Assembly (NCBI RefSeq): GCF_056746865.1
Contig: NZ_CM163382.1
Length of the DNA stretch: 64,000 nt
Reading direction: 5' to 3' (one strand)
Below are positions 1-64,000 of this stretch, in pieces. The notes under the pieces were generated by a model. It saw only the letters and a list, made by a program, of their open reading frames with translations. It was not told where the DNA came from and did not search any database. Every line of letters starts with the position of its first letter. Positions within the stretch are counted from its first letter, which is position 1. Both the position numbers and the translations under genes were made by a program.

Positions 1-433
1 CGTCATGTTGCTATGCGCGGGAATTTCGTTTTCACTGGCTGTTATCGACCCGGCAGCAGTGCATCTGTTGAGTTGGGCGGGGGCGGCATATATTGTCTGG
101 CTGGCGTGGAAAATCGCTACCAGTCCAACAAAGGAAGATGGGCTTCAGACAAAACCAATCAGTTTTTGGGCCAGCTTTGCTTTGCAGTTTGTGAACGTCA
201 AAATCATTTTGTATGGCATTACAGCACTGTCGACGTTTGTCCTGCCGCAAACGCAGGCGCTAAGCTGGATAATTGGCGTCAGCGTTTTGCTGGCGATGAT
301 TGGGACGTTTGGCAATGTGTGCTGGGCGCTGGCGGGGCACCTGTTTCAGCGATTGTTTCGCCAGTATGGTCGCCAGTTAAATATCGTGCTCGCGCTGCTG
401 CTGGTCTATTGCGCGGTACGCATTTTCTATTAA
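1..433 (+). CDS. eamB: LysE-family amino-acid exporter EamB/YfiK, C-terminal part (5' end outside window)
   Basis: ORF 5..433 translation is hydrophobic and matches the recalled C-terminus of E. coli EamB; position upstream of grcA-ung as in K-12. Confidence 0.8.
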   Translation, partial: VMLLCAGISFSLAVIDPAAVHLLSWAGAAYIVWLAWKIATSPTKEDGLQTKPISFWASFALQFVNVKIILYGITALSTFVLPQTQALSWIIGVSVLLAMIGTFGNVCWALAGHLFQRLFRQYGRQLNIVLALLLVYCAVRIFY

Positions 434-440
434 TGAAAAA

Positions 441-464
441 GCGGAAGAGGTCGCCCTCTTCCGC
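441..464. terminator. GC-rich hairpin between convergent eamB and grcA (bidirectional terminator)
   Basis: gcggaagagggcgacc/ggtcgccctcttccgc-type inverted repeat gcggaagaggtcgccctcttccgc read directly. Confidence 0.6.
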
Positions 465-486
465 TTAGTAACTTGCTACTTAAGCC

Positions 487-870
487 TTACAGGCTTTCAG
501 TAAAGGTACGAGCGATAACGTCGCGCTGCTGTTCCGGAGTCAGAGAGTTAAAGCGAACTGCATAACCGGATACACGGATGGTCAGCTGCGGATATTTTTC
601 CGGATGCTTAACTGCATCTTCCAGAGTTTCACGACGCAGAACGTTTACGTTCAGGTGTTGACCACCTTCAACGCGAACTTCTGGTTTCACTTCTACTGGA
701 ACTTCACGGTACTCAATGTCACCCAGTTTGCTTACTGCAACCACTTCGTCTTCTGCAAAACCTGCTTTCGCAACGATGCAACGCGCTTCGCCTTTTTCGC
801 TGTCCAGCAGCCAGAAAGAGTTCAGCAGATCGTCGTTAGCGGCTTTAGTAATCTGGATACCTGTAATCAT
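487..870 (-). CDS. grcA: autonomous glycyl radical cofactor GrcA (YfiD)
   Basis: ORF 487..888 contains the 127-aa GrcA sequence starting [14 protein letters not shown]; start trimmed to that Met. Confidence 0.92.
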
Positions 871-1174
871 GTGATGCCTCCCCGGCAAAATTATTTGATT
901 TGTTCAGCCTGTCGCGGCCAATTGGTAAAACCATTGTTGCTTGAGTGTATATATACTCCTCAAACACCCTTGAATCTTTGATTTAAATCAATAAAAACCA
1001 CACATCAAGTATGGTCGCAAATGGATTTTATTGTTTTACATCAACTTATGCAGGTGTGAAATTTTACCAATTTACATTTTTTTGCACTCGTTTAAGTCTA
1101 AAAAATGAGCATGATTTTGTTCTGTAGAAAGAAGCAGTTAAGCTAGGCGGATTGAAGATTCGCGGGAGAGCGAG

Positions 1175-1864
1175 ATGGCAAACGAATTAACCTGGCATGA
1201 CGTGCTGGCTGAAGAGAAGCAACAACCCTATTTTCTTAATACCCTACAGACCGTCGCCAGCGAGCGGCAGTCCGGCGTCACTATCTATCCGCCACAAAAG
1301 GATGTCTTTAACGCGTTCCGCTTTACAGAGTTGGGTGACGTTAAAGTGGTGATTCTCGGCCAGGATCCTTATCACGGACCGGGACAGGCGCATGGTCTGG
1401 CATTTTCCGTTCGCCCCGGCATTGCGACACCGCCGTCACTGCTGAATATGTATAAAGAGCTGGAAAATACTATTCCCGGTTTCACCCGCCCTAATCATGG
1501 TTATCTTGAAAGCTGGGCGCGTCAGGGCGTTCTGCTACTCAATACTGTGTTGACGGTTCGCGCAGGTCAGGCGCATTCCCACGCCAGCCTCGGCTGGGAG
1601 ACCTTCACCGATAAAGTCATCAGCCTGATTAACCAGCATCGCGAAGGCGTGGTGTTTTTGTTGTGGGGCTCACATGCGCAAAAGAAAGGGGCGATTATTG
1701 ATAAGCAACGCCATCACGTACTGAAAGCGCCGCATCCATCACCGCTTTCTGCGCATCGTGGGTTCTTTGGCTGCAACCATTTTGTGCTGGCAAATCAGTG
1801 GCTGGAACAACATGGCGAGACGCCGATTGACTGGATGCCAGTATTACCGGCAGAGAGTGAGTAA
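1175..1864 (+). CDS. ung: uracil-DNA glycosylase
   Basis: 229-aa ORF with [18 protein letters not shown] and HPSPLSA motifs typical of Ung. Confidence 0.95.
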
Positions 1865-1911
1865 ATTTGCGGGGAAATGCCGGATGGCAGAGTTGCCACC
1901 CGGCTGATTTA

Positions 1912-2949
1912 TCAGGCTTTATTCTGACGCCACCATTCACCAAGCAAAACGCCGGTTGCGACAGAGATATTCAGCCCGGCAACGTTGCCCGTACCGTCAA
2001 TCTTCACGCGCAGATCGTTCGGATCGCGTGCGGCATCCGGTAACCCTTCATATTCCTGACCCAGCACCAGTACCATTTTCGCTGGCAGACTAGTTTTGAA
2101 CAGCGGTTTACCCTGCTCGCTGGAAGTGGTCACTACGGTGTAACCTGCCTGACGGAAATCATCCAGCACGTTAACAATGTTGTCGCCAGTAATCGGCTGA
2201 ACGTGCTCTGCGCCGCCTTCTGCGGTACGGATAGCCGCCCCCGACTCCAGCAGTGCCGCATCCTGCACCACGACACCTTTCACGCCGAAGTGCGCGCAGC
2301 TGCGCATCATGCCACCCAGGTTATGCGGGTTAGATTCGTTTTCCAGTGCCAGAACGCAATCCTGCGCGCCTGCCTGGCTTACCCACTGCTGCACGGTTGT
2401 ACCGTTACGCTTTTTGATCAGGAAGCAAACGCCGCCGTGATGTTCCGTGCCTGACGCTTTTGTCAATTCAGCTTCATCCACCACATGGTACGCTTTGCGG
2501 TTTGCCGCCATCCAGCGCAAGGCTTCTTTAAAACGTGGCGTTACGCTCTGGATAAACCAGGCGCGAACAATTGCTTCCGGACGGCTCTGGAACAGTGCCT
2601 GACATGCATTTTCGCCGTAGACGCGGGTTTCTTCCGCACGCTGACGACGCAAAACTTCCGGATCAATAAAACTTTTACCACTTATGCCACCGTGATCGGC
2701 CTTTTCCGGCGTCTCATCACCCGGCGCGCGGGAAACTGTACGCCAGGGCGACTCTTCCCACTTGCGGTCACGGGGCTGACTTTGTTTGTCATCGCGGGCG
2801 GGGCGACGGCCACCGTCAGCACGAGATTTTCCTGGACGCCCGCCCCCTTTCCCGGTACGCGGGTTGTGGGTACGTTTATCAGAATCATCATCACTGCGGA
2901 CATACATCACTTTGACCTTGCCGCTTTTACCTTTCATTTCATCGTTCAT
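1912..2949 (-). CDS. yfiF: SpoU-family RNA 2'-O-methyltransferase YfiF
   Basis: ORF 1912..3024; basic Arg/Gly-rich N-terminus plus SpoU-type C-terminal domain; start placed at MNDEMKG by recalled K-12 length. Confidence 0.8.
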
Positions 2950-3155
2950 GCTTTTCTCCACCAGCGCTGCGCGAAGCGCGCAGATTACCCGAAGTGCGCG
3001 CGGTTCGCCATGATTTCGTACCAAAGCCTGCGACTATCATACCTATTGAATAAAACAGATTGTTGTCTGGAACAATGTCCCCGATAATATGTAACATATT
3101 AGAAACATACCGGCGTCGTTGCCGATAAGTCTCCTTACTCATCCCGAGGTTAGTT

Positions 3156-3575
3156 ATGAATACCGTTTGTACCCATTGTCAGGCCATCAATCGCATTCCC
3201 GACGATCGGATCGAAGATGCGGCAAAATGCGGACGCTGCGGTCACGACTTGTTTGACGGAGAGGTTATTAATGCGACCGGTGAAACGTTCGACAAATTGC
3301 TGAAAGATGATCTACCTGTGGTGATCGACTTCTGGGCACCGTGGTGCGGTCCCTGCCGTAATTTCGCACCAATTTTTGAAGATGTCGCGCAAGAGCGTAG
3401 CGGTAAAGTGCGCTTTGTGAAAGTGAATACCGAAGCTGAACGTGAATTAAGCAGCCGCTTTGGAATTCGTAGCATACCGACGATCATGATTTTCAAAAAC
3501 GGTCAGGTTGTCGACATGCTTAATGGCGCAGTACCGAAAGCGCCGTTCGACAGCTGGCTGAACGAATCTCTTTAA
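3156..3575 (+). CDS. trxC: thioredoxin 2
   Basis: 139-aa ORF with N-terminal CxxC..CxxC zinc finger and WCGPC active site. Confidence 0.95.
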
Positions 3576-3643
3576 TCTTACCGGGGCGCATCTTGTGCCC
3601 CGTTTTCTCCTCTGCGACAATGGCGTTTTTTCGACACTCTCTT

Positions 3644-4342
3644 ATGACCGAAAACGCTGTTCTCCAGTTACGCGCCGAGCGTATTGCGCGCGCAACACGT
3701 CCTTTTCTTGCCCGCGGAAATCGCGTTCGTCGCTGCCAACGCTGTCTTTTGCCAGAGAAATTATGTCTCTGTTCGACAATTACCCCAGCACAAGCAAAAA
3801 GTCGCTTTTGTTTGCTGATGTTCGACACCGAGCCAATGAAGCCCAGTAATACCGGGCGTCTGATTGCTGATATTTTGCCTGATACCGTTGCGTTTCAATG
3901 GTCGCGTACCGAACCCTCGCAAGATTTGCTGGATCTGGTGCAAAACCCGGACTATCAACCAATGGTGGTCTTTCCCGCCTCGTATGCTGACGAGCAACGG
4001 GAAGTGATCTTCACACCACCTGCCGGTAAGCCACCGCTGTTTATCATGCTCGATGGCACCTGGCCAGAAGCTCGCAAGATGTTTCGTAAAAGTCCGTATC
4101 TGGATAATCTTCCCGTCATTTCCGTCGATCTTTCCCGGCTTTCTGCCTATCGCCTGCGTGAAGCCCAGGCTGAAGGCCAATATTGTACTGCCGAAGTAGC
4201 CATCGCACTGTTAGATATGGCCGGCGATACCGGGGCGGCGGCAGGGTTAGGCGAGCATTTTACCCGCTTTAAAACACGCTATCTGGCAGGAAAAACGCAA
4301 CATCTGGGTAGCATCACAGCAGAACAGTTAGAAAGCGTTTAA
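3644..4342 (+). CDS. yfiP: DTW-domain tRNA-uridine aminocarboxypropyltransferase YfiP (TapT)
   Basis: ORF 3593..4342 contains CQRC...LCLC cysteine motif and DGTW motif; start approximate. Confidence 0.75.
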   Translation: MTENAVLQLRAERIARATRPFLARGNRVRRCQRCLLPEKLCLCSTITPAQAKSRFCLLMFDTEPMKPSNTGRLIADILPDTVAFQWSRTEPSQDLLDLVQNPDYQPMVVFPASYADEQREVIFTPPAGKPPLFIMLDGTWPEARKMFRKSPYLDNLPVISVDLSRLSAYRLREAQAEGQYCTAEVAIALLDMAGDTGAAAGLGEHFTRFKTRYLAGKTQHLGSITAEQLESV

Positions 4343-4373
4343 AATCATTCGGTCACTTCTGCGGGAGACCGGT

Positions 4374-7034
4374 ATGAGTCAGCGAGGACTGGAAGCACTA
4401 CTGCGACCAAAATCGATTGCGGTAATTGGCGCATCGATGAAACCCAATCGCGCAGGTTACCTGATGATGCGTAACCTGCTGGCGGGAGGCTTTAACGGAC
4501 CGGTACTCCCGGTGACGCCAGCCTGGAAAGCGGTGTTGGGTGTGTTGGCCTGGCCGGATATTGCCAGCTTGCCCTTTACACCCGACCTTGCGGTTTTATG
4601 TACTAATGCCAACCGTAATCTTGTTCTTCTGGAAGTGCTCGGCGAGAAAGGCTGTAAAACCTGCATTATTCTTTCCGCCCCGGCATCGCAACATGAAGAT
4701 CTCCGCGCCTGCGCCCTGCGCCATAACATGCGCCTGCTAGGACCAAACAGTCTGGGCTTACTGGCTCCCTGGCAAGGTCTGAATGCCAGCTTTTCGCCTG
4801 TGCCGATTAAACGCGGCAAGCTGGCGTTTATTTCGCAATCGGCTGCTGTCTCCAACACCATCCTCGACTGGGCGCAACAGCGTGAGATGGGCTTTTCCTA
4901 CTTTATTGCGCTCGGCGACAGCCTGGATATCGACGTTGATGAATTGCTCGACTATCTGGCGCGCGACAGTAAAACCAGCGCCATCCTGCTCTATCTCGAA
5001 CAGTTAAGCGACGCACGACGCTTTGTTTCGGCGGCCCGTAGTGCCTCTCGCAATAAACCGATTCTGGTGATTAAAAGCGGACGTAGCCCGGCGGCTCAAC
5101 GTCTGTTGAACACCACGGCAGGAATGGATCCGGCGTGGGATGCGGCTATTCAGCGTGCCGGTTTGTTGCGGGTACAGGATACTCACGAGCTGTTTTCGGC
5201 GGTGGAAACCCTCAGCCATATGCGCCCGCTGCGTGGCGACCGGCTGATGATTATCAGCAACGGTGCTGCGCCTGCCGCGCTGGCGCTGGATGCCTTATGG
5301 TCACGCAATGGCAAGCTGGCAACGCTAAGCGAAGAAACCTGCCAGAAACTGCGCGATGCACTGCCAGAACATGTGGCAATCTCTAACCCGCTCGATCTAC
5401 GCGATGACGCCAGCAGTGAGCACTATATTAAAACGCTGGATATTCTGCTCCACAGCCAGGATTTTGACGCGCTGATGGTTATTCATTCGCCCAGCGCCGC
5501 TGCTCCCGCAACAGAAAGTGCGCAAGCATTAATTGAAGCGGTAAAGCATCATCCCCGCAGCAAGTATGTTTCTCTGCTGACGAACTGGTGTGGCGAGTAC
5601 TCCTCGCAAGAGGCACGACGATTATTCAGTGAAGCCGGGCTGCCGACCTATCGCACGCCGGAAGGAACCATCACTGCTTTTATGCATATGGTGGAGTACC
5701 GGCGTAATCAGAAGCAACTACGCGAAACGCCGGCGTTGCCCAGCAATCTGACCTCCAATACCGCAGAAGCGCATCTTCTGTTGCAACAGGCGATTGCCGA
5801 AGGGGCTACGTCGCTTGATACCCATGAGGTTCAGCCCATCCTGCAAGCGTATGGCATGAACACGCTCCCCACCTGGATTGCCAGCGATAGCACCGAAGCG
5901 GTGCATATTGCCGAACAGATTGGTTATCCGGTGGCGCTGAAATTGCGTTCGCCGGATATTCCACATAAATCGGAAGTTCAGGGCGTCATGCTCTACCTGC
6001 GTACAGCTAATGAAGTCCAGCAAGCGGCAAACGCTATTTTCGATCGCGTAAAAATGGCCTGGCCGCAGGCGCGGATCCACGGCCTGTTAGTGCAAAGTAT
6101 GGCTAACCGTGCTGGCGCTCAGGAGTTGCGGGTTGTGGTTGAGTACGATCCGGTTTTCGGGCCGTTGATCATGCTGGGCGAAGGCGGTGTGGAGTGGCGT
6201 CCTGAAGATCAAGCCGTCGTCGCGTTACCACCGCTGAACATGAACCTGGCCCGCTATCTGGTTATTCAGGGGATCAAAAGTAAAAAGATTCGTGCGCGCA
6301 GTGCGCTACGCCCATTGGATGTTGCAGGCTTGAGCCAGCTTCTGGTGCAGGTTTCCAACTTGATTGTCGATTGCCCGGAAATTCAACGTCTGGACATTCA
6401 TCCTTTGCTGGCTTCTGGCAGTGAATTTACCGCGCTGGACGTCACGCTGGATATCGCGCCGTTTGAAGGCGATAACGAGAGCCGGCTGGCAGTGCGCCCT
6501 TATCCACATCAGCTGGAAGAGTGGGTAGAATTGAAAAACGGTGAACGCTGCTTGTTCCGCCCGATTTTGCCAGAAGATGAGCCACAACTTCAGCAGTTCA
6601 TTTCGCGAGTCACCAAAGAAGATCTTTATTACCGCTACTTTAGCGAGATCAACGAATTTACCCATGAAGATTTAGCCAACATGACGCAGATCGACTACGA
6701 TCGGGAAATGGCGTTTGTAGCGGTACGACGTATTGATCAAACGGAAGAGATCCTCGGCGTCACGCGTGCGATCTCCGACCCTGATAACATCGATGCCGAA
6801 TTTGCCGTGCTGGTTCGCTCGGATCTCAAAGGGTTAGGCTTAGGTCGACGCTTAATGGAAAAGTTGATTACCTATACGCGAGATCACGGACTGCAACGTC
6901 TGAATGGTATTACGATGCCAAACAATCGTGGCATGGTGGCGCTGGCCCGCAAGCTCGGGTTTAACGTTGATATCCAGCTCGAAGAGGGGATCGTTGGGCT
7001 TACGCTAAATCTTGCCCAGCGCGAGGAATCATGA
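4374..7034 (+). CDS. patZ: protein lysine acetyltransferase PatZ/YfiQ (acyl-CoA synthetase-like + GNAT)
   Basis: 886-aa ORF, CoA-binding/ATP-grasp-like N-terminal part and C-terminal GNAT region; matches K-12 size and position. Confidence 0.9.
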   Translation: MSQRGLEALLRPKSIAVIGASMKPNRAGYLMMRNLLAGGFNGPVLPVTPAWKAVLGVLAWPDIASLPFTPDLAVLCTNANRNLVLLEVLGEKGCKTCIILSAPASQHEDLRACALRHNMRLLGPNSLGLLAPWQGLNASFSPVPIKRGKLAFISQSAAVSNTILDWAQQREMGFSYFIALGDSLDIDVDELLDYLARDSKTSAILLYLEQLSDARRFVSAARSASRNKPILVIKSGRSPAAQRLLNTTAGMDPAWDAAIQRAGLLRVQDTHELFSAVETLSHMRPLRGDRLMIISNGAAPAALALDALWSRNGKLATLSEETCQKLRDALPEHVAISNPLDLRDDASSEHYIKTLDILLHSQDFDALMVIHSPSAAAPATESAQALIEAVKHHPRSKYVSLLTNWCGEYSSQEARRLFSEAGLPTYRTPEGTITAFMHMVEYRRNQKQLRETPALPSNLTSNTAEAHLLLQQAIAEGATSLDTHEVQPILQAYGMNTLPTWIASDSTEAVHIAEQIGYPVALKLRSPDIPHKSEVQGVMLYLRTANEVQQAANAIFDRVKMAWPQARIHGLLVQSMANRAGAQELRVVVEYDPVFGPLIMLGEGGVEWRPEDQAVVALPPLNMNLARYLVIQGIKSKKIRARSALRPLDVAGLSQLLVQVSNLIVDCPEIQRLDIHPLLASGSEFTALDVTLDIAPFEGDNESRLAVRPYPHQLEEWVELKNGERCLFRPILPEDEPQLQQFISRVTKEDLYYRYFSEINEFTHEDLANMTQIDYDREMAFVAVRRIDQTEEILGVTRAISDPDNIDAEFAVLVRSDLKGLGLGRRLMEKLITYTRDHGLQRLNGITMPNNRGMVALARKLGFNVDIQLEEGIVGLTLNLAQREES

Positions 7035-7147
7035 GTAAGGTACTGGAAATGTTGACCACTTAATCGGGACTGGTGTTATTATTGCCCGCTTATGTCGTCT
7101 GCATTGCACAGAGGACCCTTCAATGAACAGAGAAGAAATGCACTGTG

Positions 7148-8503
7148 ATGTTGTCAAAATTTAAGCGTAATAAACATCAACAACACCTTGCCCAACTACC
7201 CAAGATTTCTCAATCAGTTGATGATGTCGATTTCTTTTACGCTCCCGCCGACTTCCGGGAGACGCTGCTGGAAAAAATAGCCAGCGCGAAGCAGCGCATT
7301 TGCATTGTCGCCCTGTATCTCGAACAGGATGACGGTGGCAAAGGCATTCTGAACGCGTTGTATGAGGCTAAAAGGCAGCGTCCGGAACTGGATGTGCGGG
7401 TGCTGGTCGACTGGCATCGTGCACAACGTGGACGCATTGGCGCTGCGGCATCTAACACTAACGCTGACTGGTACTGCCGCATGGCGCAGGAAAATCCGGG
7501 CGTAGATGTTCCGGTTTATGGCGTTCCAATCAATACCCGTGAAGCCCTTGGTGTTCTGCACTTTAAAGGCTTTATCATCGACGATAGCGTACTTTATAGC
7601 GGTGCCAGCCTGAACGATGTTTACCTGCATCAGCACGATAAATATCGCTACGACCGTTATCATCTTATCCGTAACCGTAAGATGTCAGACATTATGTTTG
7701 AATGGGTTACACAGAATATTATGAATGGCCGCGGCGTTAATCGTCTGGATGATGTTAATCGGCCAAAAAGCCCGGAAATCAAGAACGATATTCGTCTGTT
7801 CCGCCAGGAGCTGCGTGATGCCGCTTATCATTTCCAGGGCGATGCCGACAACGATCAGCTTTCCGTAACGCCGTTGGTAGGTCTGGGGAAATCGAGTCTG
7901 TTGAACAAGACCATTTTCCATCTTATGCCTTGTGCCGAGCAGAAACTAACCATCTGCACACCATACTTCAACCTGCCAGCAATCCTTGTGCGCAATATCA
8001 TCCAGTTACTGCGCGAAGGGAAAAAGGTCGAAATTATTGTTGGTGATAAAACCGCGAATGACTTCTACATTCCGGAAGATGAACCTTTCAAGATAATTGG
8101 CGCATTGCCTTATCTCTATGAGATCAATCTGCGTCGTTTCCTGAGCCGTTTGCAGTATTACGTCAATACTGACCAGTTAGTGGTTCGGTTATGGAAAGAT
8201 GACGACAACACCTATCACCTGAAAGGGATGTGGGTTGATGATAAGTGGATGTTGATCACCGGTAATAACCTGAACCCGCGCGCCTGGCGTCTGGATCTGG
8301 AAAACGCCATTTTGATCCACGATCCGCAACTGGAGCTTGCGCCACAGCGAGAGAAAGAACTGGAGCTGATCCGCGAGCATACCACCATCGTTAAGCACTA
8401 TCGCGATCTGCAAAGTATTGCCGATTATCCGGTGAAGGTTCGTAAACTCATCCGTCGTTTGCGCCGTATCCGCATCGACCGATTAATTAGCCGCATCCTG
8501 TAA
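7148..8503 (+). CDS. pssA: CDP-diacylglycerol-serine O-phosphatidyltransferase (phosphatidylserine synthase)
   Basis: ORF 7145..8503; two HxK-type PLD motifs (LHFKGFIID, YHLKGMWVDD). Confidence 0.93.
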   Translation: MLSKFKRNKHQQHLAQLPKISQSVDDVDFFYAPADFRETLLEKIASAKQRICIVALYLEQDDGGKGILNALYEAKRQRPELDVRVLVDWHRAQRGRIGAAASNTNADWYCRMAQENPGVDVPVYGVPINTREALGVLHFKGFIIDDSVLYSGASLNDVYLHQHDKYRYDRYHLIRNRKMSDIMFEWVTQNIMNGRGVNRLDDVNRPKSPEIKNDIRLFRQELRDAAYHFQGDADNDQLSVTPLVGLGKSSLLNKTIFHLMPCAEQKLTICTPYFNLPAILVRNIIQLLREGKKVEIIVGDKTANDFYIPEDEPFKIIGALPYLYEINLRRFLSRLQYYVNTDQLVVRLWKDDDNTYHLKGMWVDDKWMLITGNNLNPRAWRLDLENAILIHDPQLELAPQREKELELIREHTTIVKHYRDLQSIADYPVKVRKLIRRLRRIRIDRLISRIL

Positions 8504-8548
8504 TCACAACCCCGTCCTGTACGGGGTTTGTTTTTTGGAGGCCACGTT

Positions 8549-8872
8549 TTGCGTATTCTTTTTGTCTGCTCGCTATTGTTACTTTCTGGATGCAGCCATA
8601 TGGCTAACGATAGCTGGAGCGGGCAGGATAAAGCTCAACACTTTATCGCCTCGGCGATGCTTTCCGCCGCCGGAAATGAATATGCACAGCATCAGGGGAT
8701 GAGTCGCGATCGCAGTGCCACTTTCGGGCTGATGTTCTCTGTTGGGCTGGGCGCGTCAAAAGAACTTTGGGATAGCCGCCCCGAGGGGAGCGGCTGGAGC
8801 TGGAAAGATTTTACCTGGGATGTCGCCGGTGCAACTACCGGCTATACCATCTGGCAACTGGCGCATCACTAA
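8549..8872 (+). CDS. yfiM: lipoprotein YfiM
   Basis: ORF 8528..8872 with lipobox LLSGCS; precise start uncertain (non-ATG start likely). Confidence 0.7.
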
Positions 8873-10167
8873 AGACGCATCCCTTTTCCTTTACGGTGCA
8901 ATGTTAGTGAAACCAGAAACGCCACCACGGCCATCAAGGTCACATACCAGAAGAAGGCTGTTTCCATTCCTATTGATTTCAGTGACAACGCTACGTACTC
9001 TGCTGAGCCACCAAATATCGCATTAGCGACGGCATACGACAGACCAACACCTAATGCGCGAACCTGGGCCGGGAACATTTCAGCCTTCAGTATTCCACTG
9101 ATTGAAGTATAAAAACTCACTATCAGCAGGGCGCACATCACCAGACCAAAAGCGGCATAAGGCGAAGAAACGTTCTGCAATGCTGAGAGAATAGGAACGG
9201 TAAAAATGGTTGCCAGAGAACCGAAACATAACATTGAGGTACGACGACCAATCTTATCCGACAGCGCGCCAATAAGTGGTTGAATAAGCATGAATACAAA
9301 CAATGCGGCAGTCATAATGCCACTCGCCACGTTGGCATGCATTCCCGCAGTATTTACCAGATACTTCTGCATATAAGTGGTGAAGGTATAGAAACAAAGG
9401 GAGCCCGCAGCGGTAAAACCGAGAACCATGATGAATGCACGGCGATTGCGCCATAATCCTTTCAGAGATCCAGCTTCTTTTAAAGCGCGTGTTTCTTGTT
9501 GTGAAGTTTCATCTAACTGACGACGTAACCACAACGCCACAACAGCTAACACAGCTCCTAACGCGAAAGGAATACGCCATCCCCACTCTCTAAGTGCAGC
9601 GTCTTCCATGGTGTGTTGTAAAACCACGACAACCAGTAGAGCTAGCAGTTGCCCGCCGATCAACGTCACATACTGAAATGATGCGTAAAAACCTTTGCGC
9701 CCTTCAACGGCAACTTCACTCATATAGGTGGCGCTGGTGCCATATTCTCCGCCAACGGATAATCCCTGGAATAAACGAGCAAGAAGCAATAATGCCGGAG
9801 CCCAGGTACCGATTGTTTCGTAGCCTGGCAAACAGGCGATAACCAGTGAGCCGAAACACATCATACACACCGATAACAGCATCGATTTTTTGCGACCATG
9901 TTTATCTGCTATGCGGCCAAATAGCCAACCGCCTATCGGGCGCATCAGAAATCCCGCAGCAAAAACACCTGCTGTTTGCAGTAGTTGAGTCGTCGTGTTC
10001 CCGGAAGGGAAGAAGATGTGGGCGAAGTAGAGTGAACAGAACGAGTAGACATAGAAATCGAACCACTCGACCAGATTACCTGAAGAGGCCCCCACAATTG
10101 CCCAAATGCGGCGACGAGTATCACTACTTGTCAGTTTGCTGTCTGCCGTTACAGTACTTTCAGCCAT
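8869..10167 (-). CDS. kgtP: alpha-ketoglutarate:H+ symporter (MFS)
   Basis: 432-aa hydrophobic ORF, MFS signature, K-12 synteny. Confidence 0.93.
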
Positions 10168-10435
10168 GCCATTATGTCTCCTGCCGTAATCCGATGCTTT
10201 TGTCGGTCGCTGTTGTTTATTTTTTTGGCAAAGAAAATGTTATACATTTGTTGCATATCATTATGCAACCTTAACCATGAATTTAGTTAGCAGGAAAATG
10301 GTTATTAAGGAGCTTAAGGATAGATTTCTGGTAAGGAGGAAGTATGGAAGTGGGCAATTTGGGGAAGCCGTATTCGCTGTTGAATCTGGCTTATGTGGGG
10401 GGATAATGCGGATATTTACACTCGCCGCAACTCTT

Positions 10436-10475
10436 CGTAGGTCGGGTAAGACGCGCCAGCGTCGCATCCGGCCTT
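10436..10475. repeat. REP-like palindromic unit between kgtP and the rrn operon
   Basis: cgtaggtcgggtaagacgcgccagcgtcgcatccggcc has the GCCGGATGCGACGC...GTAGGCCGGATAAG-type REP consensus. Confidence 0.55.
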
Positions 10476-10529
10476 CTTCTGCTCCAGCGCAAAAAGGCTA
10501 TCCTGACGGATGGCCTTCTGCTTAATTTG

Positions 10530-10650
10530 ATGCCTGGCAGTTCCCTACTCTCGCATGGGGAGACCCCACACTACCATCGGCGCTACGGCGTTTCACTTCT
10601 GAGTTCGGCATGGGGTCAGGTGGGACCACCGCGCTAAGGCCGCCAGGCAA
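10530..10650 (-). rRNA. rrfG: 5S ribosomal RNA
   Basis: Reverse complement reads TGCCTGGCGGCC...GGAACTGCCAGGCAT, the E. coli 5S sequence; a T1-like terminator hairpin lies at ~10490-10520. Confidence 0.95.
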
Positions 10651-10740
10651 ATTCTGTTTATCAGACCGCTTCTGCGTTCTGATTTAATCTGTATCAGGCT
10701 GAAAATCTTCTCTCATCCGCCAAAACATCTTCGGCGTTGT

Positions 10741-13644
<2,904 letters not shown>

Positions 13645-13828
13645 TCACAACCCGAAGATGTTTCACTTCAGAGTTGCGAAAATTTGAGAGACTCACGAAC
13701 AACTTTCATTGTTCAGTGTTTCAATTTTCAGCTTGATCCAGATTTTTAAAGAGCAAATATCTCAAACATCACCCGAAGATGAGTTTTGAGATATTAAGGC
13801 AGGTGACTTTCACTCACAAACCAGCAAG

Positions 13829-13904
13829 TGGCGTCCCCTAGGGGATTCGAACCCCTGTTACCGCCGTGAAAGGGCGGTGTCCTGGGCCTCTAGACGAAGG
13901 GGAC
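13829..13904 (-). tRNA. gltW: tRNA-Glu in the 16S-23S spacer
   Basis: Reverse complement is GTCCCCTTCGTCTAGAGGCCCAGGACACCGCCCTTTCACGGCGGTAACAGGGGTTCGAATCCCCTAGGGGACGCCA. Confidence 0.95.
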
Positions 13905-13989
13905 GTATCAGTCTGCTTCGCAAGACGCCTTGCTTTTCACTTTCTATCAGACAATCTGTGTGAGCACTGCAAAGCACAGTTCTTTAAGG

Positions 13990-15531
<1,542 letters not shown>

Positions 15532-15699
15532 AAAAGTTTGATGCTCAAAGAATTAAACTTCGTAATGAATTACGTGTTCACTCTTGAGACTTGGTATTCA
15601 TTTTTCGTCTTGCGACGTTAAGAATCCGTATCTTCGAGTGCCCACACAGATTGTCTGATAAATTGTTAAAGAGCAGTGCCGCTTCGCTTTTTCTCAGCG

Positions 15700-15860
15700 G
15701 CGCGGGGTGTGCATAATACGCTTTCCCGCTACAGAGTCAAGCATTTTTTGCTTTTCTCTGTTGAGATTCTCAGGAGAACCCCGCTGACCCGGCGGCGTGT
15801 TTGCCGTTGTTCCGTGTCAGTGGTGGCGCATTATAGGGAGTTATTCCGGCCTGACAAGCG
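15700..15860 (-). promoter_or_regulatory. rrn tandem promoters P1 and P2
   Basis: Minus strand reads CTTGTCAGGCCGGAATAACTCCCTATAATGCGCCACCACTG (P1; -35 at 15852-15857, -10 at 15830-15835) and GCTTGACTCTGTAGCGGGAAAGCGTATTATGC (P2; -35 at 15735-15740, -10 at 15713-15718). Confidence 0.85.
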
Positions 15861-15942
15861 AAAAATATAAAAACTTTATCGTTCGCTCATTTTTCAGGCA
15901 AAACATCTTAAATATAGTCTTTTCCGTCTAATTTATAGACAA

Positions 15943-15967
15943 AAACGAGCCCCGAAGGGCTCGTTTT
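15943..15967 (-). terminator. clpB terminator hairpin
   Basis: aaacgagccccgaagggctcgtttt hairpin plus T-run immediately 3' of the clpB stop. Confidence 0.7.
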
Positions 15968-15971
15968 ATCA

Positions 15972-18545
15972 TTACTGGACGGCGACAATCCGGTCTTCAT
16001 TAACTTCCAGGCGAATAACTTTACCCGGAACCAATTCACCAGACAGTATTTGCTGTGCCAGCGGGTTTTCGATCTGCTGCTGGATAGCACGTTTCAGAGG
16101 ACGTGCACCATAGACCGGATCGTAACCGTTCTCGCTCAGCAGTTTCAGCGCCTCGTCAGAAATGTGGATTTCATAACCACGTTCTTCCAGACGTTTGTAC
16201 AGACGTTTCAACTGAATCTGCGCAATCGACGCAATGTGCTGTTCACCCAGCGGATGGAAGACCACCACTTCATCGATACGGTTAATGAATTCCGGACGGA
16301 AGTTATGGCTTACCACACCGAGCACCAGCTCTTTCATGTGCGCATAATCCAGTTCACCGAAGCGTTCCTGAATCAAATCGGAACCGAGGTTAGAGGTCAT
16401 AATGACAACCGTATTACGGAAGTCGACCGTTCTCCCCTGCCCGTCAGTCAGACGCCCATCATCCAGTACCTGCAACAGAATGTTGAAGACATCCGGATGC
16501 GCTTTTTCCACTTCATCCAGCAGGATGACGGAATACGGACGACGACGCACCGCTTCGGTCAGGTAGCCACCTTCTTCATAACCGACATATCCCGGAGGCG
16601 CACCAACCAGACGAGACACCGAGTGTTTCTCCATAAACTCGGACATATCGATACGGACCATCGCCTCGTCGCTATCAAACATAAAGTTCGCCAGCGCCTT
16701 ACAAAGCTCAGTTTTCCCCACACCCGTTGGGCCGAGGAACAGGAATGAACCAATCGGGCGATTCGGGTCAGCAAGCCCTGCGCGGCTACGACGAATAGCG
16801 TTAGATACCGCATCAACCGCTTCGTTCTGACCAATAACGCGATGGTGCAGCTCTTGCTCCATACGCAGCAGTTTTTCGCGCTCGCTTTCCATCATGCGAG
16901 AAACCGGAATCCCCGTCCAACGCGCCAGCACTTCAGCAATTTCGGCATCGGTCACTTTATTACGCAACAGACGCATAGTTTTGCCTTCGAGCTGCGTTGC
17001 GGCTTCCAGTTGCTTTTCCAGTTCCGGGATTTTGCCGTATTGCAGTTCAGACATCCGCGCCAGGTCACCCACACGGCGAGCCTGTTCAATAGCGATTTTC
17101 GCCTGTTCCAGTTCCGCTTTAATGGTCTGTGTACCAGAAAGCGATGCTTTCTCTGCTTTCCACTCTTCTTCTAACTCGGAGTACTGACGTTCTTTGTCGC
17201 TCAGTTCTTCGTTGAGCATATCCAGGCGTTTTTTACTGGCTTCATCAGACTCTTTCATTAACGCCTGTTGTTCCAGTTTAAGCTGGATGATACGACGATC
17301 GAGTCGGTCGAGTTCTTCTGGTTTTGAGTCGATCTGCATACGAATGCTGGATGCTGCTTCATCGATCAGGTCGATGGCTTTATCCGGCAGCTGACGGTCA
17401 GCAATGTAGCGATGAGACAACGTCGCCGCTGCAACAATTGCCGGGTCAGTAATTTGCACATGGTGGTGCAATTCGTAACGTTCTTTCAGGCCACGCAGAA
17501 TCGCAATGGTATCTTCAACAGAAGGCTCGGCAACAAACACTTTCTGGAAACGACGTTCCAGCGCAGCATCTTTTTCGATGTACTGGCGATATTCGTCAAG
17601 CGTCGTGGCACCTACGCAGTGCAATTCACCACGCGCCAGCGCCGGTTTCAGCATGTTTCCGGCGTCCATTGCGCCATCGGCTTTACCCGCGCCGACCATG
17701 GTATGTAATTCGTCGATAAACAGGATGACGTTGCCTTCCTGTTTGGCAAGATCGTTAAGCACGCCTTTTAAACGTTCTTCAAACTCACCGCGATATTTCG
17801 CCCCAGCCACCAGCGCGCCCATATCCAGCGCCAGTACGCGGCGGCCTTTCAACCCTTCCGGCACTTCGCCGTTGATAATACGCTGCGCCAGACCTTCAAC
17901 GATGGCAGTTTTACCGACGCCGGGTTCACCAATCAGTACTGGGTTATTTTTAGTACGACGTTGCAGCACCTGAATGGTACGGCGAATTTCTTCATCACGA
18001 CCAATCACCGGATCGAGTTTGCCCTGTTCGGCTCGTTCGGTAAGGTCGATGGTATATTTTTTCAAAGCCTGACGTTGGTCTTCAGCACCTTGATCGTTCA
18101 CGCTTTCACCTCCACGCATTTGTTCAATCGCTTGAGTAATGTTGGCGGTGGTCGCCCCTGCTGCTTTCAGGATGTCGGCCAGCGTGCCGCGAGACTCAAG
18201 TGCCGCCAGAACGAACAGTTCTGACGAGATAAAGTTATCACCACGTTTTTGCGCCAGCTTGTCGCAAAGATTAAGAACGCGCACCAGATCCTGTGATGGC
18301 TGGACATCACCACCAGTACCTTCAACCTGCGGTAAACGATTTAATGCCTGATTGATATCTGTGCGCAACTGGCCAGCATTTATGCCAGCGGATGTTAATA
18401 AAGGACTAACCGAACCCCCTTCCTGATTCAGCAGGGCGCTCATTAAATGAAGTGGTTCGATGAATTGGTTGTCGTGCCCGAGTGCAAGTGATTGGGCATC
18501 GGCAAGAGCAAGCTGGAATTTATTAGTAAGACGATCCAGACGCAT
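15972..18545 (-). CDS. clpB: ATP-dependent disaggregase chaperone ClpB (Hsp100)
   Basis: ORF 15972..18557; two AAA+ modules with Walker A GEPGVGKT and GPTGVGKT; start set at [10 protein letters not shown]. Confidence 0.96.
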
Positions 18546-18674
18546 AACTCCTCCCATAACGGATCAAAGTTGCTACTGGAGATTAAATGAGGTCATCCCT
18601 CAATTATTCAAGGTTATTGACCAGATTAATGTGAAAAGAAAATCACGCGTACCGGATCGTCTTGATTCTTTAGG

Positions 18675-19406
18675 TTATATCAGCCAAATGAAACTTGCCA
18701 TACGACCGGTGGTCTTGTCGCGACGATAAGAGAAGAAAGTCTCATTTTCCGTATATGTACAACGGTCGCCGCCGAAAATTTGTTCAACACCAACGCTCGC
18801 CAGACGCTGCCGGGCAAGCTGATAAATGTCCACCAGATACTTATCACCATGCTGAATGAAAGCTGTACTCGCTTCGGCGTCTACTGCCATAAACGCCTCG
18901 CGAACCTCCGCCCCCACTTCAAACGCGCGTGGACCAATTGCCGGCCCTAACCAGGCGAGAATATTTTCTGGATTATCAGCAAAACAGGAAACTGTCTCTT
19001 CCAACACGCCTGCGCACAGTCCACGCCAGCCAGCATGAGCGGCGGCGACTTCCGTTCCCGCTCGATTGCAAAACAGCACAGGGAGGCAGTCGGCAGTCAT
19101 CACTGCGCAAACCGTGCCGGGCGTATTGCTATAAGAGGCATCTGCTCGTTTTGAGGCATAAGGTTCGCCAGTAAGCTTAAGCACATCTTTGCCGTGTACC
19201 TGCTCAAGCCAGACCGGTTTAGAAGGCAAATTGCCCGCAGCAAAAAGTCGCTTGCGATTCTCCTCAACGTGAACCGGGTTATCGCCACAATGAGCACCGA
19301 GGTTGAGCGAGTCATACGGGGGCAAGCTCACGCCGCCGATACGAGTAGAGCTACAGGCCGCAACACCTTTTGGCAGCGGCCACTGCGGGACAATCAGCTT
19401 ACTCAT
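18675..19406 (-). CDS. yfiH: YfiH/PgeF-family purine nucleoside phosphorylase / peptidoglycan editing factor
   Basis: 243-aa ORF, K-12 synteny between clpB and rluD. Confidence 0.88.
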   Translation of the reverse strand: MSKLIVPQWPLPKGVAACSSTRIGGVSLPPYDSLNLGAHCGDNPVHVEENRKRLFAAGNLPSKPVWLEQVHGKDVLKLTGEPYASKRADASYSNTPGTVCAVMTADCLPVLFCNRAGTEVAAAHAGWRGLCAGVLEETVSCFADNPENILAWLGPAIGPRAFEVGAEVREAFMAVDAEASTAFIQHGDKYLVDIYQLARQRLASVGVEQIFGGDRCTYTENETFFSYRRDKTTGRMASFIWLI

Positions 19407-20383
19407 AACCAGTCCACTTCATCCTTATGCTCTTCGAAATCGGCGCGCATCACCTCAATCAGCTCCACCATATCTTGTGGAATAGGCGCATGCCATTCCA
19501 TTTCGATGCCGGAGATCGGGTGATAAAGACGCAGCATGGTTGCATGAAGCGCCTGGCGGTCAAACTTACGCAGCGTGGAGATAAACGCTTCCGAAGCACC
19601 TTTTGGAGGACGCGGACGGCCACCATAAATCGGATCGCCCACCAGCGGATGAGTGATATGGGCCATATGCACGCGGATCTGGTGCGTACGTCCAGTTTCC
19701 AGACGCAACCGCAGACGCGTGTGCACACGGAAGTGTTCCATGATGCGATAGTGAGTCACCGCTGGTTTGCCCATCGGATGCACCGCCATGTGAGTACGTT
19801 TGGTCGGGTGGCGACTGATTGGCTCATCCACCGTACCGCCAGCGGTCATATGACCAATTGCGACAGCTTCATACTCACGAGTAATTTCACGCCGTTGCAA
19901 AGATTCGACTAAACGCGTCTGAGCCGGAACGGTTTTTGCCACAACCATCAGGCCAGTGGTGTCTTTATCCAGACGATGGACGATGCCCGCACGCGGTACA
20001 TCGGCAATGGGCGGATAGTAATGAAGCAACGCATTCAGTACCGTGCCATCCGGGTTACCCGCGCCAGGATGTACCACCAGGTCGCGTGGTTTATTAATGA
20101 CGATGATATCTTCATCTTCATAGACGATATCCAGCGGGATATCCTGCGGTTCAAAACGCGCTTCTTCTTCAATCTCAGCGTTGATGGCCACCTGCTCGCC
20201 ACCCAATACTTTTTCTTTCGGCTTATCACAAACTTTGCCGTTAACCAGCACGCGCTGGTCGAGGATCCATTCTTTTATCCGCGAACGTGAATAATCCGGG
20301 AACATTTCGGCCAAAGCCTGATCTAAGCGTTGACCGAGTTGGTTTTCGGACACCGTTGCAGTGAGCTGTACTCGTTGTGCCAT
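19403..20383 (-). CDS. rluD: 23S rRNA pseudouridine synthase RluD
   Basis: 326-aa ORF with S4 domain N-terminus and HRLDKDTTGL catalytic motif. Confidence 0.93.
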   Translation of the reverse strand: MAQRVQLTATVSENQLGQRLDQALAEMFPDYSRSRIKEWILDQRVLVNGKVCDKPKEKVLGGEQVAINAEIEEEARFEPQDIPLDIVYEDEDIIVINKPRDLVVHPGAGNPDGTVLNALLHYYPPIADVPRAGIVHRLDKDTTGLMVVAKTVPAQTRLVESLQRREITREYEAVAIGHMTAGGTVDEPISRHPTKRTHMAVHPMGKPAVTHYRIMEHFRVHTRLRLRLETGRTHQIRVHMAHITHPLVGDPIYGGRPRPPKGASEAFISTLRKFDRQALHATMLRLYHPISGIEMEWHAPIPQDMVELIEVMRADFEEHKDEVDWL

Positions 20384-20517
20384 ATATACTGCTTCTTCGT
20401 TTATCGTTGGGGTTTTACGGCTTTGCCGTTTAATATAGTGTGCTATTGTAGCTGGTCTTAACCGGGAGCAGGAACAGAGAATCTCCCGTATTACATTTTG
20501 AGGAAAGTCAAAACGTC

Positions 20518-21255
20518 ATGACGCGCATGAAATATCTGGTGGCAGCCGCCACACTAAGCCTGTTTTTGGCGGGTTGCTCGGGGTCAAAGGAAGAAGTACC
20601 TGATAACCCGCCAAATGAAATTTACGCGACTGCACAACAAAAGCTGCAGGACGGTAACTGGAGACAGGCAATAACGCAACTGGAAGCGTTAGATAATCGC
20701 TATCCGTTTGGTCCGTATTCGCAGCAGGTGCAGCTGGATCTCATCTACGCCTACTATAAAAACGCCGATTTGCCGTTAGCACAGGCTGCCATCGATCGTT
20801 TTATTCGCCTTAATCCGACCCATCCGAATATCGATTATGTCATGTACATGCGTGGCCTGACCAATATGGCGCTCGATGACAGTGCACTGCAAGGGTTCTT
20901 TGGCGTTGACCGTAGCGATCGCGATCCTCAACATGCACGAGCTGCGTTTAGTGACTTTTCCAAACTGGTGCGCGGCTATCCGAACAGTCAGTACACCACC
21001 GATGCCACCAAACGTCTGGTATTCCTGAAAGATCGTCTGGCGAAATATGAATACTCCGTTGCCGAGTACTATACAGAACGTGGTGCATGGGTTGCCGTCG
21101 TTAACCGCGTAGAAGGCATGTTGCGCGACTACCCGGATACCCAGGCTACGCGTGATGCGCTGCCGCTGATGGAAAATGCATACCGTCAGATGCAGATGAA
21201 TGCGCAAGCTGAAAAAGTAGCGAAAATCATCGCTGCAAACAGCAGCAATACATAA
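20518..21255 (+). CDS. bamD: outer membrane protein assembly factor BamD (YfiO)
   Basis: 245-aa lipoprotein (LFLAGCSG lipobox), TPR-like. Confidence 0.93.
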
Positions 21256-21275
21256 CAAAAACCTGAAACACAAAA

Positions 21276-21303
21276 CGGCAGCCCTTGAGCTGCCGTTTTT
21301 TTA
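21276..21303 (+). terminator. bamD intrinsic terminator
   Basis: acggcagcccttgagctgccgt hairpin followed by T-run. Confidence 0.75.
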
Positions 21304-21471
21304 TTCTGTTAGTTGTGAAACTGAAGCGATTTAGTCACTATCGATCTCATCAAATATGGCTCGCTTTGAGATATTCCTCAAGTAAAAAAACACCTCTTCC
21401 TGCGATTTCTCACAAAAAAGATTCGTTGACAAAAAGTGACAAAATTATGAGATTTCCATCACACATTTTGA

Positions 21472-21867
<396 letters not shown>

Positions 21868-21890
21868 TCCTTTATATTGAGTGTATCGCC

Positions 21891-21914
21891 AACGCGCCTT
21901 CGGGCGCGTTTTTT
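21891..21914 (+). terminator. raiA intrinsic terminator
   Basis: aacgcgccttcgggcgcgtt hairpin plus T6. Confidence 0.75.
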
Positions 21915-21970
21915 GTTGACAGCGTGAAAACAGTACGGGTACTGTACTGAAGTCACTTAAGGAAACAAAC

Positions 21971-22018
21971 ATGAAACACACACCGTTTTTCTTCGCATTC
22001 TTTTTTACCTTCCCCTGA
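21971..22018 (+). CDS. pheL: pheA leader peptide (15 aa, Phe-rich)
   Basis: atg aaa cac aca ccg ttt ttc ttc gca ttc ttt ttt acc ttc ccc tga read directly; 7 Phe codons. Confidence 0.92.
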   Translation: MKHTPFFFAFFFTFP

Positions 22019-22064
22019 ATGGGAGGCGTTTCGTCGTGTGAAACAGAATGCGAAGACGAACAAT

Positions 22065-22094
22065 AAGGCCTCCCAAATCGGGGGGCCTTTTTTA
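22065..22094 (+). promoter_or_regulatory. pheA attenuator terminator hairpin
   Basis: aaggcctcccaaatcggggggcctttttt between pheL and pheA. Confidence 0.85.
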
Positions 22095-22116
22095 TTGATA
22101 ACAAAAAGGCAACACT

Positions 22117-23277
22117 ATGACATCGGAAAATCCATTACTGGCGCTGCGAGAGAAAATCAGCGCGCTGGATGAAAAATTATTAGCATTACTCGCAGAGCGG
22201 CGCGAACTGGCCGTCGAGGTGGGAAAAGCCAAACTGCTCTCGCATCGCCCGGTACGTGATATTGATCGTGAACGCGATTTACTGGAAAGATTAATTACGC
22301 TCGGTAAAGCGCACCATCTGGACGCCCATTACATTACTCGCCTGTTCCAGCTCATCATTGAAGATTCCGTATTAACTCAGCAGGCTTTGCTCCAGCAACA
22401 TCTCAATAAAATTAATCCACACTCTGCCCGCATTGCTTTTCTCGGCCCCAAAGGCTCCTATTCACATCTTGCCGCTCGTCAGTACGCTGCCCGTCACTTT
22501 GAGCAATTCATTGAAAGTGGCTGCGCCAAATTTGCCGATATTTTTAATCAGGTGGAAACCGGCCAGGCCGACTATGCCGTCGTACCGATTGAAAATACCA
22601 GCTCCGGTGCCATAAATGACGTTTACGATCTGCTGCAACATACCAGTTTGTCGATTGTTGGCGAGATGACGTTAACTATCGACCATTGTTTGTTGGTCTC
22701 CGGCACTACTGATTTATCCACCATCAATACGGTCTACAGCCATCCGCAGCCATTCCAGCAATGCAGCAAATTCCTTAATCGTTATCCGCACTGGAAGATT
22801 GAATATACCGAAAGTACGTCTGCGGCAATGGAAAAGGTTGCACAGGCAAAATCACCGCATGTTGCTGCGTTGGGAAGCGAAGCTGGCGGCACTTTGTACG
22901 GTTTGCAGGTACTGGAGCGTATTGAAGCGAATCAGCGACAAAACTTCACCCGATTTGTGGTGTTGGCACGTAAAGCCATTAACGTGTCTGACCAGGTTCC
23001 AGCGAAAACGACGTTGTTAATGGCGACCGGGCAACAAGCTGGTGCGCTGGTTGAAGCGTTGCTGGTACTGCGCAACCACAATCTGATTATGACCCGTCTG
23101 GAGTCACGCCCGATTCACGGTAATCCATGGGAAGAGATGTTTTATCTGGATATTCAGGCCAATCTTGAATCAGCGGAAATGCAAAAAGCATTGAAAGAGT
23201 TAGGGGACATCACCCGTTCGATGAAGGTATTGGGCTGTTACCCAAGTGAGAACGTAGTGCCTGTTGATCCAACCTGA
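22117..23277 (+). CDS. pheA: bifunctional chorismate mutase / prephenate dehydratase
   Basis: 386-aa ORF, K-12 synteny and size. Confidence 0.95.
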
Positions 23278-23284
23278 TGAAAAG

Positions 23285-23312
23285 GTGCCGGATGATGTGA
23301 ATCACCCGGCAC
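23285..23312. terminator. hairpin between convergent pheA and tyrA
   Basis: gtgccggatgatgtgaatcacccggcac inverted repeat. Confidence 0.65.
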
Positions 23313-23319
23313 TGGATTA

Positions 23320-24441
23320 TTAGTGGCGGTTGTCATTCGCCTGACGCAATAACACGCGGCTTTCACTCTGAAAACGCTGTGCGTAATCGCCGAACCAGTG
23401 CTCCACCTTGCGGAAACTGTCAATAAACGCCTGCTTATCGCCCTGCTCCAGCAACTCAATCGCCTCGCCGAAACGCTTATAGTAACGTTTGATTAACGCC
23501 AGATTACGCTCTGACGACATAATAATGTCGGCATAAAGCTGCGGATCCTGAGCAAACAGTCGCCCAACCATCGCCAGTTCAAGGCGGTAAATCGGCGAAG
23601 AGAGCGCCAGAAGTTGCTCAAGCTGAACATTTTCTTCTGCCAGGTGCAGCCCATAAGCAAAAGTAGCAAAGTGGCGCAGAGCCTGAATAAACGCCATATT
23701 CTGATCGTGCTCGACAGCGCTAATACGATGCAGCCGAGCGCCCCAGACCTGAATTTGCTCCAGAAACCATTGGTATGCTTCCGGCTTACGTCCATCACAC
23801 CAGACCACAACTTGCTTTGCCAGGCTACCGCTGTCCGGACCGAACATCGGGTGTAGCCCCAGCACCGGACCATCATGCGCCGCCAGCATGGCCTGTAATG
23901 GCCCATTTTTCACTGATGCCAGATCGACCAGAATACAATCTTTCGGTAAAGGCGGTAATTTGCCGATAACTTGCTCAGTAACGTGGATTGGCACACTAAC
24001 AATCACCATTCCGGCATCGGCAACAATTTCAGCCGCTCGATCCCAGTCATGTTGCTCCAGAATCCGCACCTGATAACCCGAGAGTGTCAGCATCTTCTCG
24101 AACAGGCGTCCCATCTGACCGCCACCGCCGACGATAACCACCGGACGCAGTGACGGACAAAGTGTTTTAAATCCTTTGTCGTTTTCACTGGAGTAAGATT
24201 CACGCATCACCCGACGCAAAACATCCTCAATCAGATCTGGCGGTACACCCAGAGCTTCCGCCTCTGCACGACGCGAGGCCAACATAGATGCCTCGCGCTC
24301 CGGAACATAAATAGGCAGTCCAAAGCGGCTTTTCACCTCGCCCACTTCAGCAACCAGTTCCAGACGCTTCGCTAATAAATTCAGCAGCGCTTTATCGACT
24401 TCATCAATTTGATCGCGTAATGCGGTCAACTCAGCAACCAT
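23320..24441 (-). CDS. tyrA: bifunctional chorismate mutase / prephenate dehydrogenase
   Basis: 373-aa ORF, K-12 synteny. Confidence 0.95.
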
Positions 24442-24451
24442 AATAAACCTC

Positions 24452-25522
24452 TTAAGCCACGCGCGCCGTCAGCTGCCCGTTGAGATCATGATGGATCTCA
24501 CGCAGTAAGGCATCGGTCATTTCCCAGCTAATGCAGGCATCGGTTACAGACACGCCGTATTTCATTTCGCTACGCGGCTGTTCGGAAGACTGATTACCTT
24601 CGTGGATATTACTTTCAATCATCAGACCAATAATGGAGCGATTACCATCTTTGATCTGAGCAACCACGGACTCTGCCACCGCAGGCTGACGGCGATAATC
24701 TTTATTGGAATTACCGTGGCTGCAATCTACCATCAGAGACGGGCGCAGTCCCGCCTGTTCCATCTCTTTTTCACATTGCGCAACATCCGCAGGGCTATAG
24801 TTCGGCGCTTTACCACCGCGCAGGATCACATGCCCGTCCGGATTCCCCTGAGTTTGTAGCAACGCAACCTGCCCTGCCTGGTTAATGCCAACAAAACGGT
24901 GCGGCTGGGCGGCGGCACGCATAGCGTTAATTGCCGTTGCAAGGCTGCCGTCGGTGCCGTTTTTAAAACCAACCGGCATGGAAAGCCCGGAGGCCATTTC
25001 ACGGTGAGTTTGCGATTCCGTTGTACGAGCACCAATTGCTGACCAGCTAAACAGATCGCCCAGGTATTGCGGGCTATTTGGATCTAACGCTTCCGTCGCC
25101 AGTGGCAGTCCCATATTCACCAGCTCAAGCAGCAATTTACGCGCGATCTGCAGCCCGGCTTCTACATCAAAAGAGCCATCCATATGGGGATCGTTAATTA
25201 ACCCTTTCCAGCCGACAGTGGTACGGGGTTTTTCAAAATAGACGCGCATTACCAGATAGAGGCTATCGCTGACCTCTGCGGCAAGGGCTTTAAATCGACG
25301 AGCATATTCCAGAGCAGTTTCCGGATCATGAATGGAACAAGGACCACATACTACCAACAGACGAGGATCGCGCCCGGCGATAATATCTGAAATGGTTTTA
25401 CGCGAGTCAGCAATCTGGGCTTCTTGTTGCAGGCTTAATGGAAAAGCGGCCTTCAGTTGTTCCGGAGTCATTAAAACCTGTTCGTCGGTAATATGTACGT
25501 TATTCAGCGCGTCTTTTTGCAT
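24452..25522 (-). CDS. aroF: DAHP synthase, Tyr-sensitive
   Basis: ORF 24452..25591; start set at [11 protein letters not shown] (356 aa). Confidence 0.93.
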
Positions 25523-25730
25523 GATGGCGATCCTGTTTATGCTCGTTTGCGATAGTTGATCCTCAGCGAGGATGACGTAACGATAACACATAAAGTAAAG
25601 TTTTCAATCCATATTTCGTACATTTTTCTTTACAGGAACAATTTACTCGCGCTTTTGATGCTTATTTTGTACAAATAAATTTACACCTCCTTTAAAAACA
25701 ATCCGCTATGCTTTGAAAAAGGAGAAAGAA

Positions 25731-26096
25731 ATGATGAAAAAGTTTATCGCCCCCTTGTTGGCTTTACTGGTTAGCGGATGTCAGATTGATCCTTATACTC
25801 ACGCGCCAACCTTGACCAGCACCGACTGGTATGATGTCGGTATGGAAGATGCGATATCGGGCAGCGCCATAAAAGATGACGATGCATTTAGCGATTCACA
25901 GGCGGATCGCGGTCTATACCTTAAAGGATATGCCGAAGGACAAAAGAAAACTTGCCAGACCGATTTTACTTATGCCCGAGGACTTTCTGGTAAAAGCTTT
26001 CCTGCCAGCTGCAATAATGTTGAAAATGCCAGCCAACTGCATGAAGTATGGCGAAAAGGGGCTGATGAAAATGCCAGCACAATACGATTAAATTAA
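25731..26096 (+). CDS. yfiL: lipoprotein YfiL
   Basis: ORF 25713..26096 with lipobox LLVSGCQ; start approximate. Confidence 0.75.
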   Translation: MMKKFIAPLLALLVSGCQIDPYTHAPTLTSTDWYDVGMEDAISGSAIKDDDAFSDSQADRGLYLKGYAEGQKKTCQTDFTYARGLSGKSFPASCNNVENASQLHEVWRKGADENASTIRLN

Positions 26097-26242
26097 TTAC
26101 CCCCCAAATAAATTAAGCATGAGATTTTACTCATTATGTTTTATTTCTCACATTGATGACGACTGCATGAAAAAATGATATTTTAATGAGCATTCTGAAA
26201 AAATATCGATGCATTTCGAGCGAAGATGGTGAGGATCCCTGA

Positions 26243-26761
26243 ATGCGTTTTTCTCACCGACTGTTCTTACTGCTGATTCTCCTGCTGACGGGAGCACCAA
26301 TACTCGCTCAGGAACCTTCTGACGTTGCGAAAAACGTGCGTATGATGGTTTCCGGTATTGTCAGTTACACCCGCTGGCCTGCGCTATCAGGGCCACCAAA
26401 GTTATGTATCTTTTCATCTTCACGTTTTAGTACCGCCCTACAAGAGAATGCCGCGACATCTTTGCCTTATCTGCCTGTCATCATTCACACTCAACAAGAG
26501 GCGATGATTTCAGGCTGCAATGGTTTTTATTTTGGCAACGAGTCACCGACATTCCAGATGGAATTAACCGAACAATATCCGTCAAAGGCGTTATTATTAA
26601 TTGCCGAACAAAATACCGATTGCATTATTGGTAGCGCCTTTTGTCTGATCATCCACAATAATGACGTCAGATTTGCCGTAAACCTGGATGCCTTATCGCG
26701 TAGCGGTGTAAAGGTCAACCCGGATGTCTTAATGCTCGCACGGAAGAAAAATGATGGATAA
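26243..26761 (+). CDS. yfiR: periplasmic repressor of DgcN, YfiR
   Basis: 172-aa ORF with signal peptide; overlaps dgcN start as in K-12. Confidence 0.88.
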
Positions 26762-27977
26762 CGATAATTCTCTTAATAAGCGCCCCACGTTTAAAAGAGC
26801 ATTACGCAACATCAGTATGACCAGCATATTTATCACTATGATGCTGATCTGGTTGCTGCTTTCAGTGACCTCGGTGCTGACCCTGAAACAGTACGCGCAA
26901 AAAAACCTGGCACTGACAGCAGCAACAATGACTTACAGTCTGGAAGCAGCGGTCGTTTTTGCCGATGGCCCTGCAGCAACTGAAACACTGGCGGCGCTGG
27001 GGCAGCAAGGGCAATTTTCAACTGCAGAAGTGCGTGATAAGCAGCAAAATATTCTGGCATCCTGGCATTACACCCGTAAGGATCCAGGCGATACTTTCAG
27101 TAATTTCATAAGCCACTGGCTCTTCCCTGCCCCCATCGTTCAGCCGATTCGTCACAATGGTGAAACCATTGGCGAAGTTCGCTTAACCGCTCGCGACAGT
27201 TCAATCAGCCATTTCATCTGGTTTTCGCTCGCTGTCCTGACCGCCTGCATTCTGCTGGCATCAGGCATCGCAATTACCCTCACCCGCCATTTGCACAATG
27301 GTCTGGTTGAAGCGTTAAAAAACATCACCGATGTCGTACATGATGTGCGTTCCAACCGCAATTTTTCCCGACGAGTTTCGGAAGAACGTATCGCAGAGTT
27401 TCACCGCTTCGCTCTCGACTTCAACAGTCTGCTGGATGAAATGGAAGAGTGGCAGCTTCGTTTACAGGCCAAAAATGCGCAGCTTCTGCGTACCGCGCTA
27501 CATGACCCATTAACCGGGCTGGCTAACCGCGCAGCGTTTCGTAGCGGTATCAATACGTTGATGAACAATTCCGATGCCCGAAAAACGTCGGCGTTACTAT
27601 TTCTTGATGGCGATAATTTCAAATATATCAATGATACCTGGGGTCATGCGACGGGCGATCGTGTCTTGATTGAGGTAGCAAAACGGTTAGCTGAATTTGG
27701 CGGGCTGCGACATAAAGCATACCGCCTGGGCGGCGATGAATTCGCGATGGTGCTCTATGATGTACAGTCGGAATCTGAAGTGCAGCAGATATGCTCAGCA
27801 CTGACACAAATCTTTAATCTCCCGTTTGATCTTCATAATGGCCATCAGACCACCATGACATTAAGCATTGGTTACGCGATGACCATTGAGCACGCCTCTG
27901 CGGAAAAATTACAAGAGCTTGCCGATCACAATATGTATCAGGCCAAACACCAGCGTGCCGAAAAGCTGGTGAGATAA
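26751..27977 (+). CDS. dgcN: membrane diguanylate cyclase DgcN (YfiN), GGDEF domain
   Basis: 408-aa ORF with TM segments, HAMP-like region and RLGGDEF motif. Confidence 0.92.
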
Positions 27978-27992
27978 CAAGGATATATCGAT

Positions 27993-28475
27993 ATGATAAA
28001 GCACCTGGTAGCACCCCTGATTTTCACCTCACTAATACTGACTGGCTGCCAGTCCCCTCAGGGAAAGTTTACTCCTGAGCAAGTCGCCGCTATGCAATCT
28101 TATGGATTTACTGAATCCGCCGGCGACTGGTCGCTGGGCTTATCAGATGCCATTCTGTTCGCAAAAAATGACTACAAATTGCTCCCGGAAAGCCAGCAAC
28201 AGATCCAAACCATGGCAGCCAAATTGGCCTCGACAGGGCTAACACATGCCCGTATGGATGGACACACCGATAACTATGGTGAAGACAGTTACAACGAAGG
28301 CTTATCATTGAAACGGGCGAATGTCGTGGCCGATGCATGGGCTATTGGTGGACAAATTCCACGCAGCAATCTCACCACACAGGGTTTAGGAAAAAAATAT
28401 CCCATAGCCAGTAACAAGACCGCCCAGGGCCGCGCCGAGAACCGCCGCGTCGCAGTGGTGATTACAACCCCTTAA
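27993..28475 (+). CDS. yfiB: OmpA-family lipoprotein YfiB
   Basis: 160-aa ORF, lipobox LTGCQ, OmpA-like C-terminus. Confidence 0.9.
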   Translation: MIKHLVAPLIFTSLILTGCQSPQGKFTPEQVAAMQSYGFTESAGDWSLGLSDAILFAKNDYKLLPESQQQIQTMAAKLASTGLTHARMDGHTDNYGEDSYNEGLSLKRANVVADAWAIGGQIPRSNLTTQGLGKKYPIASNKTAQGRAENRRVAVVITTP

Positions 28476-28550
28476 AACACGAGCAAACAGATAAAAAAGG
28501 GCCAGCCAATTGGCCAGCCCTTCTTAACAGGATGTCGCTTAAGCGAAACC

Positions 28551-28901
<351 letters not shown>

Positions 28902-28939
28902 TTAATCTCTTATCCTGGGTAAACTGATATCTCGGGGGC

Positions 28940-29707
28940 TTACGCCATCCCATCATGTTTATGTTGCTGTTGTGCGTGTTCCGTTTTGAACTCCGCCAGC
29001 AACCTTGCTTGCTCTTCAGTCAGAGCCAGGTTTTCCAGAAGTTCAGGTCTTCTAAGCCAGGTACGGCCCAGCGACTGTTTCAAACGCCAGCGACGTATCT
29101 CGGCATGGTTGCCCGACAGTAACACTGGCGGAACTTCCATCCCTTCTAACACCTCAGGCCGCGTATAGTGCGGGCAATCCAGCAATCCTTCAGCAAAGGA
29201 ATCTTCCGTTGCTGAGGCTTCATGTCCCAGTACTCCCGGAATAAACCGGGAAACGGAGTCAATCAGCGTCATTGCTGGTAACTCACCACCACTGAGAACG
29301 TAATCGCCGATTGACCATTCTTCGTCAATTTCGGTTTGGATCACGCGCTCATCTATACCTTCGTAGCGACCGCACACCAGAATCAATTTTTGATTCGTTG
29401 CCAGTTCGCTGACGCCCGCTTGATCAAGCTTGCGTCCCTGTGGTGAAAGATAAATCACCTTTGCGCCTTCACCCGCCGCGGCTTTTGCTGCATGAATGGC
29501 GTCCCGCAAGGGTTGCACCATCATTAACATCCCCGGTCCGCCGCCGTAAGGACGATCGTCCACGGTACGGTGCCGGTCATGCGTGAAGTCGCGAGGACTC
29601 CAGCTCTGGATGCTCAGCAGGCCATTTTTAACTGCCCGGCCAGTTACCCCGTAATCGGTAATTGCGCGGAACATTTCAGGAAACAGGCTAATTATGCCAA
29701 TCCACAT
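28940..29707 (-). CDS. trmD: tRNA (guanine37-N1)-methyltransferase
   Basis: 255-aa ORF, SPOUT fold, synteny in rpsP-rimM-trmD-rplS operon. Confidence 0.96.
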
Positions 29708-29737
29708 AGCGCCGTCTTTTACCGTTTATCCGGTGGT

Positions 29738-30286
29738 TTAAAAACCAGGATCCCAATCTACTTCGATTGAACGAGTAGTGAGATCGACTTTCTTGATAAC
29801 CTGCCCATCGAGGAACGGTACGAGACGTTCCTTGATACCAAACGCATCTTTCAGGTTTGCCTTAATGACGAGAACGTCATTAGATCCGGTTTCCATCATA
29901 TCGACGACTTTACCGAGATCGTAGCCTTCAGTGGTTACTACCTGGCAGCCCATCAGGTCTTTCCAGTAGTAGTCACCCTCTTCAAGCTGAGGCAGCTGCG
30001 ATGAATCCACGACAATTTCACAATTCGTCAGCAGGTTCGCCGCATCACGATCGTCAACGCCTTTCAGCTTGATGATCATGTCCTGATTGTGGTGCTTCCA
30101 GCTTTCCAGCTGGACTTGCTGCCACTGACCCGCCTTCTGGATAAACCAGGGCTGATAGTCAAAAATGCTTTCGGCGTCTTCGGTGGAAGAAAACACTCTG
30201 AGCCACCCACGAATACCGTAAGACGAACCCATTTTTCCCAAAACGATGGGATCAACAGGTGCTTGCGCGGTGAGTTGTTTGCTCAT
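29738..30286 (-). CDS. rimM: 16S rRNA processing protein RimM
   Basis: ORF 29738..30295; start set at [10 protein letters not shown]. Confidence 0.93.
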
Positions 30287-30304
30287 CATGACCACCGTGA
30301 CAGA

Positions 30305-30631
<327 letters not shown>

Positions 30632-30801
30632 TTACTCATTTTTGCGGAAATTGCAATCAACAGTTGCTAACTCTGCTGTAAAAGGCCGTCGGCGGTGCAG
30701 CCAGTTTGGCACCGGAGTGCGCGCAGTCACCGGAGCGTACACGCAGTACGTGAGGATGACGAGCACACCCCGGTGCCAAAATGGCAAACAAGCCAGGCCG
30801 A

Positions 30802-32163
30802 TTAGCGACCAGGAAATCCCGGCGGCATCATACCCTTCATGCTTCTCATCATCTTCGCCATTCCGCCCTTCTTCATTTTCTTCATCATGCGCTGCATGTC
30901 GTCGAACTGCTTCAGAAGGCGGTTAACGTCCTGTACCTGCATCCCGCAACCGGCGGCGATACGACGCTTACGTGAACCTTTGATGATTTCTGGCTTAGCG
31001 CGCTCTTTCATCGTCATTGAGTTGATGATGGCTTCCATACGCACCAGCACTTTATCGTCCATCTGCGACTTGACGTTATCCGGGATCTGCCCCATGCCCG
31101 GCAGTTTGCCCATCAAGCTGGCCATGCCGCCCATATTTTTCATCTGCCGCAGCTGCTCAAGGAAGTCGTTGAGATCGAAGCCGTCGCCTTTTTTCAGCTT
31201 GCTGGCTAATTTCTCTGCCTGCGCGCGGTCAACTTTGCTTTCGATATCTTCGATCAGCGACAGTACGTCGCCCATGCCGAGAATACGCGACGCGATGCGG
31301 TCCGGATGGAACGGCTCCAGCGCCTCAGTTTTCTCGCCAACACCGAGAAACTTGATCGGTTTGCCAGTGATGTGACGAATAGAGAGTGCCGCACCGCCGC
31401 GGGCATCGCCGTCCACTTTGGTCAACACTACGCCGGTAAGCGGTAACGCTTCATTAAATGCTTTTGCCGTATTGGCCGCATCCTGACCGGTCATGGCGTC
31501 AACCACAAACAGGGTTTCAACCGGATTAATCGACGCATGGACTTGTTTGATCTCATCCATCATCGCTTCGTCAACGTGCAGACGACCAGCGGTATCCACC
31601 AGCAGCACGTCGTAGAATTTCAGTTTGGCTTCTTTCAGCGCCGCGTTAACGATATCTACCGGCTTCTGACCAACATCAGAAGGGAAGAAATCAACGCCCA
31701 CCTGCTCTGCCAGCGTCTCAAGCTGTTTGATTGCCGCCGGGCGATAAACGTCGGCGGAAACCACCAGCACTTTCTTCTTGTGCTTCTCGCGCAGGAACTT
31801 ACCGAGTTTACCAACGCTGGTTGTTTTACCGGCACCTTGCAGGCCCGCCATCAGCACGACCGCTGGCGGTTGCGCAGCCAGGTTCAGGGTCTGGTTCTCT
31901 TCGCCCATCGCCGCAACCAGTTCGTTACGGACGATTTTGACGAACTCCTGCCCCGGCGTCAGGCTCTTATTAACTTCATGACCAACCGCTTTCTCTTTTA
32001 CGCGATTGATAAACTCACGCACTACCGGCAGAGCGACGTCCGCCTCCAGCAGCGCCATGCGCACTTCGCGCAGCGTATCTTTTACGTTGTCTTCAGTGAG
32101 GCGTCCACGGCCACTGATATTGCGCAGCGTGCGCGACAAACGATCGGTTAAATTATCAAACAT
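30802..32163 (-). CDS. ffh: signal recognition particle protein Ffh
   Basis: 453-aa ORF with GLQGAGKTT Walker A and Met-rich C-terminal M domain. Confidence 0.96.
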   Translation of the reverse strand: MFDNLTDRLSRTLRNISGRGRLTEDNVKDTLREVRMALLEADVALPVVREFINRVKEKAVGHEVNKSLTPGQEFVKIVRNELVAAMGEENQTLNLAAQPPAVVLMAGLQGAGKTTSVGKLGKFLREKHKKKVLVVSADVYRPAAIKQLETLAEQVGVDFFPSDVGQKPVDIVNAALKEAKLKFYDVLLVDTAGRLHVDEAMMDEIKQVHASINPVETLFVVDAMTGQDAANTAKAFNEALPLTGVVLTKVDGDARGGAALSIRHITGKPIKFLGVGEKTEALEPFHPDRIASRILGMGDVLSLIEDIESKVDRAQAEKLASKLKKGDGFDLNDFLEQLRQMKNMGGMASLMGKLPGMGQIPDNVKSQMDDKVLVRMEAIINSMTMKERAKPEIIKGSRKRRIAAGCGMQVQDVNRLLKQFDDMQRMMKKMKKGGMAKMMRSMKGMMPPGFPGR

Positions 32164-32329
32164 TGTCTCTCGCCTGGGGTGGAAACGGTTGGCCGCAATC
32201 GCGACACATCATCAGTATATTGCCGCAGTATAACATGAAGGCGTCTTTGTTGTTATGCAACGGTTGGAGCAGCGTTCACCTAACGCTATACTGCTTCTCT
32301 TTCTTATTGCTCAAACTGTCGACATTACT

Positions 32330-33121
32330 ATGCCCGTTTTTGCTCTGCTCGCGCTTGTCGCCTACTCCGTCAGTCTTGCGCTGATTGTTCCCGGTCTGCT
32401 GCAAAAAAACGGCGGCTGGCGGCGCATGGCTATTATTTCTGCGGTCATCGCGCTGGTCTGCCACGCAATCGCTCTGGAAGCCCGCATCCTGCCCGACGGT
32501 GATAGCGGACAAAACCTCAGCCTGCTGAACGTTGGTTCATTGGTCAGTTTGATGATCTGTACGGTAATGACCATTGTGGCTTCTCGCAATCGTGGCTGGT
32601 TGCTGCTACCCATTGTCTATGCCTTTGCGCTTATCAACCTGGCGCTGGCGACCTTCATGCCCAATGAATACATCACTCATCTGGAAGCAACGCCTGGGAT
32701 GCTGGTGCACATTGGCTTATCGCTCTTTTCCTATGCCACGCTGATTATCGCCGCCCTGTACGCGCTGCAACTGGCGTGGATTGATTACCAACTGAAGAAC
32801 AAGAAGCTGGCGTTTAACCAGGAAATGCCGCCATTAATGAGTATCGAGCGTAAAATGTTCCACATCACGCAGATTGGCGTGGTGCTGCTAACGCTCACGC
32901 TTTGCACTGGCCTGTTCTACATGCACAACTTATTTAGCATGGAAAATATCGACAAGGCCGTGCTCTCTATCGTGGCGTGGTTTGTCTATATTGTGCTGCT
33001 GTGGGGACATTATCATGAAGGATGGCGTGGACGCCGCGTCGTCTGGTTTAACGTTGCGGGTGCAGTCATCCTGACACTGGCCTACTTCGGCAGCCGAATT
33101 GTCCAGCAGTTAATCAGCTAA
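32330..33121 (+). CDS. ypjD: inner membrane protein YpjD (cytochrome c assembly-like)
   Basis: ORF 32255..33121, polytopic membrane protein; start approximate. Confidence 0.8.
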   Translation: MPVFALLALVAYSVSLALIVPGLLQKNGGWRRMAIISAVIALVCHAIALEARILPDGDSGQNLSLLNVGSLVSLMICTVMTIVASRNRGWLLLPIVYAFALINLALATFMPNEYITHLEATPGMLVHIGLSLFSYATLIIAALYALQLAWIDYQLKNKKLAFNQEMPPLMSIERKMFHITQIGVVLLTLTLCTGLFYMHNLFSMENIDKAVLSIVAWFVYIVLLWGHYHEGWRGRRVVWFNVAGAVILTLAYFGSRIVQQLIS

Positions 33122-33165
33122 ACCCAGAAAAGGAGTTTCCCCTGGAACACATTTCTACTACTACG

Positions 33166-34428
33166 TTGATCATTATTCTGATCATCATGGTGGTCATTTC
33201 AGCCTATTTTTCCGGGTCCGAAACCGGAATGATGACCCTCAACCGCTATCGTCTGCGACATATGGCGAAACAGGGTAATCGCTCGGCCAAACGCGTCGAA
33301 AAATTGCTGCGTAAGCCAGACCGCCTGATTAGCCTGGTGTTAATCGGCAATAACCTGGTCAATATTCTTGCCTCCGCGCTCGGCACTATTGTTGGGATGC
33401 GTTTGTACGGCGATGCGGGCGTGGCAATTGCGACTGGTGTGCTGACTTTTGTCGTACTGGTTTTTGCTGAGGTATTGCCGAAAACCATTGCCGCGCTGTA
33501 CCCGGAAAAAGTCGCTTATCCGAGTAGTTTTCTGCTGGCTCCGCTGCAAATTTTGATGATGCCGCTGGTCTGGTTGCTGAATGCTATCACCCGTATGCTG
33601 ATGCGCATGATGGGTATCAAAACCGATATCGTGGTTAGCGGCTCTTTGAGCAAAGAAGAGTTGCGCACTATCGTGCACGAATCGCGCTCACAAATTTCCC
33701 GTCGCAATCAGGATATGCTGCTGTCGGTGCTCGATCTGGAAAAGATGACCGTTGATGACATCATGGTGCCGCGCAGTGAAATTATCGGTATTGATATCAA
33801 CGATGACTGGAAATCGATTCTGCGCCAACTCTCCCACTCACCTCACGGGCGCATCGTGCTCTACCGTGATTCGCTGGACGACGCCATCAGTATGCTGCGA
33901 GTACGTGAAGCCTGGCGGTTGATGTCGGAGAAAAAAGAGTTCACCAAAGAAACCATGCTGCGCGCCGCGGACGAGATCTATTTTGTCCCGGAAGGTACGC
34001 CCCTCAGCACGCAGTTGGTGAAGTTTCAGCGCAACAAAAAGAAAGTCGGCCTGGTCGTCAACGAGTATGGAGACATTCAAGGGCTGGTGACGGTTGAAGA
34101 TATTCTGGAAGAGATAGTTGGTGATTTCACCACGTCGATGTCGCCAACACTTGCCGAAGAAGTCACTCCGCAAAACGACGGTTCGGTGATTATTGATGGC
34201 ACCGCCAACGTGCGGGAAATCAACAAAGCCTTTAACTGGCATCTACCGGAAGATGATGCACGAACGGTTAATGGCGTCATTCTGGAAGCGCTGGAAGAGA
34301 TCCCTGTCGCAGGCACCCGCGTGCGTATTGGCGAGTACGATATTGATATTCTCGACGTACAGGACAATATGATTAAGCAGGTAAAAGTTTTTCCTGTGAA
34401 ACCGCTGCGCGAGAGTGTGGCGGAGTAA
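33166..34428 (+). CDS. yfjD: CNNM/CorB-family membrane protein (DUF21-CBS-CorC_HlyC)
   Basis: 420-aa ORF with N-terminal TM segments and CBS-pair region. Confidence 0.88.
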   Translation: MIIILIIMVVISAYFSGSETGMMTLNRYRLRHMAKQGNRSAKRVEKLLRKPDRLISLVLIGNNLVNILASALGTIVGMRLYGDAGVAIATGVLTFVVLVFAEVLPKTIAALYPEKVAYPSSFLLAPLQILMMPLVWLLNAITRMLMRMMGIKTDIVVSGSLSKEELRTIVHESRSQISRRNQDMLLSVLDLEKMTVDDIMVPRSEIIGIDINDDWKSILRQLSHSPHGRIVLYRDSLDDAISMLRVREAWRLMSEKKEFTKETMLRAADEIYFVPEGTPLSTQLVKFQRNKKKVGLVVNEYGDIQGLVTVEDILEEIVGDFTTSMSPTLAEEVTPQNDGSVIIDGTANVREINKAFNWHLPEDDARTVNGVILEALEEIPVAGTRVRIGEYDIDILDVQDNMIKQVKVFPVKPLRESVAE

Positions 34429-34435
34429 CGAAAAC

Positions 34436-34459
34436 GGCCCTGCATTCGCATGCAGGGCC
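34436..34459. terminator. hairpin between convergent yfjD and grpE
   Basis: ggccctgcattcgcatgcagggcc perfect inverted repeat. Confidence 0.7.
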
Positions 34460-34482
34460 GTGATTTATTACGAAAGCAGAAA

Positions 34483-35109
<627 letters not shown>

Positions 35110-35198
35110 CTAACTTCGCTTATTATGGGGATCAGTTTCAGGGTTTCAAGGGAAGCACTCACATTGTCATCAATCTTCGCAACAAGGACCTCGGAAAA

Positions 35199-36077
35199 AT
35201 GAATAATCATTTCAAGTGTATTGGCATTGTGGGACACCCACGGCACCCTACTGCACTGACAACACATGAAATGCTCTACCGCTGGCTGTGCACAAAAGGT
35301 TACGAGGTCATCGTTGAGCAACAAATCGCTCACGAACTGCAACTGAAGAATGTGAAAACTGGCACGCTCGCGGAGATTGGGCAACTGGCTGATCTCGCGG
35401 TAGTCGTTGGTGGCGACGGTAATATGCTGGGCGCGGCGCGCACGCTCGCCCGTTACGATATTAAAGTTATTGGAATCAACCGTGGCAACCTGGGTTTCCT
35501 GACTGACCTTGACCCCGATAACGCCCAGCAACAGTTAGCCGATGTGCTGGAAGGTCACTACATAAGCGAGAAACGTTTTTTGCTGGAAGCGCAAGTCTGT
35601 CAGCAAGATTGCCAAAAGCGCATCAGCACCGCGATAAATGAAGTGGTACTTCATCCAGGCAAAGTGGCGCATATGATAGAGTTCGAAGTGTATATCGACG
35701 AGATCTTTGCGTTTTCTCAGCGTTCTGATGGCCTGATTATTTCGACGCCAACAGGCTCCACCGCCTATTCCCTCTCTGCGGGCGGTCCTATTCTGACCCC
35801 CTCTCTGGATGCGATTACCCTGGTGCCCATGTTCCCGCATACGTTGTCAGCGCGACCGCTGGTGATAAACAGCAGCAGCACGATCCGTCTGCGTTTTTCG
35901 CATCGCCGTAACGACCTGGAAATCAGTTGCGACAGCCAGATAGCACTGCCGATTCAGGAAGGTGAAGATGTCCTGATTCGTCGCTGTGATTACCATCTGA
36001 ATCTGATTCATCCGAAAGATTACAGTTATTTCAATACATTAAGCACCAAGCTCGGCTGGTCAAAAAAATTATTCTAA
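35199..36077 (+). CDS. nadK: NAD kinase
   Basis: 292-aa ORF with GGDGN motif. Confidence 0.95.
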
Positions 36078-36162
36078 TTTTACGCCAGCCTCTTTACTGT
36101 ATATAAAACCAGTTTATACTGTACACAATAACAGTAATGGTTTTTCATACAGGAAAACAACT

Positions 36163-37824
36163 ATGTTGGCACAACTGACCATCAGCAACTTTGCTATCGT
36201 TCGTGAGCTTGAGATTGATTTTCATAGCGGCATGACCGTAATAACTGGCGAGACCGGCGCGGGTAAATCTATTGCAATAGATGCCCTCGGCCTTTGTCTC
36301 GGTGGTCGCGCTGAAGCCGACATGGTGCGTACCGGCGCTGCTCGTGCCGACCTGTGCGCCCGTTTTTCTCTGAAAGATACGCCAGCGGCCCTGCGCTGGC
36401 TGGAAGAAAACCAGCTTGAAGACGGGCATGAATGTTTGCTTCGTCGCGTAATCAGCAGCGATGGTCGCTCACGAGGTTTTATCAACGGTACAGCGGTTCC
36501 TCTGTCACAACTGCGCGAACTGGGTCAGTTGCTGATTCAGATCCATGGTCAGCACGCTCATCAGTTACTCACCAAACCCGAGCACCAAAAATTCCTGCTT
36601 GATGGCTATGCCAATGAAACCTCTCTACTCCAGGAAATGACCGCACGTTATCAGTTGTGGCATCAAAGCTGCCGTGACCTCGCGCATCATCAACAGTTAA
36701 GTCAGGAACGCGCTGCCCGTGCGGAACTGCTGCAATACCAATTAAAAGAACTTAACGAATTTAATCCGCAGCCCGGAGAGTTTGAGCAAATCGACGAAGA
36801 GTACAAACGTCTGGCGAACAGCGGTCAATTGCTGACCACCAGCCAGAATGCATTGGCATTAATGGCCGACGGTGAAGACGCAAACCTGCAAAGTCAGCTT
36901 TACACGGCTAAACAACTGGTGAGCGAATTGATTGGCATGGACAGCAAACTGTCCGGCGTACTTGATATGCTGGAAGAAGCTACCATCCAGATTGCTGAAG
37001 CCAGCGACGAACTGCGCCACTACTGCGATCGTTTGGATCTCGATCCCAACCGGCTGTTTGAACTTGAACAACGCATCTCAAAACAGATTTCGCTGGCACG
37101 TAAACATCACGTCAGCCCTGAGGCATTGCCACAGTATTACCAGTCGCTACTGGAAGAACAGCAGCAACTGGACGATCAGGCCGACTCACAAGAAACGCTC
37201 GCGCTGGCGGTAACGAAACATCATCAGCAGGCACTGGAAACGGCGCGCGCGTTACACCAGCAACGCCAGCACTATGCAGAAGAACTTGCACAGCTGATCA
37301 CCGACAGTATGCATGCACTCTCTATGCCGCATGGGCAGTTTACGATTGATGTTAAATTTGACGAGCATCACCTGGGCGCTGACGGCGCTGATCGTATTGA
37401 ATTTCGGGTAACCACCAACCCAGGTCAGCCAATGCAGCCTATTGCCAAAGTCGCATCCGGTGGTGAATTGTCCCGCATCGCACTGGCAATTCAGGTCATC
37501 ACGGCGCGTAAAATGGAAACCCCGGCACTGATTTTTGATGAAGTGGATGTAGGGATTAGCGGTCCAACAGCGGCAGTTGTCGGCAAACTGCTGCGTCAAC
37601 TCGGCGAATCAACTCAAGTGATGTGTGTTACCCACCTGCCACAAGTCGCGGGATGTGGTCATCAACACTATTTTGTCAGCAAAGAAACCGATGGTGCGAT
37701 GACAGAAACGCATATGCAATCCCTGGATAAAAAAGCGCGGTTACAAGAGCTGGCGCGCCTGCTTGGTGGCAGTGAAGTCACACGTAACACACTGGCGAAT
37801 GCGAAAGAACTGCTTGCGGCGTAA
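36163..37824 (+). CDS. recN: DNA repair protein RecN (SMC-like ATPase)
   Basis: 553-aa ORF, Walker A GETGAGKS, coiled-coil middle, C-terminal signature region. Confidence 0.96.
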
Positions 37825-37972
37825 ACTTTTTTCCTGCTTCACGGTCAGAGTAAACAGCAAAACGCCGTAAGACCGGAAAGCAAAAGGTTTTAAAGTGATG
37901 AAAGGTCTATTATCATCGGCATATTACAGATGAGCCACGTACTGCTCGGGCCCGAAAAGGAATCAAATCACT

Positions 37973-38314
37973 ATGCGCTGTAAAACGCTGACTGCTGCAG
38001 CAGCAGTACTATTGATGTTGACCGCAGGCTGTTCCACTCTGGAGCGAGTGGTTTACCGTCCTGACATCAACCAGGGGAACTATCTGACCGCTAACGACGT
38101 ATCCAAAATACGTGTTGGCATGACGCAACAACAAGTTGCGTACGCATTGGGTACACCGCTGATGTCCGATCCATTTGGTACGAATACCTGGTTCTATGTC
38201 TTCCGCCAGCAACCAGGTCATGAAGGTGTAACGCAGCAAACGCTGACGCTGACCTTTAACAGTAGCGGAGTGTTGACCAACATTGATAACAAACCCGCGC
38301 TGAGTGGTAACTAA
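37973..38314 (+). CDS. bamE: outer membrane protein assembly factor BamE (SmpA)
   Basis: 113-aa lipoprotein, lipobox LTAGCS. Confidence 0.93.
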
Positions 38315-38342
38315 TCATAAAGTTGCCCTCAAAGACGTTAAA

Positions 38343-38366
38343 AAAGGTGCTCAATGAGCACCTTTT
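38343..38366. terminator. hairpin between convergent bamE and ratB
   Basis: aaaaaggtgctcaatgagcacctttttt. Confidence 0.75.
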
Positions 38367-38375
38367 TTCTGTCTG

Positions 38376-38666
38376 TTATTTATTCGCTGATTTTTCTGCT
38401 CGTTGCCTGCGCAGCTCTTTCGGATCGGCAATGAGAGGACGATAAATCTCCACCCGATCGCCATCATGCACGGTATCGCTGAGTTTTGCCGGACGGCTGT
38501 AAATGCCGACTTTGTTTTTAGTTAAATCGATATCGGTACGCAATTCCAGCAAGCCACTGGCGCGAATAGCTTCTTCAACCGTCGCGCCCTCCTGCAGCGT
38601 CACGCGCTGCAGGTACTGCTTCTCAGGTAGCGCATAAGCCACCTCAACGGCAATTTTACCTGGCAC
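38376..38666 (-). CDS. ratB: RnfH/UPF0125-family protein RatB (YfjF)
   Basis: ORF 38376..38750; start set at [11 protein letters not shown] (96 aa); overlaps ratA end. Confidence 0.8.
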
Positions 38667-39132
38667 TGTAAACCTCTTTCGCACGAACCGTAAAAGCCTG
38701 GACCATATTAGCCGCCAGCTCTTTAAACACGCGACCAAAGGCGAGTTCAATCAACTTATTGGTAAACTCAAAGTCGAGATGAAACTCGATACGACACGCC
38801 TCCTGGCTCAGCGGCGTAAACTTCCATCCACCAATCAATTTCTTGAACGGCCCATCCACCAGATTCATAAGAATACTTTGGTTACTGGTCAACTGGTTGC
38901 GGGTAGTAAACGTTTTGCTGATCCCAGCCTTAGAGACATCTACCGCCGCAGTCATCTGCCCAGGAGTGGACTCCAGAATCCGACTTCCGGTACAACCCGG
39001 CAAAAACTGAGGATAAGACTGAACGTCATTCACTAACTGATACATTTGCTCCGCGCTGTAGGGTACCAGTGCGGTCCGGCTAATCTGAGGCATAACAATT
39101 TCCATCAACAAAAATCCAACAAATAATATCAT
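38656..39132 (-). CDS. ratA: ribosome association toxin RatA (SRPBCC/polyketide cyclase-like)
   Basis: 158-aa ORF; K-12 synteny upstream of smpB. Confidence 0.85.
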
Positions 39133-39263
39133 TTATCCTGCTGTAAAAAAAACGCTATCCCGGCGCTGGGTAACATCGGGTTCATGCTAAGATAGAGCCT
39201 TGTCCCCCGCAGGATTGATATGGGGTGTTTTCGATTTCAGATTACCGATGATTCACGACGCTT

Positions 39264-39746
39264 ATGACGAAGAAAAAAGCACATAAACCTGGTTCAGCGA
39301 CCATCGCGCTTAACAAGCGCGCCCGTCACGAATACTTTATCGAAGAAGAGTTCGAAGCGGGACTTGCCCTGCAAGGCTGGGAAGTTAAATCCCTGCGCGC
39401 AGGAAAAGCCAATATCAGCGACAGCTACGTCCTTCTGCGTGACGGAGAAGCGTTCCTGTTTGGCGCAAACATCACACCAATGGCAGTGGCCTCCACGCAT
39501 GTAGTGTGCGATCCTACCCGTACCCGCAAATTACTTCTCAACCAGCGCGAACTGGACTCATTGTACGGTCGCGTCAATCGAGAAGGCTATACCGTAGTGG
39601 CGCTCTCCCTGTACTGGAAAAATGCCTGGTGCAAAGTGAAAATCGGCGTCGCCAAAGGTAAGAAACAGCACGATAAACGTTCAGACATCAAAGAACGCGA
39701 ATGGCAGGTGGATAAAGCGCGTATCATGAAAAACGCCCACCGTTAA
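39264..39746 (+). CDS. smpB: SsrA-binding protein SmpB
   Basis: 160-aa [32 protein letters not shown]... Confidence 0.96.
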
Positions 39747-39960
39747 ACCTGCACTCCAATTATTGACCAGTTCCTCACCGCGCCTCCCTCTCCGGCGGCG
39801 CGAATGAACATCTTATTGGCTATCACATCCGACACAAATGTTGCCATCCCATTGCTTAATCGAATAAAAATCAGGCTACATGGGTGCTAAATCTTTAACG
39901 ATAACGCCATTGAGGCTGGTCATGGCGCTCATAAATCTGGTATACTTACCATTACACATT

Positions 39961-40323
39961 GGGGCTGATTCTGGATTCGACGGGATTTGCGAAACCCAAG
40001 GTGCATGCCGAGGGGCGGTTGGCCTCGTAAAAAGCCGCAAAAAATAGTCGCAAACGACGAAAACTACGCTTTAGCAGCTTAATAACCTGCTTAGAGCCCT
40101 CTCTCCCTAGCCTCCGCTCTTAGGACGGGGATCAAGAGAGGTCAAACCCAAAAGAGATCGCGTGGAAGCCCTGCCTGGGGTTGAAGCGTTAAAACTTAAT
40201 CAGGCTAGTTTGTTAGTGGCGTGTCCGTCCGCAGCTGGCAAGCGAATGTAAAGACTGACTAAGCATGTAGTACCGAGGACGTAGGAATTTCGGACGCGGG
40301 TTCAACTCCCGCCAGCTCCACCA
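39961..40323 (+). ncRNA. ssrA: tmRNA (transfer-messenger RNA, 10Sa RNA)
   Basis: Starts GGGGCTGATTCTGGATTCGACGGG, contains tag-coding GCAAACGACGAAAACTACGCTTTAGCAGCTTAA and ends GGTTCAACTCCCGCCAGCTCCACCA; 363 nt. Confidence 0.97.
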
Positions 40324-40354
40324 AACATTCATTCATGATGCATCATGAACCTTA

Positions 40355-40390
40355 AAAAAGCCTGTAACTTCAACGAGTTGCAGGCTTTTT
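40355..40390 (+). terminator. ssrA intrinsic terminator
   Basis: aaaaaagcctgtaacttcaacgagttgcaggctttttt hairpin plus T-run. Confidence 0.75.
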
Positions 40391-40489
40391 TGTTGCATGT
40401 GTGGTCATGATCTCTGTATGAATCTTGACCTTTTGGCACCATGTTTAGCACCACGGTATCGTGGGGCTAAAAAAGCGTGGTGCTAAAAC

Positions 40490-41737
40490 ATGCCTAAGCA
40501 ACTGAAACCCTTAACAAATGTGGAGATCGCTGGCGCGAAGCCCCGTAGCACGGATTATGAGCTACGGGACGGTGAAGGCCTGTACTTGCTGGTTAAGACT
40601 TCAGGGAGGAAGGCCTGGCATTTCGAGTATTATCATCCCGTCACCAAAAAGCGCACCAAAACCAGCCTTGGCCCTTACCCGGTCGTTACACTGGCCATGG
40701 CTCGCGAAACTCGCACGAAATACAGACGACTGCTCTGGCAGGGCATCGATCCCCGTCAACACTTAGCAGGAATAGCCGAAGAAAAACGCCTCCAGAATGA
40801 ATGCACGCTGGAAAAAGTTGCGGAACAGTGGCTCAAAGAGAAGAAACGGACCAGCGACCTTAGCGAAGATCACGCCAAAGATGTCTGGCGCTCGCTGGAG
40901 ATGCACGTCTTCCCTTCTCTGGGCAGTACGCCCGTCACCGAGATCCGCCCGAAGATGCTCAAGGAACACCTCACCCCGCTGGAAGAACAGGGCATCCTCG
41001 AAACGCTGCGCCGGGTTATCTCACGGCTCAATGAAATCTTCCGCTTCGCCATCTCCGAAGAGCTTATCGAGTTTAACCCAGCAGACAACCTGGTCGCCCG
41101 CTTCAAGAAACCGAAAAAGCAGAACATGCCCGCCCTTCCCCCCAGCGAACTGGGCAGACTAATGTTGGCACTACAAAACGCCTCTATCCGCAAGGAAACA
41201 CGCTGCCTTATCGAATGGGAGCTACTGACCTGGGTTCGCCCCGGCGAAGCCGTTAGCGCCCGCTGGTGCGACATCGATATGAAAAAAGCGGAATGGCGTA
41301 TCCCTGACACCTTTATGAAGATGAACCGTTCACACACGGTGCCGCTCAGCAAACAGGCGCTGCGTGTTCTTCAGATCATGGAGCCCGTCAGCCGCCATCG
41401 TCCGTGGGTCTTCCCCAGCATCCGCAAACCGCTGGAGCACATGCACCAGCAGACCGCGAACGCCGCGCTTATCCGCATGGGGTTCGGCGGTGAGCTGGTC
41501 GCCCACGGCATGCGCAGCATCGCCAGAACGGCGGGCGCAGGTCATTTTCCCCGTGAAGTTCTGGAATCTGCACTGGCACACCAGAAAGAAGACGAGATCG
41601 AAGCGGCCTACAATCGCAGCGACTATCTGGAACAAAGGCGACCGCTCATGCAGTGGTGGGGAAACTACGTTGATGCCGCCAGACGGCAGGCATTGCTCGG
41701 TGAAGAAGAACCGCTGCGGATCGTGGAAGGAGAATAA
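40490..41737 (+). CDS. P4-type tyrosine integrase
   Basis: 415-aa ORF; clear similarity to recalled CP4-57 IntA (MxxQxKPLTxxEIxxAKP...NRSDYLEQRRPMMQWW), with HGMRSIAR and YNRSDY catalytic-region motifs. Confidence 0.92.
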   Translation: MPKQLKPLTNVEIAGAKPRSTDYELRDGEGLYLLVKTSGRKAWHFEYYHPVTKKRTKTSLGPYPVVTLAMARETRTKYRRLLWQGIDPRQHLAGIAEEKRLQNECTLEKVAEQWLKEKKRTSDLSEDHAKDVWRSLEMHVFPSLGSTPVTEIRPKMLKEHLTPLEEQGILETLRRVISRLNEIFRFAISEELIEFNPADNLVARFKKPKKQNMPALPPSELGRLMLALQNASIRKETRCLIEWELLTWVRPGEAVSARWCDIDMKKAEWRIPDTFMKMNRSHTVPLSKQALRVLQIMEPVSRHRPWVFPSIRKPLEHMHQQTANAALIRMGFGGELVAHGMRSIARTAGAGHFPREVLESALAHQKEDEIEAAYNRSDYLEQRRPLMQWWGNYVDAARRQALLGEEEPLRIVEGE

Positions 41738-41738
41738 T

Positions 41739-42383
41739 GTGACCAGTCCCATTCGTCAGAATCTGTTTGAACGGGAATGCGATATGCCGCTGCTGGAAGC
41801 GCGGCATCTCGCCCTTCTGCTTCTCGGCCTTGATGCTTCCCAACCTGCAAACGCCCTGCCGGAAGAACATCAGGAAAATTACCGTATCCTGCACGACGCC
41901 ATCAGTCGCACCATCAAAGCAACGGGCATGGTCAGCGCCCCGGCGAACAAACGCATGTTCTATGCCGATGAAATGTTCGCGCTGGCCTGGCGGCTTATTG
42001 ATGACGAACTCACGCCGCCAGAAATTAAGGCCCGGAGCCTGAAGGCAGTGATGAAACTGTCACGCAACAGCCGTGGCCGCAAGTGGCTGAAGACGCTCGG
42101 CGACGATGCGCTGCCGGATCTCACTGCTTCCACACAACCTTCCCTGCGTGGGATGCATAAGCGCGACAAAGCACGGGAGAATACTGCCAGGCTCTGCTGG
42201 TTACTGGTTCAGCTTCTGGTTGATGAGACTGACGGACGGTATGGCACGTCTGATAAACCGGCTTCGGATCGGATACTTCGGAAGCTGAAGGAGCTGGCGC
42301 AGGAGCGGGAATTACCGTCAGACGGGCTTGGGCGAGGGACGTTTTATGAGGTTTTGAAGATGGGAAGGGAGAAGGAAGTTTAG
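41739..42383 (+). CDS. hypothetical island protein (about 214 aa)
   Basis: In-frame GTG one codon after the integrase stop with GGAAGGAG 7 nt upstream; the longer ORF 41364..42383 overlaps the integrase and is trimmed. Confidence 0.5.
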   Translation: MTSPIRQNLFERECDMPLLEARHLALLLLGLDASQPANALPEEHQENYRILHDAISRTIKATGMVSAPANKRMFYADEMFALAWRLIDDELTPPEIKARSLKAVMKLSRNSRGRKWLKTLGDDALPDLTASTQPSLRGMHKRDKARENTARLCWLLVQLLVDETDGRYGTSDKPASDRILRKLKELAQERELPSDGLGRGTFYEVLKMGREKEV

Positions 42384-42732
42384 GTAATAACACTGCAGAT
42401 CGCACGTGAACACAGTGCCACTTTCCCTATGGAATGTGAAATTAATCGGTAATACCCCTCGAAAGAATGTGAACAGACACTCTCTTGCTTAACTGTTGAA
42501 ACTCTTCGAATTAAAGACAAGGTTCGCCATTTAATTATCTGACAGTTCGCCCCAGCACAACGTTAAAGTGATTTTTGATCAATCACCTACTCTGCTCTGG
42601 CAGAGCCAGAGCCGTTTTACTGACTAAAGCACAAGCTTCCAGCGAATGCACCTTTCCACACACCATAAGTCTTGTGTGATACCAGCACTGACGGTGTATG
42701 TTACATATCCTTAAAAAGTTCTCCAGACCGAC

Positions 42733-43905
42733 TTAGAGAACCTTAGACTGTTCTGGGAACCAGTTATTAATTATATGTCTTCGACAGACTTTAGATATTT
42801 CAAATACCTGTCGTGACACTAATGCACCATCAGGATGGCGCTGGTCAGGTATGTCATTTTCTATGTCATAAAAATTATGCGTTATTTCTGGGGGAAAGAA
42901 AACGTTTTTGTCTAAAGGCACGCTTGCATAGGGATTATAATACACATGCAAACCATCAAAATGAGTTTCCTTGTAGTCCCTTGTTCGGCACATTACAATA
43001 TCCGCGCCAACAACCTCATTGTTGTAGAATTGTCGCTTCGTAGTAACATAATGGTCAGGACCAAGTTTTCTCGTATGAGAACCTTCGTTCTTCATACCTT
43101 CATTGGCAATAAAAACATTCACATCAAGAGCTCGGAATCTCGTATATCGGACATATCGATCGACCCGACTCTGAACGATAGCCTTACCAAAAGTACCTGT
43201 CGTTGAAAACACGATAGCACTGATTTCTTTGTATGAGTCATTTGTAAAAATACCTAAAGGTATTTCAGTGTCTTCATTTTTTTTAATCGATAAAACCCTT
43301 CTTTGCCTACCATTTACTAAATCTCTCATCGTAGGTTCTTCAATGCCAAACAATACCCGGTTAATGATTGTATTATTCTGGGTTAAAGATAGATCTGAAT
43401 CAAATGGGGCCAATGCTAACACAAAAGGCTTACCGATTACATGTTCCATTGTTGAGTATGGGAACTTCTTACCATTAATTCCGGTAAAGAGATCGCGCTT
43501 ATCTTTAATTTTCCCAAGAAGTTTTAGCGTAGATTGATGCTTAAACTTAGCTTCACTGAAAATTTCACTGACTGGCGGTTTATGGGGCTTGTCAGAGACC
43601 ATAGCCTCTACGTTAAATTTATAACCTAATGGCGTGCTAACACAAAAATCAGGACTGTCTTTTGTATAGTCAACCGAATACCCCAAACGAATAAACATCT
43701 CATTTAGATATAATTCCCACATAGAAGAATTAAAGGTAGTCTGAAATTCGTTAATAAATTTAGTTTGTTCACCACTGCGTTCCAGTAATCCGCGTCCCCA
43801 TGATTGGATCACCGCCCTAACAGGAGCAAGTTTAGGATCTGTGTAGATTGTTTTAAAATTGTGATTTAGTTTATTTCTAGCTATTTTTGTTGAGAAGAGA
43901 TCCAT
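42733..43905 (-). CDS. hypothetical 390-aa protein, opposite strand, AT-rich
   Basis: Long uninterrupted ORF with good RBS (agaggtaaataATG); no family recognised. Confidence 0.7.
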   Translation of the reverse strand: MDLFSTKIARNKLNHNFKTIYTDPKLAPVRAVIQSWGRGLLERSGEQTKFINEFQTTFNSSMWELYLNEMFIRLGYSVDYTKDSPDFCVSTPLGYKFNVEAMVSDKPHKPPVSEIFSEAKFKHQSTLKLLGKIKDKRDLFTGINGKKFPYSTMEHVIGKPFVLALAPFDSDLSLTQNNTIINRVLFGIEEPTMRDLVNGRQRRVLSIKKNEDTEIPLGIFTNDSYKEISAIVFSTTGTFGKAIVQSRVDRYVRYTRFRALDVNVFIANEGMKNEGSHTRKLGPDHYVTTKRQFYNNEVVGADIVMCRTRDYKETHFDGLHVYYNPYASVPLDKNVFFPPEITHNFYDIENDIPDQRHPDGALVSRQVFEISKVCRRHIINNWFPEQSKVL

Positions 43906-44356
43906 TATTTACCTCTATAAACACTTTGTAAAACTAAACATGTGTATTTTACTGCGCTGATTGTCGAACATATGCTTCAAATTGTAATGCGGTATTCTAC
44001 ATCAGAAAAACCTCTTTTATATTTTCCTCATTAAATTTATTTACACCGAAAAATAGCCGCATGAATCATGTCTGAACAGATGAACTTCTCTAATATAGCC
44101 TAAATACCTACGACTGCGCTATAAAGAGGGAACCTCAAGCACTAATAGCACAAAGAAAATATGCGAACACAAATTTGACGCGAAACTATGACTTAGATAG
44201 GATGAATCTAGGTGGTGATGGTCACCTGGCGCCTGTCTCGCAAAGCAATAGCCCATCGTTCAGAAGTATACCAAATACTTGGCCGCCATCCATTATGACG
44301 CTGCCCGGTTAGCAGGCTATCGGTATCCAAAGCGTTACTTTATTGGAGGTACAGCC

Positions 44357-44896
44357 ATGTCTGACTATTCATACCTAAGCATTCTTAAAACGTGCGCTAA
44401 AAAGCTGGCTCGCATTCAGAAAATTAAGCTTTCCAAAGCACTCGAAATCGTTGCCCGTGACGCGAAATTCACCAGCTACCATGAGCTGTCCGAAGTCGCA
44501 AAACGTGCCCCGCTAGAACAACGGCTGGTTTTCGCTGCAATAGGCGAAGATACTCAAGAGGATGTGATTTATCGCGATGAGATTTTTTATGCCATAGACC
44601 GCGAGGTGGAAGATATGCTCTCCGGCGACATAGCGGAAACAAACGCCTATGGTTTTAGCATAGAGAATCTGGAGGCAACAAGCATAAATTACGACCCAAA
44701 GCGAGGCATTCTGGTCGTCCAAGTCATATTTGATTATCAGGGTGAACAAGATTCTGAACGCCCTTTCTCTGGTTCGTCCTTTGAAATTGTTGCGAAAATG
44801 GAGCTACTTCTTCGCGACAATGTATGGAGCCTCGTAGAAAATAGTCTGGAATTGACCTCTGTTAATTCAAATGTCGATAATGACTGGTACGATTAA
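44357..44896 (+). CDS. hypothetical acidic 179-aa protein
   Basis: ATG at 44357 preceded by GGAGG; ORF 44279..44896 trimmed. Confidence 0.6.
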   Translation: MSDYSYLSILKTCAKKLARIQKIKLSKALEIVARDAKFTSYHELSEVAKRAPLEQRLVFAAIGEDTQEDVIYRDEIFYAIDREVEDMLSGDIAETNAYGFSIENLEATSINYDPKRGILVVQVIFDYQGEQDSERPFSGSSFEIVAKMELLLRDNVWSLVENSLELTSVNSNVDNDWYD

Positions 44897-45497
44897 GACA
44901 TATAACAGTAGGAGGCATTCCAAATTTTTGGCGGAGTGCCTTTTTAGTAACTATATCCAGATGAAATCATCGAGTTATCACATGAGCATCCATCTTACGT
45001 GTACTCAAAACACTTATGGGCTTCTAAATTCAGGAAGTCCCTACTCCGCTTGCTGGCGCTTCTTTGAGCCTCGTGGCGTCCATATACACCAATTAGGCCA
45101 GACCATGCTCAAACAACTTGTCGAGAAATGCTATGTGCAAAAACCACTGGACATGTTCTCGATGACAGCAGGCAAACTAACTGGGCTTGATCAATCTGGG
45201 CCTAAACTGGCTTCCATCATATGCAGAGGGATAGAGCAGGCCAAAGATGTACAACTCGGAGAGTTACTTTTTGCCTGCGGTATCTATGGTGTGGAAGAAG
45301 AAGAAGCCTGGTTACTAGCTAAAAGATTCAGTAATCTTGAGGCCTTGTATGGTGCCAGCATAGATTCTCTGATGAGTTATAACCTTCTTAATGAGGCAGT
45401 AGCTGTCAATACGTATAACTTCTTCCGTCATCCGCTCAATGTGTCGGCTCTTAACGAGTTACAAACAGAAGGTGGATTGAAGGTGCGCCATGGATAG
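44871..45497 (+). CDS. protein with NAD-dependent DNA ligase-like C-terminal helix-hairpin-helix region (start uncertain; possible remnant)
   Basis: C-terminal ~100 aa (GPKLASIICRGIEQAKDVQLGELLFACGIYGV...LEALYGASIDSLMSYNLLNEAVAVNTYNFFRHPLNVSALNELQTEGGLKV) aligns by eye to the LigA HhH region; alternative starts TTG 44928 (AGGAGG upstream) or ATG 44961. Confidence 0.5.
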   Translation: MSIMTGTIKTYNSRRHSKFLAECLFSNYIQMKSSSYHMSIHLTCTQNTYGLLNSGSPYSACWRFFEPRGVHIHQLGQTMLKQLVEKCYVQKPLDMFSMTAGKLTGLDQSGPKLASIICRGIEQAKDVQLGELLFACGIYGVEEEEAWLLAKRFSNLEALYGASIDSLMSYNLLNEAVAVNTYNFFRHPLNVSALNELQTEGGLKVRHG

Positions 45498-45682
45498 AAT
45501 TAACACCAAGGCTGTGCCCGGCCTTTTATCTATGCAACGTAGCCGATGACAGTTAACGGTGAGACAGCAACACCTGTTGTAACATGTTTGTACTCGTGCA
45601 TTGCCATCCGTAGGCCTAAACATATCTGACTCCCACAGGATGGGGATAAAATACAACATTTGCATTTTCAATTTGTTATCGA

Positions 45683-45732
45683 AAAATCATTAGTCCTGAT
45701 GGGAAATAATATCTTCCCGGACTAATGATTTT
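45683..45732. promoter_or_regulatory. 50-bp region with perfect 14-bp inverted repeat upstream of alpA (operator or terminator)
   Basis: aaaatcattagtcc (45683-45696) and ggactaatgatttt (45719-45732) are exact reverse complements; followed by repeated tatccgg motifs. Confidence 0.45.
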
Positions 45733-45831
45733 CTATCCGGACTCCACTTTTTTATCCGGGCCTATACCTCCCCTCATCGTTCCGCGCTATAACCGCTCCG
45801 ACACTCTGTTCCCGTCCCGTGAGGTGCAATC

Positions 45832-46047
45832 ATGAAAACCAGTGCAGACAGTAACGATGCTTTTCCCGAAAGCGGCAACGTGCGTATGCGGCAGGTAGTC
45901 CAGTTTCTGGCGATGAGTGAATCGTCGGTTTACCGCCTGATTAAAAACACCGACTTTCCCCGCCCCGTCCACCTCTCTTCCCGACTGGTGGTCTTCGATG
46001 CTGCTGAAATCCGTCAGTGGCAACAGCGCCGCGCCGCCATCCGTTAA
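45832..46047 (+). CDS. alpA: AlpA-family phage transcriptional regulator (HTH)
   Basis: 71-aa ORF with RMRQVVQFLAMSESSVYRLIKNTDFPRPV helix-turn-helix typical of AlpA. Confidence 0.85.
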   Translation: MKTSADSNDAFPESGNVRMRQVVQFLAMSESSVYRLIKNTDFPRPVHLSSRLVVFDAAEIRQWQQRRAAIR

Positions 46048-46082
46048 TCCACGCTCAGGGATGAGCCGACTGATACCCCGTC

Positions 46083-48152
46083 ATGAAACGCGCCCCTTTT
46101 CTCTGTAAGCAGTCTCCGGACCGCACGCTCGAAGTGGTGATCCTTGCCGGAAGCCTGGCATGGGAGACCTCACACGTGTGGCGAAAAGATCCCGACCGGG
46201 AAGATGATGTTCCCCCGATGGTACTCGGCCCGGATGAACTGGCCGATCTGAGCAATCTGACCATTATCAGGCCCGACACGCTCTACGTCCGGGTACTTCG
46301 CACCGGCGATATCAGTGAAGAAGAGCTGCTGAAAATTGCCGTAAAACTGGCGCACGCGGGCGTGCAGATGGCCCGGCTGATGACCCCTGACGGTGAGTTA
46401 CTGGAGAACTGGACCGGACAGCTTGAACGCCTGCGACAGGAAAGACCTTCTGACATCCTGCCGGATCACTTCCGCCTCGATGAAGAAGCACTGTGGTTTG
46501 ATAAGCTCACCGAACGGCGCGACGGTGAAAGCGATGTCCAGCCCCAGCGCATCTGTTCCCCTCTGCGCGTCACTGCCATCACCTGCGACAGCCATGACGG
46601 CAGCTATGGCCGCCTGCTGGAATGGCACACCACCACCGGGCAATTGCGGCGCTGGGCCATGCCGATGGCGATGCTCAGCGGCAACGGCGAGGAGCTGAGG
46701 CGCATTCTGCTGGAGAACGGCCTGACCTATATCTCCACCCGCCCTGCCCTGCGCAGTCTGCTGTGCGAATATATCTCGCGGTCACTCCCCGGACGCCGGG
46801 TCACCTGCGCGGAGAAAACCGGCTGGCACAACGGCGTGTACGTGCTGCCGGATGAGGTTATCGGTCCCGATGGCGACAACGTCATTCTCCAGGGCAGCCA
46901 CTACCTGACTGGCGGCTTTGCACAATCCGGTACGCTGGCAGAGTGGCAGGAGCAGGTCGCCGCGCTCTGTGCAGGCAATTCACGGCTGGTCTTTGCCGTC
47001 TGCTGTGCGCTGGCCGCCCCGCTGCTGCGCCTGACAGGAACGGGCGGCGGAGGCTTTCATCTGCGCGGTGAGTCCACTGACGGTAAGACCACGGTGATGA
47101 AAGTGGCCGCTTCCGTCTGTGGCGGGACGGATTACTGGCACTCCTGGCGGGCCACCGGGAATGCGCTGGAAGGAATTGCCAGCCGCCACAACGATGCCCT
47201 GCTGCCACTTGATGAACTGCGCGAAGTGGACCCGCGTGAGGCCGGGATGATTGCCTATATGCTGGCGAACGGACAGGGCAAGGGGCGCGCCCGCACCGAT
47301 GGCGAAGTGCGTAACCGCAGGCACTGGACGCTGCTGCTGTTCTCCACCGGGGAGCTGTCGCTGGCGGAACACACCGAATGCGCCGGGGAGCGCCTCTACG
47401 CCGGGATGGACGTGCGCATGGTACAAATCCCCAGCGACACCGGGCAGCATGGTTCGTTTGAGCAGTTGCACGGGTTTGCCAGCGGCCAGCAGTTCGCCGA
47501 TACTCTCTGCGACCGGGTGGCCCGCTTCCACGGCACCGCCTTTCGTGCCTGGCTGGCCTTCCTCACCAGCGACCTGGACGCCAGCACCACGCTGGCGAGA
47601 GAGTTACTTCGCCGCTACCAGACCGCCCTGATGCCGGACAACGCCGGAAACCAGGTGCAGCGCATCGTGGCCCGTTTTGCCCTGCTGGCGGTGGCCGGGG
47701 AGATAGCGACACTGAACGGTATCACGGGCTGGCAGGAAGGCTCGGCGTATGGGGCGGTGCAGATCTGCCTTCACGCCTGGCTGAACGAGCGCGGCCATAT
47801 TGCCAACCAGGAAGATGAAGGCGTGCTGGCGCAGATCAAGCGGTTCATTACCGCGCACCAGTACAGCCGCTTTGCCTCGTGGGATGGCCCGGACCGCCCG
47901 CTGAATATGGCAGGCTTTCGCCGGGTGGAAAAAGATCCGCTGACGGGCGAGGAACACACGCTGTTCTTCATCCTGCCTGAGGGCTGGCGGGAAATATGCC
48001 GGGGATTCAGTCCTGCCAGAGCGGCCAGATTATGCCAGGAAGCGGAATGCCTGCTGCCCGGCAGCGACGGGAAATACCAGTCGCAGGTTCGCCTGCCGGA
48101 GATCGGCAAAGCCAGAGTCTACCGCCTCACCTCCCGCATCCTCAGTATCTGA
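46083..48152 (+). CDS. P4 alpha-like primase/helicase-type replication protein (P-loop NTPase C-terminal half)
   Basis: 689-aa ORF, Walker A GESTDGKTTV, position after alpA as in P4-like and PICI elements; GC-rich unlike the cargo. Confidence 0.75.
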   Translation: MKRAPFLCKQSPDRTLEVVILAGSLAWETSHVWRKDPDREDDVPPMVLGPDELADLSNLTIIRPDTLYVRVLRTGDISEEELLKIAVKLAHAGVQMARLMTPDGELLENWTGQLERLRQERPSDILPDHFRLDEEALWFDKLTERRDGESDVQPQRICSPLRVTAITCDSHDGSYGRLLEWHTTTGQLRRWAMPMAMLSGNGEELRRILLENGLTYISTRPALRSLLCEYISRSLPGRRVTCAEKTGWHNGVYVLPDEVIGPDGDNVILQGSHYLTGGFAQSGTLAEWQEQVAALCAGNSRLVFAVCCALAAPLLRLTGTGGGGFHLRGESTDGKTTVMKVAASVCGGTDYWHSWRATGNALEGIASRHNDALLPLDELREVDPREAGMIAYMLANGQGKGRARTDGEVRNRRHWTLLLFSTGELSLAEHTECAGERLYAGMDVRMVQIPSDTGQHGSFEQLHGFASGQQFADTLCDRVARFHGTAFRAWLAFLTSDLDASTTLARELLRRYQTALMPDNAGNQVQRIVARFALLAVAGEIATLNGITGWQEGSAYGAVQICLHAWLNERGHIANQEDEGVLAQIKRFITAHQYSRFASWDGPDRPLNMAGFRRVEKDPLTGEEHTLFFILPEGWREICRGFSPARAARLCQEAECLLPGSDGKYQSQVRLPEIGKARVYRLTSRILSI

Positions 48153-48171
48153 GTGCCATCTCGCGTGTCTT

Positions 48172-48382
48172 AAAAAAAGGTGGTACAGGGTGGGACAAGT
48201 GGTACACGCAGAGCTGGCGCGGGTTTCAGCGTCCCACTTTAGATAATTTGGTTTAAAAAAAGTGGTACAGAGTGGGACAGCCGTTGCTGAATCTGTCCCA
48301 CTTTTCTGACTGGTATTTTTCAGGTGGTACAGCGCAAAGCCACGGCTGGCGCGGTTGTACCACTTGTCCCACCTGTACCACC
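48172..48382. repeat. iteron-like direct and inverted repeats (putative replication origin / cis replication region)
   Basis: ggtggtacagggtgggacaagtggtacac, gtggtacagagtgggaca, ggtggtacagcgc and the inverted copy ggttgtaccacttgtcccacctgtaccacc read directly, immediately 3' of the primase gene. Confidence 0.6.
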
Positions 48383-48824
48383 TTAAAAACAGAAGAAATG
48401 AAAATGGCGAAAAGGGACTGCAAAAGCAAAGGCTGAAAGGAAGAGAGAATAAGGGGAACGGACTTACTCTTAAATGGATAACCTATATTTTTATATTCGT
48501 ACCATTTACATGATGGAGTGCAAAGTTACCATTCAACATGATTTGGATTAGATAGCAAAATTCTCTATAGAATGTTTTCTAGATTTCAGAGGGATTTAAC
48601 GATAGCTTATCTCACAAATCACAAATCGGTCAAAAAATATACAGAAAACCAAGTTTTGCCCAGAAATCCTTTTAAAATTTTTGAGTTAAAAATCATTGTG
48701 TTGTATTAATTTCAGGACGCCACATGTCAAATATCGACACCCAATATAGTGTATAAAAACACAGGAGGACTCATTGTGATTTATATAATAAAATAACCTT
48801 ATACATCTTTCTGGAAACCAAGTA

Positions 48825-49811
48825 ATGGTTAAAATTCACATTTTAGATGCCGGACATGGTGATTGCTTGTTAGTAGACTGCGATGGTGTCAAATTGTTAA
48901 TTGACGCTGGCCCAAGTACATTTAGGTATAGAAAAAAAATTTCAGCCAAGTTAGCTGAACTTCTGAATGGCGAGTCTGTTGATATCGCTTTTGTAACTCA
49001 CAATGATGATGACCATATCGGTGGTTTCAAATACCTAATTGAAAATAAAATAAACATCAAGAGATTTGTATTCAATAGTTTATCTAACATTAAACATGTA
49101 ATAAAGAATTCAAGCAATAAAATATCGACCAAACAAGATATAAATCTTGATAGAATAGTGAAAGATGGAAGTTTTGTCTTTTCGACACTAACTTCAGATG
49201 ACTCTCCTATTTTAATCAGAAATATAAAAATAACACCTATTACTCCTTCAAAAAATATCCTTTTAAAATATTTAGAACAACAAGAGCGTAAAAACACAGA
49301 AATTAAAATATCATCTTCATCTGAAAAATATAGTATTAAAGAAGCACTGCAGTTGCTAAGCAATGGAAATGATATGTTTGTAAAGGATCCATCGGCAACT
49401 AATAAAACCAGTTTATCATTTATGATTGAGTATGGGAATTTTTGTGGATTATTCCTTGGTGATGCACACGAAGAAGACATCTACTCATATATGGCTAATC
49501 ATTGTGCCAATAGAAAAATATCATTTAACGTTGTTAAGTTAGCACATCATGGTAGTGAAAAAAACACGAGTTCACGGTTATTGAAGTTAATTGGTACAAC
49601 AGAATATATCATATGTGCGAATAAAACCAAGCATAATCATCCAAATAATTTAACTCTTGCAAGAATTTTAATACATGAACAAGAACCTAAAATTCATATG
49701 AGTAGCAGCAATCAGGAGATAATAAATTTACTCAATCAAATAAATTTATTAGGCTTCGGCATTACTGCAACCCATTCTGAAAATGGAGTTAATACTTTAA
49801 TCTATGAGTAG
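48825..49811 (+). CDS. metallo-beta-lactamase-fold protein, ComEC-like (putative nuclease/hydrolase)
   Basis: 328-aa ORF: ILDAGHGDCLLVDCDGVKLLIDAG start, THNDDDHIGG metal-binding-like motif, AHHGSEKNTS motif; very AT-rich. Confidence 0.7.
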   Translation: MVKIHILDAGHGDCLLVDCDGVKLLIDAGPSTFRYRKKISAKLAELLNGESVDIAFVTHNDDDHIGGFKYLIENKINIKRFVFNSLSNIKHVIKNSSNKISTKQDINLDRIVKDGSFVFSTLTSDDSPILIRNIKITPITPSKNILLKYLEQQERKNTEIKISSSSEKYSIKEALQLLSNGNDMFVKDPSATNKTSLSFMIEYGNFCGLFLGDAHEEDIYSYMANHCANRKISFNVVKLAHHGSEKNTSSRLLKLIGTTEYIICANKTKHNHPNNLTLARILIHEQEPKIHMSSSNQEIINLLNQINLLGFGITATHSENGVNTLIYE

Positions 49812-51269
49812 AAAAAATGCTGTAAAAATAAAAGTCAATGATTCGGAATCAAGTGGCTATTTTTTCAAAGCAAGCTCCAAGGATGATTCTTTTGTAATTT
49901 CATCCAAGCACGGCCTTTGTTCTAGACAGTCAGATTGTGAAGAATTTCTTGATAATGTTCAGAATTGTTGCCGTTTATGCACTCAAGATTTAAATATTGA
50001 CAATATATCTTTTGAAATTGAAGGAAATAAGAAGCTAAAGCCAATAAGTTATTTCAGTCTTGAAAACAAAGATATTGTCATCACCAAAGTGGATGGGGTA
50101 TCTAATTATCCTTTAAGGATAGGAAAGATAGAAAAAGAAAAGTATTATACTTATGGTTACAAGAGTAAATGTGATAAGCCTGGCAGAATTTTATTAAATG
50201 AGCCAGATTTATTAGATGGGATTTGTTATTTCAATATATGTTCCGATGCAACACCTGAGTTGATTGAGAAAAGTGAAGAATATTATGGAATTTCAGGTTC
50301 ATTAGTTTTTGATTCTCCAGAAAAAGATGTTTTAACCGCACATGCAGTAATAACAACTAATGAAACCAATAATGACTTAGGTTCAGAAATATTACATGAT
50401 ATTGATTTCAAAGAAATTAATAACTTTTTCGGCTGTGAAGTATTCTTGGGTAAAAAACTCCAATTTCAACTAGATGATACTTTTAGTAAAAATTTTTCAA
50501 AGATTGGAGAAGTGCTTGTTAGCGACAAACTCCAAATTGAAATATTTATTTCATCTTATAAAGGTATACCATATTTTAATTTGACACCAATTGCTGATGC
50601 ATTAATTCAAAGTAAGTTTTATTATGTTTTTGGAAATGTTAGTAGAAGTGATCATATAAATATAATCGCTGCATCAAACATTATACTCAACAAATCTCAT
50701 TTAGAACCAGCTAATAAATTATTAACTAGCAAATTAACTGAATCGATATTATCAGCACCTCATATTTATTCCACTAGCATTGATGATAATAATTATCATC
50801 ATATTCATTTTAAACAAATGACTTCTGGTGATATTGAGCTCATAATATCATGTTATGGTGGAGGAGATGATCTTCCTAAAGATATAAATGGCACTTTAAC
50901 TGAGTTGTTACACAATATAAATACTTATAACTTAAATAAAAATTCAATAATTGAGAGGTCTTTTCTTAATCAAAAATTTACAGATGCACAATGCGAAATT
51001 TTATATGAGATTTTTTTGAGCGATTAACTGATTCAATCGACAGAATTTCATTATTGCATGTAATTCCTTTGGACCATTATTTAATAAAAGATAAATCAGA
51101 AATTAAAAATGAAATTATTACCATTGTTGAGAAAGCGTGTCAAGAATTAGACAGCAACATTTTAGATTATCTTGAGCATGGAATATCTATAAATCTATTA
51201 ATATTTCCAACTAATAATAAAGATGAATTATCAGGGTTAATGCAAAGGTTGATAAATAATTATGAATGA
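49804..51269 (+). CDS. protein with trypsin-like serine protease-type motifs; reading frame interrupted at a T7 run (ORFs 49804..51027 and 51054..51269 probably one gene)
   Basis: Start overlaps the MBL gene stop by 8 nt (ATGAGTAG); motifs SSKHGLC, NKDIVITKV, GISGSLVF; frame 1 stops at 51027 while frame 0 stays open from the T7 run (51011-51017) to 51269 and has no ATG or RBS of its own. Confidence 0.6.
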
Positions 51270-60467: not shown

Positions 60468-61306
60468 GCGTCCTCCTGACAGAGCGGGAATAAATCATCC
60501 TCATACTGGAGCATCCCCATGATTTCCCGGACATAGTTATCGACATGCCCCAGAAAGTGAAAACGTTCCGGTGCGGCGCGATAGCGTTGATAAAGCGGCG
60601 TATCGAAGGTGATGCCAAGATGCGGGTTCCCTTTGACGGTGGCGAATTTGATGCGCGGAATATGCGGGTAGTAATGATTCTTGCGCACGCAGAGCTGCCC
60701 GTTCTCTTCCACGATGTAGCAGGCCATACCGTGATAAAACTGCACCGTGTCGTAGTGAACCGCGCAGGGTTTATAGGCCAGATTGCTGAACACCAGCGGC
60801 CCGTCGCCAATATTGATGGAGCAGTGGCCGTAATTCGGCGGCACGATAATGCTTTCCCCCTCCTTCACCACCGCCACGATAAGATCGTCCACCAGCAGAT
60901 CTTTTGGCGCGACTGCAAAATCCGGCGACTTTTGCAGGATATATGCCGCAGTCCCCTTAATCACTTCATATAATTCCGGATGGGTGTTGCGCCGCGTGTC
61001 GTTATAGCCGTGATAATGACCGCTGGTTTTCTTGCGCTCCCTACCAATCGTTCCCGACATGATGATGGTGATGTCGTACTGATACTGGTCGGCAGCAAGC
61101 CGTTCCTGATCCTCCGCAAAACTGAGCCCGCGATAAACATCGTAAGCCGGTTCATCACGCTGCGCTTCGGTGAACTCCGGTAAGACCACCGCCATCTGCC
61201 CGGCGCTTTTGCGGCCAAAGCCGAGATAGTTCAGCGGGGGTTTCAGCACCATCACGCCGTCGTCATCGAGATACAGCGGTAAGCCGCTGTGGTGTAGCTG
61301 TTTCAT
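60464..61306 (-). CDS. cupin-type sugar-phosphate isomerase (cupin phosphoglucose isomerase-like)
   Basis: 280-aa ORF with TSGHYH, ELYEV and PPNYGHCSIN motifs. Confidence 0.6.
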   Translation of the reverse strand: MKQLHHSGLPLYLDDDGVMVLKPPLNYLGFGRKSAGQMAVVLPEFTEAQRDEPAYDVYRGLSFAEDQERLAADQYQYDITIIMSGTIGRERKKTSGHYHGYNDTRRNTHPELYEVIKGTAAYILQKSPDFAVAPKDLLVDDLIVAVVKEGESIIVPPNYGHCSINIGDGPLVFSNLAYKPCAVHYDTVQFYHGMACYIVEENGQLCVRKNHYYPHIPRIKFATVKGNPHLGITFDTPLYQRYRAAPERFHFLGHVDNYVREIMGMLQYEDDLFPLCQEDA

Positions 61307-62829
61307 TTTGCCTCCTGTGTATACGCGTTAGCTGCGCGGATCGCCTCTTTCAGCCGATCGGATTTCATGCCAAAGACGCTTTGAATGTTGTTCCCGACCT
61401 CGACGACACCCGCCGCACCAAGCTGTTTCAGCAGCGCTTTGTCCACCAGCGACTTATCCGTCACGTCAATGCGCAGACGCGACATGCAGGCTTCGATGCG
61501 GGTCATATTCCCCAGCCCGCCATAGGCCAGAATGATGCCGCTCACCAGGTCGTTCTGTTCGTTTTCCTGCGCCACAGTGCTTTCTTCGACTTCACACCCC
61601 GGCGTCAGCAAATTCCAGCGGCGGATGGCAAAGGTAAACAGGGCGTAGTACACCGCTCCCATCACCAGCCCGACCGGGAACACCATGTACCAGTGAGGCG
61701 CGCGCGGCAGGACGCCAAAGAACAAATAGTCGATAAGCCCGCCGGAGAAAGAGAGCCCGATGTGCACGCTGAACCACTCCATCAGCAGGAACACCAGCCC
61801 CGCCAGGACGGCGTGAATGCCATATAGCACGGGCGCAACAAACAGGAAGGAGAACTCAATCGGCTCGGTGATGCCGCAGACGATGGAGGTGATCGCGCCA
61901 GAGAGCATAATGCCCTTCACCCGCGCTTTGTTTTCCGGGCTGGCGCAGCGGTAGATCGCCACCGCAATCGCCGGAATGCAGAACATCTTGATCGGCGTCA
62001 GCCCGGCCATAAAGGTTCCGGCGGTAATCGGCACCTGATCTTTCAACTGGGCAAAGAAGATAAGCTGGTCGCCATGCACCACCTGCCCGGCTTTGTTCAC
62101 GTACTCGCCAAACTGCAGCCAGAACGTCGGCCACCAGACATGGTTAAGACCAAACGGAATCAGCAGCCGCTCGACAAAACCGAACAGGAAGGCGGACACG
62201 CCCGGCCCCTGCACCGTCATAGTATTCGACAGGCCATTAATCAGATGCTGAACCGGCGGCCAGACCACCGTCATCACCAGCCCGACAAACAGCGCGGCGA
62301 AGGAGGTCACTATCGGCACAAATCGCTTGCCGGAGAAGAACTCCAGCCATGAAGGAAGCTGGATGCGGTAATAGCGTTTATACAGCCAGGCGGCGATAAT
62401 CCCGATAATGATGCCGCCAAACACGCCGGTCTGGAGCGAAGGGATGCCCAGCACCATCGTGTAGTCACGTACCTGCGCCACCGACTCGGGCGTGATCCCC
62501 AGAAACTGGCCGATGGTGACGTTCATAATCAGAAAACCGGCGATCGCCGACAACCCGGCAATCCCCTGATCGTCACTCAGTCCTACCGCCACGCCGACCG
62601 CAAACAGCAGCGGCAGGTTAGCGAAAATCGCACTGCCCGCTTCAGCCATCAGCTTCAGCACGTGAACCAGCCAGTCAGCGCCGAGAAACGGCAGGCTGGC
62701 GACAATATTGGGATCCTGAAAGCTGACGCCGAAGGCCAGCAAAATACCGGCGGCAGGCAGCATGGCAATGGGGATCATTAACGATCGCCCGATGCTTTGT
62801 AACATTTGCAGAAGGTTGAATCTTTTCAT
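61303..62829 (-). CDS. PTS glucose-family EIICB permease
   Basis: 508-aa ORF: polytopic EIIC part and C-terminal EIIB with GNMTRIEACMSRLR cysteine motif. Confidence 0.85.
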   Translation of the reverse strand: MKRFNLLQMLQSIGRSLMIPIAMLPAAGILLAFGVSFQDPNIVASLPFLGADWLVHVLKLMAEAGSAIFANLPLLFAVGVAVGLSDDQGIAGLSAIAGFLIMNVTIGQFLGITPESVAQVRDYTMVLGIPSLQTGVFGGIIIGIIAAWLYKRYYRIQLPSWLEFFSGKRFVPIVTSFAALFVGLVMTVVWPPVQHLINGLSNTMTVQGPGVSAFLFGFVERLLIPFGLNHVWWPTFWLQFGEYVNKAGQVVHGDQLIFFAQLKDQVPITAGTFMAGLTPIKMFCIPAIAVAIYRCASPENKARVKGIMLSGAITSIVCGITEPIEFSFLFVAPVLYGIHAVLAGLVFLLMEWFSVHIGLSFSGGLIDYLFFGVLPRAPHWYMVFPVGLVMGAVYYALFTFAIRRWNLLTPGCEVEESTVAQENEQNDLVSGIILAYGGLGNMTRIEACMSRLRIDVTDKSLVDKALLKQLGAAGVVEVGNNIQSVFGMKSDRLKEAIRAANAYTQEAK

Positions 62830-63051
62830 CTCGATCTCCTGAGCGCGTCTTTATGACAGGGATTCGCACAACAGCAGGTTCTGCTCCGAACACCTTCAGT
62901 ATCCGAACCGGAGATGATTAAAAAAACAGCAACCGACAACGAAAGTTATTTCCGGTTTTCGCTTAAAACCGGAAAATTTATGAGGACAATCACGCCGGAA
63001 ACCGTGAGAAAGGGATAAAAGAGGAAATCGCGTTCGGTGGGAGGCCATCAT

Positions 63052-64000
63052 ATGAGTATCTTCGAGGCGCATTTTCGCAGGCTGCACGCCCGCTACGGCG
63101 CAGGTCAGACGCACGAATTACAGATGCAGGAGATCGCCGCCATCTTCGGCTGTTCAGTGCGTAATTGCCGGATTGCTTTGAAAAAGATGCATCAGGAAAA
63201 ATGGCTCGACTGGCAGCCCCAGCGCGGGCGTGGCAAGCGCTCACGGCTCCACCTGTTAACCTCGCCGGAAAAGCTGTTCAGCCAGAACGTCAATAAGCTA
63301 CTGGAGAAGCAGGATTACGGCAACGTGCTGCGGTTTATCGGCAACGACAAGTATCTGCTGGATCGCCTGAGCCTGTGGCGCTTTGGGGTACAGGATAAAA
63401 GCAGTGAAACGCGGGTGCGCATCCCCTACTATCGCAATCTGGATCCGCTTAACCCGCTCGTCCCCCTGCGGCGGACCGAACGACATCTCCTGCGACAGTG
63501 CCTCAGCGGGCTGACGCGCTATGACGCCGTTCAGGGCAGGATCATCCCCGATATCGCCCACTACTGGACCCACAACGACGACTTTACCCGCTGGGAGTTC
63601 TGGCTGAAATCCACCGCCCGCTTTGCCGATGGCAGCGAACTGAATGCCAGCGCCGTTCAGCGCTGCCTGCTCGCCGCCAGCCAGAGCCCGCAGTTCGCGC
63701 CGCTTTTCAGCCCAATCAAAACCATCACCGCTGACGCCCCCTGGCATCTGGTGATTGAAACGTACCATCCGGTCAGACGGCTCGACTGCCTGCTCGCCAC
63801 TCAGCCGACGATGCTGTTCGATTACCAGCACGGACACATCCGCTGTACCGGCGCTTTCCACCTGCAGGAACACAGTGACAACTTTATGGTTTTGCGGCGC
63901 AATCAACACTGGCACCAGGCGAGGCCCGGACTGGATGAGATCACCATTTTCACCTGGGCTCCGGAGCATATCAGCATGAGCTTTATTCCCCTGCTGCGGG
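63052..64000 (+). CDS. SgrR-family transcriptional regulator (HTH + solute-binding-protein-like domain), 3' end outside window
   Basis: Open frame from ATG 63052 to window end, absent from the ORF track because no stop is reached; MSIFEAHFRRLHARYGAGQTHELQMQEIAAIFGCSVRNCRIALKKMHQEKWLDWQPQRGRGKRSRL matches the SgrR N-terminus pattern. Confidence 0.75.
   Translation, partial: MSIFEAHFRRLHARYGAGQTHELQMQEIAAIFGCSVRNCRIALKKMHQEKWLDWQPQRGRGKRSRLHLLTSPEKLFSQNVNKLLEKQDYGNVLRFIGNDKYLLDRLSLWRFGVQDKSSETRVRIPYYRNLDPLNPLVPLRRTERHLLRQCLSGLTRYDAVQGRIIPDIAHYWTHNDDFTRWEFWLKSTARFADGSELNASAVQRCLLAASQSPQFAPLFSPIKTITADAPWHLVIETYHPVRRLDCLLATQPTMLFDYQHGHIRCTGAFHLQEHSDNFMVLRRNQHWHQARPGLDEITIFTWAPEHISMSFIPLLR

What the first reader, a model, noticed from the sequence alone, without database searches (positions are those of the whole stretch)
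48825..49811. Stand-alone ComEC-like MBL-fold protein with a variant metal-binding motif
The N-terminus (ILDAGHGDCLLVDCDGVKLLIDAG) and the later AHHGS motif resemble the beta-lactamase-like domain of ComEC/Rec2, but here it is a soluble stand-alone protein and the canonical HxHxDH is replaced by HNDDDH. In this context a nuclease role is plausible but unproven.
Basis: partly seen in the sequence, partly recalled or inferred. Interest (0 to 1): 0.5.

Follow-up and report, generated by a model that had tools for sequence, protein, structure and literature searches.

The report
Latent defence nuclease with broken activators
The gene encodes the protease-activated DNA-cutting enzyme (HamM) of a recently described "Hachiman-MBL" anti-phage system. 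In this E. coli copy the two partner genes that should switch it on each carry a one-base frameshift, so it is an ordinary and probably disabled member of a known family.

Summary
The ORF at 48825-49811 is real and is a ComEC-like metallo-beta-lactamase (MBL) fold protein. It is not a functionally stand-alone enzyme, and its motif is not a local variant. HNDDDH (HxDxDH) is invariant in 44 homologs, and solved ComEC MBL domains carry the same pattern (THPDADHIGG).

The gene is the first of a three-gene operon on an ssrA-integrated defence island:
- MBL
- a chymotrypsin-fold protease fused to a HamA-like domain
- the HamB helicase

This is the HamMAB / "Hachiman-MBL" system characterised in 2025. 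In that system the MBL is a gated pro-DNase, activated when the HamA-fused protease cuts two loops after conserved Ile residues. The window protein has two such ComEC-absent insertions, with invariant I100-S101 and I162(-S163).

New here: in the window, protease-hamA and hamB are each interrupted by a 1-nt deletion in a homopolymer tract (T8 to T7, A8 to A7). Four of 131 complete E. coli genomes that carry the module have both tracts intact. The exact frameshifted sequence is present in 122 (T7) and 126 (A7) of the 131. The locus is therefore most likely an inactivated defence system whose latent nuclease gene is still intact.

Verdict: uncharacterised E. coli member of a known kind; low interest.

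The parts
48825..49811 (+). hamM: 328-aa MBL-fold gated pro-nuclease (RefSeq WP_000238828.1, named 'ComEC/Rec2 family competence protein'); intact
   Evidence: ORF. PADLOC LmuA-MBL 2.9e-61, RTasMBL 1.3e-48, Avs1a 2.4e-35. AF2 model pLDDT 84.8. Best PDB fold hit is the ComEC MBL domain 9ic4. RefSeq annotation.
48999..49016 (+). Codons for H59-N-D-D-D-H64, MBL motif 2 in its ComEC-type HxDxDH form
   Evidence: Invariant H59 D61 D62 D63 H64 in 44 homologs. Aligned to THPDADHIGG of ComEC 9ic4/30bt.
49104..49139 (+). Gating insertion 1 (about residues 94-105) with predicted protease cut I100|S101 (codons 49122-49127)
   Evidence: I100 and S101 invariant. pLDDT <50 for residues 95-101. Query residues 73-175 are not aligned to ComEC, which has only about 52 residues between the two aligned blocks. 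Published cuts follow Ile in two loops (PMC12799240, PMC12642450).
49272..49334 (+). Gating insertion 2 (about residues 150-170) with predicted protease cut I162|S163 (codons 49308-49313)
   Evidence: I162 invariant and S163 >=90% conserved. Mean pLDDT about 63-64 over residues 151-170. No counterpart in the ComEC alignment.
49542..49556 (+). Codons for A240-H-H-G-S244 (a distal metal-binding His motif shared with ComEC)
   Evidence: H241, H242 and S244 invariant. Aligned to 'VPHHGS' of ComEC 9ic4.
49804..51027 (+). protease-hamA, 5' part (407 aa): chymotrypsin-fold protease domain (triad H36/D90/S164) plus most of a degenerate HamA domain; ends prematurely after the T7 tract
   Evidence: ORF. 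Inserting one T restores a 488-aa protein that aligns end to end with intact orthologs. Triad residues invariant. AF2 N-terminal ~200 aa match chymotrypsin-fold proteases. Profile hits PDB 9wh1_A (HamA C-terminal domain protein) over its full length, 5.7e-17.
51011..51017 (+). T7 tract: site of a 1-nt deletion (T8 in intact alleles); reads U_UUU_UUG in the upstream frame
   Evidence: only this indel, the A-tract indel and 3 SNPs separate the window from strain A10 over 8.6 kb. T8 exact in 4/131 complete genomes, T7 exact in 122/131.
51009..51269 (+). protease-hamA, 3' part, now in the -1 frame (listed as a 71-aa ORF 51054-51269); overlaps the hamB start by 8 nt
   Evidence: Weak HamA C-terminal hit PDLC00150, 0.0028. 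Aligns with the C-termini of intact orthologs.
51262..52464 (+). hamB, 5' part (400 aa): helicase core with Walker A (GPTSLGKS) and DEAH (IDEAH)
   Evidence: PADLOC HamB1 1e-89, model positions 4-400 of 845. Pfam DEAD 4.4e-14.
52448..52454 (+). A7 tract: site of a 1-nt deletion (A8 in intact alleles); reads A_AAA_AAG in the upstream frame
   Evidence: A8 exact in 4/131, A7 exact in 126/131.
52503..53786 (+). hamB, 3' part (427 aa) in the -1 frame: Helicase_C and the C-terminal domain
   Evidence: PADLOC HamB1 2.6e-92, model positions 413-842 of 845. The intact 841-aa allele matches PDB 9wh1_B at 2e-93.

Best explanation
The ORF is hamM, the effector gene of a HamMAB ('Hachiman-MBL', trypsin-MBL) anti-phage system. 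The system is carried as low-GC cargo on an ssrA-integrated island.

In the intact system, as shown in published homologs and inferred here, events run as follows:
1. HamB helicase in complex with protease-HamA senses aberrant or phage DNA and hydrolyses ATP.
2. This releases the N-terminal chymotrypsin-fold protease of HamA.
3. The protease cuts HamM in two insertion loops that occlude the binuclear metal site. The predicted cuts here are I100|S101 and I162|S163.
4. The cut HamM becomes an indiscriminate DNase that aborts infection.

In this window hamM is intact, but protease-hamA and hamB each carry a 1-nt deletion in a lineage-specific homopolymer tract (T8 to T7 at 51011-51017; A8 to A7 at 52448-52454). 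The activator is therefore truncated and the sensor is split. The locus is most likely a recently inactivated defence system with a latent, uncleaved and therefore inert pro-nuclease.
For: Shown here:
- Full-length hits to defence-associated MBL models.
- MBL/ComEC fold.
- Invariant metal ligands and invariant Ile-Ser in two low-confidence, ComEC-absent insertions.
- Conserved operon of MBL + ~487-aa protein + ~840-aa HamB in Enterobacter, Aliivibrio, Salmonella and the nearest metagenomic relative, all intact.
- The middle protein has a chymotrypsin-fold N-domain with an invariant H/D/S triad and is homologous over its full length to solved trypsin-HamA 9wh1_A.
- HamB matches 9wh1_B at 2e-93.
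- 8-nt gene overlaps.

Frameshifts:
- One inserted T and one inserted A restore full-length orthologous proteins.
- Strain A10 carries exactly that, annotated as 488-aa and 841-aa genes, and differs from the window by only 3 SNPs plus the two indels in 8.6 kb.
- 4/131 complete genomes are T8+A8, against 122 exact T7 and 126 exact A7.
- In the wider collection the 407-aa form is on >=1000 contigs and the 488-aa form on 240.

From the literature:
- HamM/MBL alone is inactive, and protease, helicase and nuclease active sites are all required for defence.
- Cuts fall after Ile (or Ser) in two loops, and the activity is specific for DNA (PMC12799240; 10.1101/2025.09.03.673762; PMC12642450).
Against: - No biochemistry was done on this E. 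coli protein.
- The frameshifted haplotype is widespread and hamM remains intact in it, which could hint at residual function.
- Both breaks are -1 and both lie on in-phase slippery heptamers (A_AAA_AAG, U_UUU_UUG), so some full-length protein could be made by ribosomal slippage.
- Loss of the HamA D-GExK nuclease motif was not verified here.
Confidence: 0.85

Rival explanations
1. The T7/A7 haplotype is still a working, attenuated HamMAB system. Ribosomal -1 slippage on U_UUU_UUG and A_AAA_AAG (or transcriptional slippage) yields low amounts of full-length protease-HamA and HamB, keeping a toxic abortive-infection system at a tolerable dose.
For: Both breaks need a -1 shift and both tracts are in X_XXY_YYZ phase. 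A_AAA_AAG is the classic E. coli dnaX-type slippery site (established knowledge). The haplotype is the common one. Published systems are toxic on expression (PMC12799240).
Against: No stable structure lies downstream of either site (z 0.19 and -0.83). Intact alleles read straight through T8/A8. The tracts are absent from orthologs, so nothing is conserved. In-phase -1 at both sites has a naive chance of about 1/36, judged post hoc. Two sequential low-efficiency events would give very little complex. One genome has an IS1 at the 3' end of the already frameshifted hamB, and IS elements also interrupt the module in two others; some tracts are one base shorter still. Both fit decay.
Confidence: 0.07
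2. One reading: a free-standing soluble ComEC-like nuclease that acts on its own (for example in DNA uptake, DNA degradation, or as a toxin), independent of its neighbours.
For: It is a separate polypeptide with all MBL metal ligands. Its closest solved fold is the ComEC nuclease domain. It stays intact while its neighbours are broken.
Against: It has two insertions carrying invariant protease-site residues that are absent from ComEC. It is strictly linked to a protease-fusion gene in every context examined: Hachiman type, and a 1734-aa STAND-like protein. Homologs are inactive until cleaved (PMC12799240; 10.1101/2025.09.03.673762). There is no competence membrane domain, and TIGR00361 scores 43 bits against a cut-off of 190.
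Confidence: 0.04
3. A non-nuclease MBL hydrolase: a beta-lactamase, a phosphorylcholine esterase like Pce, or an arylsulfatase.
For: Pce (2bib/1wra) is the second-best structural match. Weak hits to beta-lactamase models.
Against: All such hits are far below family cut-offs. The genomic context is a defence operon. Huang et al. tested beta-lactam, choline-ester and RNA substrates on the Klebsiella homolog and found only DNase activity (10.1101/2025.09.03.673762).
Confidence: 0.02

Closest known systems
HamM of PflHamMAB (Pseudomonas fluorescens nuclease-protease Hachiman; Tuck et al., Science 2025, PMC12799240)
   Same: Same gene order (MBL upstream, protease-HamA, HamB). MBL with two active-site-gating insertions, each carrying a conserved Ile at P1. 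Protease fused N-terminally to a HamA domain.
   Different: PflHamM is longer (42 kDa, cuts at I118 and I218, about 100 residues apart). Here the protein is 36.8 kDa with predicted cuts 62 residues apart. Sequence identity was not measured. In this window the partner genes are frameshifted.
Klebsiella pneumoniae Hachiman-MBL / trypsin-HamAB (Huang et al., bioRxiv 10.1101/2025.09.03.673762; PDB 9wh1/9whk/9whu are probably this complex, by molecule names only)
   Same: The intact E. coli HamB matches 9wh1_B at 2e-93, and the protease-HamA profile matches 9wh1_A over its full length at 5.7e-17. The spacing between cut sites is short-form-like (62 vs 63 residues), with Lys at P2 in both loops.
   Different: P1 is Ser in the Klebsiella KSS motifs and Ile here (K-I-S). 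The paper reports that swapping MBLs between the KSS group and the long-form IS(G)N group abolishes toxicity. Here the Klebsiella-like short spacing is combined with Ile at P1, so cross-compatibility is untested.
Avs-associated MBL (Avs1a; VcMBL with VcAvs2; PMC12642450, PMC12799240)
   Same: Same MBL clade. Acinetobacter homologs at 47-49% identity sit next to a 1734-aa STAND-like protein. Cuts are Ile|Ser.
   Different: The sensor is a STAND NTPase that recognises phage terminase or portal, not a helicase. The NCBIfam Avs1a score here is 145 bits against a cut-off of 420.
ComEC/Rec2 C-terminal MBL nuclease domain (PDB 9ic4, 30bt)
   Same: Best structural match. Shared HxDxDH-IGG and HHGS motifs.
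   Different: ComEC is a polytopic membrane DNA-uptake protein. Its MBL domain lacks the two gating insertions. This protein has no membrane domain.
Canonical Hachiman HamAB (PMC12278908; PDB 8vx9)
   Same: HamB-family Ski2-like helicase sensor; HamA-like partner domain.
   Different: In canonical systems HamA itself is the nuclease. Here the HamA domain is only weakly recognisable (E about 1e-3), carries a protease, and the nuclease is a separate MBL protein.

Membership tests
HamM / protease-gated MBL pro-nuclease of HamMAB (Hachiman-MBL) | MBL fold with ComEC-type metal ligands | tested here: met
   AF2 pLDDT 84.8. Top PDB match is the ComEC MBL domain, E 3.5e-15. H59, D61, D63, H64, D213, H241, H242 and H272 invariant.
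HamM / protease-gated MBL pro-nuclease of HamMAB (Hachiman-MBL) | [quoted passage not shown] | tested here: met
   8-nt overlap with the next gene. Chymotrypsin fold and invariant H36/D90/S164. Full-length match to 9wh1_A 'HamA C-terminal domain' protein. The gene is frameshift-truncated in the window and intact in strain A10.
HamM / protease-gated MBL pro-nuclease of HamMAB (Hachiman-MBL) | HamB helicase encoded downstream in the same operon | tested here: met
   PADLOC HamB1 1e-89 and 2.6e-92 for the two halves. Intact allele vs 9wh1_B, 2e-93. Split by a frameshift in the window.
HamM / protease-gated MBL pro-nuclease of HamMAB (Hachiman-MBL) | Two insertions relative to ComEC, each with a conserved small or Ile P1 cleavage residue | tested here: met
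   About 50 extra residues between the ComEC-aligned blocks. I100-S101 and I162 invariant. These are the lowest-pLDDT segments. Occlusion of the active site was not examined.
HamM / protease-gated MBL pro-nuclease of HamMAB (Hachiman-MBL) | HamA domain has lost the D-GExK nuclease motif | not tested
   Only weak HamA hits. No alignment to canonical HamA could be made, and the A2 profile found no canonical HamA in the PDB at E<=1.
HamM / protease-gated MBL pro-nuclease of HamMAB (Hachiman-MBL) | Proteolytic activation to a DNA-specific nuclease; phage defence | not testable with these tools
   Needs biochemistry and plaque assays. Known only for homologs (PMC12799240; 10.1101/2025.09.03.673762).
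ComEC/Rec2 competence protein (the RefSeq name) | Polytopic membrane competence domain with the MBL domain at its C-terminus; reaches the TIGR00361 cut-off | tested here: not met
   328 aa with no hydrophobic segment. TIGR00361 43 bits vs cut-off 190, and PRK11539 22 bits vs 969.
Avs1a (AVAST type 1 MBL) | Reaches the NF041809 cut-off and is adjacent to a protease-STAND NTPase | tested here: not met
   144.7 bits vs cut-off 420. The neighbours are HamA-like and HamB, not STAND.
Lamassu MBL-type effector (PADLOC 'LmuA' PDLC03854, the best model hit) | Adjacent LmuB / SMC-like LmuC genes | tested here: not met
   The best PADLOC hit is 2.9e-61, but no SMC or LmuB gene is in the operon. The downstream genes are HamA-like and HamB.

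The most novel reading that the evidence does not exclude
The predominant double-frameshift (T7/A7) haplotype is not dead. It is a dose-attenuated or switchable form of a toxic abortive-infection system. Low-frequency -1 slippage at U_UUU_UUG and A_AAA_AAG, or tract-length reversion to T8/A8, would supply just enough protease-HamA and HamB to arm the intact HamM pro-nuclease.
Probability: 0.07. Interest if true: 0.55.

Novelty: new member of a known kind. Interest (0 to 1): 0.25.

Why it matters
- **Annotation.** RefSeq names this protein 'ComEC/Rec2 family competence protein', which is misleading. It should be read as the HamM-type gated pro-nuclease of a Hachiman-MBL system.
- **Population view.** Most E. 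coli carriers hold a copy in which both the sensor and the activator are frameshifted at homopolymer tracts, while a minority (4 of 131 complete genomes; 240 contigs in the wider collection) keep intact alleles. Presence/absence calls of this defence system from domain hits will therefore overestimate functional immunity.
- **Experimental handle.** The near-isogenic intact and broken alleles differ by 3 SNPs and 2 indels in 8.6 kb. They form a natural pair for testing the cost and benefit of this toxic system.

Tried and rejected
- **Programmed frameshifting.** RNA folds downstream of both slippery heptamers are no better than shuffles. Orthologs lack the tracts.
- **Promoter/terminator scan of 48.1-54.5 kb.** It found fewer promoter-like sites than shuffles and no useful terminator, so it was uninformative.
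- **Family searches on the middle protein alone.** Pfam and NCBIfam found nothing. Only a profile against the PDB and a structure prediction identified it.
- **Literature search for the RefSeq accession WP_000238828.** No paper was found, so whether this exact E. coli protein is in the published phylogenies is unknown.
- **HamA domain in the fold search.** The Foldseek output for the protease-HamA model was saturated by coronavirus 3CL proteases, so the HamA domain was not evaluated structurally.
- **Strain SCU-313.** It looked like an intermediate allele, but its assembly has 15 gap openings in 8.6 kb, so it was set aside as unreliable.
- **Lamassu and Avs1 membership.** Both were considered because of the model hits, and rejected on context and cut-offs.

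Full report
**1. The observation**

The ORF at 48825-49811 (+) is real and encodes 328 aa. It contains the quoted N-terminus, HNDDDH at residues 59-64 and AHHGS at 240-244. It matches the MBL superfamily: Pfam Lactamase_B 1.8e-8, N-terminal part only. It also resembles the ComEC MBL domain, with TIGR00361 at 1.7e-11 but only 43 bits against a cut-off of 190. RefSeq calls it 'ComEC/Rec2 family competence protein', WP_000238828.1. It has no hydrophobic segment.

An AlphaFold2 model built on 44 homologs is confident (pLDDT 84.8, pTM 0.87). Its best solved-structure match is the beta-lactamase-like domain of ComEC from Moorella glycerini (9ic4, E 3.5e-15), followed by the phosphorylcholine esterase Pce.

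**2. The 'variant' motif is the family norm**

In an alignment of 44 homologs at 44-53% identity, H59, D61, D62, D63 and H64 are invariant. So are D213, H241, H242 and H272. The solved ComEC MBL domains read THPDADHIGG where this protein reads THNDDDHIGG, and VPHHGS where it reads LAHHGS. HxDxDH therefore departs from the generic MBL HxHxDH consensus, but it is what ComEC-type MBL nucleases normally have.

**3. Context**

The gene opens a 5-kb block of 26-33% GC, set in flanks of 51-66% GC. The block lies on an island integrated next to ssrA. The island carries:
- tmRNA at 39961-40323
- integrase at 40490-41737
- AlpA
- a DUF927 primase-like gene at 46083-48152

Downstream of the MBL gene, overlapping it by 8 nt, the ORFs are:
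- a 407-aa ORF with no family hit
- a 71-aa ORF with a weak HamA C-terminal hit
- two ORFs that are the N-half and C-half of a HamB helicase (PADLOC HamB1 1e-89 for model positions 4-400 and 2.6e-92 for 413-842)

The MBL itself hits defence-associated MBL models over its full length: PADLOC 'LmuA' 2.9e-61, RT-associated MBL 1.3e-48 and Avs1a 2.4e-35.

**4. Relatives**

Outside E. coli the nearest homolog is 52-53% identical. Hundreds more at 44-49% occur in Enterobacterales, Vibrio, Aeromonas and Acinetobacter.

In Enterobacter, Aliivibrio, Salmonella and the nearest metagenomic relative, the neighbourhood is always MBL (327-328 aa) + a 479-489-aa protein + an 835-847-aa HamB. Each is a single open frame with overlapping gene ends. 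In Acinetobacter the MBL instead sits upstream of a 1734-aa STAND-like protein, which is an Avs-type context.

**5. The middle protein**

- Its N-terminal ~200 residues fold as a chymotrypsin-type protease (AF2 pLDDT 81; Foldseek hits to 3CL proteases, Umb1 and factor XII).
- H36, D90 and S164 are invariant.
- Trypsin_2 is weakly hit in 6 of 23 family members, and HamA in 2.
- A profile of the family matches the solved chain 9wh1_A ('HamA C-terminal domain-containing protein', 528 aa) over its whole length (E 5.7e-17).
- The intact E. coli HamB matches the partner chain 9wh1_B at 2e-93.

**6. Identification**

This architecture is the HamMAB / 'Hachiman-MBL' / trypsin-MBL system described in 2025. 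Three papers report the following.
- Tuck et al. [quoted passage not shown] It is cut by the HamA-fused protease after I118 and I218, within two insertions that block the active site. The product is a DNA-specific nuclease. Nuclease, protease and helicase active sites are all needed for defence.
- Huang et al. (10.1101/2025.09.03.673762) showed the same for a Klebsiella system. The cuts there are in two KSS motifs, and ATP-bound HamB restrains the protease.
- A third study mapped Ile|Ser cuts in an Avs-linked MBL (PMC12642450).

The window protein fits this description. About 50 residues between the ComEC-aligned blocks have no ComEC counterpart. They contain invariant I100-S101 and I162(-S163), each preceded by Lys here. 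They are also the least confident parts of the model: residues 95-101 have pLDDT below 50, and residues 151-170 average about 63. I therefore predict cuts at I100|S101 and I162|S163, giving fragments of 100, 62 and 166 residues. This is an inference from homology, and no biochemistry exists for this protein.

**7. What is new in this window: both partner genes are broken**

Both breaks shift the downstream frame by -1, and both lie in homopolymer tracts.
- The 407-aa ORF ends just after a T7 tract (51011-51017).
- The HamB N-half ends just after an A7 tract (52448-52454).

Inserting one T and one A restores a 488-aa protease-HamA and an 841-aa HamB that align end to end with the orthologs.

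Such alleles exist. E. coli strain A10 has T8 and A8, annotated as single 488-aa (WP_000087768.1) and 841-aa (WP_240751370.1) genes. It differs from the window by only 3 SNPs plus these two indels over 8.6 kb.

Among 5,426 complete E. coli genomes, 133 match the module and 131 of these match it over at least 80% of its length; the 97-98-nt tract-site queries likewise hit 131 genomes.

| Allele | Complete genomes (of 131) |
|---|---|
| T8 and A8, the same four strains | 4 |
| Exact T7 sequence | 122 |
| Exact A7 sequence | 126 |
| One base fewer still in the 97-nt T-tract window | at least 2 |

One genome also has an IS1 at the 3' end of the already frameshifted hamB. In the wider protein collection the 407-aa form is on at least 1000 contigs and the 488-aa form on 240. 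A 217-aa MBL form appears on 149 contigs. The T8 and A8 tracts are specific to the E. coli lineage, and orthologs have other codons at those positions.

**8. Interpretation of the breaks**

The simplest reading is two slippage deletions that inactivated a costly abortive-infection system. The first hit would make the second neutral, and the double-mutant island then spread. Published data say HamM alone is inert, and that the protease without a functional HamA domain does not activate it. The intact hamM in this window is therefore probably latent.

Both breaks happen to be in-phase -1 slippery heptamers (U_UUU_UUG and A_AAA_AAG), so a little full-length protein by ribosomal slippage cannot be excluded. 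There is no downstream stimulatory structure (z 0.19 and -0.83) and no conservation of the sites. I give this reading about 7%.

**9. Verdict**

The sequence observation is correct. The 'variant motif' is not a variant. The nuclease guess is right in kind. The protein, however, is the protease-gated effector of a known three-gene defence system rather than a stand-alone enzyme, and in this copy its activators are frameshifted. It is an uncharacterised E. coli member of a family whose mechanism was published in 2025. Interest is low; the allele pair is a modest practical bonus.

Noticed in passing
window 42733-43905 (-): A low-GC 389-aa gene on the same ssrA island is a strong match to the single-gene defence system PD-T7-5 (PADLOC PDLC04110, 2.6e-136). 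Pfam finds nothing, and RefSeq calls it hypothetical.
   Followed up: partly
window 57968-59170 (+): A low-GC DUF3883 gene beyond the sorbitol-PTS-like genes matches the defence system PD-T4-1 (PDLC04021, 1.3e-204). The region from ssrA to about 59 kb therefore holds at least three defence modules.
   Followed up: partly
window 53941-54420 (-): A CI-repressor-like HTH gene lies convergent to hamB (Pfam HTH_3 2.8e-7, Phage_CI_repr 5.2e-5; weak PADLOC capH 4e-5). In Aliivibrio (L004 13031-13612) a Phage_CI_repr gene sits in the same position after hamB. The module may occupy a conserved cargo slot next to a repressor in related mobile elements.
   Followed up: no
window 51011-51017 and E. coli genomes EC1 (NZ_CP058574.1) and PKF4 (NZ_CP156662.1): Besides T8 (intact) and T7 (window), at least two complete genomes have one base fewer again in this 97-nt stretch. 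This could be real tract instability or a homopolymer assembly error.
   Followed up: partly
protein cluster of the window MBL (P0173): A 217-aa form of the MBL protein is recorded on 149 E. coli contigs, including complete chromosomes. This suggests that hamM itself is truncated or re-called in some strains.
   Followed up: no
L007/L008 9007-14211 (Acinetobacter): MBL homologs at 47-49% identity sit upstream of a 1734-aa protein that has only weak AAA/STAND hits and no PADLOC hit, followed by a second protein of >1296 aa. This is an Avs-like context that PADLOC 2.0 models do not recognise.
   Followed up: no
window 48153-48824: A 672-nt non-coding gap lies between the DUF927 gene and hamM. 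GC content falls from 51% (48000-48499) to 33% (48500-48999) across it, and no convincing promoter was found by the consensus scan.
   Followed up: partly

What the first reader, a model, noticed from the sequence alone, without database searches (positions are those of the whole stretch)
51005..51060. Protease-like gene also interrupted at a homopolymer (T7, U UUU UUG): the 71-aa ORF is probably its C-terminal extension
The protease-like ORF ends ...tat gag att ttt ttg agc gat taa at 51027. Frame 0 is open from the T7 run (51011-51017) through 51269 and encodes the 71-aa ORF, which has no ATG (TTG only) and no RBS, and whose stop overlaps the helicase start (ATGAATGA). One extra T would give a single protein of about 490 aa coupled to the helicase. 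Two adjacent genes each needing +1 nt in a 7-nt homopolymer points to homopolymer under-calling in the assembly or parallel decay; the T-run heptamer is also slippery-type.
Basis: seen in the sequence. Interest (0 to 1): 0.55.

Follow-up and report, generated by a model that had tools for sequence, protein, structure and literature searches.

The report
Frameshifted protease-HamA gene of Hachiman defence
The "protease-like" gene and the 71-aa ORF after it are one gene, the protease-HamA of a known three-gene Hachiman (HamMAB) anti-phage system, broken by a real, inherited loss of one T from a T8 run; this is ordinary decay of a defence gene, not an assembly error or a recoding signal.

Summary
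T7 lies at 51011-51017, the 407-aa ORF stops at 51025-51027, and the other frame is open only from 51009 to 51269, where its stop overlaps the helicase start.

Nineteen homologues (37-57% identity; Vibrio, Aeromonas, Morganella and others) run uninterrupted across the junction. E. coli genomes also carry a T8 allele that encodes a 488-aa protein.

The operon is HamMAB (Hachiman-MBL), described in 2025. It consists of the MBL pronuclease HamM, a trypsin-like protease fused to HamA, and the helicase HamB.

Assembly under-calling is excluded. About 122 of 131 complete E. coli genomes carrying the locus have T7, and the 407-aa product is indexed in 13,219 collection blocks against 413 for the 488-aa form.

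In every clean locus I read, T7 travels with the A7 frameshift in HamB and with a synonymous C at 49073. T8 travels with A8 and T49073. So there are two stable haplotypes, and the window's is derived and doubly frameshifted.

Programmed frameshifting has no support: the arrangement is not conserved and there is no downstream RNA structure. Phase variation is argued against by the strict linkage.

The truncation removes two predicted core strands of the HamA domain, so the copy is most likely inactive. Interest is low.

The parts
48825..49811 (+). hamM: MBL-fold pronuclease, 328 aa, intact. Its stop overlaps the next gene's start (ATGAGTAG).
   Evidence: PADLOC matches LmuA-type MBL at 2.9e-61, RTasMBL at 1.3e-48 and Avs1a at 2.4e-35. 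NCBIfam matches Avs1a at 3.1e-42, below its curated cut-off. PGAP names it ComEC/Rec2 or MBL fold metallo-hydrolase. It is conserved as the first gene in the Vibrio, Aeromonas and Morganella loci.
49073..49073 (+). Synonymous SNP (TTC in the window, TTT in intact alleles) that marks the frameshifted haplotype.
   Evidence: Every T7/A7 locus has C and every T8/A8 locus has T, including the more diverged intact alleles L008 and L010. C is therefore the derived state.
49804..51027 (+). 5' part of the protease-hamA gene. The 407-aa ORF holds the trypsin-like protease domain (about residues 1-215) and the first part of the HamA/DUF1837 domain, followed by three out-of-frame codons (L-S-D) and a stop.
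   Evidence: Alignment A1 conserves H36 and D90 (at least 90% of sequences) and S164 (invariant). The Foldseek matches listed are nearly all chymotrypsin-fold proteases. The family profile matches PDB 9wh1, a 'HamA C-terminal domain-containing protein', at E=6.6e-18 over positions 5-484.
51011..51017 (+). T7 tract: the site of the 1-nt deletion (ancestral T8: ATT TTT TTT GAG = I-F-F-E).
   Evidence: Complete E. coli genomes split as T8 in 4, T7 in about 122 and T6 in 3.
51009..51269 (+). 3' part of protease-hamA in the shifted frame. It encodes the last 83 residues of the 488-aa protein. The mechanically called 71-aa TTG ORF (51054-51269) lies inside it. Its stop overlaps the hamB start.
   Evidence: It aligns with the C-terminus of all homologues, including the invariant residues P469, N471 and E475. 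PADLOC gives a weak HamA1 match at positions 244-303 of 310, E=0.0028. The AF2 model places strands 414-422 and 461-470 and helices 434-447, 451-456 and 475-487 here.
51262..52464 (+). hamB, N-terminal part (400 aa).
   Evidence: PADLOC HamB1 model PDLC00176, positions 4-400 of 845, E=1e-89.
52448..52454 (+). A7 tract: the second 1-nt deletion (ancestral A8: GAA AAA AAA GTA). The zero frame now reads GA A_AAA_AAG.
   Evidence: The 841-aa A8 product is on 178 contigs and in 357 index blocks.
52422..53786 (+). hamB, C-terminal part in the shifted frame. The frame is open from 52422; the called ORF is 52503-53786 (427 aa).
   Evidence: PADLOC HamB1 model PDLC00176, positions 413-842 of 845, E=2.6e-92.

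Best explanation
Positions 48825-53786 are a low-GC, three-gene HamMAB (Hachiman-MBL) anti-phage operon carried on a P4-like satellite in E. coli.

In intact systems, the helicase HamB holds a trypsin-like protease fused to a nuclease-dead HamA domain. When HamB senses DNA it releases the protease, which cleaves the MBL pronuclease HamM and switches on its DNase activity.

In this window the protease-hamA gene has lost one T from an ancestral T8 run (ATT TTT TTT GAG became ATT TTT TTG AG). Translation therefore ends after 407 residues, and the last 83 codons lie in the other frame. The '71-aa ORF' is what a gene caller sees of that tail.

A second 1-nt loss, A8 to A7, splits hamB. Both deletions and one synonymous SNP define a single derived haplotype that is stably inherited and now far more common in sequenced E. 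coli than the intact one.

The most likely cause is replication slippage at the longest homopolymers of an AT-rich gene. The mutations were then kept because loss of a costly, toxic abortive-infection system is neutral or beneficial.

Shown here: the gene's identity, its continuity in homologues, the existence of the intact allele, the linkage, and the direction of change. Inferred: that the truncated protein is non-functional, and that selection or relaxation explains the haplotype's spread.
For: 1. Continuity. Nineteen homologues at 37-57% identity and 378-497 aa align end to end with the T8 translation. The junction falls inside the conserved CExLYExLF motif.

2. Conserved operon. MBL (328-329 aa), a ~485-aa protein and an 840-842-aa HamB, with overlapping stop and start codons, occur in Vibrio splendidus, Aeromonas veronii and Morganella morganii.

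3. Intact E. coli allele. T8+A8 encodes 328+488+841 aa at the same chromosomal site. The 488-aa protein is on 240 contigs and the 841-aa protein on 178.

4. Not an artefact. In 131 complete genomes the tract is T8 in 4, T7 in about 122 and T6 in 3. A8 occurs in the same 4 genomes as T8. Index blocks number 13,219 for the 407-aa form and 413 for the 488-aa form.

5. Linkage. All 11 T7 or T6 loci read, plus the window, have A7 and C49073. All 16 T8 loci have T49073. Fifteen of them have A8; the exception is L009, a draft with several homopolymer deletions.

6. Direction. Outgroups are in frame, and the diverged intact alleles L008 and L010 carry T49073.

7. Identity. HamB matches PADLOC at 1e-89 and 2.6e-92. 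The family profile matches PDB 9wh1/9whk/9whu at E=6.6e-18. The N-terminal domain has the protease fold. The mechanism comes from bioRxiv 10.1101/2025.07.28.667249 and 10.1101/2025.09.03.673762.

8. Damage. The truncation removes two predicted beta-strands and three helices of the HamA domain. It also removes the position equivalent to K. pneumoniae HamA Y439. That residue belongs to a HamA-HamB interface triple mutant that abrogated phage protection.

9. Both papers report toxicity on expression. Other independent disruptions are seen: an 11-bp deletion in L025, IS insertions in H1, H2, L031 and L033, and a T8-to-T7 change in Morganella hamB.
Against: No expression or phenotype data exist for the T7/A7 allele, so loss of function is an inference.

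Both frameshift sites happen to be in-phase X_XXY_YYZ heptamers (U_UUU_UUG and A_AAA_AAG). Trace amounts of full-length protein from ribosomal or transcriptional slippage therefore cannot be excluded.

hamM remains intact, and the frameshifted haplotype is about 30-fold more frequent than the intact one. That could reflect clonal sampling bias, but also some retained benefit.

Tract length is not completely fixed: three complete genomes have T6.
Confidence: 0.88

Rival explanations
1. Assembly artefact: the true sequence is T8 (and A8), and the homopolymers were under-called.
For: Homopolymer errors do occur in some assemblies of this locus. SCU-482 (L004) has 79 mostly homopolymer differences within the operon. 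L009 has several 1-nt homopolymer deletions.
Against: An identical T7 is found in about 122 of 131 complete genomes from many laboratories and platforms. The 407-aa product is in 13,219 index blocks, including Logan assemblies of public sequencing runs. T7 is strictly linked to a substitution at 49073, which homopolymer miscalling cannot produce.
Confidence: 0.02
2. Programmed recoding: the T7 allele makes full-length protease-HamA by -1 ribosomal frameshifting on U_UUU_UUG or by transcriptional slippage, and HamB by the same means on A_AAA_AAG. The result would be a low, regulated dose of a toxic system.
For: Both sites are in-phase slippery heptamers, and a -1 shift restores the ancestral frame exactly. 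A_AAA_AAG is among the most efficient E. coli motifs when stimulators are present (PMC4066793).
Against: The frameshifted arrangement is not conserved. Every homologue and the sister E. coli allele are in frame.

The T7 state is very recent, with one SNP of divergence across the operon, so no signal could have evolved around it.

The RNA downstream folds no better than shuffles (z = -0.8, +1.3 and +0.2), and no SD-like stimulator lies upstream.

Heptamers without a stimulator give only 2-10 times a 0.055% background. Both proteins would be needed at once.
Confidence: 0.04
3. Phase variation: the T and A tracts are contingency repeats that switch the defence system on and off by slipped-strand mispairing.
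For: Tract-length polymorphism (T6, T7, T8; A7, A8) exists among nearly identical alleles. On/off switching of a toxic defence system would be advantageous.
Against: T and A states are perfectly correlated with each other and with the 49073 SNP in all clean loci and in all 131 complete genomes. No T7/A8 or T8/A7 combination appears outside one error-prone draft. That pattern indicates descent, not switching.

Tracts of 7-8 A/T are short for efficient switching in a mismatch-repair-proficient E. coli (general knowledge, not tested here).
Confidence: 0.05
4. The 71-aa ORF is an independent small gene, or the second half of a functional split HamA, translated from its own TTG start.
For: Some annotations call it as a gene: 336 contigs, including UniRef B7N6L4_ECOLU.
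Against: It has a TTG start with no SD-like motif. PGAP does not call it in the T7 complete genome whose annotation I read. Its sequence is simply the C-terminus of a conserved single-chain domain. A product starting at TTG would lack residues 405-417 of the intact protein.
Confidence: 0.01

Closest known systems
HamMAB / Hachiman-MBL (nuclease-protease Hachiman): Pseudomonas fluorescens PflHamMAB (Tuck et al., bioRxiv 10.1101/2025.07.28.667249) and the Klebsiella pneumoniae system (Huang et al., bioRxiv 10.1101/2025.09.03.673762). The matching PDB entries 9wh1/9whk/9whu (528-aa chain) are probably the latter's structures, but I did not confirm that.
   Same: The gene order is the same: MBL pronuclease, then trypsin-like protease fused to a HamA/DUF1837 domain, then the HamB SF2 helicase. 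The family profile matches the solved 528-aa HamA-type chain at E=6.6e-18 across nearly its full length. The HamB and MBL homologies are shown.
   Different: The window's copy carries two 1-nt deletions, so protease-HamA is truncated at residue 404 and HamB is split into 400 and 427 aa. Sequence identity to the studied systems is low: the single E. coli sequence does not reach 9wh1 and only the profile does.
E. coli Liu-DS5 (= HamMAB), validated in NAR 2026 (PMC13069673; preprint 10.64898/2025.12.08.692795)
   Same: It is an E. coli operon of MBL-like protein, protease-HamA fusion and HamB helicase. It restricted 52 of 70 phages when driven from an araBAD promoter.
   Different: I could not check whether Liu-DS5 is the intact T8/A8 allele of this very locus, because its Table S5 is not held. 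The window in any case holds the frameshifted allele.
Canonical Hachiman HamAB (ECOR31; Tuck et al. 2024, PMC12278908)
   Same: A HamB helicase acts as sensor, paired with a DUF1837 HamA partner.
   Different: Canonical HamA is itself the nuclease (D-GExK motif) and has no protease domain or MBL partner. The 2025 papers report that the fusion forms have lost that motif. I did not test the motif in this protein.
dnaX / IS-element -1 programmed frameshift sites (X_XXY_YYZ heptamer plus stimulators)
   Same: U_UUU_UUG and A_AAA_AAG heptamers sit in the correct phase, and a -1 shift restores the long ORF.
   Different: There is no stimulatory structure and the arrangement is not conserved. The intact in-frame allele coexists in the same species.

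Membership tests
HamMAB (Hachiman-MBL) defence system | Three-gene operon in the order MBL nuclease, protease-HamA, HamB | tested here: met
   Seen in the window ORFs, the PGAP annotation, intact E. coli alleles and the Vibrio, Aeromonas and Morganella loci.
HamMAB (Hachiman-MBL) defence system | HamB-type SF2 helicase | tested here: met
   PADLOC HamB1 model PDLC00176: the N half covers positions 4-400 (E=1e-89) and the C half 413-842 of 845 (E=2.6e-92).
HamMAB (Hachiman-MBL) defence system | C-terminal HamA/DUF1837 domain in the middle protein | tested here: met
   Profile A1 against PDB 9wh1 ('HamA C-terminal domain-containing protein') gives E=6.6e-18 over 5-484. The single-sequence signals are weak: PADLOC HamA1 E=0.0028 for the tail and Pfam HamA in 1 of 20 members at 8.4e-3.
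HamMAB (Hachiman-MBL) defence system | N-terminal trypsin-like serine protease with a catalytic triad | tested here: met
   The AF2 model's N-terminal domain matches chymotrypsin-fold proteases (Foldseek probability 1.00). H36, D90 and S164 within G-x-S-G are invariant or nearly so. Pfam Trypsin_2 is only sub-threshold, in 5 of 20 members.
HamMAB (Hachiman-MBL) defence system | MBL-fold nuclease of the Avs1a/LmuA-associated type | tested here: met
   PADLOC LmuA 2.9e-61, RTasMBL 1.3e-48, Avs1a 2.4e-35. NCBIfam Avs1a 3.1e-42, below its curated cut-off.
HamMAB (Hachiman-MBL) defence system | [quoted passage not shown] | tested here: not met
   The window has T7 and A7 frameshifts, so this copy is a degenerate member. 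Intact alleles exist elsewhere.
HamMAB (Hachiman-MBL) defence system | Loss of the canonical HamA D-GExK nuclease motif | not tested
   The papers report this for fusion HamAs. I did not align this protein to ECOR31 HamA.
HamMAB (Hachiman-MBL) defence system | Protection against phage; protease cleavage of HamM | not testable with these tools
   Requires experiments.
Programmed -1 ribosomal frameshift site | In-phase X_XXY_YYZ slippery heptamer | tested here: met
   AUU UUU UUG gives U_UUU_UUG. GAA AAA AAG gives A_AAA_AAG.
Programmed -1 ribosomal frameshift site | Stimulatory element (downstream structure or upstream SD-like sequence) | tested here: not met
   Fold z-scores are -0.80, +1.29 and +0.22 against shuffles. 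No SD-like motif lies upstream.
Programmed -1 ribosomal frameshift site | Two-frame arrangement conserved among homologues | tested here: not met
   All homologues and the sister E. coli allele are single in-frame ORFs. Codons at the site in other genera are GTT TTG TTT GGT and similar.
Phase-variable contingency locus (simple-sequence repeat) | Tract length varies independently of flanking markers among close relatives | tested here: not met
   T6, T7 and T8 variants exist. However, T8 always occurs with A8 and T49073, and T7 or T6 always with A7 and C49073.
Homopolymer assembly artefact | The indel is confined to one or a few assemblies or platforms and is not linked to substitutions | tested here: not met
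   About 122 of 131 complete genomes and 13,219 index blocks share T7, and it is linked to the 49073 SNP.

The most novel reading that the evidence does not exclude
The doubly frameshifted T7/A7 haplotype might not be dead but attenuated. Spontaneous -1 ribosomal slippage or RNA-polymerase slippage at the two in-phase heptamers (U_UUU_UUG in protease-hamA, A_AAA_AAG in hamB) would yield trace amounts of both full-length proteins alongside intact HamM. That would keep a low-toxicity, low-level HamMAB response. Such a benefit, rather than clonal sampling alone, would then contribute to this haplotype being about 30 times more common than the intact one.
Probability: 0.04. Interest if true: 0.55.

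Novelty: new member of a known kind. Interest (0 to 1): 0.2.

Why it matters
The finding is mainly useful for annotation. The 407-aa 'hypothetical protein', the 71-aa ORF, the 'DEAD/DEAH box helicase' and the 'helicase-related protein' in thousands of E. coli assemblies are the remains of two genes of a HamMAB defence operon. They should be marked as frameshifted pseudogenes, and defence-system censuses should not count this locus as active.

It also provides a natural matched pair of alleles. They differ by two single-base indels and one synonymous SNP, so they could be used to measure the cost and benefit of HamMAB in its native host.

It illustrates how the longest homopolymers in AT-rich, horizontally acquired defence genes are the first places to break. 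It does not reveal a new mechanism.

Tried and rejected
- Pfam on the 488-aa protein found nothing, even at E<=10. On the 20-member alignment, only sub-threshold Trypsin_2 and HamA hits appeared.
- PADLOC and NCBIfam found no family for the full 488-aa protein.
- A single-sequence search of the PDB gave only a chance hit to a designed protein (9ugr, E=0.16). The profile was needed to reach 9wh1.
- Foldseek of the whole model against the PDB was dominated by protease-domain hits, so it said nothing about the C-terminal domain.
- RNA folding downstream of both tracts gave no structure better than shuffles.
- I looked for the efficiency of U_UUU_UUG in Sharma et al. 2014. The motif is not named in the text; only general ranges for heptamers without a stimulator were obtained.
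- I tried to verify whether the validated E. coli HamMAB 'Liu-DS5' is this locus. No supplementary tables are held.
- I took Morganella P0003 (378 aa) for a truncated homologue at first. The reading frame is in fact open back to an MSRKNAVKIK start, so it is only a gene-call start artefact.
- L004 (SCU-482) and L009 were set aside as error-prone assemblies.

Full report
**Observation**

The sequence at 51005-51027 reads tat gag att ttt ttg agc gat taa. The T7 run is at 51011-51017 and the stop at 51025-51027. It closes a 407-aa ORF that starts at 49804.

The other frame is closed by TGA at 51006-51008 and open from 51009 to 51269. The two frames therefore overlap for only 19 nt, and the T-run sits in that overlap.

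The listed 71-aa ORF (51054-51269) starts at TTG with no Shine-Dalgarno-like motif before it. Its stop overlaps the ATG of the next gene (ATGAATGA). Inserting one T gives a 488-aa protein.

**What the gene is**

The region 48825-53786 has about 29% GC, between flanks of about 60% GC. It sits next to an AlpA regulator and a DUF927 primase-like gene, beside srlA. That is the cargo position of a P4-like satellite (my reading of these neighbours; no integrase or att sites were checked).

The operon has three parts:
- The first gene (328 aa) is an MBL-fold protein. It resembles the MBL effectors of Lamassu, DRT and AVAST (PADLOC 2.9e-61, 1.3e-48 and 2.4e-35).
- The two ORFs after the 71-aa ORF are the two halves of a HamB helicase. 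They cover positions 4-400 and 413-842 of an 845-position PADLOC model (E=1e-89 and 2.6e-92).
- The middle protein has no Pfam, PADLOC or NCBIfam match as a single sequence.

A profile built from the middle protein's homologues matches a solved 528-aa chain named 'Anti-bacteriophage protein A/HamA C-terminal domain-containing protein' (PDB 9wh1, 9whk, 9whu). The match has E=6.6e-18 and covers positions 5-484.

The AlphaFold2 model (pLDDT 74) has an N-terminal chymotrypsin-fold domain (Foldseek probability 1.00). His36, Asp90 and Ser164 are conserved there.

Two 2025 preprints describe exactly this architecture as HamMAB, or Hachiman-MBL. HamB senses DNA and releases a trypsin-like protease fused to a nuclease-dead HamA. 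The protease cleaves two inhibitory loops of the MBL pronuclease HamM, which then degrades DNA. All three activities are needed, and expression is toxic. An E. coli HamMAB (Liu-DS5) restricted 52 of 70 phages.

**Is the 71-aa ORF the C-terminus?**

Yes. Twenty proteins matched the 488-aa query apart from the window's own 407-aa form. They include sequences from Vibrio, Aeromonas, Salinivibrio, Morganella and metagenomes. They are 37-57% identical, and all but the 378-aa Morganella call cover 97-100% of the query.

I aligned 19 of them. All are continuous through the junction, which lies within a conserved C-E-x-L-Y-E-x-L-F motif. The E. coli T8 translation CEILYEIFFERL fits this motif. Invariant residues (P469, N471, E475) lie in the tail.

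In Vibrio splendidus, Aeromonas veronii and Morganella morganii the operon is MBL (328-329 aa), a ~485-aa protein and HamB (840-842 aa). The middle gene's stop overlaps the HamB start in each. The 378-aa Morganella call is only a mis-placed start, because the frame is open back to MSRKNAVKIK.

**Artefact, switch or mutation?**

The locus is present in 131 of 5,426 complete E. coli genomes at 99% identity or more. Short diagnostic queries gave these tract lengths:

| Tract state | Complete genomes |
|---|---|
| T8 | 4 (A10, 2021CK-01784, CH4796, LSC52) |
| T7 | about 122 |
| T6 | 3 |

A8 occurs in exactly the same four genomes as T8.

In the large protein collection, the 407-aa, 400-aa and 427-aa products each occur on at least 1,000 contigs. 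The 488-aa protein is on 240 contigs and the 841-aa HamB on 178. Index blocks number 13,219, 413 and 357 for the 407-aa, 488-aa and 841-aa products.

I read 27 E. coli loci base by base (after setting aside the error-ridden SCU-482 assembly, L004). Every T7 or T6 locus has A7 and C at 49073. Every T8 locus has T at 49073, and all but one have A8. The exception is L009, an old draft with several homopolymer deletions.

Within the 5-kb operon, the window differs from the commonest intact alleles only by these three changes.

The more diverged intact alleles (L008, L010) and all outgroups show the in-frame state, and L008 and L010 carry T49073. So T8/A8/T49073 is ancestral and the window's haplotype is derived.

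A substitution linked to both indels cannot come from homopolymer miscalling. Strict linkage is also not what independent on/off switching would produce. The simplest reading is two real 1-nt deletions inherited by descent.

The intact operon has four 8-nt homopolymers, and two of them have contracted. In other genera the same codons are GTT TTG TTT GGT, ATT TTA TTT GGC and TTA TTG TTT GGT. The T8 run, and so the hotspot, is particular to the E. coli allele.

**Recoding?**

The zero-frame codons give U_UUU_UUG here and A_AAA_AAG in hamB. A -1 shift would restore each protein. Several results count against programmed recoding:
- The two-frame arrangement is not conserved.
- It is only about one SNP old.
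- The RNA downstream folds no better than shuffled sequence (z = -0.80, +1.29 and +0.22).
- No SD-like stimulator precedes the site.

In E. coli, heptamers without stimulators give only 2-10 times a 0.055% background (PMC4066793). A 7-nt run left by deleting one base from an 8-nt run forms an in-phase heptamer in two of the three possible phases, so the pattern is not remarkable. Trace read-through cannot be excluded, but programmed frameshifting has no support.

**Consequence (inferred)**

The 407-aa product keeps the protease domain. It loses strands 414-422 and 461-470 and helices 434-447, 451-456 and 475-487 of the HamA domain in the model.

In the K. pneumoniae structure, the DUF1837 domain is a central four-stranded sheet flanked by helices. 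HamA Y439 is part of a HamA-HamB interface triple mutant that significantly abrogated phage protection. By the profile alignment, Y439 maps six or seven residues after the break.

Termination at 51027 also uncouples hamB translation from the upstream gene. With HamB itself split between its two RecA-like halves, the system is most probably inactive.

Other independent lesions fit recurrent loss of a costly system:
- an 11-bp deletion in protease-hamA on a T8/A8 background (L025);
- an A5-to-A4 change in hamB of CH4796;
- IS1, IS5 and other insertions (H1, H2, L031, L033);
- a T8-to-T7 frameshift in Morganella hamB, a few codons from the E. coli site.

**Verdict**

Of its two proposed causes, decay is right and assembly under-calling is wrong.

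The feature is a frameshifted, very probably non-functional copy of a recently described defence system. Its value lies in annotation and in offering a natural intact/broken allele pair. It is not a new mechanism.

Noticed in passing
window 52448-52454 (hamB): The companion A7 frameshift reads GA A_AAA_AAG in the zero frame, which is the dnaX-type heptamer. A -1 shift would give exactly the 841-aa HamB of the A8 allele. No downstream structure was found (z=+0.22).
   Followed up: partly
L018 about 2595-2605, compared with L017 about 7294 (Morganella morganii hamB): One Morganella assembly has hamB split into 398 and 444 aa by a T8-to-T7 change (GAGTTTTTTTTATATC versus GAGTTTTTTTATATC). The break lies a few codons upstream of the E. 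coli break point, in the same linker between the two halves. It is either a parallel homopolymer frameshift or an assembly error.
   Followed up: partly
L025 about 2183-2193 (E. coli GCA_042145925.1): An independent 11-bp deletion splits protease-hamA into 220 and 252 aa on an otherwise intact T8/A8 allele.
   Followed up: partly
L002 (CH4796), equivalent to window 52048 and 52292: This T8/A8 genome carries a separate A5-to-A4 deletion in hamB and an N-to-I substitution. It is therefore intact at the two tracts studied here but broken elsewhere. It could be a real lesion or a long-read error.
   Followed up: no
E. coli EC1 (CP058574), PKF4 (CP156662; L003) and FCI48 (CM172719), equivalent to window 51011-51017: Three complete genomes of the frameshifted haplotype have T6 instead of T7. 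This is either further contraction in a pseudogene or homopolymer under-calling in those assemblies.
   Followed up: partly
window 45832-48152 and 53941-54420: The defence operon lies between AlpA plus a DUF927 primase-like gene on one side and a reverse-strand HTH gene on the other, directly beside srlA (54781). GC content drops from about 60% to about 29%. This is the cargo position of a P4-like satellite. In some genomes IS66 or other IS elements replace the upstream part (L028, L030, L032, L033).
   Followed up: partly
window 49804-49811 and 51262-51269: Both gene junctions of the operon are 8-nt overlaps (ATGAGTAG and ATGAATGA), which suggests translational coupling of hamM, protease-hamA and hamB. 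The frameshift ends translation 235 nt before the hamB start.
   Followed up: no
H1 (CP043406) and H2 (CP095510); L031 about 4892-6415: IS1 and IS5 insertions interrupt the operon in some genomes of the frameshifted haplotype, consistent with continuing decay.
   Followed up: no
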